Positions 1 through 64,000 of a stretch of DNA of 64,000 bases are shown in pieces. How positions within the stretch are numbered: position 1 is the stretch's first letter; the number at the start of each line of letters is the position of its first letter. The stretch comes from Patescibacteria group bacterium (GTDB taxonomy: Bacteria; Patescibacteriota; Minisyncoccia; Phycocordibacterales; Phycocordibacteraceae). Location: the NCBI GenBank assembly GCA_019752595.1, contig JAIELV010000001.1, positions 120,486 to 184,485 on the forward strand. Reading direction: 5' to 3'. A program made the translations under genes and the position numbers. The notes beneath the pieces are model-generated. The model worked only from the letters and a program-made list of their open reading frames with translations. It had not been told where the DNA came from and did no database searches.

Positions 1-1
1 T

Positions 2-328
2 AACAAAGGAAGTCCAACAAAAAGTTTTCGTGCACTCGGATCCTCTGCGCGGACTTCAATCATAGAGCGACTGTCACGAGAAGGAACGCTTACCACTTCG
101 GATCTTTCTAAGACGCTCAGGATATCACTGCCGGCAACGCTCAAACATACAAAAATTTTGGAGCAGGCGGGGCTCATCCAAAGAGAGAAACGTAATCGTG
201 CACAGTATTGCTCTATACATCCCGAAAAGTTAGATCAGGCTCTTGAGTGGCTCTTGATCCAGAAAATATTTTGGGACGTCAGTCTTTCACGTTTGGAGAA
301 ACATATTACTTATAAGAAACATATATGA
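2..328 (+). CDS. ArsR/SmtB-family HTH transcriptional regulator (5'-truncated at window edge)
   Basis: Frame 2 translation ...FRALGSSARTSIIERLSREGTLTTSDLSKTLRISLPATLKHTKILEQAGLIQREKRNRAQY... is a typical ArsR wHTH; stop TGA overlaps the next ATG (ATATGA). Confidence 0.6.
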   Translation, partial: NKGSPTKSFRALGSSARTSIIERLSREGTLTTSDLSKTLRISLPATLKHTKILEQAGLIQREKRNRAQYCSIHPEKLDQALEWLLIQKIFWDVSLSRLEKHITYKKHI

Positions 329-768
329 CCGATACTGCTACGGTTATTATAAAAAAAACGTTTGCATGCTCACCTCAAGTATTGTGGGAGGCATGGACTG
401 ATCGAGCCCAGATGGTCCAGTGGTATGGCCCGGAGAATCACACAACTGAGATACATGAGATGGATTTTCGAGAGGGAGGCAATTATCGTTTGACGATGCA
501 TTCAGATCGGGGACAGCAGTATCGTCTGCGCGGTACGTTCATTACTATTGACCAACCAAAAAAACTGGTAATGACTTGGCAGTGGGAAGAATGGTTAAAT
601 ACCGGCATACCTGGACCCGAGACAGTCGTCACCGTAGATATCAGAAGTGCAAGTGGTGGTTCAGAGATGACTTTAACTCACGTACTGCCCGATGCAGAAT
701 CTCAAACATTGCATGATCAAGGATGGAACTCAAGTTTCAAAAAGCTTGAGAAATTTTTTGGTCAGTGA
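325..768 (+). CDS. SRPBCC / AHSA1-like (Activator of Hsp90 ATPase homolog) domain protein
   Basis: 147 aa; ArsR-SRPBCC pairing is common; sequence pattern VLWEAWTD...WYGPE...GGNYRL fits the AHSA1/SRPBCC fold family. Confidence 0.55.
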   Translation: MTDTATVIIKKTFACSPQVLWEAWTDRAQMVQWYGPENHTTEIHEMDFREGGNYRLTMHSDRGQQYRLRGTFITIDQPKKLVMTWQWEEWLNTGIPGPETVVTVDIRSASGGSEMTLTHVLPDAESQTLHDQGWNSSFKKLEKFFGQ

Positions 769-803
769 ACCATTATTACTATTACTAATTAAAAATAAAA
801 GTT

Positions 804-1142
804 ATGAAAAAATATATTGTTTTGTATCATGCGCCGGTAGGTGCTATGGAAAAAATGGCGAACGCTACCCCAGAAGATGCTCAAAAGGGAATGGAGCCCT
901 GGATGCAGTGGGCCAAGAAGTGTGGAAGTGCCCTTACTGACATGGGTCTGCCTCTTGGTGCGGCAATGTCCGTCACTAAGGGCGCAGTAGCTACGGCAAA
1001 GACCACTGTTGTTGGATACTCAATGTTGCAGGCCGAAGATATGGAAGCAGCAACTGCTCTGCTGAAAGGGCACCCGCATGTTGAGTGGATGGACAGTTGT
1101 AGTGTCGAAGTACACGAAGCAATGCCACTTCCGGGCATGTAA
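804..1142 (+). CDS. YciI-like (Dabb) small protein
   Basis: 112 aa; C-terminal VVGYSMLQAEDMEAATALLKGHPHV resembles the YciI-family motif; RBS-less but followed by a strong terminator. Confidence 0.45.
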   Translation: MKKYIVLYHAPVGAMEKMANATPEDAQKGMEPWMQWAKKCGSALTDMGLPLGAAMSVTKGAVATAKTTVVGYSMLQAEDMEAATALLKGHPHVEWMDSCSVEVHEAMPLPGM

Positions 1143-1162
1143 CAGCCAGTTTCAAGAAACCA

Positions 1163-1188
1163 AAAAGCCCCCATACGGGGGCTTTTTG
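1163..1188. terminator. Bidirectional rho-independent terminator
   Basis: aaaaagcccccatacgggggcttttt hairpin between convergent genes. Confidence 0.7.
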
Positions 1189-1212
1189 GTTTTCAAAAAA
1201 TGGAGAATGTAA

Positions 1213-1383
1213 CTATTTTCTTTTGTGGTAGTGATACTGACCTTGTTTGAGTCCCCACTTCGCACAGTTTGTCCTGCAGGTATGCCCGCCTTTTTTGTCA
1301 GTATTTCCTGGGTGTGCAAATACTGCCTGTGGCGCAAGCGCAAAAAGTGAAACTATAATCGCAAGTGCAAGTATTTTCTTCAT
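1213..1383 (-). CDS. Small secreted YHYH-motif protein
   Basis: Signal peptide MKKILALAIIVSLFALAPQAVFA then HPGNTDKKGGHTCRTNCAKWGLKQGQYHYHKRK; the C-terminal YHYH motif matches the YHYH protein family; start chosen at the internal Met. Confidence 0.5.
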   Translation of the reverse strand: MKKILALAIIVSLFALAPQAVFAHPGNTDKKGGHTCRTNCAKWGLKQGQYHYHKRK

Positions 1384-1468
1384 GTAGTGCCAGTGTACGC
1401 ATGCGATCACCGAAGCGCAATAGAGGGAAGATCCGCTATCTATTTACGCATTTCTGCTTTATTCTGCA

Positions 1469-2950
1469 GTGATTATGCCGAAAGCAGATGTGATTATCCG
1501 ATTCGAGGACGTCTCGTTTGAATTCAGTCATATTCACCCAATAGTGACGGGGGCAAGCTTTCCTATACGACGTGGGGCAAAAATAGCCCTGATGGGTCAG
1601 AACGGCGCAGGTAAAAGTACCTTATTCGGGCTTATAACGGGCACGCACACACCTGATTCGGGTAGGGTGATTATTGAGAAGGGGGCTACGATTGCAACCG
1701 CGCGCCAGGTGATACCACGCTCGGAAATGGATTTGACGGTGCGTGAATTTTTCCAACTCTGCTTTCCGAAAAAAGTCTATGACATCGACCCGCGTATCGA
1801 CAAAGTGTTGGAGGTAGTGAACCTGCACGTACATTCTCATACACCAATTTATGACCGTCACATTAAGACATTCTCAGGCGGGCAGCAGGCTCGCTTGCTC
1901 TTGGCGTCCGCCTTGATTCAGAATCCTGACATCCTGCTTCTGGACGAGCCGACCAACAATTTGGATAAAGCGGGAATTGAACATCTCACTGAATTTTTGA
2001 TCGATTACAAGAAAACAGTCATTGTTATTTCACACGACGCGACATTTTTAAACGCGTTCACGCAGGGGGTTCTGTATCTTGATGTATTTACAAAAACCGT
2101 AGAGCAATACGTCGGTACGTACACGGACGTGCAGGCTGAAATTATTGTCCGCATTGAACGCGAGAACATAAAGAACGCGCGACTAGCAAAAGAGATTCAG
2201 GCGAAAAAAGACCAAGCGAATGTGTTCGCGCAGAAGGGAGGCCAGATGCGTGTAGTGGCAAAACGCATGCGCGAAAAGGCTGAAACTTTGGAAGAAGAAA
2301 AAGTGGACGTACGAAAAGAAGATAAAACTATTCGACCTTTCGTTATTCCTTCGCAGCCCGAGTTGGTGGGGGAGGTGCTGACGATAACCAGCTATTCAAC
2401 GCTAAATCCAAAAACACACAAAGTGGTGAATCATAAGGCTGACATAAAACTTAAAAGGAGGGACCACCTGCTGTTATCGGGGCCGAACGGTATCGGTAAA
2501 AGCACTTTGTTGGAGTCGATTGCAAACGGAACGGCAGAAGGCTCGGTTATTTCAAAAGGTGTTCGAGTAGGGTATTACCGACAGGATTTTTCCACCTTGA
2601 ATTTTAATGACACGGTCTATGACTCGCTTTTGGGTGTCATGGAAAAAAAGATTGAGGAAAATTTGCGCTCAACCGCCAGTGGCTTCCTGATAACAAGAGA
2701 AATGATAGGTTCGAAAATCGGTTCTTTGTCTGAAGGGCAGAAGGGGCTCGTAGCGTTTGCGCGCTTGGTTCTACAGAAACCTGGGCTTCTGATTCTGGAC
2801 GAGCCCACAAACCACATTAACTTCCGTCATTTGCCCGTCATTGCAAAGGCGCTTCACGAGTACGAAGGGGCAATGATTTTGGTGTCGCACGTGCCAGAGT
2901 TCGTCGAGCAAATCCGTATCGACGATACGTTGGCCTTAGATAAAAAATAG
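1469..2950 (+). CDS. ABC-F family ATPase (two tandem ABC domains, no TMD)
   Basis: Two Walker A motifs (GQNGAGKST, GPNGIGKST), two signature/Walker B regions (LLLDEPTN, LILDEPTN), 493 aa. Confidence 0.85.
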   Translation: MIMPKADVIIRFEDVSFEFSHIHPIVTGASFPIRRGAKIALMGQNGAGKSTLFGLITGTHTPDSGRVIIEKGATIATARQVIPRSEMDLTVREFFQLCFPKKVYDIDPRIDKVLEVVNLHVHSHTPIYDRHIKTFSGGQQARLLLASALIQNPDILLLDEPTNNLDKAGIEHLTEFLIDYKKTVIVISHDATFLNAFTQGVLYLDVFTKTVEQYVGTYTDVQAEIIVRIERENIKNARLAKEIQAKKDQANVFAQKGGQMRVVAKRMREKAETLEEEKVDVRKEDKTIRPFVIPSQPELVGEVLTITSYSTLNPKTHKVVNHKADIKLKRRDHLLLSGPNGIGKSTLLESIANGTAEGSVISKGVRVGYYRQDFSTLNFNDTVYDSLLGVMEKKIEENLRSTASGFLITREMIGSKIGSLSEGQKGLVAFARLVLQKPGLLILDEPTNHINFRHLPVIAKALHEYEGAMILVSHVPEFVEQIRIDDTLALDKK

Positions 2951-2973
2951 CCCTCAAAGGGCTATTTCAGTGA

Positions 2974-3099
2974 CTATTTTCTTCTCTTTTTACTCGCTTT
3001 TGCTGCAAGCATTGCCTTCTTTGCGGCAAGGCGTTTTGCGGTTTTGTGCGGTTTTTTGTACCACTTTAATGAGCTGACGCCGTGGCTGTTATTTCCCAT
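2974..3099 (-). CDS. Possible small basic protein (41 aa)
   Basis: MGNNSHGVSSLKWYKKPHKTAKRLAAKKAMLAAKASKKRRK; not in ORF track (<60 aa); highly basic, ribosomal-protein-like composition; could be spurious. Confidence 0.25.
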   Translation of the reverse strand: MGNNSHGVSSLKWYKKPHKTAKRLAAKKAMLAAKASKKRRK

Positions 3100-3133
3100 A
3101 GTTCTTTTTATTAGCGGGTATGCCCCCATGATA

Positions 3134-3240
3134 CTACCCGCGGAGCATTTAAGGAAAATACATCGCCCTCTTTAGGGCGTTTTGTATTTTCTTAAATGCG
3201 AACGCGGGCAAGCCTGTGCAAGTAACAGGCGCTCAAGCGG
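3134..3240. repeat. 107-bp inverted repeat, left copy; begins with a copy of the tRNA 3' end (ctacccgcggagca)
   Basis: Reverse-complement of 5869..5977 with 2 mismatches, determined by direct alignment. Confidence 0.85.
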
Positions 3241-3330
3241 AACATGGACTCGTCGCGACCGCGGGAACCTGGTTCCGTAGGAATCCAGGTTACAAACTGA
3301 ATGCCTCTACGGACATGCCTCGTGTAGGTT

Positions 3331-3849
3331 TTATGTCCTTTGTGACGCTCGGGCAAGATATTCTGAAAGCGCGATACCAATGGCAGCAAGGACAAACAGC
3401 ACATGGATACCGACAACAAACATGATTTCGGTTGTCGGAAGGCTACCTTCCAAGTACGTCTTGAGTGCATGAACTCCTGAGATAGAAATTATTGCAAATC
3501 CAAGCTTGAGTTTCAGGTTGTAGGTATTCACATGGTCCAACCAATCGGGCTTCGAAATAGTCTTTCCTTCAAAGTGGTCATTCGTCACGAACAGTGAAAA
3601 TCCTGCGAGCGCCACGACCCACACGAGCTGAGCAACCATGGTTATGTCTACCAGTTCTAAAACTTTAATGATGAGATCTATCTTCGCAATCTCTTGGCCG
3701 AGCACGGAGGTGATGAGGTAGGGGATCTCCGAAAGGAACCTCCAAAGAATCGCCACCAGAATGACAACCAGTCCCATGTAGAAAAAGGACATCAGAAAGC
3801 GCATCTTAAAAAGCATCCCTCCAATGAATTCAAGTGCAGATTTTTCCAT
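3331..3849 (-). CDS. yqhA: UPF0114 / YqhA-family inner membrane protein
   Basis: Blocks LELVDITMVAQLVWVVALAGFSLFV, LKLKLGFAIISISGVHALKTYLE and MFVVGIHVLFVLAAIGIALSEYLAR align to E. coli YqhA; start set at MEKSALEF. Confidence 0.65.
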   Translation of the reverse strand: MEKSALEFIGGMLFKMRFLMSFFYMGLVVILVAILWRFLSEIPYLITSVLGQEIAKIDLIIKVLELVDITMVAQLVWVVALAGFSLFVTNDHFEGKTISKPDWLDHVNTYNLKLKLGFAIISISGVHALKTYLEGSLPTTEIMFVVGIHVLFVLAAIGIALSEYLARASQRT

Positions 3850-3965
3850 AGTGTTATGCATGCTACAGGTAACCAAAAGAACTGGCAATCTTTAAGTTTC
3901 TAATTCGCCAAAGACGAATACCTAAGGGTTTCCTGCGCCCGCATTTTGCGCTATAGATAGATCAT

Positions 3966-4385
3966 ATGGCGAGTATTGAGGTATTTAAAGCGCTGGTAGG
4001 AGAGGCAGTAGAAGACATGAAGAAGCTGCCCCCGCCGCTTGTGCGTATCGCAGGCCCGCTGAGGACAGGTGGTGATGGGTACGAGACGAATTTGCAGCGT
4101 TTGAAGCAGGGGGAAGCACTTCTCCGAAGTCGCGGGCTTACTGTTTTTGGCTATACAGGAAAATACGCAGATGCTATCAAAGCAGCGTACGACTTACATT
4201 TCGAACATTTTCATATTCCTATTCTTAAGACGGGCCTCATTCAGTCAATCTTTTTTCTTCCCAAGTGGGAGGAGAGTAGGGGTGCTGCTTATGAACGGCA
4301 ACTGTGCACCGAGCTCGGGGTTTCGATAGGCGACATTAGTTATGAAGAACTTTCTGTATTTGAATCGGAATCTCGGGGTTCATAG
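3966..4385 (+). CDS. DUF4406-like (nucleoside 2-deoxyribosyltransferase-like) protein, often phage-associated
   Basis: VRIAGPLRTGGDGYETNLQRLKQGEALLRSRGLTVF matches the N-terminal IYIAGP...motif architecture of DUF4406. Confidence 0.4.
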   Translation: MASIEVFKALVGEAVEDMKKLPPPLVRIAGPLRTGGDGYETNLQRLKQGEALLRSRGLTVFGYTGKYADAIKAAYDLHFEHFHIPILKTGLIQSIFFLPKWEESRGAAYERQLCTELGVSIGDISYEELSVFESESRGS

Positions 4386-4494
4386 GAAATTAAATCTTTC
4401 ATTTCCGTCTGCTGGAGGACTTTGTTTCTTTGAGAGCGAAGCGAACTAGGAAACAAGAACTGCTCGCGTGGTACGAAGTTAGGGCATCTTTTAT

Positions 4495-5265
4495 CTATCC
4501 TTTAGCTAGCATACGTGCTGTTGGGATTGCGTCCAGCACGTTGGGTCGAGTCTGGGCGGCTTTATAAAATGCCTTAGACTCTCTAGAATATCTATACAGC
4601 GCACCACGAGAGACTCGAGGCCAATGTTGGCGGTAGTAATTTATCATTTGCTCATCTGTCATTGAGGTCCAATTTTTTTTGACGCGAATGATTGCAGCGA
4701 GAACTTCTGGGCGCTTGTAGGCGACTTCATAAAATGTACAGGACTCATTTGAAAGAATTTGCAACTTACCGCGTGAGACTCCAGGCCAATGTCTATTGTA
4801 GTGCTCAATCATCTGCTGGTCAGTCATCGAAGTCCAGTCTGTTCGAGCGCGCTCGATAGCGTCGAAAACGCCTGGTCTCCGCGAAGCAGCTTGATAGAAA
4901 GCGTTTGCAGCCCTCGAAACTGAAGGGAGCTTCCCTCGAGATATACCGGACCATTCAGCGCGGTAGTATGCCAACATTTCTTCGTCGGTCATCGACTCCC
5001 AATCATTTAAGGCGCGAGGAATCACCTCAAGGACTCGCGGCCTCCTATATGCAGCTCTGTAGAAAGATTCCGCCTCCCGTGAAAGTTTTTGAAGGCGGCC
5101 TCTCGTGACTCCTGGCCAATGTTTATTGTAGTAAGCAATCATCTTTCTGTCGTTCAACAAATACCATCTTGCGCGTTCATGCGCGATTTGCTCACTAATT
5201 TTAAGTGCAGGATTGGTCGCTTGTTGGTCGCTCTCTACATGTAAAAGCTCTTTACGAGTCATCAT
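4495..5265 (-). CDS. Tandem-repeat protein (about 5 repeats of ~51 aa), unknown function
   Basis: Repeating unit W-SMTDEEMLAYYRAEWSGISRGKLPSVSRAANAFYQAASRRPGVFDAIERA recurs with variation across 256 aa. Confidence 0.5.
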   Translation of the reverse strand: MMTRKELLHVESDQQATNPALKISEQIAHERARWYLLNDRKMIAYYNKHWPGVTRGRLQKLSREAESFYRAAYRRPRVLEVIPRALNDWESMTDEEMLAYYRAEWSGISRGKLPSVSRAANAFYQAASRRPGVFDAIERARTDWTSMTDQQMIEHYNRHWPGVSRGKLQILSNESCTFYEVAYKRPEVLAAIIRVKKNWTSMTDEQMINYYRQHWPRVSRGALYRYSRESKAFYKAAQTRPNVLDAIPTARMLAKG

Positions 5266-5398
5266 CTCAAACTAACAGGAATCGCGTGCATAGTCATCTT
5301 GAATGCCTTTAGAGTGCACGCGTTTGTTCTCTGGGTATTATCGTCCCGCGAGCGCAGGTTATAAAAATAATAGCGTCACAAGGACGCTTTATTTTCTG

Positions 5399-5411
5399 TA
5401 ACTGCTCCGCG
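5399..5411. repeat. Third copy of the tRNA 3'-end core (tgctccgcgggta), direct with respect to the tRNA
   Basis: 13-nt exact match to 5963..5975; lies between two CDSs inside the inverted-repeat-bounded segment. Confidence 0.6.
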
Positions 5412-5452
5412 GGTAACTAGGGTTTTCGGCGCTCGCGGTGAAGAAAATTTAC

Positions 5453-5857
5453 TCAATCACCTCTAGTCTGGAGGTCAGATAGCGAGTATGGAATTGGTTT
5501 ACTTTCACCAGGAATCACAACGTAGCGAATGTTGCTATTGTTTCCTACGGACTCTACGACTCCTTTTTGGTTAAAAAATACACTCGCGCGCTTTTGTATC
5601 AGCACTTCAGTTCCAGGTGAGAATGGGACATCATCCTTCTTTTTGTATTTTCTGTCTCTTGGTTTCCAAATACCGTTTTCGTAGTTATTCAATGTTACTG
5701 CCAGGCTCCTCGTAGATCTATTTAGTTTTTTCGCAATATCCGATATCTGTGCCCCCTGCACTTTTTCTAGTAGGGCGCCCTGTATTTCAGATTCTGTGTA
5801 AAATCGTTTTTCCCGCGGCATCCACAGCACTTTACATTCTTGAATAATATCGTGCAA
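5453..5857 (-). CDS. Hypothetical HTH-containing protein
   Basis: 134 aa; segment AQISDIAKKLNRSTRSLAVTLNNYENG looks like an HTH; flanked by direct 13-nt att-like cores. Confidence 0.4.
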   Translation of the reverse strand: MHDIIQECKVLWMPREKRFYTESEIQGALLEKVQGAQISDIAKKLNRSTRSLAVTLNNYENGIWKPRDRKYKKKDDVPFSPGTEVLIQKRASVFFNQKGVVESVGNNSNIRYVVIPGESKPIPYSLSDLQTRGD

Positions 5858-5868
5858 ATGACTTTACT

Positions 5869-5977
5869 CCGCTTGAGCGCCTGTTGCTTGCACAGGCTTT
5901 CCCGCGTTCGCATTTAAGAAAATACAAAACGCCCTAAAGAGGGCGATGTATTTTCCTTAAATGCTCCGCGGGTAGGA
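5869..5977. repeat. 107-bp inverted repeat, right copy (tRNA 3' end plus its 3' flank including a hairpin)
   Basis: Pairs with 3134..3240; contains the tRNA acceptor 3' strand plus terminator-like gccctaaagagggc. Confidence 0.85.
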
Positions 5978-6227
5978 CTCGAACCTACAACCAACTCCTT
6001 ACACTGATTCCCAGAGTTTCCTAAGGGCGTGGACTATATCACGACCGGTTCTCGGTCTTTCGGTATCTAGTCTCTACGGCGCTCGGAACGTAAAAACGTT
6101 CCGTTCCCTCGGTGTTAGCGTAGCCGAAGCGTTAGCGTTCACCGATATCCCGAAATTTTCGATACGGATTCCTCCGTAAAGCTGCCTATGCTGACAGGGA
6201 GCTGCTCTACCATTGAGCTACCGCGGA
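5964..6227 (-). tRNA. Intron-containing tRNA; mature form most consistent with tRNA-Asn(GUU), with an Asp(GUC) or Thr(UGU) register alternative
   Basis: 5' half UCCGCGGUAGCUCAAUGGUAGAGCAGCUCCCUGU and 3' half (U)AAGGAGUUGGUUGUAGGUUCGAGUCCUACCCGCGGAG form a canonical cloverleaf with a 7/5/5/5 stem pattern, U1-A72 and discriminator G, separated by ~192 nt. Confidence 0.75.
5999..6193 (-). ncRNA. Group I (IC3-like) self-splicing intron in the tRNA anticodon loop
   Basis: Contains GCCGUAGAGACUAGAUACC, matching the conserved GUAGAGACUAGA P7/J8-7 core of Azoarcus/cyanobacterial tRNA introns; also AAAUUUCGGG and CCUUAGGAAAC resemble the P5 and P9.0 regions; exon ends with U, intron ends with G in the Asn register (6002..6193). 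Confidence 0.65.
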
Positions 6228-6469
6228 ATGAAAGAACTTTTTATTCTGCGGTGCTCAAAAATTGAGCTACCACAACGAGCGAGGAGCAACGCGAACGTGT
6301 ACGTTCATGGTGTCCGAGCGACGTTGGGGGAAGGCTGGCGCAAAGCCAGACTTACCGCGGAACAGGGGTAATAGTACTTAAAAACGAGCCTTTTGCCAAC
6401 AGAGGTTCTTAATAAAGAATCAAAAAACCGTCTCTCTGAAAACACCTCGAACGTTGCTATAGTTTCTAC

Positions 6470-6880
6470 ATGGGAGAGAATCTGAAACCAAAAGTAGAAG
6501 CGGTTGTGAAGCCTGAAAAGGGAGGGCTTTTAGAAATTACAGACCAATTAACCGATGCGCGTATCGCGCATGCGGAGTTGATGCGCAGAAGTCAGCACGG
6601 GCAGAATGAGCTCGTTATACATAAATTTGAGGTAGCACCTGAGTATGAAAATATGGGTTTCGGAAAAATGCTGATGGACAGCATTAAGGAAATCCTTCGA
6701 AACGAAAAACGCGTGGGCATGCTGAGTGTGCATGCTTCAAATCGAAACGCGCAGGGCTTCTATGAAAGCCAAGGATGGGAATTTGAGGATGCGGAAGAAA
6801 ATGAAATGCCAAACCGCGGGCAAAGCGCGAACAACCTGCAACGCTGGATGATATACGAAACTCCAGACGAAGAAGACTAG
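6470..6880 (+). CDS. GNAT-family N-acetyltransferase
   Basis: FEVAPEYENMGFGKMLM...AQGFYESQGWEF matches the acetyl-CoA binding motif A/B arrangement. Confidence 0.6.
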   Translation: MGENLKPKVEAVVKPEKGGLLEITDQLTDARIAHAELMRRSQHGQNELVIHKFEVAPEYENMGFGKMLMDSIKEILRNEKRVGMLSVHASNRNAQGFYESQGWEFEDAEENEMPNRGQSANNLQRWMIYETPDEED

Positions 6881-7212
6881 GGTTTTTTGGCAGTAGGTCG
6901 GTGTCCAGATTCTATAGCACGCGCCATGCTGTGCATTCTCCAACTCCACGCACCAGTTCTAAATGCTGCCCACCCGAGCCCTACCGCCTTAATTCCTTCT
7001 ACAACACTGAATCCACCCGACTCTGAAATTAATCCCGCTTCATTTGCTTGTGCGACAAGATTCATAGTTTTGAATGCGGCCTCACCACTCAAATAGGCAA
7101 GTGTCCCGCTGACTGCGCCACCAGTCACTGCAGCAGCGTTTCGTCCAGCAATTTCTATCTGTTCAGTGATTTTTAATTTCGACTTTACCTTTATATTTTC
7201 ATGTCCACCCAT
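6877..7212 (-). CDS. Hypothetical protein
   Basis: 111-aa ORF overlapping the GNAT stop by 4 nt; Gly/Ala-rich; no recognised domain. Confidence 0.35.
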   Translation of the reverse strand: MGGHENIKVKSKLKITEQIEIAGRNAAAVTGGAVSGTLAYLSGEAAFKTMNLVAQANEAGLISESGGFSVVEGIKAVGLGWAAFRTGAWSWRMHSMARAIESGHRPTAKKP

Positions 7213-7282
7213 ACATTCACTGTGCTCCTTCTATTAGTATTGTCAACGCCCGTTCGGCACGCGCGGTGGTAAAATAGAGGAT

Positions 7283-7465
7283 ATGAATGAAAAAATGAAA
7301 AGTAGCCCTTCTTCAGACGCGGTCTATGGCCTCGGACTTATCGGGGCGGCCGTATATTACATTTCAATTGCTCCTGATTTCTGGGCGGGCGCGCTCGGAG
7401 TTTTGAAGGCACTTGTGTGGCCCGCATTTTTAGTATTTGAACTATTGAAACTCGTAGGAGCGTAA
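7283..7465 (+). CDS. Small hydrophobic membrane protein
   Basis: 60 aa, two predicted TM segments. Confidence 0.35.
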   Translation: MNEKMKSSPSSDAVYGLGLIGAAVYYISIAPDFWAGALGVLKALVWPAFLVFELLKLVGA

Positions 7466-7523
7466 ATCATATTTAGGACCCTACTTCTTTTGCTCCGCTA
7501 CACATTAGCGATATAGTAGTCGC

Positions 7524-8408
7524 ATGTATCAAGTGCTGCTTTTTTATAAATATATAGACGTGGATGACCCTCAGGCTTTGGCTGAGCGCGTGCGGGCTCT
7601 TTCCACGGAGCTCTCGCTTACGGGGAGGGTGATTGTCGCGCACGAAGGTATTAATGGCACGCTCGAAGGCACGCTCGAGAATACAGAAGATTTTGTAAAA
7701 CAATTTTTCCTTGACGAGCGCTTTTCTGATGTACAGGTGAAGCGAAGTGCTGGAGAAGGTAAGAGCTTTCCAAGTCTTAAAGTAAAAGTACGCAAAGAAA
7801 TCGTCGGCACAGGCTTTACTGAAGCGGAAGCAAATCCGCGAGTGAAAACAGCACCCAAAATTAGCCCCGAGGAATTGCGTTCGTGGTACAAGCAAGGAAA
7901 AGAGTTTGTGGTTGTGGATATGCGCAACGATTACGAATTTGCTTCTGGACGTTTCAAAAATTCGGTAGAACCAGGTATTGCTGCTTCGCGTTATTTACCG
8001 CTTGCTCTCGAGAAGCTTGCGCCACTCAAAGACAAAAAAATTCTGACGGTGTGCACTGGTGGTATTCGATGCGAAAAGATGGCCCCGTACCTTATGCATA
8101 ACGGGTTTTCTGATGTGCAACAACTTGATGGAGGAATTCATTCGTACATGGAGAAATATCCAGGAGAAGATTTTGAAGGAACCCTCTTCACGTTTGATAG
8201 GCGCAAAACCATGCATTTTGGAGGAAACAGAAAAATTGTAGGCGTGTGCTATTTGTGTAGCGCTCGTTCCGAATCATATGCGGATTGTGCTCAGCCTTCC
8301 TGCCATAAGTTATTTATCGCATGCGATGCATGCAGAAGTGCAGATGGAAGCGTGTATTGCAGTGAATCGTGCAGAGTGACTCATGCAGCAGCTCAGGTGC
8401 AGGTTTAA
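7524..8408 (+). CDS. trhO: Rhodanese-domain tRNA uridine(34) hydroxylase TrhO (UPF0176/YceA)
   Basis: VLLFYKYIDVDDP N-terminal block, rhodanese active-site CTGGIRCEK, C-terminal Cys-rich tail. Confidence 0.8.
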   Translation: MYQVLLFYKYIDVDDPQALAERVRALSTELSLTGRVIVAHEGINGTLEGTLENTEDFVKQFFLDERFSDVQVKRSAGEGKSFPSLKVKVRKEIVGTGFTEAEANPRVKTAPKISPEELRSWYKQGKEFVVVDMRNDYEFASGRFKNSVEPGIAASRYLPLALEKLAPLKDKKILTVCTGGIRCEKMAPYLMHNGFSDVQQLDGGIHSYMEKYPGEDFEGTLFTFDRRKTMHFGGNRKIVGVCYLCSARSESYADCAQPSCHKLFIACDACRSADGSVYCSESCRVTHAAAQVQV

Positions 8409-8462
8409 TTGCTTCTCTTCGTGCTTAAAAATGAGTTTTGAGGAATATATACTGTCTGAAGC

Positions 8463-9254
8463 ATGAAAATACTTCTTTGGGTTGGGGTAGCGCTCTGCCT
8501 CGCGCTTGGCGGAGTAGGTTTGTTTTTTACTTTTTCAGAAGATATCCCAGAGACGTACCAAGAACCAGTCCTCACGAATCAGCAGACACATGTAACCGCA
8601 GAAGAGCCTCAAGCAGTAATTCCAGAATCTAAAAAAAGCACAGTAACGTATACGCGGCTCAGTACCTACGTTGATTCGGTAAAAAGAAACTTGGGAGTGC
8701 TTATACGCTACGAAGCATTTCCCGTGTGCGATTCCGTTTCCACGAAAGAAGTCTTTTCCGTAGAAACAGGGGACGGGCAAACGTACCCTGCTGATTGTAA
8801 TGGGGTTGTCGAACATACCTACAAAACACGAGGAACCTATACTGCTCGTTATCTAAGAAACGGCACGTCGGTAGCCTCTGTTGCTGTGGATGTTACAAAA
8901 GCGTTGGATGCACCTCCGCAGGTTCCTAGTGTAGAACCAAAGGAAAATCCGCCAGGGTCTTTGATATATGCGGACTTTTGGAATGCCGCCTCCAAAGGCA
9001 CGACGCTTGAGAAATACGTGTGGGGAGCTTCAGGAGACGATGATTACTACGACGGCGGAGAGGGAATTGATACGCTTCAGTATTTTGGTACGCGCGCGGA
9101 ACATGAAATAGTGCGTAGCCCACTAAGCCCCGCAGGTGCGAATAGTTTTCTTCTGATTCGTAGGATACGCGACAATTCTATGGATATCGTCCTGAATATT
9201 GAGATATTCGTGTTTGCAGATCAGGTAGTGAAAGCAGAAGACCTGTTCAAATAA
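8463..9254 (+). CDS. Secreted protein with an RTX-like Ca-binding repeat
   Basis: N-terminal TM/signal anchor; GASGDDDYYDGGEGIDTLQYFG resembles hemolysin-type GGXGXD repeats. Confidence 0.45.
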   Translation: MKILLWVGVALCLALGGVGLFFTFSEDIPETYQEPVLTNQQTHVTAEEPQAVIPESKKSTVTYTRLSTYVDSVKRNLGVLIRYEAFPVCDSVSTKEVFSVETGDGQTYPADCNGVVEHTYKTRGTYTARYLRNGTSVASVAVDVTKALDAPPQVPSVEPKENPPGSLIYADFWNAASKGTTLEKYVWGASGDDDYYDGGEGIDTLQYFGTRAEHEIVRSPLSPAGANSFLLIRRIRDNSMDIVLNIEIFVFADQVVKAEDLFK

Positions 9255-9288
9255 AAAACCGCCCTTCGACAAGCTCAGGGCGGTTTTT
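9253..9288 (+). terminator. Rho-independent terminator (copy 1 of an identical 36-nt element)
   Basis: aaaaaaccgcccttcgacaagctcagggcggttttt. Confidence 0.75.
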
Positions 9289-9305
9289 AAGAGTCGAATT
9301 TAAGA

Positions 9306-9560
9306 CTAAGACATGTGTCCTGAGACGAGTTTCGTCATCTCGAACATGGTGACTTCCTTCTTACCAAAGAGCGGCATGAGTTTGTCATCCGCGAGGATGT
9401 TTCTCTTGTTCTTCGGGTTCTGGAGGTCGTGCTTCTTGATGTACTCCCAAATCTTCTTTACCACCTGTCCGCGAGGCAAAGGACCCTTGCCAACTACTGC
9501 TTCAAGTTCAGCAGAGAGGTTGTAGGGTTTTAATAGGGCGGGGTTTGCTTTTCGTACCAT
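9306..9560 (-). CDS. SWIB/MDM2-domain protein
   Basis: LSAELEAVVGKGPLPRGQVVKKIWEYIKKHDLQNPKNKRNILADDKLMPLFGKKEVTMFEMTKLVSGH is a near-textbook SWIB domain. Confidence 0.8.
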   Translation of the reverse strand: MVRKANPALLKPYNLSAELEAVVGKGPLPRGQVVKKIWEYIKKHDLQNPKNKRNILADDKLMPLFGKKEVTMFEMTKLVSGHMS

Positions 9561-9722
9561 ATAAAATCAGTGCCTTTTTATGTTATTAACTTGACCAGCA
9601 CAGTATATAGCACAAAAAGCAAGGTCCCTATGCCCCTGGGGAAGCCCATAAGTTGTCCCAGGGCACCCTAGCCTATTGGCTACAAGGGGGTACACTGTCT
9701 GCATATATACGTCATTAATCCT

Positions 9723-10967
9723 ATGAAACACACATTTGTAGTCTCTCTAGCAATTGTTTTGTCTCTTTTTGTATCTACTAATGCCTTTGCGGACCACGAC
9801 GCAACTGGAGCTTCATCAGAGGCCCATACCACTACGTCTACGACTGGAGGCACGTCTGCATCGGGCGGAACTTCGGGTAGCGCTGCAAGCGGAAGCACGC
9901 AAACGACATCCGCAACGTCTGTGACTGTAACGGCCGTTCCAGTAAAGATGGAAGTTGAAATCGAAACTGAAAACGGCGTACAGACAACGACCGTGAAGCC
10001 TGATAGCTCATCAGCGCCTACGTGCGGGGGCAAGGAAATGCCAAAACTTGAATGTCCGTCAGGATATGCAGTTTCGTGCAATACAGCAATCAGTCAGTGG
10101 GCATGTTTGAAAAGCGCCGCTTCAGCCGATACGCGCACGGGAGTTTCAACAGGCGCAGGTGCCGCGGCAGGTGCTACATCGGTGAAATATCTTGACCAGG
10201 ACGATGATAACGACGGTGTAACCACCGTTCTTGAAGACAGTGCTGTGAAATCATCGATTTTCATCAAATTAGGTGACGTAAAGGGCGAGTCTGAAGACGA
10301 TAAGGCTGCCGCCTCTGATGTATTCATCAAATTTGGCGGCGTTGATGGAGAAAGCACAAAGGGTGCTGTCCCAACAGAAAGTCAATTTGAAATTTTGATT
10401 GACTCAAAAAAAGTGCGCGGATGGGACCCGAAGACAAAAGAAGAGGTTGTAAAGATCGCTCCGAAGTCTGCCGCAGATGTTTCCGATGAGGAAGAACTCG
10501 CACTCTTTGTTGCTGCGATTTCTGCTGACGACCCACGCATGGAACAGATTTCGTTGAACTTCACGAAGATTGAGTTCAAGTATCGTTCTGACGCAAAACT
10601 GTTCGGACTCATCCCGTCCTCTCTTCTACAAGACGTATCTCTTGAGGGTGGTGCAGTAAACTTGAAGAAGCCATGGTACTCGTTCTTGTTTAGTGGTGTC
10701 ACTGACCTCGACGACCTCGCGGCGGCTGCGCAAGCAACTAAGGACAAAGGCCACAAAGATGAGATTGAAATTCTTTCATGGAGTTTCGGTGCAAGTAATG
10801 CGGGGAGTATGTCTGCAGGCAGTGGCGGTGGAGCAGGTAAAGTGAATATCGCTGTTGGCGACGTGAACGGAGACGGCGTAGAAGATATTACACTCGCTGG
10901 ACTCGCTACCAACTTTGCAATTCTTCTTGATACTGTGAAGTCGGCTCACGAAGAAAGCGGAAAGTAG
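9723..10967 (+). CDS. Secreted Hcp-like (T6SS tube protein fold) domain protein with permuted motif order
   Basis: Sec signal peptide, S/T/G-rich linker, then FIKLGDVKGESEDDK (x2), ISLNFTKIEFKY and GHKDEIEILSWSFGASNAGSMSAGSGGGAGKVNIAVGD; compare Hcp1 FIKIGDVKGESKDKTHAEEIDVLAWSWGMSQSGSMHMGGGGGAGKVNVQDLSF and LNFAQVQVDY. Confidence 0.6.
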   Translation: MKHTFVVSLAIVLSLFVSTNAFADHDATGASSEAHTTTSTTGGTSASGGTSGSAASGSTQTTSATSVTVTAVPVKMEVEIETENGVQTTTVKPDSSSAPTCGGKEMPKLECPSGYAVSCNTAISQWACLKSAASADTRTGVSTGAGAAAGATSVKYLDQDDDNDGVTTVLEDSAVKSSIFIKLGDVKGESEDDKAAASDVFIKFGGVDGESTKGAVPTESQFEILIDSKKVRGWDPKTKEEVVKIAPKSAADVSDEEELALFVAAISADDPRMEQISLNFTKIEFKYRSDAKLFGLIPSSLLQDVSLEGGAVNLKKPWYSFLFSGVTDLDDLAAAAQATKDKGHKDEIEILSWSFGASNAGSMSAGSGGGAGKVNIAVGDVNGDGVEDITLAGLATNFAILLDTVKSAHEESGK

Positions 10968-10989
10968 TACTCATTCTCTAGTATTTTCG

Positions 10990-11026
10990 AAAAAACCGCC
11001 CTTCGACAAGCTCAGGGCGGTTTTTT
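10990..11026 (+). terminator. Rho-independent terminator (copy 2, identical to 9253..9288)
   Basis: Same 36-nt sequence. Confidence 0.75.
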
Positions 11027-11034
11027 CGTGCAGT

Positions 11035-11694
11035 ATGGTAAAAATACACTTCATGCAAGGCATACGCGCACTCCTCCTCGACGTCGACGGAACCATTCTC
11101 GATACGAGGGAATATATCTTTCAGGCTACAGAACACGCGTTTGCTGAAAACGGTTTTCCCATTCCGACGCGTGAAATGATGGGGCGGGCAGCAGGAAAAT
11201 CTTTCGACGAGTATGTGTTTTTTCTTGCGGGCAGGCGCGATTTTGATCCGCTTCCGATTCAAACGTCACACCGAGTATTTCAGTTGGAGCGCTTAGACCT
11301 CTCAGTGCCGTTTCCTGGCGCACTTGAAACTCTAACTGAGCTTAAAAAAAGAGGATATAAACTCGCTACGATTACAAACCGCGGGCGTTCAACCGGCGAA
11401 GCAACGTTACACAAAGAAGGAATGGATATACTTCTCGATACTGCTCTTTTTTCCGAAGATGCACCTGAGTTAAAACCAAGCCCAGTGCCACTCCAGATAG
11501 CGCTCGACCGAATGCATTTGGTACCCGAAGAAGCTGTCATGATAGGGGATGCTGATGTCGATATTGAGGCAGGTAAACGCGCGGGTGTCGCTACCATTCG
11601 CGCAACATACGGATTTCATTTTAGTTCTGACGCATCACTTCGTGCCGATACAGAGATTTCTGACATTCGCGAACTTCTGAATATATTCAAATGA
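11035..11694 (+). CDS. HAD-IA family hydrolase (phosphoglycolate-phosphatase-like)
   Basis: LLDVDGTILDT motif I, TNRGRS motif II region, MIGDADVDIEAGKRAG motif III/IV; alternative start at 11053. Confidence 0.75.
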   Translation: MVKIHFMQGIRALLLDVDGTILDTREYIFQATEHAFAENGFPIPTREMMGRAAGKSFDEYVFFLAGRRDFDPLPIQTSHRVFQLERLDLSVPFPGALETLTELKKRGYKLATITNRGRSTGEATLHKEGMDILLDTALFSEDAPELKPSPVPLQIALDRMHLVPEEAVMIGDADVDIEAGKRAGVATIRATYGFHFSSDASLRADTEISDIRELLNIFK

Positions 11695-11730
11695 AAAAGC
11701 CCCGCCTGCTCAGAGCAGGCGGGGCTTTTT
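11695..11730 (+). terminator. Rho-independent terminator
   Basis: aaaaagccccgcctgctcagagcaggcggggcttttt; related element at 58865..58899. Confidence 0.7.
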
Positions 11731-11740
11731 GTCTGCAGGC

Positions 11741-11902
11741 TTACGCTTTGCCCATGATTCGGAACATCCCGGTTCCGCACACAGGGCACGTGCCTTTCAT
11801 GGCGCGACGGGGGCCGCCCTTGCCTGGCATTGAAACCTCGGAAGGTTCATTCATGTCGCGTTTTGCTTTGCACTTAACGCAATATGCATTGACCGTATCC
11901 AT
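11741..11902 (-). CDS. Small zinc-ribbon protein (53 aa, CxxC...CxxC)
   Basis: MDTVNAYCVKCKAKRDMNEPSEVSMPGKGGPRRAMKGTCPVCGTGMFRIMGKA; not in ORF track (<60 aa); preferred over the overlapping +strand ORF 11691..11918, which starts inside the terminator. Confidence 0.5.
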   Translation of the reverse strand: MDTVNAYCVKCKAKRDMNEPSEVSMPGKGGPRRAMKGTCPVCGTGMFRIMGKA

Positions 11903-12032
11903 AAGGTATATAGATTAGGTTGCTATATAAACATAGTACTCCTTTCCACGGCATCTTTAGGCAGAGAGTGGAGAACGGTAAATATACCGCTTGTTACACG
12001 GCTTATTTGGGAAGGAGATATACTGGTAGGTA

Positions 12033-12620
12033 ATGAAGTATCTTGTTTTGGGTGTCCTTGCAGTCATTATCCTCGGAGGCGGTTATTTTTTCTACGGACT
12101 TCTCAAATCATCAGAATCTCCTTCACAAAAATACATGCAACTTACAATCACTAGCTCTGCATTTAAAAACAACGAATCTATACCTGCAAAATATACGTGT
12201 GATGCAGAAAATATTAGTCCGCCAATTACCATTTCGGATATACCAGAAGGTACGGTATCTCTCGCACTTTTGATGCGAGATGCCGATGTACCAAAGGCAT
12301 TGCAGCCTGAGGGCACTTTTGATCACCTGGTGGTGTACAGCATTCCATTTACTCCAGGCGGAACTGAAGCGCAGATACCTGAAGGGGCGCAGGCACTACC
12401 ATTTGGCTTGAACGGAAGCGGGAAGGAGGGCTATATCGGTCCGTGTCCGCCACCCGAGTATGAACCGTCGAAACATAGATACTTTTTCAAAGTGTACGCT
12501 CTTGGAACTGAGCTCTCGTTTCTTGCGCCACCGACTCTTGAAGAGGTGAAGAAAGCAATGGAAGGGTATGTTCTTGCTTCAGGAGAACTTATCGGAACGT
12601 ATGACAGGAAAGAAAACTAG
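12033..12620 (+). CDS. PEBP-family (YbhB/YbcL) protein with N-terminal membrane anchor
   Basis: ISPPITISDIPEGTVSLALLMRDADVP...GYIGPCPPPEYEPSKHRYFFKVYAL matches YbhB/YbcL. Confidence 0.75.
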   Translation: MKYLVLGVLAVIILGGGYFFYGLLKSSESPSQKYMQLTITSSAFKNNESIPAKYTCDAENISPPITISDIPEGTVSLALLMRDADVPKALQPEGTFDHLVVYSIPFTPGGTEAQIPEGAQALPFGLNGSGKEGYIGPCPPPEYEPSKHRYFFKVYALGTELSFLAPPTLEEVKKAMEGYVLASGELIGTYDRKEN

Positions 12621-12855
12621 TTTCGATATTGGTGTCAGAGTCGTCCCCGATGCGAAACGAGAATTCATCGACAGGCTCCCGCAGGGTGCTTACCACATCG
12701 CAGTACGTGAAAGCGCAGAAGATGGGCGAGCAAACGAGCGAATGAAGGAGATACTTGCGGAACACTTCAATGTGTCGTCAAAAGATGTCCACATCATCCG
12801 TGGGGCAAAAACTCATGGGAAAATAGTACGTATATGGCACTACCAATCAAAATAA
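12601..12855 (+). CDS. DUF167 / YggU-family protein
   Basis: GVRVVPDAKREFI...RANERMKEILAEHFNVSSKDVHIIRGAKTHGKIVRI; start at internal Met overlapping the upstream stop. Confidence 0.6.
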   Translation: MTGKKTSFDIGVRVVPDAKREFIDRLPQGAYHIAVRESAEDGRANERMKEILAEHFNVSSKDVHIIRGAKTHGKIVRIWHYQSK

Positions 12856-13190
12856 AAAAGACAGGCACTATTGAAGACGTTCGAGCCACCGAAGCAGTGG
12901 TGAAGGAAAAAATTCAAACCCTTTCCAAACTTATTCCTAAGTTGGACACCACAGCGCTTGCTGAAGTGGAGCTTGAAGCCTTGAAGGAAAAGCGTGGCGG
13001 GTATCGAGTAGAAATTAATTTTTCTTCGCAAGGAAAAATGTTTCGCGTTGAGGCAAAGCGTCCGACCGTGAGGATTGCGCTTGATGCCGCGCTTGAAGAT
13101 TTGCGCAGAGAACTTCGTAGAGTAAAAACAAAGAAAACAGATTTTGCAAGAAATGCTGCTCGTAAAGCAAAGAACAGTTTGAGAGGCTAA
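12834..13190 (+). CDS. hpf: Ribosome hibernation-promoting factor (HPF/RaiA family)
   Basis: 118 aa, beta-alpha-beta-beta-beta-alpha pattern, LEDLRRELRRVKTKK tail typical of YfiA/HPF. Confidence 0.7.
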   Translation: MALPIKIKKTGTIEDVRATEAVVKEKIQTLSKLIPKLDTTALAEVELEALKEKRGGYRVEINFSSQGKMFRVEAKRPTVRIALDAALEDLRRELRRVKTKKTDFARNAARKAKNSLRG

Positions 13191-14071
13191 CGATTTCGAA
13201 TAAAGTCCGCGTAACTCATTTCTTTTTTACCCTCGGGTATCACCCGAGTAATGACAAAGGTGTCATTTTCAAATTCCGCGCCTGTTATTTTGACTCTCAT
13301 TTTTTTCTCGTTTTTCTCTGTAAAGAAAAACGTGCCAGGCCAGCGTTCGTACGCGAGAAATTTTAGGTAGTTCCCGTACGCGTCACCAGAGAGATCCACG
13401 AGCCCGTCTTCTTTTTCGAGTTTTTTGGTGAAGGTGGCTTCTTGGTGATTTTGTTCGCGTGGTGTGAGTTCGCCTGCAATATATCTTGGTATGCATTCTG
13501 CAATCAGTGCTCCGCCGCGCTTCCACAGAGTGTCTTCAAGTTCGCTTCGCGATAACGGCCAGCGAGGTAGTGCTGGTGTTTCTTGGGCAAGCACTGGTCC
13601 ATGGTCCGTCTCCTCGTCGAGAAGAATAATCGAAACGCCAGGATTTTGATCGTTCTGTAAAATTTGTGTTTCGATGGGCGACGGGCCTCGGTATTTTGGC
13701 AGAAGTGACGGGTGTACGTTTAACACTCCATGTTTGGTTCTCGAAAGAAGAGAATGGGGAAGAATTTTTCCGTATCCTGCAACAACAAACAAGTCGAATG
13801 ACTGCTGAAAAAGTATTGCAGCACCTGCATCTGACACTTCGAGCTTTGCTGGTTCAGCGACAGGTATTCCTTGTTTCAATCCCCATTCCTTCACTGGCGA
13901 CGGGCGTGGCAGAAGCCCGCGACCCGCTGGTTTTTCAGGAGCGGTCACAAGCAATGAAGGCGGAATACCTGCTTGCGTCATTTCTTCAAGGACATACACC
14001 GCAAAGTGCGGTGTGCCGAAAAAAACAACGCTGGGTTTTTTACTGAGGTTTTTTAGATTTTTTTCGTCCAT
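13187..14071 (-). CDS. fmt: Methionyl-tRNA formyltransferase
   Basis: VVFFGTPHFAVYVLEEM N-term, HPSLLPKYRGPSPI formyltransferase motif, C-terminal Fmt domain. Confidence 0.85.
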   Translation of the reverse strand: MDEKNLKNLSKKPSVVFFGTPHFAVYVLEEMTQAGIPPSLLVTAPEKPAGRGLLPRPSPVKEWGLKQGIPVAEPAKLEVSDAGAAILFQQSFDLFVVAGYGKILPHSLLSRTKHGVLNVHPSLLPKYRGPSPIETQILQNDQNPGVSIILLDEETDHGPVLAQETPALPRWPLSRSELEDTLWKRGGALIAECIPRYIAGELTPREQNHQEATFTKKLEKEDGLVDLSGDAYGNYLKFLAYERWPGTFFFTEKNEKKMRVKITGAEFENDTFVITRVIPEGKKEMSYADFIRNR

Positions 14072-14594
14072 GTGTTTCTTCAGCTTCCTCTTCTTTTGGA
14101 ACTTCCCGCACCTCCTCGGCTTTTTCTATGTAGAGAATTCCTTCAAGGTGATCACATTCATGCTGAAATATTTGTGCCAAAAGTCCTGATGCACCACGCT
14201 CATATCGAATACCTTCTTCATCATACGCGCGCACCGTTGCTTTAAGGGAGCGTTTAATTATCCCGTGGTATCCAGGCACCGAAAGGCATGCCTCCTCCAT
14301 AAGGTCTTTTTTGCGGGCCACTTTGGTGATTTTTGGGTTAATGAATGCGCGATCTGCGTCTTCGTCTGAACGGTCTTTGCCTTCAAGAACGAACCCGCGG
14401 ACGACAAAAATACTATAGTGGAGCCCAATTTGATTTGCTGCTATTGCAACACCATGCTCCGTTTCGCGCAAAGACGCTGACATGCGCTTGATGATGTCTT
14501 TGAGCTTCGCCGTACCAAACATATCTTTTGGCACCTCATGCGTCTTTTTATGCAAGACAGCTGCACCTTTAACGACTATAGGATCTATCTTCAT
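14040..14594 (-). CDS. def: Peptide deformylase
   Basis: GVAIAANQIG, EACLSVPG, QHECDHLEG motifs. Confidence 0.9.
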   Translation of the reverse strand: MKIDPIVVKGAAVLHKKTHEVPKDMFGTAKLKDIIKRMSASLRETEHGVAIAANQIGLHYSIFVVRGFVLEGKDRSDEDADRAFINPKITKVARKKDLMEEACLSVPGYHGIIKRSLKATVRAYDEEGIRYERGASGLLAQIFQHECDHLEGILYIEKAEEVREVPKEEEAEETHGRKKSKKPQ

Positions 14595-14614
14595 GAATCA
14601 CAGGATACTAGAAA

Positions 14615-16522
14615 TTAAACGATTTCGTCAGGGTCTATACTCACGACGACATTTGGTGGAAGGCTTTTCAGTTTTTCCCACAACTCTGTGTCTGGCCACG
14701 AGCTTTTTGGAAGTCGTATCACAGCCTTTGCGCTCCACTCACCTCGTGGCTCCGCTTCTGCAGGCAGTGGCCCCACGAGGTCGTACCCAGAAAATGTTTC
14801 AGAAATCAATGTACGATTTTTATCAACTGCTGGCCGTGGGCCGTATGCAGTGAGGCCGATGAATAGCGTAAACGGAGGGTAGCCGTACTGTTCGCGCTCA
14901 GCACAGTCTTTGCGGTAAAAGTCCTGCGGGTTTCCTGAGAGAAGTGTTTTCATAACCTCAGTCTCTGGTTGGCGGGTTTCAATAATTAGTTTTTCTTCAG
15001 CGTGCTCGCGTAAATAAAAGAGAATAGAAAGCGCAGTTTCGTGTGCTCTCCACGCGGGTAGGGACAGCAATGTGTCGATTGAAGCGACCACGGCAATATC
15101 CGCAGGCTCTTTGAGATAGGGGAGCATGCGTTCTGTGCCGACAAGAATTGCACCGTCAGTTGCAAAGAAAGCATCGGATATTTTCTTAGCCGTTTTATGT
15201 GTCGGCGCCGTGTCTTTGGTAAATGCACTTATTTTTGTATCGGGAAAATCTTTTTCGAGCTCTTCAACCACACGGTCGATGCCGATACCGAGAGTCACTA
15301 GATTCCATCCTCCGCAGACCGTGCACGACGTCTCTGCGGGAAGGACAGCGCCTGAACGGTGTGAAAGGAAGACGTTTCCATGTGCGGTTTTGTGCAGTGT
15401 CATCGGAAGTCCCGAGTTCGGGTCTGTAATCGGTGTTCCGCAATCGTTACAGATGGTGAGCGGGGCAATTCCACGTCGCGCGGCAAAAACAATAGCTCGA
15501 CCGCCTTTCTTTAAAATCGATCGCATTTCTGCTTTTGTTTCAGGTGTGAGCGCACTAAACATCCGTCGCTCACCACGCTTGGTGTCTTTCTGTCGCGTAT
15601 CTACCACGGAAACCATTTCTGTTCCGCCTGGACGTACTTGCGAGCGCGCCAGTTCTTCTGCTTCGTGGATGTCAACACGGTATCTGGTTTCAACACGAAG
15701 CGGGAAGTCTGCAAGAATAAGCCTGGCTCCAGAGTGTGCCGAAAGCGATTCAGCCACCTGTCGAATATCAAGATGGGGGCGCTCCCTCCCGCGGTACGCG
15801 CGCGCGGATTCACGTTCAATCACGATAGTGTCTAAATCCGCGCGCGGAATTGAAAGAATGACAGGGGTGCCAACGACCAACACGGGCTCGCGGTTGGTGA
15901 CGGCGTGATTCCATGCGCCGATTAATTTTTTCTTTGAAAGTTCTGAAGTGAACAAAATCACGCGGTTTTCAATGCCACGCTCGAGGTGTCCCGCGAGCTG
16001 CTCCGCTTCAACTATCGTTGGTGCAACGATAAAGACAGAGGCGTTTCGTGCAAACGCTTCACGTGCAAGATTTCTGTAGGTACGAATGCGCTCTTCGCGT
16101 TCGGCTTGTAACACCAAAAGGTCAGCTTTCACGCCCGTTGTTTCTTCGTTTGCTTTCGGAACGTATTCTTCTATCGACGGTAACGACGCTAGTATTTGTG
16201 AAGAGGCTAGGGCGGATACCACGATACCTTCATGCGTGCCGTGCCACCGCGCGGCGTCGTTTACCGCACGAATAAAACTCGCGCGAAACATTTTTTTCTT
16301 TGGTGTTTTTTCGGAGTCGAGCTTTTTCAATGCAAAGTCGGCGGTACGCAGGTCGTATTTTTCTTCTCGAACATCAGTGGATGCGAGTACGATGCCAGGT
16401 ATTTTCCTTCCGCGCACTATGACGTGAATCACCGTTCCTGGAGATATATGTTCACGTGAAAAGTAGGTCAGGTGGTCTTTAAAAATCCCTTTGGCAACAG
16501 GCATGACGCGGACTGAAAACAT
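14615..16522 (-). CDS. priA: Primosomal protein N' (PriA helicase)
   Basis: Helicase motifs plus zinc-binding CNDCGTPITDP...CTVCGG insertion; priA-def-fmt order. Confidence 0.85.
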   Translation of the reverse strand: MFSVRVMPVAKGIFKDHLTYFSREHISPGTVIHVIVRGRKIPGIVLASTDVREEKYDLRTADFALKKLDSEKTPKKKMFRASFIRAVNDAARWHGTHEGIVVSALASSQILASLPSIEEYVPKANEETTGVKADLLVLQAEREERIRTYRNLAREAFARNASVFIVAPTIVEAEQLAGHLERGIENRVILFTSELSKKKLIGAWNHAVTNREPVLVVGTPVILSIPRADLDTIVIERESARAYRGRERPHLDIRQVAESLSAHSGARLILADFPLRVETRYRVDIHEAEELARSQVRPGGTEMVSVVDTRQKDTKRGERRMFSALTPETKAEMRSILKKGGRAIVFAARRGIAPLTICNDCGTPITDPNSGLPMTLHKTAHGNVFLSHRSGAVLPAETSCTVCGGWNLVTLGIGIDRVVEELEKDFPDTKISAFTKDTAPTHKTAKKISDAFFATDGAILVGTERMLPYLKEPADIAVVASIDTLLSLPAWRAHETALSILFYLREHAEEKLIIETRQPETEVMKTLLSGNPQDFYRKDCAEREQYGYPPFTLFIGLTAYGPRPAVDKNRTLISETFSGYDLVGPLPAEAEPRGEWSAKAVIRLPKSSWPDTELWEKLKSLPPNVVVSIDPDEIV

Positions 16523-16567
16523 ATTCTTAGTGTATCCCGAAGGGGCACTATCGCGTATACTCTACGC

Positions 16568-17839
16568 ATGCAGAATCCTGTTTTTGTGATCGAAGGTCTC
16601 GATGGAGAGAAAACACTTTCAGGGGCAATCCCCGTCTATGGCGCTAAAAACGCTGTTTTGCCTGCGTTAGCGGCTTCCTTGTTGATACAGGGAGAATCAA
16701 CGTTTGAAAATGTCCCAGGTATTGCGGACATTCCTGCTATGGGCAGGATTCTGGAGGGCCTTGGGGCACACGTACGTCGCGACGGTAGAACACTGACAGT
16801 GAATGCAAAAGAGATTACCAGTTCCGTTTTGGATAGTGTTTCTGCTCGCTCCCTCCGTGCCAGTGTCCTTCTTATCGGTTCCGTATTGGCGCGCACAGGG
16901 CGCGTCACATTTCCGCATCCAGGAGGTGATGTTATTGGCGAGCGCCCCATCGATCTTTTTATTTCAGCATTCCAAAAACTTGGCGCAACATTTTCAGAGA
17001 CGGAAGATACGTACACGCTTTCTGCGCCGAACGGTCTTTCGGGTGGGGAATTTTTCTTTCGCGTGGTTACGGTTACAGGAACGGAAGCGGTCATGATGGC
17101 TGCCACATTGGCAAAAGCTCCAGTGACACTTAAAAATTGTGCACTTGAGCCTGAAGTGGTGGCCACTGCTGAATTTTTGAAATCCTGCGGAGCACGTATA
17201 GAAGGAGCGGGAACTTCAACAATCGTTATCCACCCGTCTCCACTCACACCCCCAGTAAAACCGCATCGCATTATTCCCGACAGAATAGAGGCGGCGAGCT
17301 TTCTTGCGCTCGGCGCACTTGCGGCAAAAGAACTTACGGTCACCGATATCGAACCAGCACACTTAGATGCAGTGATTCAGGGTCTCGAGTATATGGGTGT
17401 ACCACTTGTTGTCGGCAAAGATTTCATAACAGTACGTGCACCCGAGCATCTTTTACCCACACGCCTTCGCACGCACGAATACCCAGGGTTCGCGACAGAT
17501 GCACATCCACCGTTTTTGATTTTACTCACACAAGCGGAAGGGGATTCGGTGATGATTGAAAGTATTTTTGACGGGCGATTAGCGTACACAAAGGAGTTGG
17601 TACAGATGGGTGCGGATATCACCATAGTTTCTCCGCATCGCGCAAACATTCGCGGAAAAACCGCGTTCACAGCTGCAAACATAGAAACGCCCGATATCCG
17701 TGCGGGGCTCGCGTTTATGCTCGCTGCAATAATTGCGAAAGGGAAATCGAAAGTTGCAAACGCGCATCTCATTGACCGTGGCTATGAAGCAATAGAAAAC
17801 CGCCTACAGGCGGTTGGAGTAAAAATTCAAAGAGTGTAA
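16568..17839 (+). CDS. murA: UDP-N-acetylglucosamine 1-carboxyvinyltransferase
   Basis: 423 aa EPT-family; internal two-domain repeat pattern. Confidence 0.85.
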   Translation: MQNPVFVIEGLDGEKTLSGAIPVYGAKNAVLPALAASLLIQGESTFENVPGIADIPAMGRILEGLGAHVRRDGRTLTVNAKEITSSVLDSVSARSLRASVLLIGSVLARTGRVTFPHPGGDVIGERPIDLFISAFQKLGATFSETEDTYTLSAPNGLSGGEFFFRVVTVTGTEAVMMAATLAKAPVTLKNCALEPEVVATAEFLKSCGARIEGAGTSTIVIHPSPLTPPVKPHRIIPDRIEAASFLALGALAAKELTVTDIEPAHLDAVIQGLEYMGVPLVVGKDFITVRAPEHLLPTRLRTHEYPGFATDAHPPFLILLTQAEGDSVMIESIFDGRLAYTKELVQMGADITIVSPHRANIRGKTAFTAANIETPDIRAGLAFMLAAIIAKGKSKVANAHLIDRGYEAIENRLQAVGVKIQRV

Positions 17840-18074
17840 TTACTGACCCAGGCGCTCTCTATCTTTGTCTGATGCTATAAAAAGCAACTGTTTTGCAGTG
17901 AGCCAAATTTTCTCAAGAGGACTCGGTGGACTAAGTCGCGGTATGTTTTCTGAAGTGCTGAATACGTGACCTTCTGTTTGCATATTGTTTTTATACCACC
18001 TTATTTTATTCAGTCAATCTCTTTGTTATACACAGAATTGCGGGTAGGTACGCATCAGAGTACACTCAAGAGTA

Positions 18075-19091
18075 ATGTCATTCTTTGCGCCGAGATTGGG
18101 AATTGATTTGGGAACCACTACAACCCTCGTATTCGTTCCTGGGCGCGGAATTGTGTTGAATGAACCGTCAGTCGTCGCAGTTTCAGTCGGAGATAAAAAA
18201 ATTCTGGCAATCGGTGCAGACGCGAAAGAAATGATTGGGCGCACACCTGAGTCGATTATTGCGTATCGCCCGATGAAAGACGGCGTTATTGCAGACTACC
18301 GCGTGACTGAAGCAATGCTTCGGTACTACATACGGAAAGCATTAGGTTCGTGGAATCTTTTCAAGCCTGACGTCATTGTGTCGGTGCCTGCGGGCGTCTC
18401 ATCGACCGAGCGTCGTGCAGTTGTTGAGGCGGGAATAAAAGCGGGCGCGCGAAATGCATACGTTATTAAAGAACCAATCTTGGCCGCCATTGGCGCAGGT
18501 ATTCCGATTCATGAACCGCGCGGACACATGATTGCAGACGTGGGCGGGGGTACGATAGACGTGGCCGTTATTTCTTTGGGCGGCATCGTGGCCTCGACAA
18601 GCGTGAAATGTGCAGGGAACCGAATTGACCAAGCGATAGCCGATTACATAAAGAAGACGTATAACCTCGCTATCGGAGACAAAACCGCCGAGGATGTAAA
18701 GATTCAGATAGGCTCGGCAGTGCCCGTAGAGGAGGAACTGACTATGGCTATCAAAGGCCGCGACCTCTTGTCAGGTCTTCCGCGAACCGCCAATGTGTCG
18801 ACCAATGAAATCGTTCGTGCGATTGCGCGTGAATTGCGCGAGATGATTAAGGCAATCAGGAATGTGCTTCAGGAAACGCCACCCGAATTGGCAGCAGACA
18901 TTATCGATAAGGGCATCATTATGACTGGAGGCACTTCACAGCTTCGTCATTTTCCTGAGCTCGTGTTCAGACGGACGGGAGTGCACGCGGTTCTTGCCGA
19001 TGAAGCGCAATTTTGTGTCGCTAAAGGTACAGGTATTGCACTTGAACACCTCGAGACGTACAAGAAGACAATGACGACAAAGAGGGGTTAA
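18075..19091 (+). CDS. mreB: Rod shape-determining protein MreB (copy 1)
   Basis: GIDLGTTTTLVFVPGRGIVLNEPSVVA, DVGGGTIDVAVISLGG actin-fold motifs. Confidence 0.85.
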   Translation: MSFFAPRLGIDLGTTTTLVFVPGRGIVLNEPSVVAVSVGDKKILAIGADAKEMIGRTPESIIAYRPMKDGVIADYRVTEAMLRYYIRKALGSWNLFKPDVIVSVPAGVSSTERRAVVEAGIKAGARNAYVIKEPILAAIGAGIPIHEPRGHMIADVGGGTIDVAVISLGGIVASTSVKCAGNRIDQAIADYIKKTYNLAIGDKTAEDVKIQIGSAVPVEEELTMAIKGRDLLSGLPRTANVSTNEIVRAIARELREMIKAIRNVLQETPPELAADIIDKGIIMTGGTSQLRHFPELVFRRTGVHAVLADEAQFCVAKGTGIALEHLETYKKTMTTKRG

Positions 19092-19113
19092 TGGGCCGTG
19101 GTACACTTTTTTC

Positions 19114-19356
19114 ATGAATCAAAAGGGCAACATTGATGACCTTTTTACCGCTCGTACGTTTAAACAAAAAACTGATAGTGCGTTGCGCTACGCGGGTATT
19201 GCTGGGCTTTCCGTGCTCGCTTTGTGGGGCATGCGCTACAGCGCGATTGACGTGAATTCAGGGGTAAGTGAAGGTTTGGTGATACTGGGGGCAGGTTCTT
19301 TGGTTGCAAGTTTTTCCTCGCTCTTTTTTGGACTACGCTTTCCAGGAACCAAGTAG
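19114..19356 (+). CDS. Small membrane protein
   Basis: 80 aa, two TM segments. Confidence 0.35.
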   Translation: MNQKGNIDDLFTARTFKQKTDSALRYAGIAGLSVLALWGMRYSAIDVNSGVSEGLVILGAGSLVASFSSLFFGLRFPGTK

Positions 19357-19365
19357 CACGTATCT

Positions 19366-20037
19366 GTGAATATCAGTTCGCTTCAAAATATTTCTTCGCT
19401 CGCACACGCGTACATCGTCGTCGGCTCGATTGTCGAAACACGAACCGCGGTAATTAATCTCTTGCAAAAGCGGGGAGTCACGACGTTAGTAAATCCAGAT
19501 CTTTACGAATTTACCGCATCTGATTTTGCAGTTGATGATGCGCGTGCAGTTTCAAGCTTCGCGTCTTTAAAATCTCTGACGGGTGCAAAATATATTGTTC
19601 TTTCTATCAGTCGCGCCACGACGGAAGCACAAAATGCGCTTTTGAAAGTAGTCGAAGAAGCGCCTGGCAATTCAGTATTTTTCTTTATTGTTGAAAGTGC
19701 AGGGCATTTGTTGCCCACTATCCGTTCGCGTGCAATACAAATTTCGGGTGTTGTATCCGCGTCTTCAGAAGGCACTGAAGACGCGGAAAAATTCTTAAAG
19801 GACTCGTACGAATCACGTTTGTCACAGGTTGAAAAAATGACGAGCTACATTTCCAAAACCCAAGACCGCAACCCATCGCGCGCGTTTGTACGCTCATTGC
19901 TCTCAGTGACGAAAGACAAAAAATATTCTGCGCAGGCACTTCGCGATATTCTTGACGCAGAAAAATACATGCGTATGCAAGGCTCATCCGCAAAAGCTAT
20001 TCTTTCGCATTTGGCGGTTTCGCTTCCGCGTTCCTAA
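19366..20037 (+). CDS. holB: DNA polymerase III delta'-like subunit (HolB-like, degenerate P-loop)
   Basis: AHAYIVVG...AQNALLKVVEEAPGNSVFFFIVESAGHLLPTIRSRA matches the delta'/clamp-loader ANALLKTLEEPP...LPTIRSRC box. Confidence 0.6.
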   Translation: MNISSLQNISSLAHAYIVVGSIVETRTAVINLLQKRGVTTLVNPDLYEFTASDFAVDDARAVSSFASLKSLTGAKYIVLSISRATTEAQNALLKVVEEAPGNSVFFFIVESAGHLLPTIRSRAIQISGVVSASSEGTEDAEKFLKDSYESRLSQVEKMTSYISKTQDRNPSRAFVRSLLSVTKDKKYSAQALRDILDAEKYMRMQGSSAKAILSHLAVSLPRS

Positions 20038-20057
20038 CAGTTTGCTACAATTCGCGC

Positions 20058-20597
20058 ATGGCATACGATCTACATCAATTCAAGAAAGCAGGCACTGAAA
20101 AGCGCGACTGGCTTCAAACTGAGCTTCAGGGCTTGCGCACGGGACGCGCAACTCCCGCGCTTCTCGATACTATTACTGTTGACGTCTATGGTTCCCGAAT
20201 GAAGCTCTCTCAGGTGGCAGCAATTACCGTTGAGGATGCCCGTACGCTTTACGTGAACCCGTGGGACAAAGGACAGGTAAAAGATATTGAAAAGGCAATT
20301 ACCGTTGCTGATTTGGGTATATCCGCGGGTTCAGATGACAAAGGTGTTCGCGTGTCGTTTCCAGAGCTCACCGCAGAGCGCAGAGGACAGCTTATGAAGC
20401 TCGTGCGCGCAAAACTTGAGGAAGCCAGGGTTCAATTGAAAACCGCGCGCTCCAAGGCAATTTCGGATATTGAAAAGGGTGATGCATCGGAAGACGAACA
20501 AAAACGTCTGAAAAATGAAGTACAGAAAATAGTCGACGAAACCAACAAACTCCTCGAAGAAGTTGCTGATAAGAAAGAAAAAGAACTCGCATCATGA
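20058..20597 (+). CDS. frr: Ribosome recycling factor
   Basis: 179 aa; GLRTGRATPALLDTITVDVYG...LTAERRGQLMK. Confidence 0.9.
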   Translation: MAYDLHQFKKAGTEKRDWLQTELQGLRTGRATPALLDTITVDVYGSRMKLSQVAAITVEDARTLYVNPWDKGQVKDIEKAITVADLGISAGSDDKGVRVSFPELTAERRGQLMKLVRAKLEEARVQLKTARSKAISDIEKGDASEDEQKRLKNEVQKIVDETNKLLEEVADKKEKELAS

Positions 20598-21685
20598 GCA
20601 TACTTATATTCATTGTCATGCTCGTGGTTCTCATTGTCGGCCACGAGTTCGGTCACCTTATCGCAGCAAAACTCTCAGGTATGAAAGTTCCTGAGTTTGG
20701 TATTGGCTTTCCGCCAAAATTGTGGGGTAAAAAAATAGGCGATACGGAGTACACCATAAACGCGCTTCCGTTCGGCGGGTTTGTAAAAATAGTCGGCGAA
20801 GATGCCACCGAAAGCTCGAATGACCCCGCAGCGTTTTCAAATCGTCCGAAAATTGCGCAGGCACTCACGCTTTTCGCAGGTCCGTTTTCAAACGTCATTC
20901 TCGGTTTTGTATTTTTCACTCTCGCATTCATGTCGGGTATTCCCACAGCGCTTGAATCTTCGGAATACGCAGGAAGACTTACCAATGAACGTATTGTGAT
21001 TGCTGAAGTACTCCCTGGAAGCCCCGCAGACGAGGCAGGAATACAAGCAGGGGATCGTGTGGTTTCTATTTTTGCAAACAACGTTGAAACCCCGATAGAA
21101 AAGCCAGAAATGATTGCTGGTCTGATTGCGAGTGCCACAGGTGACGTGCAGATGACTGTGCTCAGAAATGAAGTTGAGGTTCAGATTACCGCTACACCCG
21201 AAAAAGGACTGATAGCTGAAGAGCCCGAACGACAGGCACTTGGTATCGCGTCTGCTTTGGTGGGCACGCTCCAGCTTCCGTTTTTTGAAGCAGTTGCGAA
21301 AGGCTTCTTAGAAACTATAGAAAAAACGCAGGCAATTGTAGTTGGTATGGGGCAGTTAATAGCTTCCGCTGTCACACTCTCAGCAGATGTAAAAAATATT
21401 GCTGGCCCCGTAGGAATCGCGTCTCTTGCAGGAGATGCAGCAAATTTTGGATTTGGCTCAATACTTTCTTTTGCTGCACTTATTTCTTTAAACCTCGCTG
21501 TTTTGAATCTTCTCCCATTCCCCGCTTTGGATGGGGGACGCTTGGCGTTTCTTGCGGTTGAAACCGTTATTCGTCGTCCGATTCCTATTGCGATTGCGAA
21601 TACGTTGAATACTATCGGTTTCGCAATCCTCATTCTTCTGATGCTTGCAGTAACGGCAAACGATATCTTCAAACTCTTCGTCTAA
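20594..21685 (+). CDS. rseP: RIP metalloprotease RseP (site-2 protease) with PDZ
   Basis: HEFGHLIAAK zinc motif, PDZ segment, LNLLPFPALDGG. Confidence 0.85.
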   Translation: MSILIFIVMLVVLIVGHEFGHLIAAKLSGMKVPEFGIGFPPKLWGKKIGDTEYTINALPFGGFVKIVGEDATESSNDPAAFSNRPKIAQALTLFAGPFSNVILGFVFFTLAFMSGIPTALESSEYAGRLTNERIVIAEVLPGSPADEAGIQAGDRVVSIFANNVETPIEKPEMIAGLIASATGDVQMTVLRNEVEVQITATPEKGLIAEEPERQALGIASALVGTLQLPFFEAVAKGFLETIEKTQAIVVGMGQLIASAVTLSADVKNIAGPVGIASLAGDAANFGFGSILSFAALISLNLAVLNLLPFPALDGGRLAFLAVETVIRRPIPIAIANTLNTIGFAILILLMLAVTANDIFKLFV

Positions 21686-21692
21686 CCAGTTT

Positions 21693-21714
21693 GTGCTATA
21701 CTTAGTATAGCACT
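21693..21714. promoter_or_regulatory. Palindromic extended -10-like motif TGTGCTATACTTAGTATAGCAC (copy 1 of 3)
   Basis: Near-identical copies at 47894..47916 and 55467..55489; contains TGnTATACT. Confidence 0.5.
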
Positions 21715-21725
21715 TCGCTTTTGGT

Positions 21726-22130
21726 ATGTCTGAGAATCGAACTCGCGCACTTCTCTCGGCATCGCTTCTTTTTGGTGTTTCGGCCTGCGCAACGTCTCCT
21801 AACCACTCCGAAGCAGTACTCGATGCGTATTACGCTCGGGTAACGGAACGCAGAGCGTTCGTTGCTGGGTACACTCGTACACTCGCGCTGTCTGATTTAC
21901 TTGAAGTTGGTGAGTGCCAGACTATGGATTCCGTTCCTGTTATATCTGCCGAACCTCCACGCGTTGGTCCAACACTCCGACAAAGATTTAGAGCCGTACG
22001 GCTTTCCGCAGTTGAAACGCAGGCAGCATATACGCACTATCGCTATTTGTGTGCTCTAGGTGAGGGGGAACTTTCTCGTACGCGTATACCAATTCCATCA
22101 GAATCAGATCCAGAGCGTGACCCCGAATAG
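21726..22130 (+). CDS. Hypothetical secreted/lipoprotein-like protein
   Basis: 134 aa with signal peptide and Cys near the cleavage site. Confidence 0.4.
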   Translation: MSENRTRALLSASLLFGVSACATSPNHSEAVLDAYYARVTERRAFVAGYTRTLALSDLLEVGECQTMDSVPVISAEPPRVGPTLRQRFRAVRLSAVETQAAYTHYRYLCALGEGELSRTRIPIPSESDPERDPE

Positions 22131-22164
22131 CACGCTGTTCATGAGGCTCTGTAAACGGCCGAGT

Positions 22165-22198
22165 TTCCGTCTGTGATAACTGATATGATATATCATAT
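22165..22198. promoter_or_regulatory. Perfect 34-nt palindrome tgataactgatatgata|tatcatatcagttatca
   Basis: Shares the core CTGATATGATATATCATATCAG with 57403..57440. Confidence 0.5.
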
Positions 22199-22215
22199 CA
22201 GTTATCACTTGTACT

Positions 22216-22257
22216 AATACTTACTAAGAGTATCTGTTTAAGAGTATTTATAAGAGT
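22216..22257 (+). repeat. Three direct repeats of TAAGAGTAT (iteron-like) upstream of the promoter
   Basis: taagagtatctgtt / taagagtattta / taagagtatctgtg. Confidence 0.5.
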
Positions 22258-22276
22258 ATCTGTGCGCATAGAGGGA

Positions 22277-22304
22277 TTGACTTTTTGTTTTTAGGGTCTA
22301 CTAT
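22277..22304 (+). promoter_or_regulatory. Sigma70-like promoter TTGACT-N16-TACTAT
   Basis: Near-consensus -35 and -10 with 16-nt spacer. Confidence 0.5.
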
Positions 22305-22314
22305 GAAAAAAGTT

Positions 22315-22545
22315 GAATAAAAGCGCCAGAGTAAGGTATCCCGCCTTACGAAGCTGCAGGTCGGAAGTCGAAAGACCAAAACCTGACGGAAAGGAACCGT
22401 AAAAACAGCCTAAAGTGTGTCATCCGAAAGGAAGGAGCACTGAGAAGCCTCAGAGACACGCCGGTAAGGCGTTTTCTTTTTAGAAGGCTATAGCAGGGTG
22501 GTACCACGAGAAACCGCTCGTCCCTGTGTTTCGACGTCGAATCGG
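22315..22545 (+). promoter_or_regulatory. Structured leader RNA with a T-box-like antiterminator (AGGGUGGUACC bulge) preceded by a stem-III-like hairpin
   Basis: 22493..22527: CAGGG-UGGUACC-ACGAG(AAACCG)CUCGU-CCCUG reproduces the T-box helix A1 / 7-nt bulge / helix A2 geometry and the AGGGUGGNACCGCG consensus (12/14); hairpin acgccggtaaggcgu plus U-run precedes it. Confidence 0.45.
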
Positions 22546-22565
22546 AAACGGCAAATTTAACTCGT

Positions 22566-22841
22566 ATGTGGGAAAGAAGTATCCTAGAGCGAGGCACAGT
22601 ACAACGAACGCGGGCATATCTAAATTCACGATATGACCTAAATGCTTTGTATCGTTCTCGCCTCTCAAAACTAAGCACCCTTGCATCGTGGGCTCTGAGG
22701 GAGCATGGTGAGTCTTCGAAAATATTTGTAGACACAACAAAAGCTATAGCTTCACTTATCGCCAAGCAAAGAAGAGCAGATAAAGAAATAACAAAAGTAC
22801 AAGGGAAATTACTAGAAAGACAGAGTGGTGAAAAATATTAA
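22566..22841 (+). CDS. Hypothetical protein (atypical codon usage)
   Basis: 91 aa; weak RBS; rich in cta/ata/aga codons; could be non-coding. Confidence 0.25.
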   Translation: MWERSILERGTVQRTRAYLNSRYDLNALYRSRLSKLSTLASWALREHGESSKIFVDTTKAIASLIAKQRRADKEITKVQGKLLERQSGEKY

Positions 22842-22853
22842 TGTCATTACATT

Positions 22854-23105
22854 ATGATTAACGGAAAAAACCTTGAGAAGGTTCGTTGGTCCAGCACAGG
22901 ATTGCGCCTTCGCAAATTCCTTGAAGTTGATACAACTCTCGAGCAAGAAATAAGGGAGGCGGAATTGGGCGGTGCTCGTGCAGTTCTCTTACGTGGTCAC
23001 CATTCAGATGTGGCGGGAGCGAATAGAGCACACGTCACCGAACTGTATGCCAAACGAAATCGGGTAGCCGCCATCGTCGAGCGGTTACGTTCACGTGTAG
23101 GTTAA
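22854..23105 (+). CDS. Hypothetical protein
   Basis: 83-aa ORF with plausible codon usage. Confidence 0.35.
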   Translation: MINGKNLEKVRWSSTGLRLRKFLEVDTTLEQEIREAELGGARAVLLRGHHSDVAGANRAHVTELYAKRNRVAAIVERLRSRVG

Positions 23106-23141
23106 TTCTCGTACGTAAAAATAAATTCTAGATTAATTAGT

Positions 23142-23381
23142 ATGGGAGAAATAAAAAAAGAAAAAACAGACCGTGTCATGGGTCGTGGCGACTTTGATGA
23201 CGATATTGAGGCTGCCGAAATGGCCGCACGCATCGAGGCAATGACCGAAGAAGAAGCAAAACAGTGGCTTTTGACGGAAGGAGGTTATACCGAAACACAG
23301 CTGAATGATGCACTTGCACGAACGGATGGTTTCATTTTCGATCTTATTTACAAAGACGACCCTAATAAAGGAAATGCATAA
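23142..23381 (+). CDS. Hypothetical acidic protein
   Basis: 79 aa; AT-rich leader. Confidence 0.35.
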   Translation: MGEIKKEKTDRVMGRGDFDDDIEAAEMAARIEAMTEEEAKQWLLTEGGYTETQLNDALARTDGFIFDLIYKDDPNKGNA

Positions 23382-23382
23382 C

Positions 23383-23712
23383 ATGACCACATTTCAAGAT
23401 TTTGAAAAAATCGAAATTCGCGTCGGTACAGTCGTCGCTGTAAGCGACTTTCCTGAAGCGAGGAAACCTGCATACAAGCTGGATATAGACCTCGGTCCTC
23501 TCGGGGTAAAAAGGTCGAGCGCTCAAATCACGCACCTGTATTCAAAAGACGAATTGATTGGAAAACGGGTCATCTGCGTTACCAATATAGGCATCCGAAA
23601 AATAGGGTCCTTTGAATCGGAGGTTTTGACGACAGGGTTTTACCGCGAAGACGGTTCTGTTGTTTTGGCCGTACCAGACAAAGATATACCAAACGGCGCT
23701 CGTTTGGGCTGA
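23383..23712 (+). CDS. csaA: CsaA/Trbp111-like tRNA-binding domain protein
   Basis: FEKIEIRVGTVVAVSDFPEARKPAYKLDIDLGP...RVICVTNI matches the OB-fold tRNA-binding (MetRS C-terminal-like) domain. Confidence 0.7.
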   Translation: MTTFQDFEKIEIRVGTVVAVSDFPEARKPAYKLDIDLGPLGVKRSSAQITHLYSKDELIGKRVICVTNIGIRKIGSFESEVLTTGFYREDGSVVLAVPDKDIPNGARLG

Positions 23713-23749
23713 TTGCCCTTACAAGACGAAGCCTTATAATGAGCACACT

Positions 23750-25006
23750 ATGCGCCAGTCTCACTTATTCACAAAAACACGGAAAGAATCTCCAAAAGAT
23801 GAGATTTCGCAGAATGCGCAACTTCTGATTCGTGGCGGATACATCCACAAAGAAATGGCGGGTGCATACGACTTGCTTCCGCTCGGACTTCGCGTATTTG
23901 AAAAGATAAAACAAATTATTCGCGAAGAAATGAACGCGCTCGGTGGTCAGGAAGTTTCTTTTACCGCGCTTCAAGATCCTGAGTTGTGGAAAGAAACGAA
24001 TCGCTGGAAAGGAGAAGCGGTTGATGAAGTCTGGTTTAAAACAGAATTGAACGGAGGTACGCAGGTCGGCTTGGGTTTTACACATGAAGAGCCGATGACG
24101 CGCGTGATGAAAAATCATATCTCGTCATACCGCGATTTACCAAGGTACACGTATCAGTTTCAAACGAAGTTTCGAAATGAGCTTCGTGCGAAATCTGGCA
24201 TCATGCGCGGACGCGAGTTTTTGATGAAAGATTTTTACTCGTTTAATCGCTCGGATGCGGAGCTTGAGGTCTTTTACGAAGAAGCAGGTGCAGCCTATCT
24301 GAATGTGTTTCGAAGGGTCGGTATCGGAGATTTTACCTACTTAACCTTTGCCTCAGGCGGTGTGTTTTCAAAGTTCAGTCACGAGTTTCAGTGCGTCTCG
24401 ACCGCAGGCGAGGACACCATATATATAGATACGGATAAGCGCATTGCCGTGAATTATGAGGTCATGAGTGACGATATTCTCCGTGATTTAGGTATTTCTA
24501 AGGAGGCATTGGTAGAGGCGAAAGCAATTGAGGTTGGAAACATTTTTAAACTCGGCACCAGATTCTCAGAACCGCTCGGCTTAACCTTTAAAGACGAAGA
24601 CGGAGTCGATAAGCCAGTGGTCATGGGTTCGTACGGTATCGGCATTGGACGCCTCATGGGTACGATTGTTGAAGTGTTGTGCGATGAAAAGGGAATTGTG
24701 TGGCCTGAATCGGTTGCACCATTTACGATTCATTTGGTTGAACTATCGCAAGGGGATGAAAAAATTCGCGCGTATGCCGACAAACTGTATGAAGATTTAA
24801 CCGTAGCTGGCATTGAAGTTTTGTACGATGATCGCGATATGCGCGCGGGAGAAAAATTTGCCGACTCTGATTTGCTGGGTATTCCGCACCGTGTGGTTGT
24901 CGGGAAGACAACAACTGATTCTGCAATTGAGGTCGTGCGTAGGAAGAACGGGAATAAAGGGGTTGTGACGAGAGAAAAACTGCTTGCGGGAATCTATCAT
25001 GCTTAG
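23750..25006 (+). CDS. proS: Prolyl-tRNA synthetase
   Basis: Class II motifs (FRNELRAKSGIMRGREFLMKDFYSF; GSYGIGIGRL), anticodon-binding C-terminal domain; start at MRQSH. Confidence 0.85.
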   Translation: MRQSHLFTKTRKESPKDEISQNAQLLIRGGYIHKEMAGAYDLLPLGLRVFEKIKQIIREEMNALGGQEVSFTALQDPELWKETNRWKGEAVDEVWFKTELNGGTQVGLGFTHEEPMTRVMKNHISSYRDLPRYTYQFQTKFRNELRAKSGIMRGREFLMKDFYSFNRSDAELEVFYEEAGAAYLNVFRRVGIGDFTYLTFASGGVFSKFSHEFQCVSTAGEDTIYIDTDKRIAVNYEVMSDDILRDLGISKEALVEAKAIEVGNIFKLGTRFSEPLGLTFKDEDGVDKPVVMGSYGIGIGRLMGTIVEVLCDEKGIVWPESVAPFTIHLVELSQGDEKIRAYADKLYEDLTVAGIEVLYDDRDMRAGEKFADSDLLGIPHRVVVGKTTTDSAIEVVRRKNGNKGVVTREKLLAGIYHA

Positions 25007-26057
25007 AATTCCACGAAACATTGCAGAGCGCTTTTCACGCGATATCGGGATTGATCTAGGCACCGCAAATACACTTGTGTACCTGAAAGGGAAAGGAATT
25101 GTGATTACCGAACCATCGGTTGTTGCGGTGAACACAAAAACAGGTCAGGTGGTTGCCGTTGGAGCGCAGGCGAAAGACATGCTCGGAAGAACCCCTGCAC
25201 ACATCAATGCAGTACGACCGCTTGTCGAAGGTGTTATTTCTGATTTCGAAGTAACTGAAGAAATGCTTCGCTACTTAGTGCAAAAAGCACAAGGCTCACA
25301 GCCCCCGCTCGGTCCTCGTGTGGTGATTGGTGTGCCGTCAGGAATTACGAATGTTGAGATACGAGCAGTACGGGATGCTGCAAAAAATGCAGGCGCACGC
25401 GAAGTGTTGATTGTCGAGGAACCAATGGCTGCTGCAATTGGCGCGAGGCTTCCTGTGCACGAAGCAGTTGGCACCATGCTCATAGATATCGGCGGAGGCA
25501 CGACCGACATTGCGCTCATTGCGCTTGGCGGCATTGTGCGTTCAAAGAATGTGCGTGTTGCTGGCGACACGTTGAATCAGGACATTGCAAGCTATATCAG
25601 AAGTGAATTTAAAATCTTAATTGGCGACCGTACTGCGGAGGATGTGAAGATTGCCGTCGGTACTGTGGTGAAACCCATAGTGCCTCTTCAAACTACAATT
25701 CGCGGACGTGATTTGGTTACAGGACTTCCACGAGAGATCGTGATTACCGATGCTGACGTGCGGGAAGCGATTTCCAGTTCCGTTGCGTCAGTTATTGAGG
25801 CAGTAAAAGAGGTTATTGAAACCGCACCTCCTGAAGTGGTAGCAGACGTCATGCGACAAGGTGTCTACGTGACTGGTGGCGGTGCATTGCTACGCGGGCT
25901 TCCAGAGCTTTTAGCGCAGGAATTGAAGGTACCGATTCATGTGGTCGATGATCCGCTGACAACCGTGGTTCGTGGTACGGGGCTTATTTTGGAGGATGTG
26001 GAGAAATATCGCCAAGTTCTTGTTGATGATGATGATGGGTCGTTCGCAAGCTTCTAA
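24999..26057 (+). CDS. mreB: MreB paralog (copy 2), heads an mreBCD-pbp2 cluster
   Basis: GIDLGTANTLVYLKGKGIVITEPSVVA; start ATG overlaps the proS stop (ATGCTTAG). Confidence 0.8.
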   Translation: MLRIPRNIAERFSRDIGIDLGTANTLVYLKGKGIVITEPSVVAVNTKTGQVVAVGAQAKDMLGRTPAHINAVRPLVEGVISDFEVTEEMLRYLVQKAQGSQPPLGPRVVIGVPSGITNVEIRAVRDAAKNAGAREVLIVEEPMAAAIGARLPVHEAVGTMLIDIGGGTTDIALIALGGIVRSKNVRVAGDTLNQDIASYIRSEFKILIGDRTAEDVKIAVGTVVKPIVPLQTTIRGRDLVTGLPREIVITDADVREAISSSVASVIEAVKEVIETAPPEVVADVMRQGVYVTGGGALLRGLPELLAQELKVPIHVVDDPLTTVVRGTGLILEDVEKYRQVLVDDDDGSFASF

Positions 26058-26787
26058 TATACAGGCGCTTCCTGCGCTTCTCGGTGTCCTATTTTTAGGC
26101 GTCGTAGTGTTTTTTGCGATGAATTTTCAAGCGCCTGTTCGCGCTTTCTTTGCGGAATTTCTCGCAACTCCCACACCCGAATACGCGTCACTGTCACGAA
26201 GTGAGTTAGAAAATCGGCTACAAGAAGCAGAGGAAAAAGTAACACGCACAGAATATCAAAGTGTTCTATATGGATTAGTTGTTGAGGAGAATAAAAAACT
26301 GCGAGAAGTGCGAGGCGTGGAAAGCATTAGCACCGCAATTCCCGCGCGCGTTTTGTCGCGCCCGCCGCGCACCCATTACGATACGCTCATGGTGGCGGCG
26401 GGGAGTGCTGTAGGTGTGTCAGCGCATGATTACGCCGTTTGGAACGGCATTCTTTTGGGTGAAGTAATTTCAACTACAGCCTCATCGGCAACTATTGAAT
26501 TGTACTCAACTCCTGGATCTGAACATGACGTGGTTTTAGGAACACCAAGTGCCGTTGCGATTTCACGCGGATTAGGAGGAGGCTCTTTTGAAATTATGGT
26601 TCCGCAGGAAGTGGTAGTGGTGCCAGGAGATGTAGTGCGCGCAACGACCGATGAAACACTTCTTTTTGGAGTGGTAGTTTCTGTCTCAGGAAGCGCAACC
26701 GACGCAACCAAAACCGTGCACGTTGCGAGCCCCGTTTCTATGAACGAGCTAGATTTTATTTCGCTGTTGCCAGCTGGCGGTATATGA
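26026..26787 (+). CDS. mreC: Rod shape-determining protein MreC
   Basis: N-terminal TM, coiled-coil (ELENRLQEAEEKV), beta-rich C-terminal domain; position after mreB. Confidence 0.6.
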   Translation: MMMMGRSQASNIQALPALLGVLFLGVVVFFAMNFQAPVRAFFAEFLATPTPEYASLSRSELENRLQEAEEKVTRTEYQSVLYGLVVEENKKLREVRGVESISTAIPARVLSRPPRTHYDTLMVAAGSAVGVSAHDYAVWNGILLGEVISTTASSATIELYSTPGSEHDVVLGTPSAVAISRGLGGGSFEIMVPQEVVVVPGDVVRATTDETLLFGVVVSVSGSATDATKTVHVASPVSMNELDFISLLPAGGI

Positions 26788-27047
26788 ATGGTCTAAATAA
26801 ATTTCTTTTCATCATCTCGTTTTTCCTCTCGGTGCTTTTTTTACCATGGTGGGTAAGCGTCTTTTTTGGAGTGGTCTTGCTTGCGGTGTGGAGAGCATAC
26901 GTATCTGTCATTCTGGGAGCGATTATTCTCGATGTAGTTTTTGGAAGTCCCTTGGCAGTATTCGGAGGTTTTGCGTATGTATACACACTCATATTCGTGA
27001 CGCTGTCTGTGCTCGTGCTCTTTTTGCACAAGGCAATGTTAGAGTGA
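26784..27047 (+). CDS. mreD: MreD-like small membrane protein
   Basis: 87 aa, three TM segments, between mreC and pbp2. Confidence 0.5.
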   Translation: MNGLNKFLFIISFFLSVLFLPWWVSVFFGVVLLAVWRAYVSVILGAIILDVVFGSPLAVFGGFAYVYTLIFVTLSVLVLFLHKAMLE

Positions 27048-27053
27048 TAGCCC

Positions 27054-28754
27054 ATGTTTCAGTTTCTAAAAAGAAAAAGAGAGTACCAGGCGATAGAGCC
27101 TGACGAAATATTGATTGACGCTGCAAACTTGCCTGCGTATGACACGACGCGTTTGGAGGGGAAAATAGAGCGACCGATAGCACCAAGCACATTTTCTATT
27201 TTCTCTGTACTCATCCTTCTCTTACTAATTATTTTTTCAGGACAGCTCGTGTACCTACAGGTAGTTGAGCATGATTCGTTTATTGCACGAGCTGAGGAGA
27301 ACCGTTTGTCGCATTCTTCAGTTATTGCCGAACGAGGCCTTATTCTCGACAGAAATGGAGAGGTTTTTGCGGAAAACATTCCAGGAGAAACGCCGACATC
27401 AACACCGAAACGAGCGTATCCACTTGGAGAGTCGGCGTCAGTTATTGTTGGATACGTTTCATATCCAAAACAGGATCACAATGGCTACTGGTATCAGGAT
27501 CAGACAGTTGGCGTTTCAGGCATAGAACTTCTTTTGAATGAGAATTTGCAGGGTAAAAACGGTATTCGCATAGCTGAGACAGATGCAAAAGGAAATACAG
27601 TTTCGGGTTCAATTGTGAGAAATCCGCAAGCTGGTGATGATGTGATTCTGACGCTTGATGCAGGTATACAAGAGGCCTTCTATAACGCCATCAAAACGCG
27701 CGCGCAGAACGCAGGCTGGCAAGGCGGAACAGGAACCATTCTCGACATAGAAACAGGTGAAATACTTGCAGTAGTGAGCTACCCCTCATACGACCCCGAA
27801 GTCATGTCGTACGGGGAGCCAAAAGAAGAAGTTGAACGACTGTTGTCTGACTCGCGCTCACCGTTTTTAGATAGGGCCGTTGCTGGGTTGTACACGCCAG
27901 GATCGGTGGTAAAGCCGTTTGTTGCGATAGCCGCATTGGAAGAAGCAGTTATTTCTCCTCAAAAGAGCATTCTTTCAACAGGTTCGATTTCTATACCAAA
28001 TCCGTACGATCCCGAGAAACCGTCGGTCTTTAAAGACTGGAAAGCGCACGGGTGGGTAGACATGCGCCACGCGCTTGCTGTTTCTTCGGACGTTTATTTT
28101 TACGCAATCGGTGGCGGATACAAAGATCAGCAAGGATTGGGAATTGCAGCCATAGAAAAATATATGCGCCTTTTTGGTTTCGCAACTCCTACAGGTTTTT
28201 CGATTCCTGGTGAAGAGGTGGGGGTCATTCCGAATCCCGAATGGAAAGCAGAAACATTTGACGGCGAACGATGGTTTCTCGGAAACACGTACCATACGGC
28301 AATCGGGCAATACGGCTTCCAGTTGACCTTGATGCAGCTTGTGCGCGCTACTGCAGCGCTCGCAAATGGCGGGACACTCGTTGCGCCCGTTATTACACAA
28401 GCAGAAGCGGAAGAGAAGAAAAAAGAAAAAATTTCACTCCCACTTGATCAATCTGCACTAGAGATTGTTCGCGAAGGAATGCGTCTTGCGGTTACTGAAG
28501 GTACCGCGACCGCGCTTGCGGTGCCTGGTGTGCGAGTTGCTGGAAAAACAGGAACAGCAGAAGTGGGAGTTCGCAAAGAATTTATCAACTCATTAGTCAT
28601 CGGATTTTTTCCTGCGGATGCACCAAAATACGCATTTGCGGTCGCCATGGAGCGCGCAAAGGCAGGAACGGGAGTTGGCGCGCCTGCGGTTATGGGTGAT
28701 GTTTTGCGCTATTTAGTTGAACACAGAAAGGAGATGGTTGACGCTGGGCAGTAA
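27054..28754 (+). CDS. mrdA: Penicillin-binding protein 2 (elongasome D,D-transpeptidase)
   Basis: SVVKP (SxxK), SSD (SxN) and KTGTA motifs; N-terminal TM. Confidence 0.8.
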   Translation: MFQFLKRKREYQAIEPDEILIDAANLPAYDTTRLEGKIERPIAPSTFSIFSVLILLLLIIFSGQLVYLQVVEHDSFIARAEENRLSHSSVIAERGLILDRNGEVFAENIPGETPTSTPKRAYPLGESASVIVGYVSYPKQDHNGYWYQDQTVGVSGIELLLNENLQGKNGIRIAETDAKGNTVSGSIVRNPQAGDDVILTLDAGIQEAFYNAIKTRAQNAGWQGGTGTILDIETGEILAVVSYPSYDPEVMSYGEPKEEVERLLSDSRSPFLDRAVAGLYTPGSVVKPFVAIAALEEAVISPQKSILSTGSISIPNPYDPEKPSVFKDWKAHGWVDMRHALAVSSDVYFYAIGGGYKDQQGLGIAAIEKYMRLFGFATPTGFSIPGEEVGVIPNPEWKAETFDGERWFLGNTYHTAIGQYGFQLTLMQLVRATAALANGGTLVAPVITQAEAEEKKKEKISLPLDQSALEIVREGMRLAVTEGTATALAVPGVRVAGKTGTAEVGVRKEFINSLVIGFFPADAPKYAFAVAMERAKAGTGVGAPAVMGDVLRYLVEHRKEMVDAGQ

Positions 28755-28765
28755 TCATATACACT

Positions 28766-29269
28766 GTGCCAACAGTACCTATGAAAAAAACAAAAGCAGG
28801 CGCACTCGAAGAAGAAAACCTTCTTACTCAGGAAAAATTTGATGAATTAAAGGAAGAATTAGAACGCCTCACCACAACCACGCGAAAAGAAATTGCGGAG
28901 AGTTTGGAATACGCGCGGTCTTTGGGCGATCTTTCAGAGAACGCAGAATACCAGGCAGCACGAGAACTTCAGGCAGCAACAGAGGAGCGCATCCGACGGC
29001 TTGAACATATCATCAAATCAGCCGTTATTATTTCTGAAAAGAAAAAAGGCGTCGCAGGTTTTGGTTCGAAAGTAACTATAAAAAAGAAAGGGGAGAAAGA
29101 AACACATGCGTACACTATTGTTGGTTCAGAAGAAGCAAATATGCGTGATCAAAAAATCTCACATCTCTCACCGTTAGGACAAGCATTGATGGGTAAGAAG
29201 AAAGGTGAAACATTTACGTTTGCAACCCCGAACGGACGTCAGGAATACACGGTCGTTGAAATAGCGTAG
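28766..29269 (+). CDS. greA: Transcription elongation factor GreA
   Basis: Coiled-coil N-terminus with DLSENAEY and FKBP-like C-terminal domain. Confidence 0.85.
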   Translation: MPTVPMKKTKAGALEEENLLTQEKFDELKEELERLTTTTRKEIAESLEYARSLGDLSENAEYQAARELQAATEERIRRLEHIIKSAVIISEKKKGVAGFGSKVTIKKKGEKETHAYTIVGSEEANMRDQKISHLSPLGQALMGKKKGETFTFATPNGRQEYTVVEIA

Positions 29270-29276
29270 TTTTTCG

Positions 29277-29555
29277 ATGTCAGAAACGAGCGTTGAAAGA
29301 GAAGGTTCACTCTTAAAGTCTATTCGCGAATGGGTTCCCTTTATTGGGGCTCGTAACGGCGATGAGCTTGAAGTAGTGTACGGACATCTCAAGAGTCCGA
29401 AGGTCGCCACTGGAGTGTGCGAGATCAGAGTCAGATCTGCAAAAAATGCGGACAGTATTACGGGCCTCATGGTTGGAGAAACTCTTTTCACCCCGCACGT
29501 ACGGATTCAATCTATGCGGATAATTTCTCGAAAAGAAACGGGAACCGATATCTGA
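29277..29555 (+). CDS. Hypothetical protein
   Basis: 92-aa ORF between greA and lysK. Confidence 0.35.
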   Translation: MSETSVEREGSLLKSIREWVPFIGARNGDELEVVYGHLKSPKVATGVCEIRVRSAKNADSITGLMVGETLFTPHVRIQSMRIISRKETGTDI

Positions 29556-29567
29556 TACGATACACAG

Positions 29568-31160
29568 ATGTTTTGGCTTGACCGTATTTATGGGCAAATA
29601 GAGAAAGCGATTCCTGAAAAATTGAAATCAGGAGAAACGCTTTTGGTGCGTGATGAAAAAACGCCTTCGGGGCGTGTACACATTGGCAATATGCGCTCCT
29701 TAGCATTTCACGCCGCAATGTGGGAGCGCTTGCGTGAAGCAGGAATTCCTGCAGATTTCAAATTTGAAATCAACGACTTTGATCCGATGGATGGTTTACC
29801 TGTATATCTTGATGAGGCTGAATATCGCCAGCACATGGGCAAGCCGTTATACAACATTCCTTCTCCAGAACCAGATGTTGCGCCGAATTTTGCCGAATAC
29901 TACGCAAAGGAATATATTGATGCAATTCATGACGCAGGGTTTACTCCAGTCTTTTATCGTTCGAGTGAATTGTACCTTGCGGGGAAGATGAATGATGCCA
30001 TTCGTATTTCTCTTGAGAAAGCAGACGTTATCAGAAAAATTTACAAAGAAATATCGGGCGCAGACCGTCCATCTGACTGGCACGCGCTTTCGGTTGTGTG
30101 TGAGAATTGCGGGAAGATAGGAACGACGAAAGTAAGTGCGTTTGACGGAGAGAAAGTGACGTATGCGTGTTATCCGACAGCAGTGAAGTGGGCAGAAGGC
30201 TGTGGACACAAAGGGCAGGTGTCTCCGTTTAATGGAAATGCAAAATTGCCATGGAAGGTTGAGTGGGCTGCAAAGTGGTTTGTGAACGGCGTTGACGTTG
30301 AAGGCGGAGGCAAGGATCACTATTCAAAAGGTGGTGCTCGTGATGTCGCACGTCATATTTCAGAAGAAGTGTTTGGATACAAAGAGCCCTTTGGTATGCA
30401 AAACGAATATTTCCTCTACGGTGGTGAAAAAATGTCTTCATCAAAAGGAAAGGGTTCATCTTCTCGTGATGTAGTAAATCTTGTACCGCAACACATCTTC
30501 AGACTTGCGCTCTACGGGAAGGATATTAATCAGCAGATTAACTTTGATCCCAACGGAGACATGATTCCTGTTCTTTTTGATCAGTACGACAAAATCGCGG
30601 AGAAATATTGGGCAGGTATTACTGACGACGATACACGTCTGTTTCTGTACACCCATACGCCAGAGAAGCGCGCACATATAGAAAAAAGATTTCTCCCGCG
30701 TTTTTCACAGGTTGCGTTTTTGGTACAGATGCCGCATTTAAATTTCGAAACTGAAATAGAACGCCTAAAGGGGGGGTCGCTTACGGATGCCGATAAAAAG
30801 GAAGCACAAGAACGCGCACACTATGCAAAACACTGGCTCAAGGTCGCAGCGGACGAAGAGTTTGTATTTACGCTTGCTGAGGACGCAGTGCCCGAAGCAG
30901 TGAAAGCTTTGTCAGATGACCAGAAAAATGCCCTAAAAGAGGTCCTGGCGTACGTGGAGGCCAACCCAGTGCTCGAGGGGCAGGCGCTCCATACGGAGCT
31001 TCATGAGATACGCAAACGCCTGAATATCGACGCGAAGGCCTTTTTCGGGGCAATATATCTGTCGTTTTTAGGTAAAGACCACGGACCAAAAGTTGGGTGG
31101 TTTTTGAGCGTCCTGGATCGCAACTTCCTTATCAGTCGTCTTAAAGAAACAACTGTTTGA
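29568..31160 (+). CDS. lysK: Lysyl-tRNA synthetase, class I
   Basis: HIGN (HIGH) motif in SGRVHIGNMRS and KMSSSKGKG (KMSKS); ~530 aa, typical of archaeal-type LysRS-I. Confidence 0.85.
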   Translation: MFWLDRIYGQIEKAIPEKLKSGETLLVRDEKTPSGRVHIGNMRSLAFHAAMWERLREAGIPADFKFEINDFDPMDGLPVYLDEAEYRQHMGKPLYNIPSPEPDVAPNFAEYYAKEYIDAIHDAGFTPVFYRSSELYLAGKMNDAIRISLEKADVIRKIYKEISGADRPSDWHALSVVCENCGKIGTTKVSAFDGEKVTYACYPTAVKWAEGCGHKGQVSPFNGNAKLPWKVEWAAKWFVNGVDVEGGGKDHYSKGGARDVARHISEEVFGYKEPFGMQNEYFLYGGEKMSSSKGKGSSSRDVVNLVPQHIFRLALYGKDINQQINFDPNGDMIPVLFDQYDKIAEKYWAGITDDDTRLFLYTHTPEKRAHIEKRFLPRFSQVAFLVQMPHLNFETEIERLKGGSLTDADKKEAQERAHYAKHWLKVAADEEFVFTLAEDAVPEAVKALSDDQKNALKEVLAYVEANPVLEGQALHTELHEIRKRLNIDAKAFFGAIYLSFLGKDHGPKVGWFLSVLDRNFLISRLKETTV

Positions 31161-31194
31161 CGAGACGGGTTTTCGGGAGTATATCCTTAGCACC

Positions 31195-31380
31195 ATGGGA
31201 GACAGACAGATAGCAGCTCAGGAGGGTCGAAGATGGGTTTTTATGGCCCAGGAAGGCCCGTATCCCGAGCATTGCAACGGAAACGGCTTAGTATATGTGC
31301 ACAATGTCGGGGAGACGCTTTTGCCCCGTGCCTGCAACAATGGTGTTGGTTGTAAAAACTGTACAGAAAGAAAGCAATAA
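31195..31380 (+). CDS. Possible small Cys-rich peptide
   Basis: Internal Met start gives 45 aa with 5 Cys (CNGNG...CNNGVGCKNC); speculative. Confidence 0.2.
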   Translation: MGDRQIAAQEGRRWVFMAQEGPYPEHCNGNGLVYVHNVGETLLPRACNNGVGCKNCTERKQ

Positions 31381-31448
31381 AGCATTTTTAAGAAGTCGGT
31401 ATGCATGACAGGCGGTCCCAAAGACCGCTTTTTCTGTTGTCTTTTGTA

Positions 31449-31520
31449 GTGTGGATAAGAACCGCAAAGTGGGATGAAGTAGCATAGAATTACATCTATG
31501 TGGGATGAAGTGGGATAACC
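31449..31520 (+). promoter_or_regulatory. MraZ-box direct repeats (GTGGG/GTGGA) upstream of mraZ
   Basis: gtgtggataag...aagtgggatgaagt...atgtgggatgaagtgggataac: four or five GTGG[G/A] repeats with ~10-bp phasing. Confidence 0.55.
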
Positions 31521-31541
31521 CATTTTCTCTCTATTTTCATC

Positions 31542-31976
31542 ATGTTGATAGGCGAATACCAGCACACACTCGATCCGAAAAAACGCCTGTCGTTGCCGTC
31601 AAAATTTCGTAAAGAATTAGGCAAAACCGTTATCGTCACACGAGGACTTGATCACTGCTTGTTTGTTTTTTCCGCACCTGCGTGGAAAAAACTCGCTGCA
31701 AAATTTTCTGATCTTTCAATCGGTTCATCTGACACGCGTGGATTTAATCGATTCATGCTTTCGGGTGCTGTTGATACGGAAGTGGATTCCGCGGGTCGCA
31801 TTTTAATTCCTGATTACTTGAAAGACTTTGCAGGTCTCAAAACTGATGTGGTGGTAGCAGGTGTGAATGACCGCGTCGAAGTCTGGGACAAAAAACAGTG
31901 GGAGACATACAAAACACAAATTGAATCGCAGGGCGATGCGATGGCAGCGAAATTGGGAGAAATAGGCGTCATATAA
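31542..31976 (+). CDS. mraZ: Transcriptional regulator MraZ
   Basis: Two DXXXR-containing SpoVT/AbrB-like halves (KKRLSLPSKFRKEL; SAGRILIPDYLKDFAG). Confidence 0.9.
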   Translation: MLIGEYQHTLDPKKRLSLPSKFRKELGKTVIVTRGLDHCLFVFSAPAWKKLAAKFSDLSIGSSDTRGFNRFMLSGAVDTEVDSAGRILIPDYLKDFAGLKTDVVVAGVNDRVEVWDKKQWETYKTQIESQGDAMAAKLGEIGVI

Positions 31977-31979
31977 ATC

Positions 31980-32915
31980 ATGAAAGACAACGCACACATC
32001 ACTGTTCTTTTGTCGGAAACCGTCGAAGCGTTGAATCTTTCAAAAAACGACACGGCGATTGATGCCACAGTAGGCGCAGGCGGACATTCAGCAAAGATTG
32101 CTGAAAAAATAGGGAAGGGAACATTGCTCGTCATTGATGCCGATGAATCTTCACTTGCACTTTCGCGTGAAAGGCTGAGCGATGCTGACGCCAAAGTTAT
32201 TTACGTACAGGGAAATTTCAGAAACATTAAAAAACTTGCACATGAAGCAGGCGTCACAAGCGCTGAAGGAATTGTGTTTGACCTCGGCTGGCGCTCTGAA
32301 CAATTAAACTCGGGTAGGGGATTTTCTTTCAAAGCCGATGAACCGCTTTTGATGACGCTCTCGTCGCGCATTGAGGAAGGGATGTTGACGGCAAAAGATA
32401 TTATTGCCGATTGGGACGAGGAAGAAATTGCAAAAATTATTCGCGAGTACGGTGAAGAACGTTTTTCAGGACGCATTGCGCGGGCAATTGTAGAAGCGCG
32501 AAGAAATAATCCGATACATACCGCAAAGGAATTAGCCGATGTTATTTCCGAAGTCGTCCCTGCATTTTACAGAAATGGTCGCATTCACCCTGCGACACGC
32601 ACGTTCCAAGCGTTGCGTATTGCGGTGAACGATGAATTAGGTGCTCTGAAAGAAGCGCTTTCTGAGGCGATGAACTTACTTTCAGAAAACGGACGCGTAG
32701 CGGTTATTTCATTTCATAGCCTTGAGGACAGAATTGTGAAGCATGCGTTTAAAGAAGCAGAAGATGCGGGTATAGGCGTGCGTATTACTAAAAAACCGAT
32801 TGTTCCAGAGCGTGAGGAGCAATTACGAAACGCGAGAGCTCGGAGCGCAAAGTTACGAATTTTTGAAAAACAACAGATACAAAAAACAAAAAAAGCATAT
32901 GGGAAGAAAAATTAG
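31980..32915 (+). CDS. rsmH: 16S rRNA (cytosine1402-N4)-methyltransferase RsmH
   Basis: AIDATVGAGGHS SAM motif; follows mraZ. Confidence 0.9.
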   Translation: MKDNAHITVLLSETVEALNLSKNDTAIDATVGAGGHSAKIAEKIGKGTLLVIDADESSLALSRERLSDADAKVIYVQGNFRNIKKLAHEAGVTSAEGIVFDLGWRSEQLNSGRGFSFKADEPLLMTLSSRIEEGMLTAKDIIADWDEEEIAKIIREYGEERFSGRIARAIVEARRNNPIHTAKELADVISEVVPAFYRNGRIHPATRTFQALRIAVNDELGALKEALSEAMNLLSENGRVAVISFHSLEDRIVKHAFKEAEDAGIGVRITKKPIVPEREEQLRNARARSAKLRIFEKQQIQKTKKAYGKKN

Positions 32916-33270
32916 ACAAATCATGGACGGAGAAGTGGCACTCCCGTTCCGCACTAAGGATGCGGGGATTTTGTCGTTCATCACACCCATTCAACAGAAA
33001 GCATTCTTCGTTAGTGGCATTCTTTTTGTACTCCTTTCGGTACTCTATGTATATTCAGTTATTGCGTCTGTAATGCACGTTGCCGCACGCGAAGAGCTTA
33101 CCTTTGAAGCCACACGTCTTTCATCAGAAGTTGCACGCCTTGAAGCAGAGTATTTGTCGCGCACAGAGGGAATTACCGAATCATTTGCGCGGGAACGAGG
33201 GTACACATCGATTTCAAGCCGTTCGTTTGTTGAACGCACGTCAAGCGTCACATTCAACAATGCGCGCTAG
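32908..33270 (+). CDS. ftsL: FtsL-like cell division protein
   Basis: Short cytoplasmic tail, single TM, coiled-coil (ATRLSSEVARLEAEYL); dcw position. Confidence 0.45.
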   Translation, partial: KIRQIMDGEVALPFRTKDAGILSFITPIQQKAFFVSGILFVLLSVLYVYSVIASVMHVAAREELTFEATRLSSEVARLEAEYLSRTEGITESFARERGYTSISSRSFVERTSSVTFNNAR

Positions 33271-33281
33271 AATAGCGTGAT

Positions 33282-35009
33282 ATGAGATCTCGGTTTGCGT
33301 TCCGTGTGCGCCTGATTGCAATCGGGTGTGCGATTATAGCGCTCATCCTCCTGGTTCGACTGTACGATCTACAGGTAGTGAAAGGGAAGGAATACCGAGA
33401 ACGTGCTGAGGCGCAGTATGTAAAGCAGAGCCCCAACCAAGTTGATCGTGGTTCTATTTTCTTTACCTCAAAAGACGGCGCATTAATTTCAGCAGCAGCA
33501 GTTGCAAACGGATATACACTCTCCATAAATCCAAAACTTCTCAAAAACCCCGAAGAAGCCTACGCGGCTCTTTCGAAACACGTTCCCACAATAGAACGTG
33601 ACGCGTTCATGATTTCTGCCCAGAAAATTGACGATACCTACGAAGAAGTGGCACGTCGTGTGAAAGACGAAGAGGGGAAAGCGATAACCGCTCTTAAAAT
33701 CCCTGGTGTGTCAGTATTACGCGAGACATGGCGGTATTACCCTGGAGAAGAGCTCGCGTCCCACGTTGTGGGTTTTATGGGGTATGGAGAGGGAGATACG
33801 CTTCGTGGACAGTACGGATTAGAGCGTTTTTATGACGACATCCTTGCAAAAACAGAAGAAGGTCTGTATGTGAACTTCTTTGCGGATTTGTTTACCAATA
33901 TTCGTTCAGAGATATCAGATGGTGAAGCGCCGCCTGGGGCAGATTTAGTTATTTCTATTGAGCCGTCGGTACAGCAACATTTGGAAGGTGTATTAACGCG
34001 CTATCAAAAAGCATGGAATCCGAAAACGGTGGGAGGAATTATTATGGATCCCAAAACTGGTGCAATTTTGGCGATGGCAGCAAAGCCCGACTTTGACCCG
34101 AACGGACTTGGTGATACGAATGTTTCCTCGCTTTCAAACCCACTAGTTGAAAGTGTGTACGAATTTGGTTCAACAATGAAGCCTTTGACCGTCGCAGCAG
34201 GGATTGACGCAGGCGTGGTGACGCCGACATCAACGTACAACGATAAAGGTTCAGCGACATTTGATAAATCAACAATTTACAATTACGACCTCAAAGCGCG
34301 CGGGGTGGTGTCTATGCAGGAAGTGTTGAATCAATCATTAAACACGGGGGTTGCGCATATAGTTTCAAAATTGGGAACCCAGCGCTTCAAAGAATATTTT
34401 ATTAAATACGGCGTCACTGAAGAAACAGGCATTGATCTTCCGAACGAAGAATCTCCGCTCGTTTCAGGTTTTGAAAGTCCGCGTACGATTGAATACGTCA
34501 CTGCTTCATTCGGTCAAGGAATCGCGCTCACACCGATAGCCATGACCCGTGCACTTGCGGTTCTTGCGAATCACGGTGAATTGCCCGATCCGCATGTTGG
34601 CGTTGAATTAGACTATGGGGGAGGTATAAAAAAGAAAATAGGGTGGTCTCCCGAACGGCAGGCTATTTCTCCTGAATCTGCAGAGAAAGTCACTCGAATG
34701 CTTGTTGAGGTGGTAGACACGTCTCTAAAAGGCGGTACGGTGATGATTCCTGAATATGCTGTTGCTGCAAAAACAGGTACCGCGCAGATTGCAAAACAAG
34801 GAGAACGCGGGTATTACGACGACAGGTACCTTCACTCTTTCTTTGGCTATTTTCCTGCGTATGAACCAAAGTTTATTATCTTTCTCTTTGCATCAGAACC
34901 CAAAGGAGCGAAGTTTGCTTCAGAAACATGGACAGATCCGTTTATGGAAGCTGTTAAATTTCTTATAAACTATTACAATATCCCTCCAGACCGTCCTCAA
35001 TACGAATAA
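33282..35009 (+). CDS. ftsI: Penicillin-binding protein 3 / FtsI-type transpeptidase
   Basis: STMKP (SxxK), SLN, KTGTAQ motifs; dcw position. Confidence 0.8.
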   Translation: MRSRFAFRVRLIAIGCAIIALILLVRLYDLQVVKGKEYRERAEAQYVKQSPNQVDRGSIFFTSKDGALISAAAVANGYTLSINPKLLKNPEEAYAALSKHVPTIERDAFMISAQKIDDTYEEVARRVKDEEGKAITALKIPGVSVLRETWRYYPGEELASHVVGFMGYGEGDTLRGQYGLERFYDDILAKTEEGLYVNFFADLFTNIRSEISDGEAPPGADLVISIEPSVQQHLEGVLTRYQKAWNPKTVGGIIMDPKTGAILAMAAKPDFDPNGLGDTNVSSLSNPLVESVYEFGSTMKPLTVAAGIDAGVVTPTSTYNDKGSATFDKSTIYNYDLKARGVVSMQEVLNQSLNTGVAHIVSKLGTQRFKEYFIKYGVTEETGIDLPNEESPLVSGFESPRTIEYVTASFGQGIALTPIAMTRALAVLANHGELPDPHVGVELDYGGGIKKKIGWSPERQAISPESAEKVTRMLVEVVDTSLKGGTVMIPEYAVAAKTGTAQIAKQGERGYYDDRYLHSFFGYFPAYEPKFIIFLFASEPKGAKFASETWTDPFMEAVKFLINYYNIPPDRPQYE

Positions 35010-35013
35010 CAAA

Positions 35014-36315
35014 ATGGACAATATAAAAGAATTCATCCGTTCTCTCGTTGTGTGTATTTTGACTGCCGAAGCTCGTGCAGTTATTTCCAAATACAAACCG
35101 AACGTTATTTTGGTCACTGGCTCTGTGGGTAAAACTTCGTCAAAAGATGCTGTGTACACGGCGCTCGCGTCATCTTTCTTTATTAGAAGAAGTGAAAAGA
35201 GTTTTAATAGCGACATAGGAGTTCCGCTCACCGTTTTGGGAGTGCCGAATGGGTGGGGGAATCCTGTGCAATGGATTAAAAATATTTTGGAAGGCCTTTC
35301 GTTGATTCTGTTGCAAGCTCCCTATCCAAAATGGCTTGTGTTAGAAATTGGTGCCGATAGACCAGGGGACATTACAAAATCACTTTCCTGGATACACCCG
35401 ACCGTAGTTTTAGGTACGCGCTTTCCGAAAGTGCCCGTACATGTTGAATTTTATGATTCCCCTGAGGAGGTTATTAAAGAAGAATCTGCACCACTCACGT
35501 GGCTTACCCCAGGAGGCACGGCTGTTCTCAACGCTGATGACGAACGTGCTCGGTTTGTTTCTCTCGCTGACGGGGTTAAGAAAATTACCTACGGATTTGA
35601 GCATGACGCTGACGTGCGCGGAATGCGGTACTTGGTTACGTCAAGCAAAAAAATGCCGACGGGTATTTCTTTTGATGTGCAATATGGGGGCGAGAAAGCA
35701 CACGTATCGGTGCCAGGCGTTATCGGAAAAACACACGCACAGGCTGTTCTCTCAGGAATTGCATCTGCAGTTGCAGTTGGCATTCCACTCCACACAGCAA
35801 CCACTGCTTTTGAAAATCATGTGCCGCCTCCTGGACGCACGCGCATCGTGCCTGGGCTTCGCGGTACGACGATTATTGACGACACCTATAACTCTTCTCC
35901 AGTTGCAAGCGAAGAAGCATTAAAAATTCTTGCAGAAGTTCCGCGAACTGGAAGAAGGATTGCGGTGTTGGCAGACATGCTTGAGCTCGGTTCATTTTCG
36001 GTTGTTGAACATACGCGTATCGGTGCTTTGGTGCCTGCGTGCGCAGATATTCTAATTACGTCTGGCGTACGCGCACGTGATACTGCAAAAGGCGCACGCG
36101 ATTCGGGGATGCACCCTGAAGTTGTATTGGAGACAGACAGGGCAGCGGACGCCGCCTCGGCGATTGTTTCAATCATGTCTGAAGGTGACGTAATACTTGT
36201 TAAAGGCTCGCAATCAATGCGTATGGAGAGGGTAGTGAAGTCGTTGATGCTTGAACCTGCAAAAGCAAAAGACCTTTTGGTTCGTCACGATGCGGAGTGG
36301 CTGGCACGGCCATAG
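35014..36315 (+). CDS. murF: UDP-MurNAc-tripeptide:D-Ala-D-Ala ligase (MurF-like Mur ligase)
   Basis: VTGSVGKTSSK P-loop, DDTYNSSP, Mur ligase C-terminal domain. Confidence 0.7.
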   Translation: MDNIKEFIRSLVVCILTAEARAVISKYKPNVILVTGSVGKTSSKDAVYTALASSFFIRRSEKSFNSDIGVPLTVLGVPNGWGNPVQWIKNILEGLSLILLQAPYPKWLVLEIGADRPGDITKSLSWIHPTVVLGTRFPKVPVHVEFYDSPEEVIKEESAPLTWLTPGGTAVLNADDERARFVSLADGVKKITYGFEHDADVRGMRYLVTSSKKMPTGISFDVQYGGEKAHVSVPGVIGKTHAQAVLSGIASAVAVGIPLHTATTAFENHVPPPGRTRIVPGLRGTTIIDDTYNSSPVASEEALKILAEVPRTGRRIAVLADMLELGSFSVVEHTRIGALVPACADILITSGVRARDTAKGARDSGMHPEVVLETDRAADAASAIVSIMSEGDVILVKGSQSMRMERVVKSLMLEPAKAKDLLVRHDAEWLARP

Positions 36316-36439
36316 GTGAGGTAGGAAAGTTCGTCGCTTTTGTGGTATAAAAATGTTTCGGCCCTAGACGCTCCTGCGGAGCTTAATAGGGCTGGCACTC
36401 GGACGGCATGAAAATAAATTTTCGCGCCGCTCCTCGTTT

Positions 36440-36511
36440 GGCCCTATCGTCTAACGGTTAGGACATCGCCTTCTCAAGGCGGTAATCGGGGTTCGATTCC
36501 CCGTGGGGTCA
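36440..36511 (+). tRNA. tRNA-Glu(CUC)
   Basis: GGCCCUA/UGGGGUC acceptor (two G-U), D-arm GUCU-AACGGUU-AGGAC, anticodon loop UUCUCAA, T-arm CGGGG-UUCGAUU-CCCCG, discriminator A; followed by a terminator at 36518..36552. Confidence 0.8.
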
Positions 36512-36674
36512 TGCCGTAAAGAAACGCGCCTGTTCATCAGGCGTCTTTCTTTATGGCATTATGATCGCCTGAAGGCGAGAATCGAAAGACGGAGCGAGCG
36601 TGGCGAGTGAGTCGGGGTCGAGGGCACTTAGTATTTTACGAGCGCTAGGAGTAAAATACTTAGTGAACCGTGAC

Positions 36675-36692
36675 CGATTCCCCGTGGGGTCA
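36675..36692 (+). repeat. 18-nt direct repeat of the tRNA-Glu 3' end (att-like)
   Basis: cgattccccgtggggtca identical to 36494..36511; preceded by a 15-bp perfect hairpin (cacttagtattttac...gtaaaatacttagtg). Confidence 0.7.
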
Positions 36693-36719
36693 CCACGTAG
36701 AAATAGCGATTGCGAAAAA

Positions 36720-37496
36720 ATGGAGCGTCATAACTTAATTCTCTCTCCGCACTTTGACGATGCAGTGCTCTCACTTGGTGGCCTTTTGGCTAAGGAAGGT
36801 AGCAAATCCACTGTTCTCACTTTCTTTGCAGGAAAACCGCCAAAGTCACGTGCGCACCTCTGGGATTTATTCTGTGGTTTTTTGAATAGTGATGATGCGA
36901 TAAGGGCAAGAGAGAAGGAGAATATACACGCGCTCGAATCTTTGAACGTATCTCAAAGTAATATCGTGAATTTTTCCTTCTTGGGAAAATCATACCGTCG
37001 ATGGTTCGGTGCTTCAGATGAGAAACTAAAGGCAATTATGCTCGCCGAGTTGCTCAAATTCATACGCACACGAGCTTCTGAGGGTCTTAACATTTTTGCT
37101 CCTGCATTAGAGGTGCATAAAGACCATAAACTATTAAAGGCAGTGTTGCTGAGTGCCGTTCCTATATTGAAAAACGAGAACATAAAATTCTTTCTCTATC
37201 AGGACTTGCCGTACTCTTACGTCCTCCCTGCGGGCAAACTAAAACCTGAGCAAGTGTCGAAAAAAGCTCAACTAGAGATAATAACCGTACCCCTTACTCA
37301 GTCGGAGATTGCGAAGAAAGTGTCTGCTATTGAAGCGTACCAGTCGCAATTGGGAACTCTCGCTATGCTTTCTGGCGGAAATCTTGCTTCAAAAATCGAA
37401 CGATTTGCTTCAAAGCAGGCCTCACAGTTTGACGTTTCTACAGGCTACTGCGAAGTGTTGTACGAAGTGACCCAACAAAAACGATCAAAAAATTAA
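36720..37496 (+). CDS. PIG-L/LmbE-family N-acetylglucosaminyl deacetylase
   Basis: ILSPHFDDAVLSLGGLLAK matches the PIG-L HPDDE-type zinc motif; start placed after the att repeat. Confidence 0.65.
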   Translation: MERHNLILSPHFDDAVLSLGGLLAKEGSKSTVLTFFAGKPPKSRAHLWDLFCGFLNSDDAIRAREKENIHALESLNVSQSNIVNFSFLGKSYRRWFGASDEKLKAIMLAELLKFIRTRASEGLNIFAPALEVHKDHKLLKAVLLSAVPILKNENIKFFLYQDLPYSYVLPAGKLKPEQVSKKAQLEIITVPLTQSEIAKKVSAIEAYQSQLGTLAMLSGGNLASKIERFASKQASQFDVSTGYCEVLYEVTQQKRSKN

Positions 37497-37634
37497 GTTT
37501 TTGTAATTCATAGGTTTTCTCAAAAGCGAGGCATGTAATCGGGTTCCTCGCGAGTCCAACAAACGGTTTTTTATCGCCCGTAACAAGGGTGGTTTGACAA
37601 ACTTAATATATTTATGTAAAACACCTAGAAAATC

Positions 37635-39032
37635 ATGGCTCGGCATTTATACGAAAAACTGAACAGAAAGGCTGCCACACGAAACCCTGACCTTCGTCTC
37701 GATTTTGATCCAATGACTGTTCCGTACGAACAGCTACATGAAGTGCTTCGTGACCCACTAACGTTTGCAAAGCGTATTGAGCGTTTTTCACGAGAAGTAC
37801 AACCTGGCATACAGGTAACTGGCGAGACTATAGAGCTTGGCGATGGGCATTTCACAAATCGTTACGACCTCATAGTAGATACAAACGATCCTCTATTTAG
37901 CACGAGAATTATAAGCATGCCATCAGCAACTCATGCACGTAACCTCTTGCGAAGAGATAAGAAAATAAAAGCCACAGTAAACGGTGGTTTTTATTTTCTT
38001 GCTGACGGTAAGCCATCTAAAGTGCCGAGTGAACCCACCTTTAATCTAAATATTCGAGGTGGAAAAGTGTTAGGACTACCTGCCACTGACACTGTGGGCC
38101 TGCTCAGTGTCGACGGAAAATTGACCGCTGAAGTCATACGAGCACAAGGAAAGATGAGAGTTGGCGAGAAGAAAATCCGCTGGAGAGGTGGGCAACACAT
38201 TGCGCACGGGGATCGTTCAACAGAATCTGAAACGTATCTTCTCGATCAGAATGCAGTGTTGTTCAACTCTTCTTGTTGCACGCTTGAATATGAGGTCCCT
38301 GGTGACAACACAAGTCTGCGCATGGTCCAAGAGCATCTAAACAAAACACCAACTCGTCAAGATGTCACCGATGTTGTTGTTCGTACGTCTCCCGATGGAA
38401 CATTGCGTGTGCACTCTGTGCTCCCAGGAGGAGGTTCGGATTTTTTTGACGGGAATTTTGTATTGCAGATGTCAAACGACGTTGCGCGAGATATTAAGAC
38501 AGGCGACGAAGTAGAACCAACCCTACTCGACAATATTGAGATTTACGGCATTGAATCAGCAATTACCGTTGGTCCTCTCGTGCATCATTTTCTTGAAAAC
38601 GAAGGTCATTCAGTAAATGCCGACAAATCGCTTGGCAATTCACCGTTTGGTCGCGTGCGGTTCGCTCGTTCGGTTGCGTATGAAGACAACGACGGAAAAC
38701 TTCACTTCACTGTTTTCGACGCAGTGCCGCGCTCAACATACATGAAAGGTATTACTCCGCATGAAATTGCTCGGTTAATTCCTACAGATGCTCGGTGGGC
38801 AGTATTTCTTGATGGCGGACAGTCATCAAGAATCACGTATGAGAATGTTCAAAATGATGAAGTAGACATCCGTTCTTTTGGGAATAAAGCATATTTACGA
38901 CTCCACACTGCAGACGAAACTTCACTCGGAATTATGGAGCCAAACCAACGGTACATCGGCCCTGGAATCGGTAGACCAGTTCCTTCGTATATAGCGATCG
39001 AGAAATATATAGATTCATCTAACAGAGACTAA
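37635..39032 (+). CDS. Phosphodiester glycosidase (NAGPA / DUF2233) family protein
   Basis: KATVNGGFYFLADG and WAVFLDGGQSSRI resemble the NAGPA uncovering-enzyme-like domain motifs. Confidence 0.5.
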   Translation: MARHLYEKLNRKAATRNPDLRLDFDPMTVPYEQLHEVLRDPLTFAKRIERFSREVQPGIQVTGETIELGDGHFTNRYDLIVDTNDPLFSTRIISMPSATHARNLLRRDKKIKATVNGGFYFLADGKPSKVPSEPTFNLNIRGGKVLGLPATDTVGLLSVDGKLTAEVIRAQGKMRVGEKKIRWRGGQHIAHGDRSTESETYLLDQNAVLFNSSCCTLEYEVPGDNTSLRMVQEHLNKTPTRQDVTDVVVRTSPDGTLRVHSVLPGGGSDFFDGNFVLQMSNDVARDIKTGDEVEPTLLDNIEIYGIESAITVGPLVHHFLENEGHSVNADKSLGNSPFGRVRFARSVAYEDNDGKLHFTVFDAVPRSTYMKGITPHEIARLIPTDARWAVFLDGGQSSRITYENVQNDEVDIRSFGNKAYLRLHTADETSLGIMEPNQRYIGPGIGRPVPSYIAIEKYIDSSNRD

Positions 39033-39033
39033 A

Positions 39034-40752
39034 ATGAAACAGAATTACGAAAATGTAGGGGATCTTCCGCCAAAAAACGCGAATGCGTTCTTTGAAGCGC
39101 TCAAATCGAGGGAGATTATTCCCGGAAATCAATATATTGCTTTCGTTGGAGCACATTATGACGACGAATCATCATTAATTGGGGCACAGATTCCGCTCAT
39201 GCCACTGAGTTCAATAATTCATACTACCGATAGTGCGCCTCTTGATCCTCGGTTTTGGGCAGAGAAGCATGCGTCTGCAGAGGAATACTCAGCTCACAGA
39301 CGCACTGAAGTGACGAGGGCACTCAATATTGCAGGGCACGTAGGTCCACGGTCTACGCCGCACATTTCTGACCAAACTGCCGCATTCAATTTGGTGGAAC
39401 TCACACGCGGCTTGGTAGAAGAGTTTCGAAGCAAAAAAATACAGATTGCTATTACACACGCATATGAGGGTGGACACCCAGATCACGATGCCACCGCGTT
39501 CGCTGTCCACGCGGCAGCGGCTATTTTGCGAAAGGAAGGAGGAAGTCTTTCAATTGTCGAAGCCCCCTCTTACCGTCTAAAAAATCCTGATGATCACGAC
39601 TTTGGTGTCGGAGAAATTGATGTAAATCAACGGTTTGAGCATTATCCTGGAAGCACGCCGGTGGTATTTTATCTCACCCCTGAACAGATTGCTCTGAAAC
39701 AAGCGTTATTTGCAGCGCATAGTTCCCAAGCGCATGTAATGGCTGAAATGAGTACAGATACTGAGCAATTCCGTGTTGCGCCGAACTATGATTTCACACA
39801 CGCAGCACATGGCGGGAGATTGTCACACATCTACGCGCGCAATGGGATAACTCCCGAACGCTGGTCTGAACTTGCGGGAGAGGCTTTGCGCCAACTTGGA
39901 CTCTCAGCGCAAGAACTTTCTGTAGCGCATGAGAATGTAATCCCATTTAGACCGGATGGAATAGAACTTCAGACTCTACAGTATTTCTACGATGGAGGAA
40001 ATTCTTTTACTCTCAAGAATAGAGAAGGGAATAAAGCGTTCACTGTTCCCATTCCAGAAGGAAGTGCTCCTCCGAGAGGTGGTATGTCGCTCGCAGACAA
40101 CGTCGGAGATGTTAAGGGAAAGCGCCTCCTTGAATTGGGTGCGGCAAGTTACGGCATAAACATGTTCGCCGCACTGCTGCATGAGGCTGAGTCAGTCTAC
40201 GGTATTGAGATTGGCCCCAACGAAGCAGCTTTTCTAGAAAATTCGATTAGGCAATTAGGACTGGAGGGTCGAGCAAAAGTACACGCTGGTGGCAACATTC
40301 CAGAAAACGCTGGGCTCTTTGGTGCGATCATCGCAAACTTGCCGATGATGCCCTCAAATGACCGTGCTCAAACGGAGGGTGATACTTACAACTATGCAGG
40401 CAGTACAGGTTGGGAAGTTATCGACTCATACCTTCCTGATATAGAAAAACACCTCGATACGGATGGATACGTTCGTTTCGGGATTCTCGACTTCTTGGGC
40501 GTAGATGAACGCACCGGACCCGATGTTCCTTCCGCGCGTGAGCGCTTCAAAGCGCTAGGGCTTGAGATTAAGACCATTGCCAAGGGTAAACATGATGTAG
40601 ATGGAGACCACCCATTCCTCACTCGGTCTGGATTATTGGAATACGTGCGCGCACTCTATCCTGACTATCCGTTCGGAGAAGACGGTTCATACACAACATC
40701 AATAATTGAAGCCAGATATCCACGCGCCTCAGAGAGTCAGAGAAAAGACTAA
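39034..40752 (+). CDS. Fusion protein: PIG-L/LmbE deacetylase domain + class I SAM-dependent methyltransferase-like domain
   Basis: N-term AFVGAHYDDESSLIG...HAYEGGHPDHDATA (PIG-L); C-term LLELGAASYGINMF...VYGIEIG (Rossmann MTase motif I region). Confidence 0.55.
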   Translation: MKQNYENVGDLPPKNANAFFEALKSREIIPGNQYIAFVGAHYDDESSLIGAQIPLMPLSSIIHTTDSAPLDPRFWAEKHASAEEYSAHRRTEVTRALNIAGHVGPRSTPHISDQTAAFNLVELTRGLVEEFRSKKIQIAITHAYEGGHPDHDATAFAVHAAAAILRKEGGSLSIVEAPSYRLKNPDDHDFGVGEIDVNQRFEHYPGSTPVVFYLTPEQIALKQALFAAHSSQAHVMAEMSTDTEQFRVAPNYDFTHAAHGGRLSHIYARNGITPERWSELAGEALRQLGLSAQELSVAHENVIPFRPDGIELQTLQYFYDGGNSFTLKNREGNKAFTVPIPEGSAPPRGGMSLADNVGDVKGKRLLELGAASYGINMFAALLHEAESVYGIEIGPNEAAFLENSIRQLGLEGRAKVHAGGNIPENAGLFGAIIANLPMMPSNDRAQTEGDTYNYAGSTGWEVIDSYLPDIEKHLDTDGYVRFGILDFLGVDERTGPDVPSARERFKALGLEIKTIAKGKHDVDGDHPFLTRSGLLEYVRALYPDYPFGEDGSYTTSIIEARYPRASESQRKD

Positions 40753-40885
40753 TACATCAACCGTTCAACAGGGGCAATGATACATAAAAAGTCGGTGTCG
40801 CTAAAAAAAATTACACGGGGTGCGCGCCAGACACCGCATCGGATAAAAGTAATGGGGTTAGATGTATACAGGAAGAAATACTACC

Positions 40886-41467
40886 TTAAGAGGCAACTTC
40901 CCGTGAGATCTCAAACAACGGAAAAGAAATATGTTCGTTTAACGTAAACACACCTGACGGTGTGAGTGGTACAAGATTTTGTAGTTGTGAGGCAAGCGCG
41001 TTACCTACAATGATTCCGTTTGGCTTGGCAAGCTTATTTATTTTGACACACGTACTTACCGTCGAACCAAACAAATCAAGAATCTGCCCCTCTACGCCTT
41101 GCATTATTGAAACAGGCCCAAAGCTCATGGAGACTCGCACTTCTACTGGGGGAAGGTTTTGTTCTTTTAGTTTCTGATTTAACTCAGGCAATGAGGAAAT
41201 AATAGAGCGAGAACAGGCAATTGCCGACATAAAAACTTTTTCTGTCACTTTTCCTTCTTGCTGTATATAAAATAAGAAACCGTCGCCTAAGTTTTTTACC
41301 ACCTCTGCCTGTGCGTTCTCAATGTGTTCGTTATAGTGAGAAAGTAATGTCGTAAAAAATACATCGGTTTCTTCTGCAGAAAAATTCGCAATAAGCTCCG
41401 TAGAGCCAACTATATCAACCATGCCAACGACGTATTCTTCGTGTAACTTGCGGAAATTAATTTTCAT
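40886..41467 (-). CDS. Minimal stand-alone class III nucleotidyl cyclase domain protein
   Basis: GMVDIVGSTEL (metal Asp), VKNLGDGFLFY (second Asp), VRVSMSFGPV, GSTVSTCVKINKLAKPNGIIV; 193 aa, no sensor domain. Confidence 0.6.
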   Translation of the reverse strand: MKINFRKLHEEYVVGMVDIVGSTELIANFSAEETDVFFTTLLSHYNEHIENAQAEVVKNLGDGFLFYIQQEGKVTEKVFMSAIACSRSIISSLPELNQKLKEQNLPPVEVRVSMSFGPVSIMQGVEGQILDLFGSTVSTCVKINKLAKPNGIIVGNALASQLQNLVPLTPSGVFTLNEHISFPLFEISREVAS

Positions 41468-41502
41468 ATTGGCAGTACGTATTTTAAAAAAACCTGAATT
41501 GA

Positions 41503-42978
41503 TTAATGCATCAACCGTTCTACGGGTGCAAAGTCGTCCGTCAATACTATGTTGCTTTCAGGAAGCGTTGCCTGTACGAGCCCGACCTCAGGAAAACGTT
41601 GAGAGACAATAAATTTCGAAAGTTCTCCACTGTACGAGGCTACAAAAATAAGATTTTGATTTACTTCAGATTTCTCTGACATCACGTAGAGCGAGACATG
41701 CGGGAATACAGTTTTCAGGGTTTTAAAAAGAGCAGCCGAGAAATCTGAGTATTCGCCCGCGTATGCGCCGTGTGCATTTATCACCAAGTGTGACCCACTA
41801 TGCATATTCTCTGCGACACTTTCAAACATTTCTTTGGTAGTCAGGTGAACAGGAATACCTTTCGAGGTGCCGAATGTATCCATAAACACGATGTCGTACG
41901 CGTCGTGTTTTCTTTTTAGGAAAATTCGTGCATCTTGATGCGTTATTGAAAGCGTGGGGAACTTTGAAGAATCAAAACTGAAATACTTTTGAGCTATTGC
42001 CGTCATACCTGGGTCAATCTCCGCAACATCTGCCGTTATTTTAGGGAAAAGCCTTAACAGGTATCGAGGGTAAGAATAGTTGCATCCTCCAAGAAAAAGA
42101 ACGCGAGCAGTTTCTGCAGGATTGACAACTTCGCGCACCATTTCAAATGCTTTCAGGTAAGGAAACACGAGAACCTCTTCATTCGCAGTGCCGTCTTCCT
42201 GTATTTCCATCGCGCATTGCGTGCCAAAAGGGTCGGTCGAAAGGGTGCGAACTTCATCAAAACGTTCCAGGCGATCTATTAAAACGCGGCTATACGCTGT
42301 TGAAATATCTGCTTCGGTCATACTTGCTCGCGTGGGAAGCGCGTTGAGGAAAAAGGCCAGCGCCACCACCACACAAAGGATGACCGCATGAACTACCGCA
42401 TTTTTGCGCAAAAAAAGAAATCCAAGAAAGAGAAGTAGAACTGCAACACCGAGAAGAATGTAGCTGACACCAAAATACGAAAGTAAAAATGCACTTGTCA
42501 GAACTGCGCCTACGATTGAGCCAGCTGTGCCTACTGCATACAGCGTGCCCGTGGCACTCCCTGCGTTTTCAACATTCCTTATTAAATTTCGAACCAGTAT
42601 CGGCGAAACAGCAGCGAGTATGAAAACAGTAGGCATAAAGAGGACTGTGCCAACCAAAATCGCTCCCCATGTTTCTGAAAGCTCTGTGACCGCAAAGAAC
42701 GTAGGCACGGCGTCGCGCACACTCCATGCAATCAGTGCCGCAAGCCCAGCGCCAAAAATGAAACGCCCCAGAGTAGTTTCAGAAGCGTTTTTGTCGGCAA
42801 TTCTCCCACCCCAGTGATACCCCAGCGCCATTCCGAGAAGTACCACTGAAATCGTGCCTGCCCATACGCCAACCGCGGTGCCCAAGTACGGAGCCAGAAG
42901 TCTGCCTCCCGCAATTTCAAAAATTAAAATAGCCGCGTTTGTGATAAACGATACCGCGTATACAACGGCGGTGTTCAT
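41503..42978 (-). CDS. Membrane-anchored spermidine-synthase-like (aminopropyltransferase fold) protein
   Basis: ~200-aa polytopic N-terminal domain, then LFLGGCNYSY...IVFMDTF...class I MTase/SpeE-like C-terminal domain. Confidence 0.6.
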   Translation of the reverse strand: MNTAVVYAVSFITNAAILIFEIAGGRLLAPYLGTAVGVWAGTISVVLLGMALGYHWGGRIADKNASETTLGRFIFGAGLAALIAWSVRDAVPTFFAVTELSETWGAILVGTVLFMPTVFILAAVSPILVRNLIRNVENAGSATGTLYAVGTAGSIVGAVLTSAFLLSYFGVSYILLGVAVLLLFLGFLFLRKNAVVHAVILCVVVALAFFLNALPTRASMTEADISTAYSRVLIDRLERFDEVRTLSTDPFGTQCAMEIQEDGTANEEVLVFPYLKAFEMVREVVNPAETARVLFLGGCNYSYPRYLLRLFPKITADVAEIDPGMTAIAQKYFSFDSSKFPTLSITHQDARIFLKRKHDAYDIVFMDTFGTSKGIPVHLTTKEMFESVAENMHSGSHLVINAHGAYAGEYSDFSAALFKTLKTVFPHVSLYVMSEKSEVNQNLIFVASYSGELSKFIVSQRFPEVGLVQATLPESNIVLTDDFAPVERLMH

Positions 42979-43430
42979 TATGAAAAAAGGGAATCCACAA
43001 CCGATTTTACAAGTGTTCCGTCTGCTTTCCCACTGAGGTCTTTCATGACACGACCCATCAAGATGCCCGCATCTTTCTTTTCAGTGATACCAAGGTCAGC
43101 TTTTTTCTTTTCTACCACTGCGCGCACCTCCTCCTCACTCATCAATGGGGGAGTGTATGCAACAAGGATGTCGTATTCTTGTGCCTCTTTGTTCGCAAGC
43201 TCCGATCGCCCTGCCTGTAAATATGCTGCGCCTGCTTCTTCGCGTTTCTTCATCTCACGACGGATGATTGCAACAACTTCTTCATCAGGCAGACCCTCAA
43301 TCAGCATACGTCCGCCTCTTTTCATCTCGTTTGTAATTGCAGTAATGAGCATGCGCAAGGTGTCCACTTTCACGGATTCACGGGCGCGCATGGCATTTTC
43401 CATGTCCATCCTGATTTTTTGCTGTAACAT
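42978..43430 (-). CDS. yqeY: GatB/YqeY-domain protein
   Basis: 150 aa; LKDAMRAR-like N-term, GKADGTLVKSVV C-term typical of YqeY. Confidence 0.75.
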   Translation of the reverse strand: MLQQKIRMDMENAMRARESVKVDTLRMLITAITNEMKRGGRMLIEGLPDEEVVAIIRREMKKREEAGAAYLQAGRSELANKEAQEYDILVAYTPPLMSEEEVRAVVEKKKADLGITEKKDAGILMGRVMKDLSGKADGTLVKSVVDSLFS

Positions 43431-43462
43431 ATGAGGGACAGTATACCAAAGCAGGTACCGCT

Positions 43463-44158
43463 ATGCTGATTCCATACCAGTTCGCATATCTCTTCTGGGC
43501 CCTCTTTTTCGGGGCGTTTTGGCTTCTTTTTTATGCGCTCAAGCCGTCGGTACGACGCGAAATGCTCATACTGTCGGTGATTATGGGTATTTTAGGTCCG
43601 TTTGCTGAATTCTTTGCGACCCATAACTACTATCACCCCTACACGCTCTTTGGAACCCGAATTGGAATTGAAGATTTTCTCATCGGTTTCTTTTATGGCG
43701 GGGTGGGTGCAGCGCTGTATGAAATGTTTTATTTCAGGCAACCCAACTATTCTTCACGACCTGGGTACGCGCCTGGAGCAGTGTTTGCATTGATTCTCGC
43801 GTTTACCGCAATGTACGCTGGTGCGTTTGTGTTTCCTGAAATGACTATCTATGGGCTTCTTGTGGTGATGTTTTTAATAGGCACGTCGATTATCGTGTAT
43901 CGTCCGAATTTGGTGAAACACGCGTTTGTCACAGGGGGGTTAATGGTTGTGCTTACGTTCGTCTTCTTTCAAATTTTTACTACAGTGTTTCCTGGTATCG
44001 TACAGGCGTGGTGGGAGTTAGATAAAATCTCTGGCGTTCTGATTTCAGGAATTCCACTTGAAGAAATTCTCTTCGCCTTTTTGTGGGGGTACGTGTTAGG
44101 CCCTGCATCGGAAACCGTCGCAACGATGCAGTGGAAAGACGTCTTTAAATTTAGTTAA
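43463..44158 (+). CDS. Polytopic membrane protein (lycopene-cyclase-domain-like)
   Basis: 231 aa, ~7 TM, aromatic-rich. Confidence 0.35.
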   Translation: MLIPYQFAYLFWALFFGAFWLLFYALKPSVRREMLILSVIMGILGPFAEFFATHNYYHPYTLFGTRIGIEDFLIGFFYGGVGAALYEMFYFRQPNYSSRPGYAPGAVFALILAFTAMYAGAFVFPEMTIYGLLVVMFLIGTSIIVYRPNLVKHAFVTGGLMVVLTFVFFQIFTTVFPGIVQAWWELDKISGVLISGIPLEEILFAFLWGYVLGPASETVATMQWKDVFKFS

Positions 44159-44377
44159 GCGTCCGTTTCTCAAGCTCTCTGCGTTCATCCTCGGTGAGAG
44201 GAAAAGAACCCGTTAATGCCAGATCCAAAGCATTCTCAGCTTCCTGTCTATCTTCGGCAGAGGTGGTCATTCGTACCCATAAATTTCTGACTGCTCGCTT
44301 GAGTTCAAAAGGGCGACGGTATCTTTCGACTGTCATACTTAAAATAATGTATACCTCGACGCTGGTATAATCAAGTC

Positions 44378-45424
44378 ATGGAAATGCTCCTCATCGGTCT
44401 GGTAATAGTACTTCTTTTGGTAAACGCTGGGGTAGTTTTTCTGCTTATGTCACGCTCGGGCAAAAAGGACGACGGGCAGGGCTTGAGCCTTATTCAACAG
44501 CAGATTGCCGAACTGACACGCACATTGGACGCGCGCGTGGCGGACTCCTCAAAACAGATGAACGATTCTATGCGGTCGCAATTGTCAGAATCTGCAAAGA
44601 TGATTCGTGATGTCACGGAGGGATTGACGAAGCTTGATGAGACAAACCGCCAAGTGGTTTCTTTTGCCGATCAACTACAGAACCTGCAGGACATTCTAAA
44701 AAATCCGAAACAGCGTGGAATTTTAGGCGAGTACTATCTAGAAACCGTTTTGAAGAACGTCATGCCTCCAGGTAGTTTTCAGATGCAATACGCATTCAAA
44801 AACGGAGAAATTGTAGACGCCGTTGTTTTCATGCGCGACCACATTATTCCGATTGACTCCAAGTTCTCGCTCGACAATTACAACAAAGCAATCGGTGCAC
44901 GAGAAGGAAGCGATAGGGAAGCGTTTGAAAAAGCATTTAAGCAAGATTTGAAAATCCGCATCGACGAAACCTCAAAATATGTTCGCCCCGAAGAGAACAC
45001 CATGGAATTTGCGTTCATGTTCATTCCGTCAGAGGGCGTGTACTACGACCTCTTGGTGAATCAGGTGGGAACTATGAAGACAAACACGCGGGATTTGATT
45101 GAATACGCATTCAGTAAGAAAGTAATCATTGTTTCTCCGACGTCGTTCTTGGCGTATCTGCAGACAGTGCTCCAAGGCTTGAAATCGCTTCAGATAGAGG
45201 AACAGGCAAAAGATATTCAGAAGCGGGTGGGGGAATTAGGTAAACACTTGGGAAGTTACGAGGAGTACATGAAGAAGCTTGGGGTCACACTTCAGACGAC
45301 CGTGAACCACTACACCGCGGCGTACAAGGAATTCGGAAAGATAGATAAGGACGTCATGCGCATATCGGGTGAGTCTGCAGGAGTCACACCACTCGCGGTT
45401 GCAGGGCCGAATAACGAGGAGTAA
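44378..45424 (+). CDS. rmuC: DNA recombination protein RmuC
   Basis: N-terminal TM, long coiled-coil, C-terminal RmuC nuclease-like domain (VIIVSPTSFLAYLQTV). Confidence 0.8.
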   Translation: MEMLLIGLVIVLLLVNAGVVFLLMSRSGKKDDGQGLSLIQQQIAELTRTLDARVADSSKQMNDSMRSQLSESAKMIRDVTEGLTKLDETNRQVVSFADQLQNLQDILKNPKQRGILGEYYLETVLKNVMPPGSFQMQYAFKNGEIVDAVVFMRDHIIPIDSKFSLDNYNKAIGAREGSDREAFEKAFKQDLKIRIDETSKYVRPEENTMEFAFMFIPSEGVYYDLLVNQVGTMKTNTRDLIEYAFSKKVIIVSPTSFLAYLQTVLQGLKSLQIEEQAKDIQKRVGELGKHLGSYEEYMKKLGVTLQTTVNHYTAAYKEFGKIDKDVMRISGESAGVTPLAVAGPNNEE

Positions 45425-45433
45425 GGTAGTGGG

Positions 45434-45790
45434 GTGAAAAGGGAATCGGTTATTGTCATAAAACCCGAGCTCTACGCTCAACTCCCCAACCAAGCTTGGC
45501 TGAATCGTGATAAAACAATCGGCGTTGAGTTTGCAGGACAAAAATGGATTGTCGAGGGCGATGCGGGAACGCAAGTGCCAACGCACATTACTGAAAAGGC
45601 GATAGTTGATATTTACGGGGTGCCTATGTCGCTTGTTTCTATACGACGTTTGGCGCGAGTCGTTATCGACAAAAAGGAAGAGATAGTCCCAATCCTCCGT
45701 TACAGTCAGTGTCGCCTGCCAATTAATGTCGTAAGACAAATGGGGGCGTGGAGTAAGCCAGGCCCAGCGCGAGGAAGGTATCGCGCGTAG
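45434..45790 (+). CDS. Hypothetical protein
   Basis: 118-aa ORF; no recognised domain. Confidence 0.35.
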   Translation: MKRESVIVIKPELYAQLPNQAWLNRDKTIGVEFAGQKWIVEGDAGTQVPTHITEKAIVDIYGVPMSLVSIRRLARVVIDKKEEIVPILRYSQCRLPINVVRQMGAWSKPGPARGRYRA

Positions 45791-45834
45791 ATACGTTACC
45801 GAAGTGCACATAATCAGGTACTATTACCGAAGAT

Positions 45835-47655
45835 ATGTGCGGAATATTTGCGTATACGGGAGATAAGAAAGCCCAGCCCATTCTCCTTGAAGGGCTTCAA
45901 TCCTTGGAATACCGCGGGTACGATTCAGCGGGTATTTTTATGCCAGGTTCACCGCTCGTTAAAACACCAGGCGCCGTTACTGAACTCAGAAAACGCGTTC
46001 ATTTCACTTCAGATGCAAAAAGCGGTATCGCGCATCTGCGCTGGGCGACGCATGGGGAACCTACGGAGGTAAATGCGCACCCGCACGCGGATTGCACAGG
46101 AGATGTGTATGTGGCGCACAATGGTATTATCGAAAACTTTAGAGAACTGAAAGCGGAGCTGGAGAAAAGAAATCACACGTTTAAATCACAGACGGACACG
46201 GAAATTTTGGCGCACCTGATTGAAGAAGGGGTGGTTGCTGGCAAATCGTTTGAAGATGCAGTTATCGACACTCTTCAGCAAGTGCGTGGCACGTATGGCC
46301 TACTCATTTCATACGCAAAAGAGCCAGGCACAGTGATTACCGCACGCATGGGTTCTCCTGTTGTTTTGGGCCTGGGAGACGGGGAGAATTTTATTGCTTC
46401 TGATGCCACGCCAATTTTGCGCCACACAAAAGAAGTGGTGTTTTTGAACGATGGCGATATTGCCATCATTACTCCGACGTCGCACCGTGTACGCACGCTC
46501 ACCAATTCTGAAATCGACCGTCCCGCAGAACACGTTGATTGGGACACGGAAGAGGCATCCAAGGGTGGGTATCCGCACTTCATGCTGAAAGAGATTCACG
46601 AGGCACCAGAGGTACTGGAGAACGCAATTCGCGGACGTTTAATCGCTAAGGAGGGCAGAGCAAAACTTGGTGGTATTGAATCGGTTGCGGACACGCTGGC
46701 AGATTTGGACCGATTGATTATCACCGCGTGTGGCACCGCGTATTACGCAGGACTTTTAGGTGAATACCTGATTGAAGATTTGGGCGGGATTCCTGTCGAA
46801 GTTGAATTGGCTTCGGAATTTCGTTATCGGAAACCCATAATTAGAAAAGGTACGGCTGTTTTAGCGGTGACGCAATCAGGCGAGACGTTGGATACGCTCG
46901 AAGCGATTCGGGAAGGGAAGCGCCGTGGTGCTTTGACACTCGGCGTGGTGAACACCGTGGGCTCTACGATTGCGCGTGAGACAGACGCAGGAGTGTATAA
47001 CCACGCAGGTCCTGAAATCGGCGTTGCTTCAACAAAGGCGTTTGTGTCTCAGGTCGCAGTACTTTCTCTTGTTGCATTGTTTCTAGGCAGATCACGCGGA
47101 CTTTCGGAAGACGAAGGTAGAAAAATAGTGCAAGGTTTGCAGGAATTACCTGAGCTTGCAAGAAAAGTGCTGAAGCTTTCCGAAACAATCAGAAAGATTG
47201 CCCTGAAATACAAAGACGCACGCGACTTCCTCTTTATCGGGCGTCGTTACAGCTACCCTGTAGCGCTCGAGGGTGCGTTGAAACTAAAAGAAATAAGTTA
47301 CGTGCACGCGGAAGGATATGGGGCAGGGGAGATGAAGCACGGACCTTTAGCGATGATTGATACTAAATTTCCGACTGTGGCGATTGTGCCTCAGGATTCC
47401 GTGTACGAAAAAACGCTTTCCAACATGATTGAAATACAGGCGCGCAAAGGTCCGCTCATTGCAATTGCCACAGAAGGGGATGAGCGAGTGAAAGAAGTCG
47501 CAAACGACGTAATTTATATTCCAAAGACTATTGAACAGCTTTCGCCAGTCCTTTCAGGTATTGCGGTTCAGCTCTTTGCGTATCACTTTGCCGCCGAAAA
47601 AGGCCTCAACGTCGACCGCCCCCGCAACCTTGCAAAATCAGTGACGGTAGAATAG
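45835..47655 (+). CDS. glmS: Glutamine--fructose-6-phosphate aminotransferase
   Basis: MCGIFAY N-terminal nucleophile, two SIS domains, C-terminal ...KSVTVE. Confidence 0.9.
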   Translation: MCGIFAYTGDKKAQPILLEGLQSLEYRGYDSAGIFMPGSPLVKTPGAVTELRKRVHFTSDAKSGIAHLRWATHGEPTEVNAHPHADCTGDVYVAHNGIIENFRELKAELEKRNHTFKSQTDTEILAHLIEEGVVAGKSFEDAVIDTLQQVRGTYGLLISYAKEPGTVITARMGSPVVLGLGDGENFIASDATPILRHTKEVVFLNDGDIAIITPTSHRVRTLTNSEIDRPAEHVDWDTEEASKGGYPHFMLKEIHEAPEVLENAIRGRLIAKEGRAKLGGIESVADTLADLDRLIITACGTAYYAGLLGEYLIEDLGGIPVEVELASEFRYRKPIIRKGTAVLAVTQSGETLDTLEAIREGKRRGALTLGVVNTVGSTIARETDAGVYNHAGPEIGVASTKAFVSQVAVLSLVALFLGRSRGLSEDEGRKIVQGLQELPELARKVLKLSETIRKIALKYKDARDFLFIGRRYSYPVALEGALKLKEISYVHAEGYGAGEMKHGPLAMIDTKFPTVAIVPQDSVYEKTLSNMIEIQARKGPLIAIATEGDERVKEVANDVIYIPKTIEQLSPVLSGIAVQLFAYHFAAEKGLNVDRPRNLAKSVTVE

Positions 47656-47670
47656 ATTGCTCCTAAAGAA

Positions 47671-47892
47671 ATGGCTTTTGAAGTATTTAACGTTGGAGAT
47701 CGTGTCGCGGTTGATGGGCCCAATGGACCCCGCTTGTTCATTGCAGAAGTCTTGAATGGTCAGTGGTCGGGGTACTTCCATTTACGATATGGGCAAAGTG
47801 GTAGCGTAATAGAGAAAAATGGAGAGAAGAAAAAATTCCATAGAAGCCTTTTAATCAAGGCGCCTGAGGTTCAGGGTCCGCGCGGAGACTAA
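47671..47892 (+). CDS. Small hypothetical protein (paralog of 47916..48110)
   Basis: GDRVAVDGPNGPR vs GEKVTIEGRPGVY in the neighbouring ORF. Confidence 0.35.
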   Translation: MAFEVFNVGDRVAVDGPNGPRLFIAEVLNGQWSGYFHLRYGQSGSVIEKNGEKKKFHRSLLIKAPEVQGPRGD

Positions 47893-47893
47893 A

Positions 47894-47916
47894 TGTGCTA
47901 TACTTAGTATAGAACA
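47894..47916. promoter_or_regulatory. Palindromic extended -10-like motif (copy 2 of 3)
   Basis: tgtgctatacttagtatagaaca. Confidence 0.5.
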
Positions 47917-48110
47917 TGGGGTTGGAAAAGCGATTTAGTCCTGGAGAAAAAGTTACGATAGAAGGTCGCCCTGGTGTCTATGTAGTATCCAAATATGATA
48001 CTGATCCACTCAGGGTACCTCTTGTTCCTTTGAGGGGTGGCCCAGACGAGAGTGTACCCCGAAGTCTTGTGCAAAAGATGCCACAAGTGCCCCCGCAAGC
48101 CCACTCATAG
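47916..48110 (+). CDS. Small hypothetical protein
   Basis: 64 aa. Confidence 0.35.
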   Translation: MGLEKRFSPGEKVTIEGRPGVYVVSKYDTDPLRVPLVPLRGGPDESVPRSLVQKMPQVPPQAHS

Positions 48111-48158
48111 GTCTTTTTGGTTGCACTCTAGAGGCTTTTCGGGTAGGATACACGGACT

Positions 48159-48470
48159 ATGGATATCGCAGTAATCAAGACAGGCGGAAAGCAGTACATC
48201 GTTGAGAAGGGCTCTCTTTTGACCATTGAGGCTATCCCGAACGTTAAGGAGGGTGATTCAGTTAGCTTTGATTCGGTCCTTTTTACCGATGACGGCAAGA
48301 CGGCAACGGTAGGTGCCCCGACAGTTTCAGGTTCAAAGGTAACAGGAACGGCAGTAGAGGTTGGTAAAGGTAAGAAAATCGTCGTTGTGAAATACAAAGC
48401 AAAAAGCCGTTACCACAAGAAGCGTGGTCACCGTCAGCCGTTTCTCAAAATCAAAATCGAGTCCCTCTAG
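48159..48470 (+). CDS. rplU: 50S ribosomal protein L21
   Basis: MDIAVIKTGGKQYIVEKG...KKRGHRQPFLKIKI. Confidence 0.9.
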   Translation: MDIAVIKTGGKQYIVEKGSLLTIEAIPNVKEGDSVSFDSVLFTDDGKTATVGAPTVSGSKVTGTAVEVGKGKKIVVVKYKAKSRYHKKRGHRQPFLKIKIESL

Positions 48471-48485
48471 ACTCGATTTTTCGTT

Positions 48486-48698
48486 ATGTCTCGTGCGGAA
48501 AAATACGCTGACCTCTCGTGGGAATTGCTTATTGAAATGGCAGAGCACCGTAAGGCAGACCTTTTCCCCGATGACCCGCGGATTCATCCGTCTTCAGTGA
48601 AGTATGCGGTAAAGCGTTTGAAACTCCGCAAGGGAACAAAAAAGTACGAAGAAGTGATAGCAGGCGCACGCAGTATCAATCCAAAATTTTTTGAGTAA
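48486..48698 (+). CDS. Hypothetical small protein
   Basis: 70 aa; followed by a bidirectional terminator 48697..48720. Confidence 0.35.
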   Translation: MSRAEKYADLSWELLIEMAEHRKADLFPDDPRIHPSSVKYAVKRLKLRKGTKKYEEVIAGARSINPKFFE

Positions 48699-48704
48699 TC
48701 GCGC

Positions 48705-49304
48705 TTAGGCGCGATTTTTTAATGCGTTTCTGAGGGTTTCGGAATCAGCGTATTCAATTTCTGCACCAACAGAGAGCCCTCGACCAAGGAATGATATTTT
48801 CAAATCAGGTTTAATCGATTTCATAAGGTCCATTAATTCTCGTCCAGTGTAATCGCCTTCAGGTGTTGTGGAGAGCGCCAGAATAATTTCAGAAATGCCG
48901 TTTTTCTTTATTTTTTCTTGAAGCTCTGTTGAGCGCACATAGGATGCGTTCTTTCTCTCAGTCATCGGAATCAGCCCGCCTAAAACAAAATACAAACCGC
49001 GGTATGCGTGGGAAGCTTCAACGTTTTCAATGTCTGCATCTTTCTCAACGACCATCAGTATTTTTGAATCACGCTCTACGTTTGCGCAGATAGAGCAGGT
49101 GCGGCCGTTTCCAGAGTCGTCATAGCGGAAGCATGACATGCACTGTTCAGTTGTTGCACCGATTGCTCGCAAAATCTCTGCAAGTTTCTCGCGGAAGGCG
49201 GGGGTTTTCGTTAAAAGAAATTGCACAATGCGGCGCGCTTGCCGAGGCCCGATTCCAGGGAATTCAGATATAAGAGAAGAGAGCTCCTGTATCGGGCGTG
49301 CCAT
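48705..49304 (-). CDS. recR: Recombination protein RecR
   Basis: HhH N-term (LPGIGPRQARRI), C4 zinc finger, Toprim domain. Confidence 0.9.
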   Translation of the reverse strand: MARPIQELSSLISEFPGIGPRQARRIVQFLLTKTPAFREKLAEILRAIGATTEQCMSCFRYDDSGNGRTCSICANVERDSKILMVVEKDADIENVEASHAYRGLYFVLGGLIPMTERKNASYVRSTELQEKIKKNGISEIILALSTTPEGDYTGRELMDLMKSIKPDLKISFLGRGLSVGAEIEYADSETLRNALKNRA

Positions 49305-49358
49305 AGTTAGTCTTTGTTCGCGAGTCCGCGAGCGTTAGAAAGACTTACACCCCGCCCT

Positions 49359-49601
49359 CTAAGCTCCCAAAATACGTTTCTTAAGTCCTCTCCAAGCGCT
49401 GCCATAATACTTAAGTTTCTGCTCTCTATCTCGCGCTGCGGCCTGACTTTGGTAGCTTTCATAGTATAGAAGGGTATATCCTGGTTTTTTATTTGCATGC
49501 TCTCTGAGGCGCCGCTCAATATCGTTAGTATATCCGATGTAATATTCACTCGCACTGTTTTGCAAGATGTATACATGATGCATAGAGGGCGGGGTTAACA
49601 A
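49359..49601 (-). CDS. GIY-YIG nuclease-domain protein (stand-alone, 80 aa)
   Basis: HHVYILQNSASEYYIGYTNDIERRLREH matches GIY-YIG. Confidence 0.7.
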   Translation of the reverse strand: MLTPPSMHHVYILQNSASEYYIGYTNDIERRLREHANKKPGYTLLYYESYQSQAAARDREQKLKYYGSAWRGLKKRILGA

Positions 49602-49627
49602 AATGTAATCGCTCCGCTCAACATTTT

Positions 49628-50998
49628 CTAAAAATCATTCGGAATACCTGACGGCGCCATGTTTTCGTACCCCTTTGCAGGGTCTTGGAACGTGGCGCGC
49701 TGAGCATGGAAGTAAAGATCTACTTTTCCTGTGGGGCCGTTTCTGTGTTTTTCAATAAGAATCTCTGTCATGTTGCTTTTTTCTTCGCCTGGTTCTTTGT
49801 AACGGTCTTCACTATGAATGAACATAACGACGTCCGCGTCCTGCTCAATAGATCCTGAATCGCGAAGGTCTGAAAGGCGAGGACGGCCACGGCGTTGTTC
49901 GATAGCGCGGGAGAGCTGTGAGAGTGCCAAGACGGGCACATCCAGCTCGCGGGCAAGTGTTTTCAACGAACGCGAAATTTCAGTTACCTGCTGAACCATG
50001 TTGTCGGAAGAGCGGCTGGCGGTTGAAGACATAAGCTGGAGGTAGTCGACGATAATAAGGCCGATGCCGTGCTCACGCTTCAGGCGTCTTGCAACTGAGC
50101 GCATCACGAGCGCGTTGTTGGCAGGCTGGTCGTCGATATAAATAGGCGCTTTTGAAAGCTCGCCCATGGCGTTTCTCAAATCCTCGTATTCTTTGTCGGT
50201 GCTCAGTTTTCCTGTGCGCAATTTCCATGCGTCGACACCAGCTTGTGCAGCAAGCATACGGTCAACCAATTGCTGAGAACTCATCTCCAACGAAAAAATA
50301 CCAACGGGCGTCCCGTGCTTTATTGCCGTGTGTCGCGCAATATCAAGCGCGAGTGCGGTTTTACCCATTGAAGGTCGTGCGGCGAGAATAATGAGGTCTG
50401 AACGCTGGAATCCTGCCAAAAGGTTATCCAAGCCTGTAAAGCCTGTTGGCACTCCGCGCATTTCGTTGTCGCCCTTATTCAAACTATCCAAACGCTCCCA
50501 CGCTTCTTTCAACTCGTCGCCGATTGAGACGAACTTTCGCATGGTGGGGGAGGAGGTCACTTCAGAAAGGCGTTTTTCAGCGTGGTCAATAATTTCTTCA
50601 ACATCGCGCGATTCGTCGTACCCGATTTCACCAATGTCAGATGCCGCATTGATAATGCCGCGCATCATCGCTTTTTTCTGCACAATCTCTGCGTAGTACT
50701 TCAGGTTGGCGGAAGTCGGGACAGCAGAAACTAATTCCGCGAGGTAGGAATTTCCGCCTGCGCGGTCAAGCTCCTTCATATCTTTCAAGCGGCTTGCTGT
50801 CGACAAAAGGTCTATAGGATTTCCCGCGCCCGCGAGTTCAACAAACGCGCGGTAAATAATTCGGTGTCTTTCAACGTAAAAAGAGTCTGTCGACACAATG
50901 TCGCTGATTTCATGAATCGCCTCGGCCTTGAGCATAATTGAGCCCAAAAGCGCGCGTTCAGCGTCTATTGCTTGTGGTGGAATTCGTGACTCTGCCAT
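49628..50998 (-). CDS. dnaB: Replicative DNA helicase DnaB
   Basis: Walker A ARPSMGKTALAL, RecA-like core; start placed at MAESRIPPQ rather than the longer ORF. Confidence 0.85.
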   Translation of the reverse strand: MAESRIPPQAIDAERALLGSIMLKAEAIHEISDIVSTDSFYVERHRIIYRAFVELAGAGNPIDLLSTASRLKDMKELDRAGGNSYLAELVSAVPTSANLKYYAEIVQKKAMMRGIINAASDIGEIGYDESRDVEEIIDHAEKRLSEVTSSPTMRKFVSIGDELKEAWERLDSLNKGDNEMRGVPTGFTGLDNLLAGFQRSDLIILAARPSMGKTALALDIARHTAIKHGTPVGIFSLEMSSQQLVDRMLAAQAGVDAWKLRTGKLSTDKEYEDLRNAMGELSKAPIYIDDQPANNALVMRSVARRLKREHGIGLIIVDYLQLMSSTASRSSDNMVQQVTEISRSLKTLARELDVPVLALSQLSRAIEQRRGRPRLSDLRDSGSIEQDADVVMFIHSEDRYKEPGEEKSNMTEILIEKHRNGPTGKVDLYFHAQRATFQDPAKGYENMAPSGIPNDF

Positions 50999-51036
50999 GA
51001 GGTCATTATAGACCCCAATGGTTTTGACCCTAATTT

Positions 51037-51480
51037 TTGGATTGCCGTATATCCCAAGGCATATCCACTTGTTTTTCCACTTTGCTATACTGTGTGTATA
51101 TGCCCGAAAACCGAGACGGCGATGTTTTTGATCTAGATGCGACACGGCGCGATAAGGTTCGGAAAACACACGCCGAGAATGCAGCAGTTTTTGGTGACAC
51201 AGAATTTTCCGTTCCTCCCGAGGGGCTCAAAATAAGTATTCCTGAAATACTGGCCTATGCCCGTGAAATACTCAGTAGTACTCCCGAAGGCGATCCTGAA
51301 GAATACGCGCCGTCCACTACTAATAATGCAATAGAGCAGTCAACTCCTGACACCCTTAGGATGATGTTGGAAACGCATAAACGTTCTGGAGGAACACACT
51401 ATCCCGCAGGAACAGCACGCAAGGTGGCAAAAACACTTCTAGCGCGCTTTCCGAACACGGAATCTACAGCCACTTCTTGA
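51037..51480 (+). CDS. Hypothetical protein
   Basis: 147 aa (alternative start MPENRD); no domain. Confidence 0.3.
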   Translation: MDCRISQGISTCFSTLLYCVYMPENRDGDVFDLDATRRDKVRKTHAENAAVFGDTEFSVPPEGLKISIPEILAYAREILSSTPEGDPEEYAPSTTNNAIEQSTPDTLRMMLETHKRSGGTHYPAGTARKVAKTLLARFPNTESTATS

Positions 51481-52390
51481 ACTTAAAGTACGCGAAGAAT
51501 GAGGTGGTTAAGAGCCCCATCGCCCCGAGTATTATCCAAAAGTCGTTTTGAGTGCCAAGAATAGGAGTGTGTGCGGTGTTCATGCCGAATAGTGCTGCAA
51601 TAACCGAAAGCGGGAAAGTGATAAACGCCATTATGGTCAGGTTTTTCATGATTTCATTCTGGCGCGTGTACAGAAGTGCGCTGTTTGTTTCGCGAAGTTC
51701 ATCAAGCACATCCGCAAGTGCGAGCGCTTTTGTGTAGACACGCGCATGGAATGATTTCATTCCGCGTAGGAAATTACCGTACTCTTCGCCCAAAGTCATT
51801 ATGGTTATCTGCTCGAGCGCGTCTAGTACATCCTTATGTGCAGAAAGGGTGCGTTTCTGATTCAGTAGTTCGCGAGAAACAACTGAAAGCGCGACCACCA
51901 TTTCTTTCTCGTTTCCTTCAAAAATTTCTCGTTCAATTGCGGTAATCGAATCTTCGAGCGATTCTAATTCGTTTTCAACGGTTTGGTACAGTCGTTCAGA
52001 AAGCTCTAAAAGTACGTGCCCGCTTCGGTATTTTGGATTTGAGGAATGCTTTAGAAGTGTGTCGGCTTCAAACGAACGAGTGAAGTCATAGACCGCAGGA
52101 ACGGTGTCGTAGTGTGAAGTAATGATAAATTTTTCTCCGATAACAAAGTCCACTTCTTGCGTGATGTTTTCTCCGCCCGTATGCCGCATAGCGGGGAAGT
52201 GAAGAACAGCGTATGTAAAGTGCGGGTACACGTCCGCACGGGGTTTGAGTGTTGGGCCGAGCAAATCCTGTGGAAGTATATTACCGAGATTAAATTCTTG
52301 TGCGATTTCTTCCACTTCGTCTGCAGTAGGGCTTTCTAAGTCAACCCAATGAACGCCCTGATGCTGAAATCTGTTTATCATGCTTTGCAT
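51464..52390 (-). CDS. corA: Mg2+/Co2+ transporter CorA
   Basis: C-terminal two TM with GMN motif (LFGMNTAH). Confidence 0.8.
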   Translation of the reverse strand: MQSMINRFQHQGVHWVDLESPTADEVEEIAQEFNLGNILPQDLLGPTLKPRADVYPHFTYAVLHFPAMRHTGGENITQEVDFVIGEKFIITSHYDTVPAVYDFTRSFEADTLLKHSSNPKYRSGHVLLELSERLYQTVENELESLEDSITAIEREIFEGNEKEMVVALSVVSRELLNQKRTLSAHKDVLDALEQITIMTLGEEYGNFLRGMKSFHARVYTKALALADVLDELRETNSALLYTRQNEIMKNLTIMAFITFPLSVIAALFGMNTAHTPILGTQNDFWIILGAMGLLTTSFFAYFKFKKWL

Positions 52391-52432
52391 TATAACGTGT
52401 TCCTCACCTTTAATGTGTCATAATAGAGCGTT

Positions 52433-53656
52433 ATGGATATACGTGGGAAGCTCAGCAAGGTATTTCAGCTTGATTCAGTGACGCTTGCGGTCGGTGCGTT
52501 TTGTTTCCTTGCGGTAGGCTTTTTCATTGGTGCACGTGGTATTGATGTACCCTTTGGCTTTCAGGCGTCGAATGAAGCTCCTCAGCAGGCCGATATGGAG
52601 TCCTTCTATAAGGCATGGGAAATACTCGATGCAAATTTTGCCCCAGCAACGACCACAGTGACGACAAAAGAAGAAAAAGTATGGGGTGCTATTTCGGGCT
52701 TGGCAGCGTCATATGGTGATCCGTATACGGTGTTCCTCCCTCCGCAAGAAAAAGAGATTTTTGAAAGTGAGGTGCAGGGTAATTTCGGCGGTGTGGGTAT
52801 GGAGGTTGATATCAAAAACGGTATTTTGACCGTTGTTGCGCCTCTCAAAGACACGCCTGCATTCCGCGCGGGGATTAAGAGCGGAGATTTAGTTTTGGAA
52901 GTTGATGGCGTGAGCACGAACGGGCTTCGCGTTGAAGAAGCGGTTGGAAAGATTCGCGGCGCCGAAGGCACAGACGTCGTACTCAAAATTTCTCGAGATG
53001 GAGGTGCACCATTTGAAGTCACGCTTACACGAGAGCAGATTAATCTCCCGACGGTGGATACTGAATTACGTCAGGACGGTGTGTTTGTCATCAAGCTCTA
53101 CTCGTTCAACGCAAACGCTCCTGAAAAATTCAGAGATGCGCTTCGTGAGTTTGCAAATTCAGGCACTGATAAAATGATTGTTGATGTTCGTGGAAACCCA
53201 GGTGGATATTTGGAAGTTGCTGTTGATCTTGCAAGCTGGTATTTGCCAGTTGGTAAGCCAATCGTGATACAGGATTTCTCGAGCAGAGCACCACAGGAAA
53301 CATTCAGAAGTCGTGGATACGATGTGTTCAATGATCAGTTGAAACTCGTGGTGTTGATGGATGAAGGTTCAGCCTCCGCTGCAGAGATTTTTGCAGGCGC
53401 ACTTCATGATCATGGTGAAGCAACGCTTATCGGCAAGAAAACCTTCGGCAAAGGCTCTGTGCAGCAGGTGTTTGATGTGACGAGCGATTCATCACTCAAA
53501 ATCACTATCGCTCGCTGGCTTACTCCGAACGGTGTTTCTATTTCACATGAAGGAATTCAGCCAGACATTGAAGTAGAAATAACCAAGGAAGACATTGATG
53601 CAAAGCGTGACCCACAAACGGAACGAGCGGCTGAATTCCTGACAACAGGTAAGTAA
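52433..53656 (+). CDS. Carboxyl-terminal processing protease (S41) with PDZ
   Basis: GNPGGYLEVAVDLAS, catalytic Ser/Lys region, PDZ segment. Confidence 0.8.
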   Translation: MDIRGKLSKVFQLDSVTLAVGAFCFLAVGFFIGARGIDVPFGFQASNEAPQQADMESFYKAWEILDANFAPATTTVTTKEEKVWGAISGLAASYGDPYTVFLPPQEKEIFESEVQGNFGGVGMEVDIKNGILTVVAPLKDTPAFRAGIKSGDLVLEVDGVSTNGLRVEEAVGKIRGAEGTDVVLKISRDGGAPFEVTLTREQINLPTVDTELRQDGVFVIKLYSFNANAPEKFRDALREFANSGTDKMIVDVRGNPGGYLEVAVDLASWYLPVGKPIVIQDFSSRAPQETFRSRGYDVFNDQLKLVVLMDEGSASAAEIFAGALHDHGEATLIGKKTFGKGSVQQVFDVTSDSSLKITIARWLTPNGVSISHEGIQPDIEVEITKEDIDAKRDPQTERAAEFLTTGK

Positions 53657-53657
53657 T

Positions 53658-54527
53658 ATGGTACTTCTTGCGGTCCTCTACGGCGTCATTGCGATGTTTG
53701 CGGGCGGTATTTCAAACGCGCTCCTGAAAGGTGTTTCAGGTGGCCTTGGTGCTGTGCCAACCGTCATTGTGCGTGCAGGGGTTTCCGCGGTCACACTCTT
53801 TGTCGTCCTTCTTATTCTCCAGCCTCCACTTTCGTTTAACCTGGGGAGTTTTGTGGTAGCTATTTTAATTTCTATCCTCGGCTACTTCCCATTTCTCTTT
53901 TTTGTCAAAGCGCTTCGCATGGAGAAAGTAGGTATTGTCGCGCCAATAGCCTCGAGTTGGATTGTCGTTGCGTCCATTGTGGGTTTTGTGTTTTTTAATG
54001 AAACACTCTCTGCAGAAAAGCTATTTGTGCTTGTGGCGGTTATCGCGGGTGTCGTTTTAACCTCGGTTGATTTCAAAGCATGGGGCAGAGGACACGCGGT
54101 GTTCTCAAAAAACGCGATTATCTTTGCGCTCGCCGCTGCATTTTTGTGGGGTTTTGTGTTTCCTCTGTTTCAGCTACCATCGGCTGCTTTCGGGGCTCTG
54201 GTATTTGGGCTCATAATCGAAACAGTAGTTTTTCTGTGTGGAGTTGTACATGTATTGATTACAAAAACGCAGATGCCCCTTTTCTCTGTAGTAAAACCCC
54301 ACCTGAAGGCCCTCATAGGTGCAGGAGTTCTGACTGCGGTCTACACCCCTGTTGTTTCTCTCGGATACCTGACAGGGAACGTGAGTTTGGTTTCTGCGCT
54401 CTCGGGCTCAAGTATTGTGGTCGCGGTTTTTGTCGCATCATTTTTGTATAAAGAACGCCTGACGGTTTTACAGTACGCGGGCGGGGCTCTCATCTTGCTC
54501 GGCACGATATTTGTCTCCGTTTTCTAA
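53658..54527 (+). CDS. Polytopic membrane protein (DMT/EamA-like)
   Basis: 289 aa, ~10 TM in two similar halves. Confidence 0.4.
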   Translation: MVLLAVLYGVIAMFAGGISNALLKGVSGGLGAVPTVIVRAGVSAVTLFVVLLILQPPLSFNLGSFVVAILISILGYFPFLFFVKALRMEKVGIVAPIASSWIVVASIVGFVFFNETLSAEKLFVLVAVIAGVVLTSVDFKAWGRGHAVFSKNAIIFALAAAFLWGFVFPLFQLPSAAFGALVFGLIIETVVFLCGVVHVLITKTQMPLFSVVKPHLKALIGAGVLTAVYTPVVSLGYLTGNVSLVSALSGSSIVVAVFVASFLYKERLTVLQYAGGALILLGTIFVSVF

Positions 54528-54855
54528 ACTACAATGCACGACATTATTAAATGTCGTGCATTTAAACACGTCTGCCGTATTTGCCAATTAACCTGAGTAC
54601 GGCTACAGTGCACGGATGGAAGAAGAAGACCAACTAACGCATGTGATTCTTGATTCTCGAAACGTCACAAATCCCTCCCTGCACGGGGCATATCCTGGTG
54701 GTCCACTAGAGTATGTGTTTGATAGTGCTTGGAAAACACCCTTCTCTCGTCTGAATGTGGAGCAACGAGCTGCGGTTATTCCCGCTGACAGGAGAGCATG
54801 GCGCGCAATAAGTATTCCCGCTGACAAAAAAGCAAGAAGGACAGGTTTATAAAGC

Positions 54856-54925
54856 ATGAAAGTAGTAATGCTTATTGATCTAAAGAAAGTGGGTTCGCGG
54901 GGCACGATATTCGCGTCTATGCTAT
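54856..54925 (+). pseudogene. Truncated duplicate of the rplI 5' end
   Basis: atgaaagtagtaatgcttattgatctaaagaaagtgggttcgcggggcacg is ~85% identical to the true rplI start at 55529; runs into a stop after 23 codons. Confidence 0.6.
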
Positions 54926-54930
54926 AAGTC

Positions 54931-55461
54931 ATGCAACGTAGGGAACGGCAAGGAGTAGCTATTTCCGAAGATGAAATTCAGGCATACGCACCAGAGCCGT
55001 GGCGGGTTTCTCTCTACGAAAAACTAGCCATTGGAAAGCTGTGGAAGCCTGGATTTGGGAACTTTCGGTTAAACCTAAATGCACGCGCTCTTGAACGTAA
55101 TTATGCTGATCAAGCACTCCATCTCAGTGACCAACATTTTCAAACACTCTGGCTTCTTGCCCGAGCGCGCCTTACAGGAGCGCCAATTAATTCCTATGAG
55201 ATAACAAACTTTATATACGAAAGTCGTCCCGATAAAGACATAGATTTAGTTGATCGAATAGAAAACGCTGTTTCGGTAGAAATGTCTGCCCTTAGAGGTC
55301 TCTTAGGTGTGTTTAGCGGAGATACAGTTTTTGTGCAAAACGAAACAGGGATAGGGTATAAGCTCGTTCTTTCAGGAGAAGGACCAATTAAGAAGTATCG
55401 TGGCTCAAGTTCTGCTCGCAGTCATGCGCGGATAGTAAACTTTCCACATCGAAGACAATAG
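54931..55461 (+). CDS. Winged-helix (OmpR/PhoB trans_reg_C-like) DNA-binding protein without receiver domain
   Basis: LSDQHFQTLWLLARA...INSYEITNFIY...VFVQNETGIGYKL resembles the OmpR C-terminal wHTH. Confidence 0.5.
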   Translation: MQRRERQGVAISEDEIQAYAPEPWRVSLYEKLAIGKLWKPGFGNFRLNLNARALERNYADQALHLSDQHFQTLWLLARARLTGAPINSYEITNFIYESRPDKDIDLVDRIENAVSVEMSALRGLLGVFSGDTVFVQNETGIGYKLVLSGEGPIKKYRGSSSARSHARIVNFPHRRQ

Positions 55462-55466
55462 TAGGT

Positions 55467-55489
55467 GTGCTATACTTAGTATAGCACAC
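55467..55489. promoter_or_regulatory. Palindromic extended -10-like motif (copy 3 of 3) upstream of rplI
   Basis: tgtgctatacttagtatagcaca. Confidence 0.5.
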
Positions 55490-55528
55490 TGAGAGAGTGA
55501 AAGGCTGTTTTGGTATACTCTGAAAGAT

Positions 55529-55963
55529 ATGAAAGTAGTAATGCTTGTAGATTTGAAGAAAGTCGGCTCCCGCGGAACGGTGGTGGAGGTTGCGGACGGG
55601 TATGCGATGAATGTTCTTCTGCCACAGAAGAAAGCGGTAGTGGCGACACCAGAAAACCTAAAACGAGTTGAAAAAGATACGCTCGCGGCGAAAGGGAAGA
55701 AGGATATGGATGCAATTCTCGCACAGAAAGCCCTGGCGCAGATTAATGGAAAGACCATTACCGTTACAGCAAAGGCAAATCCTACAGGCGGACTTTTTGA
55801 ATCGATTAAAGAAAAGCAGATTAACGAAGCAATCGAAAAAGAATTTTCTATTTCTTTGCCCGAGTCGGCAATCAAACTAGATGAGCCAATAAAAAAAACT
55901 GGCGTACATCCAGTTACCATCTCACTTCATCAGGCAAAAGCCGTTATCTCGGTCTCGGTTTAG
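55529..55963 (+). CDS. rplI: 50S ribosomal protein L9
   Basis: MKVVMLVDLKKVGSRGTVVEVADGYAMNVLLPQKKA. Confidence 0.9.
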   Translation: MKVVMLVDLKKVGSRGTVVEVADGYAMNVLLPQKKAVVATPENLKRVEKDTLAAKGKKDMDAILAQKALAQINGKTITVTAKANPTGGLFESIKEKQINEAIEKEFSISLPESAIKLDEPIKKTGVHPVTISLHQAKAVISVSV

Positions 55964-55991
55964 CTAGTCTTTCTTCCCAAGGGGGTTTTTC

Positions 55992-56237
55992 TTATTGCCC
56001 TCGTACCATTGGATTCGCTGGTCGGCCTAAGTTAATTAAATTCTCTACTGAAACTCCCTTTTTTCCAAATATTGGGAAATTTACAAGTGTCACAGTCCCG
56101 TCAGGTTTGAAATGTGAAATAGACCACTCCGCCCCTTCATAAAAAACACCGTCAAACTGCCGAAAGGCGCGTATGCCATTCGCACGAACACCGCCGACCG
56201 CAAGAGCGGACTGGGAAAGGAGTTCTTTTTTCAACAT
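55992..56237 (-). CDS. Hypothetical protein downstream of rpmA
   Basis: 81 aa from internal Met; no domain. Confidence 0.3.
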   Translation of the reverse strand: MLKKELLSQSALAVGGVRANGIRAFRQFDGVFYEGAEWSISHFKPDGTVTLVNFPIFGKKGVSVENLINLGRPANPMVRGQ

Positions 56238-56241
56238 AGGC

Positions 56242-56514
56242 CTACTTAACTTCGACCTTTTGGCGTTTAACGGTAGAACCGTCAAACTTTGTCTTTCGTG
56301 AAAGGCGGTATGAAACTACACCATCTGAAGAAGCGTACAGAGTGTGGTCGCGACCTGTGCGGACGCCCTTTCCTGCCATATAGCGCGTACCGCGCTGGCG
56401 GACAATGATATTTCCTTTCTTAGCTTTCTCGCCTGCGTAGAGCTTAATGCCCAAATACTGTGCATTCGAGTCTGTTAGGTTTTTCGCGGAACCCGCGGCC
56501 TTTTTTGTTGCCAT
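56242..56514 (-). CDS. rpmA: 50S ribosomal protein L27
   Basis: MATKKAAGSAKNLTDSNAQYLGIKLYAGE...RQRGTRYMAGKGVRTGRDHTLYA. Confidence 0.9.
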   Translation of the reverse strand: MATKKAAGSAKNLTDSNAQYLGIKLYAGEKAKKGNIIVRQRGTRYMAGKGVRTGRDHTLYASSDGVVSYRLSRKTKFDGSTVKRQKVEVK

Positions 56515-56534
56515 GCGGGGTATACTATCACAGG

Positions 56535-56720
56535 ATGTTGGCTCAAATCAAGAGTTTTCTGGGCGCCCACAAAGACAGGCTGTACGTGATCGCGGTCCTT
56601 ATCCTAGTCGCCCTCATTTCTTTTGGCCTGGGGCGCCTTTCTGTTTTTTACGGCGAAAGAGGTGAATTTAAGGTGGTATATCCCGAAGCGGGGGCAGGAG
56701 AGCAGGGTACTATGCCGTAA
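56535..56720 (+). CDS. Small single-TM protein
   Basis: 61 aa from internal Met. Confidence 0.3.
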   Translation: MLAQIKSFLGAHKDRLYVIAVLILVALISFGLGRLSVFYGERGEFKVVYPEAGAGEQGTMP

Positions 56721-56723
56721 GTT

Positions 56724-57320
56724 ATGATCGCGCTTGATGTAGAAACAACAGGGGTTTCGCCCAGAAAGCACGGCATTCTTTCGATAGGGGCCGTCGACAT
56801 TTCAAATCCTGAACACCGCTTTTATGCAGAATGCAGGGTGTGGGATGGCGCGCATATGTCCGACGAAGCGTTTACGATTAACGGCTTTACCCGAGAACAG
56901 GCTACTGACCTCGCTAAACAGACCGAGAAAGAAGCTATCGAGGCATTCGTGGCATGGGCGGGCAGTATTCGCGATTGGACCATCGTCGGGCAAAATCCTT
57001 CCTTCGATCGCGATTTTCTTATTGAAGCGTGCGACAGAGCCGACATGCAATTTCCGTTCGCGCACCGCACATTAGACACGCACACGTTGGCGTACATGCA
57101 CATGGTGAAGCGAGGAATTACTCCACCGTTTGATGAAAAGAAAAAGCACACCACGCTCTCTTTAGACGGTGTTTTACAGTACTGCGGAGTGCCAGGGGAG
57201 CCGAAACCACACAATGCTCTGACAGGCGCGCTCTGCCACGCGGAAGTGGCGGCGCGCCTGTTATTTGATGCTCCGCTTCTCAAAGAATTTGCACAATACC
57301 CTGTGCCCTGGAAAAGCTAA
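56724..57320 (+). CDS. DEDDh 3'-5' exonuclease (DnaQ/epsilon-like)
   Basis: ALDVETTG (Exo I), QNPSFDRDFL (Exo II), HNALTGALCHAEV (Exo III with His). Confidence 0.75.
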   Translation: MIALDVETTGVSPRKHGILSIGAVDISNPEHRFYAECRVWDGAHMSDEAFTINGFTREQATDLAKQTEKEAIEAFVAWAGSIRDWTIVGQNPSFDRDFLIEACDRADMQFPFAHRTLDTHTLAYMHMVKRGITPPFDEKKKHTTLSLDGVLQYCGVPGEPKPHNALTGALCHAEVAARLLFDAPLLKEFAQYPVPWKS

Positions 57321-57402
57321 GTAATCCAGAAGCCAGGTCGTTACAGGTGATTGCAGGTGATTCAGGTGGTGCAGATAGATACAAAGGTAGATAAAAACCG
57401 CA

Positions 57403-57440
57403 CCCAATAGCTGATATGATATATCATATCAGCTATTGGG
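57403..57440. promoter_or_regulatory. 38-nt perfect palindrome sharing core CTGATATGATATATCATATCAG with 22165..22198
   Basis: cccaatagctgatatgatatatcatatcagctattggg; preceded by tandem caggtgatt repeats at 57343..57372. Confidence 0.5.
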
Positions 57441-57536
57441 TAATGGAAGAAGAGTTGATACGTGGTTAGTAAGGTCAGTAAAAAGTGGCGAGTGAAAAAG
57501 CGGAAAACTACCCAAAAATGGGGCGTGGTATAGTTT

Positions 57537-58268
57537 TTGAAAGACAAAAATATGGATAAAAAATACAGAATCATCAATCCTCCGAATGAGCACCGCATGG
57601 AAGGCGAGCTTCGCGTCTGTGATCCTGAAAAAACAGACCACACCAAAGACATCGAATCGTGGCGGATTTTCAAGATAATGGCGGAATTTGTTGAAGGCTT
57701 TGAAGTCCTCCGCAAGTACAGTTTGGCAGCCACCTTCTTCGGCTCTGCCCGCACGAAGCCCGACGACCAAATCTACAAAGACGCAGTGGAACTCTCAGCA
57801 AAGCTCGCCAAATCAGGCTTTGCTATTGTTTCAGGCGGAGCATCGGGCGTCATGGAGGCGGTTTCAAAAGGCGCGTTTGAGGCAGGTGGGCAATCCGTAG
57901 GCCTCAACATCCAGCTTCCGATGGAACAGCAAATAAACCCGTACCTCACCAAAGGGATGACCTTCAACTACTTCTTCACCCGTAAAGTTATGCTCTCGTT
58001 TGCTTCAGAGGTTTACATCTTCTTCCCAGGCGGGTACGGCACTTTGGACGAGTGTTTGGAGATACTAACCCTGGTTCAGACCAGGAAGATTAAGCGAGTA
58101 CCTATCATTCTCTACAACAAAGACTTCTGGGGCCCATTTATAGACCTTTTTGAGAAGCACCTCTTAGAGAAGTATCAAACAATAGGGAAGGACGACCTCA
58201 AGCTCTTCCAGGTAGTGGACTCCGTAGACGAGGCGTACGACGTAATCCTGGAAAGCGTCAACTGCTAA
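57537..58268 (+). CDS. LOG-family protein (TIGR00730; cytokinin riboside 5'-monophosphate phosphoribohydrolase-like)
   Basis: FGSARTKPDD...SGGASGVMEAVSKGA...FFPGGYGTLDE motifs. Confidence 0.8.
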   Translation: MKDKNMDKKYRIINPPNEHRMEGELRVCDPEKTDHTKDIESWRIFKIMAEFVEGFEVLRKYSLAATFFGSARTKPDDQIYKDAVELSAKLAKSGFAIVSGGASGVMEAVSKGAFEAGGQSVGLNIQLPMEQQINPYLTKGMTFNYFFTRKVMLSFASEVYIFFPGGYGTLDECLEILTLVQTRKIKRVPIILYNKDFWGPFIDLFEKHLLEKYQTIGKDDLKLFQVVDSVDEAYDVILESVNC

Positions 58269-58423
58269 TCCGAGGGCTCAAAAACCAGTTTTTATCGTTT
58301 TTGCCTTTAAGCATTTTATGGCTCTACAGAGCCATACAACTGCAAATTTAGCGGTGTAAAGGATTGACAAAGTGCAATCCAACTGCTATGCTACTTACGT
58401 AGCTGGCTTTTGGGCCGGCTTTT

Positions 58424-58852
58424 TTGTTGCCCGAACAATGTCGGGCAATTGCATTAAAGCTTATGATAATTCCGCTTATCTTTATCCTCGCGAGCGCATT
58501 CAGTGCCCCGCAGGATATATCCGCCTTGCAGACTGAGGACATAAAAAATCCTGAGACCCTCGGGGCGTACGTTCGGGAGTATTACAAAGAAACTCCAGTT
58601 CTCGCAAACATTGCTTGGTGCGAATCCCGCATGAGGCACGTAGGCAAGGACGGGGAAATATTCCGCGGCGTAGTGAATGACAAAGACATTGGCGTGATGC
58701 AGATCAATACCCGCTTCCACGAAGCAACCGCAACGGACATGGGTATCGACCTCTACTCGCTTCAGGGAAACCTTGAGTACGCAAAGTACCTCTATGAAAA
58801 AGAAGGTACCAAGCCCTGGAAGGCATCCAAGTCGTGCTGGGGAAACAAATAA
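58424..58852 (+). CDS. Secreted lysozyme-like / transglycosylase-like domain protein
   Basis: Signal peptide; WCESRMRH...GVMQIN resembles the SLT/lysozyme-like catalytic region. Confidence 0.5.
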   Translation: MLPEQCRAIALKLMIIPLIFILASAFSAPQDISALQTEDIKNPETLGAYVREYYKETPVLANIAWCESRMRHVGKDGEIFRGVVNDKDIGVMQINTRFHEATATDMGIDLYSLQGNLEYAKYLYEKEGTKPWKASKSCWGNK

Positions 58853-58864
58853 TTCTCGCATTTT

Positions 58865-58899
58865 AAAAACCCCGCCTGCTCAACGCAGGCGGGGTTTTT
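58865..58899 (+). terminator. Rho-independent terminator (family with 11695..11730)
   Basis: aaaaaccccgcctgctcaacgcaggcggggttttt. Confidence 0.7.
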
Positions 58900-58944
58900 C
58901 TATGGTGTTTTTGCGACTTAGGCGTATACTTCCTGGGTAAAAAT

Positions 58945-59310
58945 ATGGCACGCAGCATTCCAGGGTTTGGAGAGGAAGTACGATTTTCTAATAAAATTTT
59001 GCCCGCTTTCCTTCAGGGACTACGTGGCAAGCGTGTTGCAAAAACAGCCGAAGTTGTTGTACCAAAAGCAGTGCGCCATGAAGTGCGCGACATGGAAGAA
59101 TTTGAGGCAAAAGAAGAAATGATTTTGGCACGTCTCAAGGCAGAGCTAGGGGGTCAGACTCCCGTTTTGGACTATAGTGCCCCGCATCAGCAACACTACG
59201 TAGTTTTGGTGGAAAACGGTAGAGAAAATCGTTCGCGTGTTTTGTCACAAACGACAATTGCGTATGGGTATGCCAAAGACAGTGGCGCACCAGGAACTCT
59301 AGGAAAATAA
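58945..59310 (+). CDS. Hypothetical protein
   Basis: 121 aa; terminator 59310..59336 follows. Confidence 0.4.
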   Translation: MARSIPGFGEEVRFSNKILPAFLQGLRGKRVAKTAEVVVPKAVRHEVRDMEEFEAKEEMILARLKAELGGQTPVLDYSAPHQQHYVVLVENGRENRSRVLSQTTIAYGYAKDSGAPGTLGK

Positions 59311-59358
59311 AAAAGCCCCGACGTGGGGCTTTTTTGTTAGAAAGTGCAGGATTAAGAG

Positions 59359-59766
59359 TTACGCTTTTTTCTGCATCATTTCGTCTAAGGAATATTTTCC
59401 TGGGCCGTAGGCGGCAAGGAGAAGCATGCCACCCATGATGGACAGGTTCTTGAGGAACATCGTCATCTGCATTGGGTCGAGGAAATTGGTGTGGAAGTAG
59501 TAGGTCACTGGAATTAGGAACACAAAGAGCGCGAGTGCTGCCAGTTTTGTTTTCCAGCCGAGTGCAATCATCAGTCCGCCTCCAAGCTCTAGGACAATAG
59601 CAACAATGATAGCGAGGTCAGGGAAGGGAACACCGTTTGCCTCTGCGAAATCACTCATGACGGCAAAGCTCGAAATCTTTGCAAAACCAAGGATGATAAA
59701 TATAGCCGCAAGGAATATACGTCCCAAAAGTGAGAGCCAGGGGCCTTTCGTTGTCATATCCATCAT
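59359..59766 (-). CDS. DoxX-family membrane protein
   Basis: 135 aa, 4 TM, FLAAIFIILGFAKI...pattern. Confidence 0.65.
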   Translation of the reverse strand: MMDMTTKGPWLSLLGRIFLAAIFIILGFAKISSFAVMSDFAEANGVPFPDLAIIVAIVLELGGGLMIALGWKTKLAALALFVFLIPVTYYFHTNFLDPMQMTMFLKNLSIMGGMLLLAAYGPGKYSLDEMMQKKA

Positions 59767-59895
59767 AAAAATCTTTATGTAATTAACTTACTAGGCTTTG
59801 TAACCTAAGCATTATACCGAACGGATAGGGCTTTTGTGGTCGATAAAATGCTATTTGACAAAAAGAATATAATGTAGTATTATACTAAAAAATAT

Positions 59896-61041
59896 ATGGC
59901 TGAAGGATCTGTAGTAGAACATCCGATGATGGCAGAGGGCGCAACGCCAGAAGCTTTGGCAGAAGCAGAGCGTAGAGAAAAGGCGCGCCGAGAAATGGTG
60001 GCTCGCGTTGACGCGTCTGTAGTTGTAGTGCGTTCATGGAACACAATTGTCGAAAAAGACCCTGAAGATTTGGATGGTCCACCGCAGAAAGTCAAACTGC
60101 CAGAAAGTAGAGGCAGTGCGTTTTTCGTGCGTCCCGACGGTTATCTGATGACCAACAAGCACTGTACGCAAGGCGAAACAATAACTGTTCTTTTTTCTTC
60201 AGGTAAAGAGGTTAATGCGCGCGTTGTCTATAAAGACAGACACCGAGACATCGCGATCCTAAAAGTTGATGGTATTGAAACCACGCCGCTGCCTTTGGCA
60301 GATTCAGACGAGCTACATCGCCTTGATCCTTTGTGGTTGATTGGTGCACCAGCAGGTATGGAGGGTAATACCGTCGCAGGAGTGGTATCTAATCTCCCGT
60401 CTTCGATTGGAGACAGAACTCCTTTACAGATCGAAGACTTTGCACAATTTTTACACGAAGCTCAGCAAAACCCGCACGATACAAGTAAACATTTTGATGG
60501 TTTTATACGCACTGATGCAGACATGCATGGTGGAAATTCAGGTGGCCCCATGCTGAACTACAGAGGAGAAGTCATAGGTATTAACGCAATGATACGTCCT
60601 ACTGAAGGCGGCTCAATTGGTATGGCAATTCCTGTAAACGAAGTAAAGGCGATGATTGAACATCCAGAATTGTTTGCAGAAGTTTCGCAGACAATAGACG
60701 ATGTTGTAGCCGCAAAGGCAGAGTATGATTTGCGCCTCAGTGAAACATTTGACGCAGCACTTACCCTGACACAATTAGTATTTGAACAACTCGCTGATTC
60801 CGAAAAGGGTAAGGCAATCATACAGAAAGTCATGAGTGACCGCGGAATCAGACGTTTGTTCCAAGACATGCTTCGCCATCCTGCTACGAAGCGCGAGGTA
60901 TATGCAAAGAAATTCTTTGATCAGTTTGGGGTTAATCTCTATGAGCCAGGGTTACAAACAGAGACAGAGGTAGACGCTGTTTCAAATATAGATTTTGTTC
61001 CCGATGCTTCTGAAGAAGACAAAGCGCGTGATGCTGCGTAA
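59896..61041 (+). CDS. Trypsin-like (S1) serine peptidase with a C-terminal extension, no PDZ
   Basis: TNKHC (His), DIAILKV (Asp), GNSGGPMLN (Ser) catalytic triad order. Confidence 0.7.
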   Translation: MAEGSVVEHPMMAEGATPEALAEAERREKARREMVARVDASVVVVRSWNTIVEKDPEDLDGPPQKVKLPESRGSAFFVRPDGYLMTNKHCTQGETITVLFSSGKEVNARVVYKDRHRDIAILKVDGIETTPLPLADSDELHRLDPLWLIGAPAGMEGNTVAGVVSNLPSSIGDRTPLQIEDFAQFLHEAQQNPHDTSKHFDGFIRTDADMHGGNSGGPMLNYRGEVIGINAMIRPTEGGSIGMAIPVNEVKAMIEHPELFAEVSQTIDDVVAAKAEYDLRLSETFDAALTLTQLVFEQLADSEKGKAIIQKVMSDRGIRRLFQDMLRHPATKREVYAKKFFDQFGVNLYEPGLQTETEVDAVSNIDFVPDASEEDKARDAA

Positions 61042-61088
61042 ATCTGGTAATTTGACAAATTCATTCTGAAGTAGCATTTTATTCGGAT

Positions 61089-61478
61089 ATGGGAGGATGG
61101 GACAAAACACGAAGACTTGAGAAATTCAGCGGGCTTGCCCGTGCGAAGGGCCCTCTGCCTTTTAGGGCAGTAAAAGCGCCTGAAAGAGTGAGCCAAGCGT
61201 ATGAACGCGGTAGACAAGCACTTGAGAACGCCAATGTTGAAGATGGCTTTGTTGTTGAACTAACGCTCGTATCAAAAGCACCTCAATTCCGAAGAGATGG
61301 AATGAAAATTTCAGGAATCATGCGTATAAAACTTGACCTTGTTTCAGGTGAAATAGCCCAAGCAACGCTCGACGGTCAACAGGTTCATTTTGAAAAAATA
61401 CGAAGTGTACGGGTTTTAGTTGGACGCAAAGAAGCTCCACCGCAAGGCATTGTGGCAACTCAACGGACCGAAAATTAA
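61089..61478 (+). CDS. Hypothetical protein
   Basis: 129-aa ORF; no recognised domain. Confidence 0.4.
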   Translation: MGGWDKTRRLEKFSGLARAKGPLPFRAVKAPERVSQAYERGRQALENANVEDGFVVELTLVSKAPQFRRDGMKISGIMRIKLDLVSGEIAQATLDGQQVHFEKIRSVRVLVGRKEAPPQGIVATQRTEN

Positions 61479-61484
61479 ACTCTT

Positions 61485-61871
61485 TTAAAGAGAAGTCCTG
61501 ACAGGCTCTATAGATTGAACGCGAGAGGCAATGATCTTGCCTTTCGTGATTTTAAATGTTTCAGAAACGCGTGTGTCTTCCTCGTTTGCTACCGTGCGTA
61601 GGTATTCTAAAAACGCAGCGTCGTCGTCTGCGGTAATTGACGTGGGTTCGTAATGCAGAGTAGGAATGGCCAGGGCATCGGTAAACCACGTGCGGAGCTC
61701 GGCTTTGCCTTTGATAAGGCCCTTTGTTTCTGGTCGGCGTGTCAGCAGGCGTGGGCTAAAGTGCTCGGCTTCTTCCCAGTACAGCGCCAACAAACGCTCC
61801 AAAGCCTTTGTGTTAAAAGCCTCTACCCAGTGACGGGCAATGAATCTGTTTCGCCGTGCCGCTTCAAGCAT
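61485..61871 (-). CDS. SnoaL-like / NTF2-fold protein
   Basis: 128 aa; NRFIARHWVEAFNTKALERLLALYWEEAEHF typical of SnoaL_2. Confidence 0.55.
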   Translation of the reverse strand: MLEAARRNRFIARHWVEAFNTKALERLLALYWEEAEHFSPRLLTRRPETKGLIKGKAELRTWFTDALAIPTLHYEPTSITADDDAAFLEYLRTVANEEDTRVSETFKITKGKIIASRVQSIEPVRTSL

Positions 61872-62005
61872 TGGTGAATGCTATATCAACCTGAATCTTC
61901 CGCAAGGAGAATGTGTGTTTCTATAAAGCAGAGCTATCTAAGCTCTCTTTACCTAAAGGGTAGGCTACGGTAGCCCTCACAAGCAGGGTGCGTTATAATG
62001 TGTTC

Positions 62006-62137
62006 ATGAAAAGTATGGTTCGCAAAATCAACAAAACACTGCGTCCGAAGGCAGTGCGAACGCAGACTATCAAAAAAGGAGCGCAAGATTTTGCTGTGCG
62101 TTTTGAGAGCGTGATGAAGGATCTGGCAAATGGCTAG
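62006..62137 (+). CDS. 43-aa ORF overlapping the Doc start (candidate antitoxin)
   Basis: MKSMVRKINKTLRPKAVRTQTIKKGAQDFAVRFESVMKDLANG; stop TAG overlaps the Doc ATG (ATGGCTAG); TATAAT at ~61994. Confidence 0.4.
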   Translation: MKSMVRKINKTLRPKAVRTQTIKKGAQDFAVRFESVMKDLANG

Positions 62138-62552
62138 TTATTATTTTCCTACACAATCCGATTTTAAGCTCTTCTTTGAGGTTCTCCGCGACGGAGAATA
62201 TAAAATTAAAAAATATCTTCCGTCTATAGATGCGGATTGGTTTCGTATAGTGTCTGATTGCCTCGAATACGTTGAAGGGACAGCCAAGTACGAAGAGTGT
62301 TCTTTTCACGAGCTAGTTGCTCGGTTGCTCTACAAGGTTGTGAAGAGGCACGAACTCGGAGATGGTAATAAAAGGACCTCCGTTATCGTCACGTATCTTT
62401 TCTGTCTCGTAAACGGACATGCGGTGACTTCAGCGAAAGATTTAAAGGCACAAGCGAAACGTGCAGCAAGAAGTAAAGGAAGAGTCCAGGAGGATGCCTT
62501 GAAGAAAAAGATTGCTGAAACCTTAAAGGAGTTTGTAATACCCAGAGAGTAG
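62130..62552 (+). CDS. doc: Doc/Fic-family toxin (Doc-type motif)
   Basis: VKRHELGDGNKRTSVIV matches the Doc HxFx(D/N)GNKR motif. Confidence 0.65.
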   Translation: MASYYFPTQSDFKLFFEVLRDGEYKIKKYLPSIDADWFRIVSDCLEYVEGTAKYEECSFHELVARLLYKVVKRHELGDGNKRTSVIVTYLFCLVNGHAVTSAKDLKAQAKRAARSKGRVQEDALKKKIAETLKEFVIPRE

Positions 62553-62654
62553 AACAAGGAAGTCAATTATTTGGCATACAGTAAAACCTTTGCCTAAGGC
62601 TTTGATAAACACGTCTAACTTGCGCAAGACAGGGGAGAGGAGTATGGTATTCCC

Positions 62655-62906
62655 ATGTCAGACGTAAGGCCAGAGGGGGGATTAAAGCGACTTCATACAT
62701 TCGAGTTTGGAGGGGTAACCTTTAAACCTGGAGAGCAGGCACGGTTTGTGCTTGATGAAAGGGTGGGTGAAATAGTTTCTATTTTGGAAGAAACAGACGG
62801 AACAGGTAGAACAGAAATAGTGATTACTCTGCTAAATGAAGGCGAAGTCGACGATCAGCCGATTTCTAGTGTTTTGAGGATAGAAAAAACAGACAGAAAG
62901 GATTAA
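62655..62906 (+). CDS. Hypothetical acidic protein
   Basis: 83-aa ORF; no recognised domain. Confidence 0.35.
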   Translation: MSDVRPEGGLKRLHTFEFGGVTFKPGEQARFVLDERVGEIVSILEETDGTGRTEIVITLLNEGEVDDQPISSVLRIEKTDRKD

Positions 62907-62912
62907 AGGTAC

Positions 62913-63089
62913 ATGTCACAAGAGAAACGTAGACGCACAGTTGAGCGTGCAGAGTCCACTTTGGCTGGAGATTGGGGTGATGATGCAGAAAATGTTTCCG
63001 AGTGGGAAATAGACGAGAGCCTTATCGTGAAGCCAGAACCGTATGCTGACCCAGTTATTCAGGCTGAAAAATTGTGGAGAGATGAATAA
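62913..63089 (+). CDS. Hypothetical small acidic protein
   Basis: 58 aa, not in track. Confidence 0.25.
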   Translation: MSQEKRRRTVERAESTLAGDWGDDAENVSEWEIDESLIVKPEPYADPVIQAEKLWRDE

Positions 63090-63253
63090 GTGGATTTAAT
63101 CCTCGCAGCGCACCCCACAACTTGAGCAAGTAATAGTAATAGAGGAGCGCGTCTATTGATGCCGCGCTGTAGGAGAGCGTAAAAGTTAATTTTGTATCCC
63201 CACGAAAAATTCAATTTTTGGTCACCTAGGGCCTACAATGACCAAAAAGGGGT

Positions 63254-64000
63254 ATGAGAGGAAATGTACAGCAGGCAAAAGTTATTGATTTATTTTGTGG
63301 CATAGGAGGACTCACTCATGGCTTTGTCCGCAAAGGGTTTGATGTCGTCGCAGGAATTGATAATGACGGAGGGTGTGAGTATGGGTATAACGCTAATAAT
63401 CAAGGCGCTAAGTTTATAAAAAAGGACATTGCAGACGTCTCTGGGAAGGACCTAAAAAAACTTTACGGAAAAACGAGGATTCGAATTCTTGTAGGATGCG
63501 CGCCGTGTCAGCCGTTTTCAAAATTGAACCTGAATAGGGTTACAAAAAAACAACTTCAGCCGTTGCAAAAGTTTGCACAGTTGATTGAAGAGGTTCAACC
63601 TCACGTTGCCTCAATGGAGAATGTTCGAGGTTTAGTGAAAACAAAAATATTTAAAGAATTTCTGACCACTTTAGATGAAAATGGATATAAATATTCTTAT
63701 AAGATTGTTAATTTTGCAGATTACGGCGTTCCTCAGAATAGAAAGAGACTTGTGCTCTTAGCCTCAAAACTAGGCGACATCGCGTTAATCCCTCCAACTC
63801 ACAAGAATAAGAAAGTGACTGTGAGAGAAGTAATTGGCCATTTGAATGCAATCCAGGCTGGGCAGGTAGATGTGAATGACCCTCTTCACCGCGCTCGAAA
63901 ATTGAGTGAGTTAAACAAGCTGCGAATTCTTGCCACTCCAAAAAATGGCGGCAACTCTAGAAGCTGGAGTAAGGATCTTATGTTGGAGTGTCATCAGAAG
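63254..64000 (+). CDS. DNA (cytosine-5)-methyltransferase, 3'-truncated at window edge
   Basis: Motif I IDLFCGIGG, motif IV GCAPCQPFS, motif VI ENV, motif VIII QNRKR; RBS aaaaagggg; open to the window end. Confidence 0.8.
   Translation, partial: MRGNVQQAKVIDLFCGIGGLTHGFVRKGFDVVAGIDNDGGCEYGYNANNQGAKFIKKDIADVSGKDLKKLYGKTRIRILVGCAPCQPFSKLNLNRVTKKQLQPLQKFAQLIEEVQPHVASMENVRGLVKTKIFKEFLTTLDENGYKYSYKIVNFADYGVPQNRKRLVLLASKLGDIALIPPTHKNKKVTVREVIGHLNAIQAGQVDVNDPLHRARKLSELNKLRILATPKNGGNSRSWSKDLMLECHQK

Follow-up and report, generated by a model that had tools for sequence, protein, structure and literature searches.

A probable miniature tRNA-Pro-specific T-box riboswitch in Patescibacteria

Introduction

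T-boxes are a model system for RNA–tRNA recognition and are studied as antibiotic targets; the proline-specific proBA and proI leaders are among the canonical transcriptional examples. Transcriptional T-boxes are thought to need a long, elbow-docking Stem I to bind tRNA fast enough, and an ultrashort Stem I has been held to mark the slow, reversible translational switches of actinobacterial ileS (PMC7583486). These ileS T-boxes, from Mycobacterium and Nocardia (structures 6UFG and 6UFM), have a short or ultrashort Stem I that carries the specifier in its apical loop and depends on Stem II and the pseudoknot (PMC7583486). Full-text literature searches found no paper on T-boxes in Patescibacteria, CPR, Parcubacteria or Saccharibacteria, and no description in searchable papers of a design stripped down to a tiny Stem I without a normal terminator.

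Here we analyse a 64-kb stretch of DNA from a Patescibacteria group bacterium (the window), in which positions 22311-22551 form, with a probability that we put at roughly 0.7, the 5′ leader of an mRNA transcribed from its own promoter and a true T-box riboswitch, miniaturised and specific for tRNA-Pro. With canonical transcriptional T-boxes such as B. subtilis tyrS and glyQS, the family shares the 7-nt bulge, flanked by helices A1 and A2, that holds the T-box sequence, and a purine-rich stretch leading into A1. The specifier is again followed by a purine, a UGGN could read the discriminator, a GA-motif-like loop lies at the base of Stem I, and there are a Stem II and a putative IIA/B pseudoknot whose CCGU resembles the F-box. 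Most relatives also agree with canonical leaders in having an intrinsic terminator that overlaps the 3′ strand of A1, and the controlled genes are codon-matched amino-acid biosynthesis and aminoacyl-tRNA synthetase genes. Unlike canonical T-boxes, these leaders have no distal Stem I, hold the codon in a 7-nt apical loop and have a shortened Stem II without the AGUA/GAA S-turn, together with an extra conserved hairpin (IIIa) and a GC hairpin plus U-run in the Stem III region. The host is a member of the Patescibacteria, the terminator of the window's clade has no U-tract, and the window scores less than half the Rfam threshold.

The truncated Stem I with its apical-loop specifier and the insertions in the discriminator region recall actinobacterial ileS leaders, with which the family presumably also shares a reliance on the K-turn, Stem II and the IIA/B pseudoknot rather than on elbow contact. 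By contrast with those leaders, which are translational, act by Shine–Dalgarno (SD) sequestration and serve essentially ileS, the Patescibacteria family reads proline, arginine and tryptophan codons and mostly carries strong intrinsic terminators; the window has no SD to sequester, and its Stem II is smaller still. A natural reduction of domains is also known from glyQS-type T-boxes, as is a G/C-rich codon (GGC there, CCC here) that should give a strong codon–anticodon helix, but glyQS keeps a long Stem I and drops Stem II, whereas the Patescibacteria family does the reverse.

Results

A full-length T-box match below the curated threshold

A preliminary description made from the letters of this DNA had proposed a T-box-like element, and the proposal is borne out by a full-model match to the Rfam T-box family RF00230, by covarying helices and by the presence of a Stem I with a specifier (Table 1). 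RF00230 is the sole non-tRNA Rfam match in the window (22317-22528, + strand), spans the full model length and scores 42.8 bits, with E=4e-6 when the whole window is searched and E=5e-8 for the same score in an 801-nt search. The Rfam search suggested in that description thus returns a single, significant and full-length match that nevertheless falls under the gathering score of 93 bits, and a default-threshold scan of the window gives no match. The score is this low because the distal Stem I, with its AG bulge, distal loop and tRNA-elbow platform, is absent, 76 model positions being replaced by 11 nt in the Rfam alignment. None of the 18 relatives tested reaches the RF00230 threshold, and a canonical-looking T-box, L106, is also below it.

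A permissive Rfam scan of 22100-22900 matched one tRNA besides the T-box; its remaining matches, to rli52, tsr26, Corona_pk3 and microRNAs, are at chance level (E≥0.2) and sit on an upstream palindrome, so that no other RNA family, an outcome for which the description had allowed, claims the region. Chance resemblance or membership of another RNA family, for which the sub-threshold score could be cited, has a negligible probability and is effectively refuted by the present results: the T-box model is the only match and covers its full length, the helices covary, and the loop codon agrees with the downstream genes for three amino acids. The window element is almost certainly a T-box and very probably specific for proline; that it still switches in this genome we consider slightly better than an even bet.

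Table 1 Features of the leader and the downstream genes in the window.
Feature	Position	Strand	Details
Perfect palindrome	22173-22208		GTGATAACTGATATGATA followed by TATCATATCAGTTATCAC; 36 nt (18+18); -21.3 kcal/mol, z=-7.5
Three direct repeats	22225-22263	+	TAAGAGTAT(C/T)T(G/A)T; just upstream of -35 box
Promoter	22277-82 (-35), 22299-304 (-10)	+	TTGACT, 16 nt, TACTAT; 9/12 matches
Base helix P0	22322-24 / 22353-55	+	AGC/GCU; Rfam alignment, covariation
GA-motif/K-turn-like internal loop	22325-30 / 22350-52	+	GCCAGA/GAA; encloses ultrashort Stem I
Ultrashort Stem I	22331-36 / 22344-49	+	GUAAGG/CCUUAC, 6 bp; Rfam alignment, covariation
Apical specifier loop	22337-22343	+	UAUCCCG; CCC (Pro) 22340-42, then purine G22343
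Short Stem II	22357-22385	+	CAGGU/ACCUG, internal loop CGGAA/CAAA, tip GUC-GAAA-GAC; purine-rich
Stem IIA and pseudoknot IIB	22386-22411	+	ACGG/CCGU, loop AAAGGAA, F-box-like CCGUAAAAA; Rfam alignment
Linker hairpin IIIa	22415-22440	+	GUG-UGUC...GGAG-CAC; conserved; fold z=-2.6
Stem III region	22440-22492	+	two hairpins, U-run, purine-rich linker
Small hairpin in Stem III region	22440-53	+	CUGAG-AAGC-CUCAG
GC hairpin	22458-72	+	ACGCC-GGUAA-GGCGU; then U-run UUUCUUUUU 22473-81
Antiterminator (T-box discriminator)	22493-22527	+	A1, 7-nt bulge UGGUACC 22499-22505, A2
Competitor ('terminator-position') hairpin	22524-22551	+	CUGU.UUUCGA-CGUCGAA-UCGGAA-ACGG; overlaps last nt of A1 3′ strand
ORF1	22566-22841	+	basic protein, 91 aa; first gene after leader
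ORF2	22854-23105	+	putative, 83 aa; orphan
ORF3	23142-23381	+	putative, 79 aa; orphan
CsaA/Trbp111-like gene	23383-23712	+	free-standing tRNA-binding protein, 109 aa; tRNA_bind PF01588, E=4e-13; start set by homologues
proS with own promoter	23713-25006	+	TTGCCC-16-TATAAT 23713-40; ATG 23750, leaderless

A reduced decoding module

The window RNA appears to have all core T-box elements except the long distal Stem I. In all relatives Stem I consists of 6 bp and a 7-nt loop, and across them it is 100% paired, with two positions changed on both sides. The putative GA motif of the window is a tandem GA/GA (22329-30 in the 5′ strand, G22350-A22351 in the 3′ strand) next to the covarying P0; it departs from the consensus (AGA for UGA, GAA for GGAG), and among relatives the motif ranges from canonical UGA/GGAG to GA/AA. 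The outer helix of Stem II is likewise 100% paired, with 4 of its 5 pairs changed on both sides across relatives; the canonical AGUA/GAA S-turn is absent from the window's Stem II, and in some relatives the whole element is a mere 4-5 bp hairpin with a purine loop. Stem IIA is present and covaries. In the pseudoknot, AGG (22392-94) pairs with CCU (22409-11), and by eye the partners covary among relatives as GGC/GCC, GGG/CCC, GGAC/GUCU, AGGAA/UUCCU, GUCA/UGAC, AGUC/GACU and UUCU/AGAA. Over the decoding-module alignment as a whole, 97.9% of cells are paired and 7 pairs have changed on both sides; the observed covariation score is reached by 0 of 500 shuffles, and slid controls pair at no more than 38%. 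If the established T-box mechanism applies, the CCC at 22340-42 would be read by a tRNA-Pro anticodon (GGG, possibly other CCC-readers), and Stem II and the pseudoknot may clamp the codon–anticodon duplex, standing in for the missing elbow-docking platform.

Antiterminator and discriminator reading

The antiterminator first described here, with helices A1 and A2 around a UGGUACC bulge, is confirmed in position and is predicted to fold as drawn, at -12.7 kcal/mol. A1 is GCAGGG/CCCUGU, in which the originally described CAGGG/CCCUG occupies 22494-98/22522-26, and A2 is ACGAG/CUCGU (22506-10/22517-21). The T-box sequence AGGGUGGUACCACG (22495-22508) does match the consensus AGGGUGGNACCGCG, slightly better than had been stated: 13 of its 14 positions agree (12 among the 13 that are specified), not 12 of 14, and the single mismatch, A22506, is compensated by U22521. 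Twenty relatives show the same bulge architecture, and in them A1 and A2 covary.

The discriminator of bacterial tRNA-Pro is generally A73, and judged by its letters the UGGU of the bulge predicts pairing with an ACCA-3′ end, and hence with a tRNA that has A73. The bulge is UGGC in 5 of 6 family members with a UGG codon (G73 for tRNA-Trp). The only tRNA gene in the window is tRNA-Glu(CUC), and the fetched loci include one tRNA-Pro, on an unrelated contig. On the T-box model, the free ACCA-3′ end of uncharged tRNA would pair with UGGU 22499-502 and lock the antiterminator; prolyl-tRNA could not do so, and we propose that the A1 3′ strand would thereby be freed to join the competitor hairpin.

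Specifier codons agree with downstream genes

About 30 related leaders with covarying helices were found in Patescibacteria genomes and metagenomes, and those from genome assemblies are labelled Patescibacteria. Against R1, a model built for this family, the window reaches 93.6 bits, with a single copy in the window; R1 has copies in 10 of 80 proS loci, and more occur in metagenomic contigs. Since MAFFT misregisters Stem III and the competitor hairpin, the helices of the 3′ half were taken by per-sequence extraction and not from column-wise covariation counts.

The search for a specifier, proposed along with the original observation, leads to CCC in the apical loop of Stem I, and across relatives the codon tracks the downstream genes. 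Loop positions 4-6 read CCC, CCA or CCG in every proline-linked relative, and position 7 is a purine. CCN specifiers precede proA-proC-proB in L003, L008 and L004 (the last with a degenerate bulge of its own), proB-proA in L124 and L177, ornithine cyclodeaminase in L012, a proC-like gene with csaA and proS in L093, and proS in L173. A CGC specifier precedes argH/argG in L114 and L161, and a UGG specifier with a UGGC bulge precedes trpEGD (L108) and trpS (L145).

Promoter and downstream genes

A near-consensus promoter had been noted upstream, and it is both present and positionally conserved, with an inferred transcription start near 22311: in 9 of 9 related loci inspected, a TTGAC-type -35 box and a TAnnnT -10 box keep a constant spacing to the conserved leader start AGUUGAAUAAAAGC, and L201 and L205 have a TTGACT -35 box at the same place. 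The three direct repeats reported ahead of it are also real (copies of TAAGAGTAT start at 22225, 22239 and 22251, and 0 of 100 shuffles reach three copies) and are possible regulator or UP-like sites. The palindrome is real and perfect, with a length of 36 nt rather than the 34 nt first given, and its 22-nt core recurs in a second copy at 57401-57442. Palindrome and repeats had been described together with the T-box, but neither belongs to the riboswitch unit: both are absent from all 200 loci searched and from L201, a relative with a 95% identical ProRS and a nearly identical leader, which marks them as strain-specific.

The downstream genes are as originally described: three small ORFs, a tRNA-binding protein gene and proS. 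ORF1 has no Pfam match and no database homologue; homologues 31-32% identical occupy the same position in L002 and L001. ORF2 and ORF3 have no counterparts in related loci. A search for remnants of proA, proB or proC in ORF1-3 gave a best tblastn E of 0.2, and there are no pro genes in the window. Nor do the small post-T-box ORFs form one family, as a profile comparison of those of the window, L001 and L002 with those of L006, L007, L009 and L051 gave 1.5% probability. A csaA-like gene lies between a proline T-box or pro genes and proS in L006-L009, L012, L051, L093 and L159. The ProRS of the window is short (418 aa) and of bacterial type. Relatives share a conserved -10 box 7-10 nt ahead of the proS ATG; proS thus has a conserved promoter of its own, which makes the tie between leader and proS a loose one.

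The expression platform differs between the window's clade and most relatives

The competitor hairpin of the window has a predicted free energy of -5.4 kcal/mol, no better than shuffles (z=0), and is followed by CAAAUUUAAC, with no U-tract. Its architecture, CC-bulge-5/6 bp-GG plus an A/U-rich tail, recurs in L001, L002, L201, L203 and L205 with different helix sequences. At -12.7 against -5.4 kcal/mol, the window does not have the mutually exclusive and more stable terminator expected opposite an antiterminator, and on thermodynamics alone the leader would be 'on' by default. Neither the window nor L001, L002, L006, L009, L012, L201 or L205 has a U-tract terminator, in agreement with the preliminary description, which saw no obvious canonical terminator partner and called the T-box possibly atypical; atypical it is, in this respect and in its ultrashort Stem I.

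Strong downstream terminators that overlap the A1 3′ strand are found in 20 of 30 family members (-12 to -34 kcal/mol, mostly -24 to -34, with U-runs), so that most relatives resemble transcriptional T-boxes whose Stem I is ultrashort. In these relatives the strong terminator would serve as the competitor in classic attenuation. For the window, the most likely output of tRNA binding would be more transcriptional read-through into ORF1, ORF2, ORF3 and the CsaA-like gene; read-through that reached proS would add to transcription from its constitutive leaderless promoter. The switch in the window's clade is probably of low gain, or depends on a factor or on pausing upstream.

The ultrashort Stem I, so far linked to translational T-boxes (PMC7583486), the missing U-tract terminator and an ORF1 start codon only 15 nt past the competitor hairpin could instead suggest a translational T-box as in actinobacterial ileS, in which the antiterminator 3′ strand would sequester the ORF1 ribosome-binding site when uncharged tRNA is absent. 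This option, raised in the preliminary description together with a check for an SD-sequestering helix, is very unlikely, because there is no SD-like sequence before ORF1, SD-like motifs precede only 6 of the 40 long ORFs of the window, many of whose genes look leaderless, and the predicted accessibility of the start region is practically equal with the antiterminator free or blocked (0.53 versus 0.54; similar in relatives). The unmistakable intrinsic terminators of most family members also argue against it. Two further pairings were considered and dropped: a second CUCGU (22561-65), noticed by eye, could pair with the ACGAG of A2 and occlude the start codon, and an inverted repeat could pair Stem II with the region after the antiterminator, but neither complementarity is conserved in L001.

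The same weak platform would fit a leader whose tRNA-binding parts are conserved and whose expression platform has decayed, leaving it permanently 'on', or with the upstream hairpin as its only attenuator, and unresponsive to proline charging. Besides the missing U-tract terminators and a competitor no more stable than shuffles, 7 kcal/mol short of the antiterminator, the degenerate T-box bulge of L004 is an actual case of decay, proS can be transcribed from its own promoter and the window holds no proline biosynthesis genes. We nonetheless regard such a relic as unlikely, as the sensor helices and the invariant bulge are all kept in clade members with 70-95% identical ProRS, with compensatory changes that include the competitor hairpin, a pattern unexpected for a dead switch.

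A terminator-like hairpin upstream of the bulge

Between the pseudoknot and the antiterminator lies hairpin IIIa, whose outer helix covaries (GUG/CAC, GCG/CGC, GAG/CUC, GCA/UGC, CUG/CAG) around a non-canonical UGU/GAG core and a GAAA tip loop. The stem-III-like hairpin and U-tract reported ahead of the antiterminator are also present (22458-72 and 22473-81) and resemble an intrinsic terminator or pause site, including the genome's own terminator-like hairpins. A GC hairpin with U5-7 that ends 19-30 nt before the bulge occurs in 23 of 30 family members; it is present in every member without a downstream terminator, and every member without it has a strong downstream terminator. Being transcribed before the sensing bulge, this terminator-looking hairpin cannot be controlled by the bulge during transcription, an observation that counts against our main explanation.

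The hairpin and U-run at 22458-81 would most plausibly be a pause or a leaky first stop. Pausing here could allow the short Stem I, which binds slowly, to capture tRNA ahead of the synthesis of the T-box bulge, a role that we propose tentatively. A stronger version makes this hairpin the operative stop in the window's clade, with termination suppressed by a tRNA that occupies the decoding module and perhaps contacts the GGUA of the loop, and with the bulge secondary. The reciprocal distribution of the two hairpins and the likeness to the genome's own terminator-like hairpins fit this version, as do GGUA in all proS-clade loops, UGGUA in the upstream-hairpin loop of L004, which has lost its T-box bulge, and a different U-run hairpin that overlaps the pseudoknot 3′ strand in L003 and L051. 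It is distinctly unlikely even so: the family as a whole conserves no competing pairing able to open the hairpin (a GUGUGUC/GACACGC complementarity is limited to the clade), conservation of the GGUA loop does not extend beyond the proline clade, and the perfect conservation of the downstream bulge argues that charging is still sensed at that point.

Discussion

A long Stem I has been regarded as a requirement of transcriptional T-boxes, and the window with its ~30 relatives suggests otherwise: strong terminators go together with an ultrashort Stem I and a reduced Stem II in leaders that serve proline, arginine and tryptophan genes at least. Returning to the reading of the window as a miniature proline T-box, one speculative extension, which we rate a little below the pause itself, is that Patescibacteria carry an undescribed miniature class that acts on transcription without an elbow platform and compensates by a terminator-like pause hairpin ~20-25 nt before the bulge, with this hairpin as the main gate in the window's clade. 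Such a two-checkpoint T-box would read tRNA identity first, at the hairpin, and charging afterwards, at the bulge.

If confirmed, these leaders would offer structural studies and engineering a natural tRNA-sensing module of minimal size (~145-210 nt), and a programmed pause that replaces elbow docking would become a testable idea. They would also expose a blind spot of Rfam- and TBDB-style annotation, because they fall under the curated threshold. The Patescibacteria hosts have very small genomes. Some of these reduced bacteria would, on the present reading, keep regulated proline, arginine and tryptophan biosynthesis.

A full-length T-box match below the curated threshold

The antiterminator of the proline leader folds exactly as the preliminary description had drawn it, and all the sequence features listed there, including a near-consensus promoter, are present in the window (see table). 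The T-box consensus match is real and slightly better than the 12 of 14 positions first counted: 13/14 positions of 22495-22508 agree with AGGGUGGNACCGCG, and the sole change, A22506, is compensated by U22521. Across 20 sequences both helices covary (A1: CAGGG/CCCUG, AAGGG/CCCUU, GAGGG/CCCUC, CAAGG/CCUUG; A2: ACGAG/CUCGU, GCGAG/CUCGC, GCCUU/AAGGC, CCUUC/GAAGG).

At gathering thresholds, Rfam reports a single tRNA (tRNA-Glu) in the window. The proposed T-box assignment therefore has no match at that level; at E-value thresholds it has a significant one, as RF00230 aligns over its whole model length at 42.8 bits (E=5e-8 in a local scan, E=4e-6 over all 64 kb), the sole non-tRNA match in the window. 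The score is low because just 11 nt stand in for the 76 distal-Stem-I model positions and because there is a long insertion in the Stem III region. Eighteen members were tested against the Rfam T-box threshold, and all fell below it.

Features of the leader and its surroundings (window positions)
Feature	Position	Strand	Details
Palindrome	22173-22208		intergenic, after + strand genes
Promoter	22277-22304	+	TTGACT-16-TACTAT
RF00230 match	22317-22528	+	
GC hairpin	22458-72	+	followed by UUUCUUUUU
Antiterminator	22493-22527	+	-12.7 kcal/mol
A1 helix			GCAGGG/CCCUGU
Antiterminator bulge	22499-505		UGGUACC
A2 helix			ACGAG/CUCGU, loop AAACCG
Competitor hairpin	22524-51	+	CUGU.UUUCGA-CGUCGAA-UCGGAA-ACGG; can take A1 3' strand
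ORF1	22566-22841	+	31-32% identical homologues in relatives L001, L002
CsaA-like tRNA-binding gene	23383-23712	+	
proS	23750-25006	+	has a promoter of its own, TTGCCC-16-TATAAT, whose end lies 9 nt 5' of the ATG
Half-site-like match	29547-29562		
Second palindrome	57401-57442		40 nt, perfect, CCCAATAGCTGATATGATA|TATCATATCAGCTATTGGG; intergenic, after + strand genes

A covarying decoding module in related loci

Scanning genomes for ProRS yielded 80 loci; in almost every case the label was Patescibacteria, Paceibacterota or Parcubacteria. GGGUGGUACC lies upstream of proS in 9 of the 80, and 10 carry copies of the decoding module (P0, Stem I, Stem II and IIA) as found with R1, a covariance model built from it that scores the one window copy at 93.6 bits. 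A metagenome pattern scan combined with R1 added about 20 further members, and ProRS homologues led to three close relatives (L201, L203 and L205). In an 11-sequence alignment the module is 97.9% paired, with seven pairs changed on both sides; its covariation score was reached by none of 500 shuffles, and slid controls paired at ≤38%. Stem II is short and without the AGUA/GAA S-turn; in some members it is reduced to a hairpin of 4-5 bp closed by a purine loop. The IIB pseudoknot partners also change together (AGG/CCU, GGC/GCC, GGG/CCC, GGAC/GUCU, AGGAA/UUCCU, GUCA/UGAC, AGUC/GACU, UUCU/AGAA); these pairings were read by eye, since their register differs from one sequence to the next. Between pseudoknot and Stem III lies an extra conserved hairpin, IIIa (GYG-UGUC...GGAG-CRC), whose outer helix covaries. 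In L003 (569-640) and L051 (3154-3230), a terminator-like U-run hairpin, AAAAAUUCC-UAAG-GGAAUUUUU, shares nucleotides with the IIB 3' strand, so the two are predicted to be mutually exclusive.

Specifier codons agree with downstream genes

What remains of Stem I in the window is a 6-bp hairpin (GUAAGG/CCUUAC) with loop UAUCCCG, and the specifier sought there since the preliminary description is CCC in this apical loop, a placement that PMC7583486 already describes where Stem I is short. With the loops in register, their positions 4-6 read CCC in the window, L001, L002, L003, L012, L173, L124 and L177, CCA in L006-L009 and L051, and CCG in L159 and L093. All these leaders have G at position 7. 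The codon agrees with the genes downstream across relatives: proA-proC-proB-(csaA)-proS in L003 and L008, proB-proA in L124 and L177, ornithine cyclodeaminase-csaA-proS in L012, a proC-like gene, csaA and proS in L093, and small ORFs with proS in L173. Likewise, CGC occupies the specifier position before argH/argG in L114 and L161, and UGG before trpE-G-D in L108 and trpS in L145, where the bulge becomes UGGC. Judged from sequence, this agreement is classical T-box logic.

Short-Stem-I T-boxes for arginine and tryptophan occur on metagenomic contigs, with L153 a further CGC member and L103, L122 and L187 further UGG members; the L187 contig also holds a group I intron (RF00028, 68.8 bits, 1611-1815 (-)). 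A separate group has bulge UGGG (L117, L178). In L012 (2290-3593) the proline T-box has bulge variant AGAGUGGUACC with compensating CUCU, and the gene order suggests that another way of making proline is controlled likewise. L004 (444-760) keeps the decoding module, IIIa and the GC hairpin with U-run, its T-box bulge is degenerate (GAUGGUAUCC), and proA starts ~45 nt 3' of the U-run; either the T-box is decaying here or it has been rearranged.

In the window, the three small ORFs, tRNA-binding protein gene and proS described earlier do follow the leader, which precedes four reading frames: ORF1, two orphan ORFs and the CsaA-like gene. The proS promoter is conserved in relatives with and without the T-box, and therefore the leader can only add to proS expression. 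A free-standing CsaA/Trbp111-like gene is recurrently wedged between a Pro T-box or pro genes and the ProRS gene (window, L006-L009, L012, L051, L093, L159); the adjacent ProRS is short, without the editing insertion, and the protein may be its trans-acting tRNA-binding partner. Small Cys-rich (CxxC...CxxC) ORFs lie directly 3' of several T-boxes: L201 (about 2283-2455, missing from the called genes), L173 (64 aa) and L122 (86 aa).

Two hairpins flank the charging sensor

Downstream of the bulge, 20 of 30 bulge-bearing members have a strong hairpin (between -12 and -34 kcal/mol, most within -24 to -34) that overlaps the A1 3' strand and precedes a U-run, a predicted classic attenuator. Among the 30, this terminator hairpin is absent from the window, L001, L002, L006, L009, L012, L201 and L205, and the earlier remark that no canonical terminator partner is obvious holds: no U-tract terminator was found 3' of the window antiterminator. 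Here the competitor hairpin, directly followed by CAAAUUUAAC, reaches -5.4 kcal/mol, and shuffles do equally well. Its architecture (CC of the A1 strand, small bulge, 5-6 bp, GG, A/U-rich tail) recurs with other helix sequences in L001, L203, L205, L201 and L002, and we therefore take it as selected rather than accidental.

The preliminary description also raised a translational T-box that sequesters a Shine-Dalgarno (SD) sequence. This is unlikely, because ORF1 has no upstream SD, an SD-like motif lies before just 6 out of 40 long window ORFs, and predicted start-site accessibility is alike in both leader states. Many window genes have a TATAAT-like -10 box ending 7-10 nt 5' of the ATG (proS, 23735-23752, conserved in most relatives; ATGs 16568, 18075, 44378, 50998 (-), 52433, 59896), which suggests widespread leaderless mRNAs in an SD-poor genome.

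The stem-III-like hairpin with U-tract noted earlier corresponds to the upstream GC hairpin, similar to this genome's own terminator-like hairpins. A GC hairpin with adjoining U5-7, ending 19-30 nt 5' of the bulge, occurs in 23/30 members, and in several pairing does not explain the U-run. All members without a downstream terminator have it, and all members without it have a strong downstream terminator. Lying upstream of the charging sensor, it would escape sensor control during transcription. We infer, as our preferred reading, a pause or leaky stop that would give a Stem I without elbow platform time for tRNA capture; according to the review PMC7583486, transcriptional T-boxes need fast binding. 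Across the proS clade the hairpin loop reads GGUA(A), and in L004 it reads UGGUA.

Palindromes and repeats outside the riboswitch

The three direct TAAGAGTAT repeats reported upstream are non-random (three copies in 0/100 shuffles), and the palindrome is perfect, at 36 nt rather than 34. Neither occurs in any related locus searched, including L201, whose leader is almost identical; by this comparison they belong to this genome, outside the riboswitch. The second palindrome, sharing the 22-nt core CTGATATGATATATCATATCAG and followed by a U-rich tail on the - strand, could be a genome-specific operator, terminator or small repeat element. Two copies of a 16-nt GC hairpin, CGCCCTCTTTAGGGCG, lie ~2.8 kb apart (3164-3179 and 5930-5945) and point in opposite directions, each reading as a terminator on both strands.

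Comparison with known T-boxes

Within the searchable literature no paper turned up that connects T-boxes with Patescibacteria/CPR, and the TBDB short-Stem-I model was run on Actinobacteria only. The nearest described architecture, that of actinobacterial ileS T-boxes, likewise has an ultrashort Stem I; those elements are translational and described essentially for isoleucine, whereas the window family uses Pro, Arg and Trp codons. The window element departs from T-boxes in three respects: its score is below the curated one, it has no long Stem I, and its clade lacks the stable terminator. 'Atypical', as first proposed, remains apt given its ultrashort Stem I and missing U-tract terminator. By the family's sequence and logic, both of which it shares, the element is predicted to work like a T-box.

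Follow-up and report, generated by a model that had tools for sequence, protein, structure and literature searches.

[quoted passage not shown] It has also been proposed to act at T6SS/Rhs loci, where a module is added and the old one is pushed aside together with a stub of the flanking gene (PMC5361080). In the displaced-gene arrays of T6SS effector-immunity and Rhs loci in Vibrio cholerae, variable modules lie between conserved flanks; they are usually swapped cleanly through homologous recombination, and occasionally a module is added so that the old one and a stub of the flanking gene are left behind (PMC5361080). Saccharibacteria, which are Patescibacteria, are described as naturally competent (PMC10187176).

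The locus analyzed here, from an uncultivated member of the Patescibacteria, shares features with both systems. As in HFIR, extra DNA is found beside a conserved gene, one joint lies at a short G+C-rich microhomology (6 bp), the flanking genes for an EamA-family transporter and for ribosomal protein L9 (rplI) are available as a homologous anchor, and the group to which the organism belongs includes competent members. It differs from the described cases in that the event is read from sequence, with anchor and donor reconstructed, and in that the "foreign" and the resident DNA would be alternative versions of one locus, the outcome being like that of an unequal crossover with both flanks duplicated. 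The variable module between conserved flanks, and the occasional addition that leaves the old module and a flanking-gene stub in place, are likewise found in the displaced-gene arrays; the modules in our case are, however, a regulator-like gene and a small ORF instead of toxin-immunity pairs (PADLOC returned no match), and there is a single instance with two modules and no array.

The DNA comes from an 831-kb contig of a metagenome-assembled genome of a Patescibacteria group bacterium, and the window, i.e. the whole stretch that was analyzed, comprises 64,000 nucleotides. In the contig annotation the 176-aa ORF of interest is K2P56_00970, a hypothetical protein, and the 78-aa ORF that precedes it is K2P56_00965. 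The features of the region are as follows.

53658-54527, plus strand: EamA-family transporter gene, 289 aa, Pfam EamA match at E 1e-19, 82-88% amino acid identity to the EamA proteins of relatives.
54501-54527, plus strand: first copy of the EamA tail, the last 27 nt of the gene (GGCACGATATTTGTCTCCGTTTTCTAA), ending in ...GTIFVSVF and a stop, a variant unseen in relatives that bear the winged-helix gene.
54533-54562, plus strand: hairpin with perfect 13-bp arms directly 3' of the EamA stop, RNA fold -18.1 kcal/mol, z -4.6.
54581-54609, plus strand: promoter-like site TTGCCA-17-TACAGT from a consensus scan; transcription would start at about the orf78 ATG.
54616-54852, plus strand: orf78, a small ORF of 78 codons whose stop lies 3 nt 5' of the stub ATG (TAA AGC ATG).
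54856-54927, plus strand: chimeric stub ORF of 23 codons, translated as MKVVMLIDLKKVGSRGTIFASML and a stop, in which rplI codons 1-17 are fused in frame to the last six EamA codons and stop.
54856-54906, plus strand: rplI 5' copy within the stub, 51 nt, with 3 differences to the rplI genes of L001 and L014 and 9 to the resident rplI.
54901-54906, plus strand: GGCACG, 6-bp microhomology at the novel joint, encoding Gly-Thr in rplI (codons 16-17) and in EamA (codons -8/-7).
54907-54927, plus strand: second copy of the EamA tail, within the stub (ATATTCGCGTCTATGCTATAA, IFASML and stop), of the tail type that abuts the winged-helix gene in relatives.
54931-55461, plus strand: stand-alone OmpR/PhoB-type winged-helix (wHTH) gene of type A, 176 aa, its ATG 3 nt after the stub stop.
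55465-55489, no strand assigned: perfect palindrome GTGTGCTATACT-t-AGTATAGCACAC with 12-bp arms, which recurs in the window.
55511-55519, plus strand: TGgTATACT, a predicted extended -10-like box, separated by 9 nt from the rplI ATG and found at a conserved position in alignments of the upstream regions of relatives.
55529-55963, plus strand: resident full-length rplI, ribosomal protein L9, 144 aa, matching Pfam Ribosomal_L9_N and Ribosomal_L9_C, 86% amino acid identity to L010 and L012.

The start of rplI is present twice, at 54856-54906 and 55529-55579. The original prediction had noted this repeat, giving it about 55 nt and 85% identity; it extends over 51 nt, of which 42 are identical (82%), and its copies are 673 nt apart, start to start. 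The chance expectation is about 2e-8, taking all placements in the 1.7-kb region. Homology begins at the ATG, the sequences 5' of the two ATGs being unrelated, and the longest uninterrupted identical stretch between the copies is 18 bases. The upstream copy has the 23 codons that had been ascribed to it, but it is not a truncated rplI: its last 21 nt (54907-54927) repeat the 3' end of the EamA gene that lies upstream, and the stub is therefore a chimera. Both the EamA tail and the rplI start thus occur twice in the window. The joint reads ...CGG GGC ACG from rplI and then ATA TTC GCG... from EamA, and beyond GGCACG the two genes show no similarity; the fusion is in frame because the hexamer encodes Gly-Thr in both. 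GGCACG is also found in EamA at 54501-54506, 400 nt upstream of the hexamer at the joint, and the EamA gene contains GGCACGATATT exactly 400 nt upstream of the stub copy, continuing there with the tail TGTCTCCGTTTTCTAA (...IFVSVF, stop). Among the relatives, EamA ends in ...GGCACG ATATTCGCGAGTATGTTGTGA (IFASML, stop) in L012, in ...ATATTCGCATCTATACTATAG (IFASIL, stop) in L010 and in ...ATATTCGCGAGTATGGTGTAA (IFASMV, stop) in L001, the ending IFASMV being found in L013 and L014 as well. The stub itself is absent from all 20 related loci examined. It appears to be a neutral scar, probably without a function of its own, and in annotation it should be called neither a gene nor a truncated rplI.

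Related loci were gathered through the wHTH homologue, through L9 patterns in genome and metagenome collections and through contigs encoding the closest L9 proteins, which yielded 20 loci (L001-L021, with the partial L009 excluded) and two contigs identical to the window. The order S41 peptidase, EamA, wHTH (173-176 aa) and rplI is present in six lineages (L001/2, L010/11, L012, L013, L014), whose L9 proteins are 76-86% identical to that of the window; in all six the wHTH ATG follows the EamA stop after 3-6 nt and there is no stub. In L005-7 and L015-18 EamA is followed by rplI within 3-66 nt, and in L003/4 and L019 the S41 gene is followed directly by rplI, in both cases with no wHTH gene; overall, the gene is absent in L003-8 and L015-21. 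In the six lineages that carry it, the wHTH gene is thus a resident. On the point whether stub and gene are both ancient and conserved across the lineage, the outcome is thus divided: the gene is conserved, the stub is not. The repeat does mark a recombination event in which the rplI start was duplicated, but the view of the wHTH gene as the newcomer is not supported, given its residence in six stub-free lineages. Relative to these, the extra DNA of the window is a 400-bp block around orf78 and not the wHTH gene.

This block, unique to the window, comprises the alternative EamA tail, the hairpin, the 78-codon ORF and the rplI 5' piece. The hairpin at 54533-54562 is a putative terminator or possibly a boundary of the orf78 module, and no T-run follows it. 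Promoter-like sites are no commoner in the region than in shuffled sequences, so the site at 54581-54609 is weak evidence. A word-indexed protein search with orf78 returned orf78 itself alone, and no match was obtained in Pfam, NCBIfam or PADLOC; tblastn against the spacers of the fetched loci recovered homologues. In L020/L021 the S41 gene is followed by a homologous ORF of 57 aa (46% identity over 54 aa, E 1e-10) and, after a further 5 nt, by rplI; L008 has its homologue between EamA and rplI (43% over 53 aa, BLASTP E 9e-8). Because orf78 homologues stand upstream of rplI in these distant relatives, the adjacency of orf78 and the rplI start can be taken as natural, as can that of EamA and the wHTH gene, which leaves rplI/EamA as the only novel joint. 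The link between orf78 and the stub (TAA AGC ATG) parallels that between EamA and rplI in L016 (TAG AGC ATG). The window is the sole locus, among those examined, with both the orf78 and the wHTH modules. Viral contigs scanned for relatives of orf78 and of the wHTH protein contained none. A simple tandem duplication would predict that the orf78 block is what is left of an earlier wHTH copy with its spacer, an idea that was discarded, as neither blastn nor tblastx gave any similarity.

The assignment of the gene between the two copies to the OmpR-C-type winged helices without receiver domain, made in the original prediction, is supported. The protein consists of a conserved N-terminal extension of about 45 aa (EDEIxAYxPExWR), a wHTH domain at approximately residues 48-146 and a basic C-terminal tail. 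Pfam Trans_reg_C (PF00486) matches it weakly, from position 2 to position 77 of a 77-position profile (E 0.0034), and its 17.8 bits fall short of the cut-off of 26.2 bits. The type C homologue passes this cut-off with 29.7 bits, four of six family members match, and more distant small relatives reach 36-51 bits. When a profile built from six homologues was compared with the PDB, the effector domains of ArlR, CovR and others were found with E 0.002-0.003 (0.002 for ArlR and CovR), and the alignment spans residues 48-145 of the query and 11-98 of the 100 residues of the chain. In NCBIfam, only the C-terminal third of OmpR and RpaB is covered, at positions of about 135-235 of the full-length models. 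Pfam gave no Response_reg match for the protein or its family, and an N-terminus of about 45 residues is too short to hold a receiver (REC) domain. PADLOC provided no meaningful match and none to a defence system. A single-sequence AlphaFold2 model reached a pLDDT of 33.6 and was discarded. The likeness to the receiver-less OmpR/PhoB effector domain (PF00486) resides in the alignment of the family profile over almost the whole ArlR/CovR domain, while the individual protein stays below the Pfam cut-off and its N-terminal extension and basic tail match no known family. On these grounds it is best described as a probable OmpR-C-type winged-helix protein lacking a receiver, with putative DNA binding.

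The wHTH protein could be taken for an orphan, since a word-indexed search gave only itself and one partial relative; this was rejected once the contexts of L9 homologues and phmmer had revealed the family. With phmmer, run against 1.84 billion representative proteins, 28 matches at E<=1e-3 and 4 at E<=1e-10 were obtained, most of them stand-alone Trans_reg_C proteins of 120-160 aa, including one from a Parcubacteria genome. Within the clade three types can be distinguished, A (window and L001, 77% amino acid identity), B (L010 and L014, 72%) and C (L012 and L013, 72%), which are 35-47% identical to one another with length and motifs conserved, and which do not track the flanking genes. Within types, dN/dS is 0.12-0.19 (0.19 for window versus L001), as compared with 0.02-0.08 for the flanking genes, and the wHTH gene is therefore under purifying selection that is weaker than that on its flanks. 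Between the window and L001, pS is 0.48 for the type A gene and 0.68-0.76 for the genes around it.

An exchange of modules at this position can be followed in the alignment of L001 and L014. Through EamA (98% at the DNA level) the two loci are 98-99% identical up to a point about 40 nt short of its stop; identity falls to about 50% over the wHTH gene and the spacer that follows it, and returns to 97% at the rplI ATG and beyond. Their rplI genes share 86% identity, and their wHTH proteins belong to types A and B, with 41% amino acid identity. The alignment shows a clean cassette replacement whose borders, in the EamA tail and at the start of rplI, are the two sequences fused in the stub of the window. 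The perfect palindrome at 55465-55489 does lie between the two rplI copies, as had been pointed out; upstream of rplI it is conserved in relatives whether or not they carry the wHTH gene, and it is therefore not specific to that gene.

The rplI part of the stub differs from the resident rplI at 9 positions, 8 of them silent (pS 0.65, pN 0.026), and rplI orthologues of different lineages differ by pS 0.65-0.77. Since the copies are as divergent as orthologues and the 3' end of EamA is duplicated too, the fresh target duplication initially proposed does not hold. Compared with L001 the stub has a pS of 0.08, and of its 3 differences to L001 and L014 one is at a third position. Over the 51 nt, differences from the stub number 3 in L001 and L014, 6 in L012, 7 in L016, 9 in the resident gene and 10 in L010; moreover, GGCTCCCGCGG is common to the resident rplI, L010 and L015, and GGTTCGCG to the stub, L001, L014 and L012. 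The private changes of the stub, V7I and V9L, are both at first positions and alter the amino acid, as expected once constraint is lost. The stub is probably not a decayed copy of the resident rplI, because a relic as old as a pS of 0.65 should be heavily mutated and this one is not. The simplest reading of these 51 nt, the only ones that bear on the question, is that it derives from another rplI allele, of which it would be a rather young fragment. Leu is found at codon 9 in both the stub and the resident rplI (CTA and TTG, two positions differing) and Val in 14 of 14 relatives, and this shared residue could hint at an origin of the stub in its own lineage. Nor would a simple history with one donor lead one to expect the 6% divergence of the stub's rplI part from L001/L014 when other segments of the window are 22-25% diverged, although this comparison covers 51 nt only.

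Taking all these results together, we consider it probable that the stub is a recombination scar that joins an "orf78" and a "wHTH" haplotype by illegitimate recombination at a 6-bp match. The slot between EamA and rplI is filled variously in the clade, by a short spacer, by orf78 upstream of rplI or by a stand-alone wHTH gene, and a single illegitimate crossover could have joined rplI codon 17 of an EamA-orf78-rplI arrangement to EamA codon -7 of an EamA-wHTH-rplI arrangement. The crossover would have taken place at the shared GGCACG, in frame by chance, leaving EamA and rplI complete, creating the 23-codon rplI::EamA stub and duplicating the end of EamA along with the beginning of rplI, which gives precisely the gene order found in the window. 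Since the modules are wholly different and the rplI 5' copies fall in two allele groups, distinct haplotypes were most likely involved, the second of which may most simply have been incoming DNA from a related lineage. Illegitimate joints in HFIR typically lie at 3-10 bp of microhomology, and in the window a joint between unrelated sequences is found at GGCACG, present in both presumed parents. One end could have been anchored by homology in a conserved flank and the other joined at the microhomology. The mechanism is inferred, and so are any function and the direction in which DNA was transferred. Events may also have run the other way, with an orf78-rplI genome acquiring a wHTH cassette by recombination, and such a history is close to what the original prediction had in mind. 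No species-level relative with either parental arrangement was found among the loci gathered, so the parents are reconstructed from lineages whose L9 is 14-40% diverged. When identity was followed in sliding windows along EamA and rplI, where synonymous sites are saturated, there was no clear switch of affinity that would mark a homologous crossover and indicate which way the transfer went.

The event may have altered the translational context of the wHTH gene. Ancestrally, it was probably coupled to EamA, as suggested by the spacing of 3-6 nt with no evident Shine-Dalgarno in six lineages. In the window it follows the hairpin, the promoter-like site, orf78 and the stub, with each ORF 3 nt from the next, and the stub preserves the ancestral arrangement of stop, 3 nt and ATG, so that translation of the wHTH gene may now be coupled to orf78 and the stub and not to EamA. 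One could go further and regard the stub as a maintained, translated upstream ORF that lends the initiation region of rplI to the wHTH gene and couples it to orf78. In keeping with this, the stub is intact and in frame, with its stop 3 nt before the wHTH ATG and its ATG 3 nt after the orf78 stop, 16 of its 17 rplI codons encode the residue of the resident gene, and the wHTH gene of relatives always starts 3-6 nt after the EamA stop. Its presence in one lineage only, however, gives no support for selection, its private changes are all non-synonymous, as under relaxed constraint, its RNA fold is no better than that of shuffled sequences (z -0.65), which led us to reject a structured RNA in the stub, and no Rfam match at E<=1 was obtained within 54300-56100; any coupling may be an incidental by-product of the scar. 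We regard such a maintained role as quite improbable.

Other origins of the repeat have to be weighed as well. A tandem duplication within the genome, covering the 673 bp from the end of EamA to the beginning of rplI and produced by slippage or unequal sister exchange at two GGCACG hexamers, would yield exactly the observed joint of an rplI 5' end and an EamA tail at a shared hexamer; the first wHTH copy would later have been replaced by the orf78 module, or the copies altered by gene conversion. The Leu9 shared by the stub and the resident rplI, unlike all relatives, fits this scheme, and cassette replacement by flanking homology does occur at the locus. The scheme nevertheless needs two events instead of one, with the right-hand crossover of the replacement falling within 51 nt; the orf78 block bears no trace of the wHTH gene or its spacer, the stub is nearer to the rplI of other lineages than to the resident copy, and a neutral relic with the age implied by a pS of 0.65 should have decayed, yet it carries 2-3 private changes. 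We hold it to be unlikely. Far less can be said for the view that the wHTH gene is mobile or arrived recently, its insertion having duplicated about 55 bp of the rplI start as target. Direct repeats do flank it, as they would a transposon or insertion sequence, its distribution is patchy, with absence from the two groups of loci named above, and it evolves fast with almost no detectable relatives. It nonetheless occupies the same position in six lineages without a repeat, and the flanking copies, which extend over 51 nt with 82% identity and silent differences, come from separate allele groups, one of them ending in EamA sequence. Between the repeats there is no ORF or Pfam match for a transposase or integrase, and no inverted repeats are present at the ends; no further copies of the segment exist within the window, no relatives were found in viral contigs and the composition is not anomalous. 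An insertion of this kind is very improbable. As the source is a metagenome-assembled genome, and related strains with alternative cassettes could co-occur, the junction might finally be an assembly or amplification chimera with no existence in the organism. The 6 bp shared at the joint are too short for a k-mer assembler to make the mis-join, and no identical run between the rplI 5' copies is longer than 18 bases. In addition, Logan assemblies of two other runs (SRR15085116 and SRR15085127) are 100% identical to window positions 54420-55697 and 54919-56230, and the first of these contigs crosses the joint, from the EamA end through orf78, the stub and the wHTH gene to the rplI start, so that another run and another assembler gave the same sequence. 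An assembly artefact is unlikely, and that the junction is a chimera of any sort is scarcely credible.

Read as a scar between two haplotypes, the stub in itself changes little, being a product of ordinary genome evolution of a known kind. Its value lies in the clean, base-resolved record of what would be an illegitimate joining of two haplotypes at 6 bp of microhomology in an uncultivated lineage of Patescibacteria. Along with the swap between L001 and L014 at the same borders, it shows that these reduced genomes exchange small modules through recombination in conserved flanks. The wHTH gene, a fast-evolving receiver-less OmpR-type gene next to rplI with a conserved position, a patchy distribution and three allelic types, offers a candidate for further work in organisms about whose regulation hardly anything is known. 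The duplicated flanks of the window, with 11 identical bases in the EamA tails and 18 in the rplI starts, could let the locus resolve to either parent. More tentatively, the interval from EamA to rplI may be a site dedicated to exchange, in which the orf78 family and three deeply diverged wHTH alleles, encoding an orphan OmpR-type DNA-binding protein with an N-terminal domain of its own, are traded between lineages by way of the conserved flanks and of which the window would represent a two-module intermediate, resolvable to either parental form. If this were true, a regulator-like protein would have to be under diversifying or frequency-dependent selection, e.g. in the interaction with hosts or phages, in organisms that are poor in regulators.

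The interval between the EamA transporter gene and rplI, which encodes ribosomal protein L9, holds a receiver-less OmpR-type winged-helix (wHTH) gene in the window (54931-55461) and in related Patescibacteria loci including L001, L010, L012, L013 and L014, and three deeply diverged types of it could be distinguished: A (window, L001), B (L010, L014) and C (L012, L013). The encoded proteins share 72-77% amino acid identity within a type and 35-47% between types, and the distribution of the types is incongruent with the flanking genes. Type A is split in two loci:

L001 1002-1530, split type A wHTH gene
L002 653-1181, split type A wHTH gene

In both, compared with the window copy, a 1-nt deletion breaks the gene into ORFs of 53 and 126 codons. 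Five contigs share the deletion and they derive from more than one sample, so it is probably real, and the split gene probably represents a pseudogene or encodes a shortened product.

A palindrome, TGTGCTATACT-t-AGTATAGCACA, recurs in the window (three copies vs. none expected) and among the relatives:

Window 21691-21715, 47893-47917 and 55465-55489, palindrome
L003 ~2552-2578, palindrome
L010, L012, L014, L017 and L018, palindrome upstream of rplI

Every copy in the window closely follows a stop codon, and the next ATG in the same orientation begins 0-40 nt further on. The palindrome contains an extended -10-like element, TGnTATACT, on both strands, and as RNA it is predicted to fold into a hairpin (-16.9 kcal/mol, z -3.6). 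It is conserved 5' of rplI among relatives, with both arms changed symmetrically (GTGCCATAC/GTATGGCAC in L017, GTGCAATAC/GTATTGCAC in L012), and is retained in genomes lacking the wHTH gene too. The element is a candidate promoter, terminator or operator.

A second conserved feature was located closer to the rplI start:

Window 55511-55528, and equivalent positions in L001, L003, L005, L010 and L012, interval with a -10-like hexamer before rplI

In all relatives, 8-10 nt separate the end of this hexamer (TATACT, TATATT or similar) from the rplI ATG, and no Shine-Dalgarno sequence is found in the interval between them, which suggests a nearly leaderless rplI mRNA.

Upstream of the wHTH gene, the 78-codon ORF orf78 (54616-54852) carries an internal repeat:

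Window 54777-54798 and 54813-54834, 22-nt direct repeat

The copies, 36 nt apart and 86% identical, encode the repeated peptide IPADRRAW/IPADKKAR.

The EamA gene of L001 lacks its first ~57 codons; ahead of it, unrelated DNA of ~300 nt (L001 1-300) contains a 100-codon ORF. This is another rearrangement at the EamA-rplI locus. The EamA gene of L014, 98% identical in DNA, is intact. A further locus has a spacer between the S41 peptidase gene and rplI:

L019 2469-2780, 312-nt spacer

No similarity to EamA, wHTH or orf78 was found in this spacer, which may constitute yet another filling of the S41/EamA-rplI slot.
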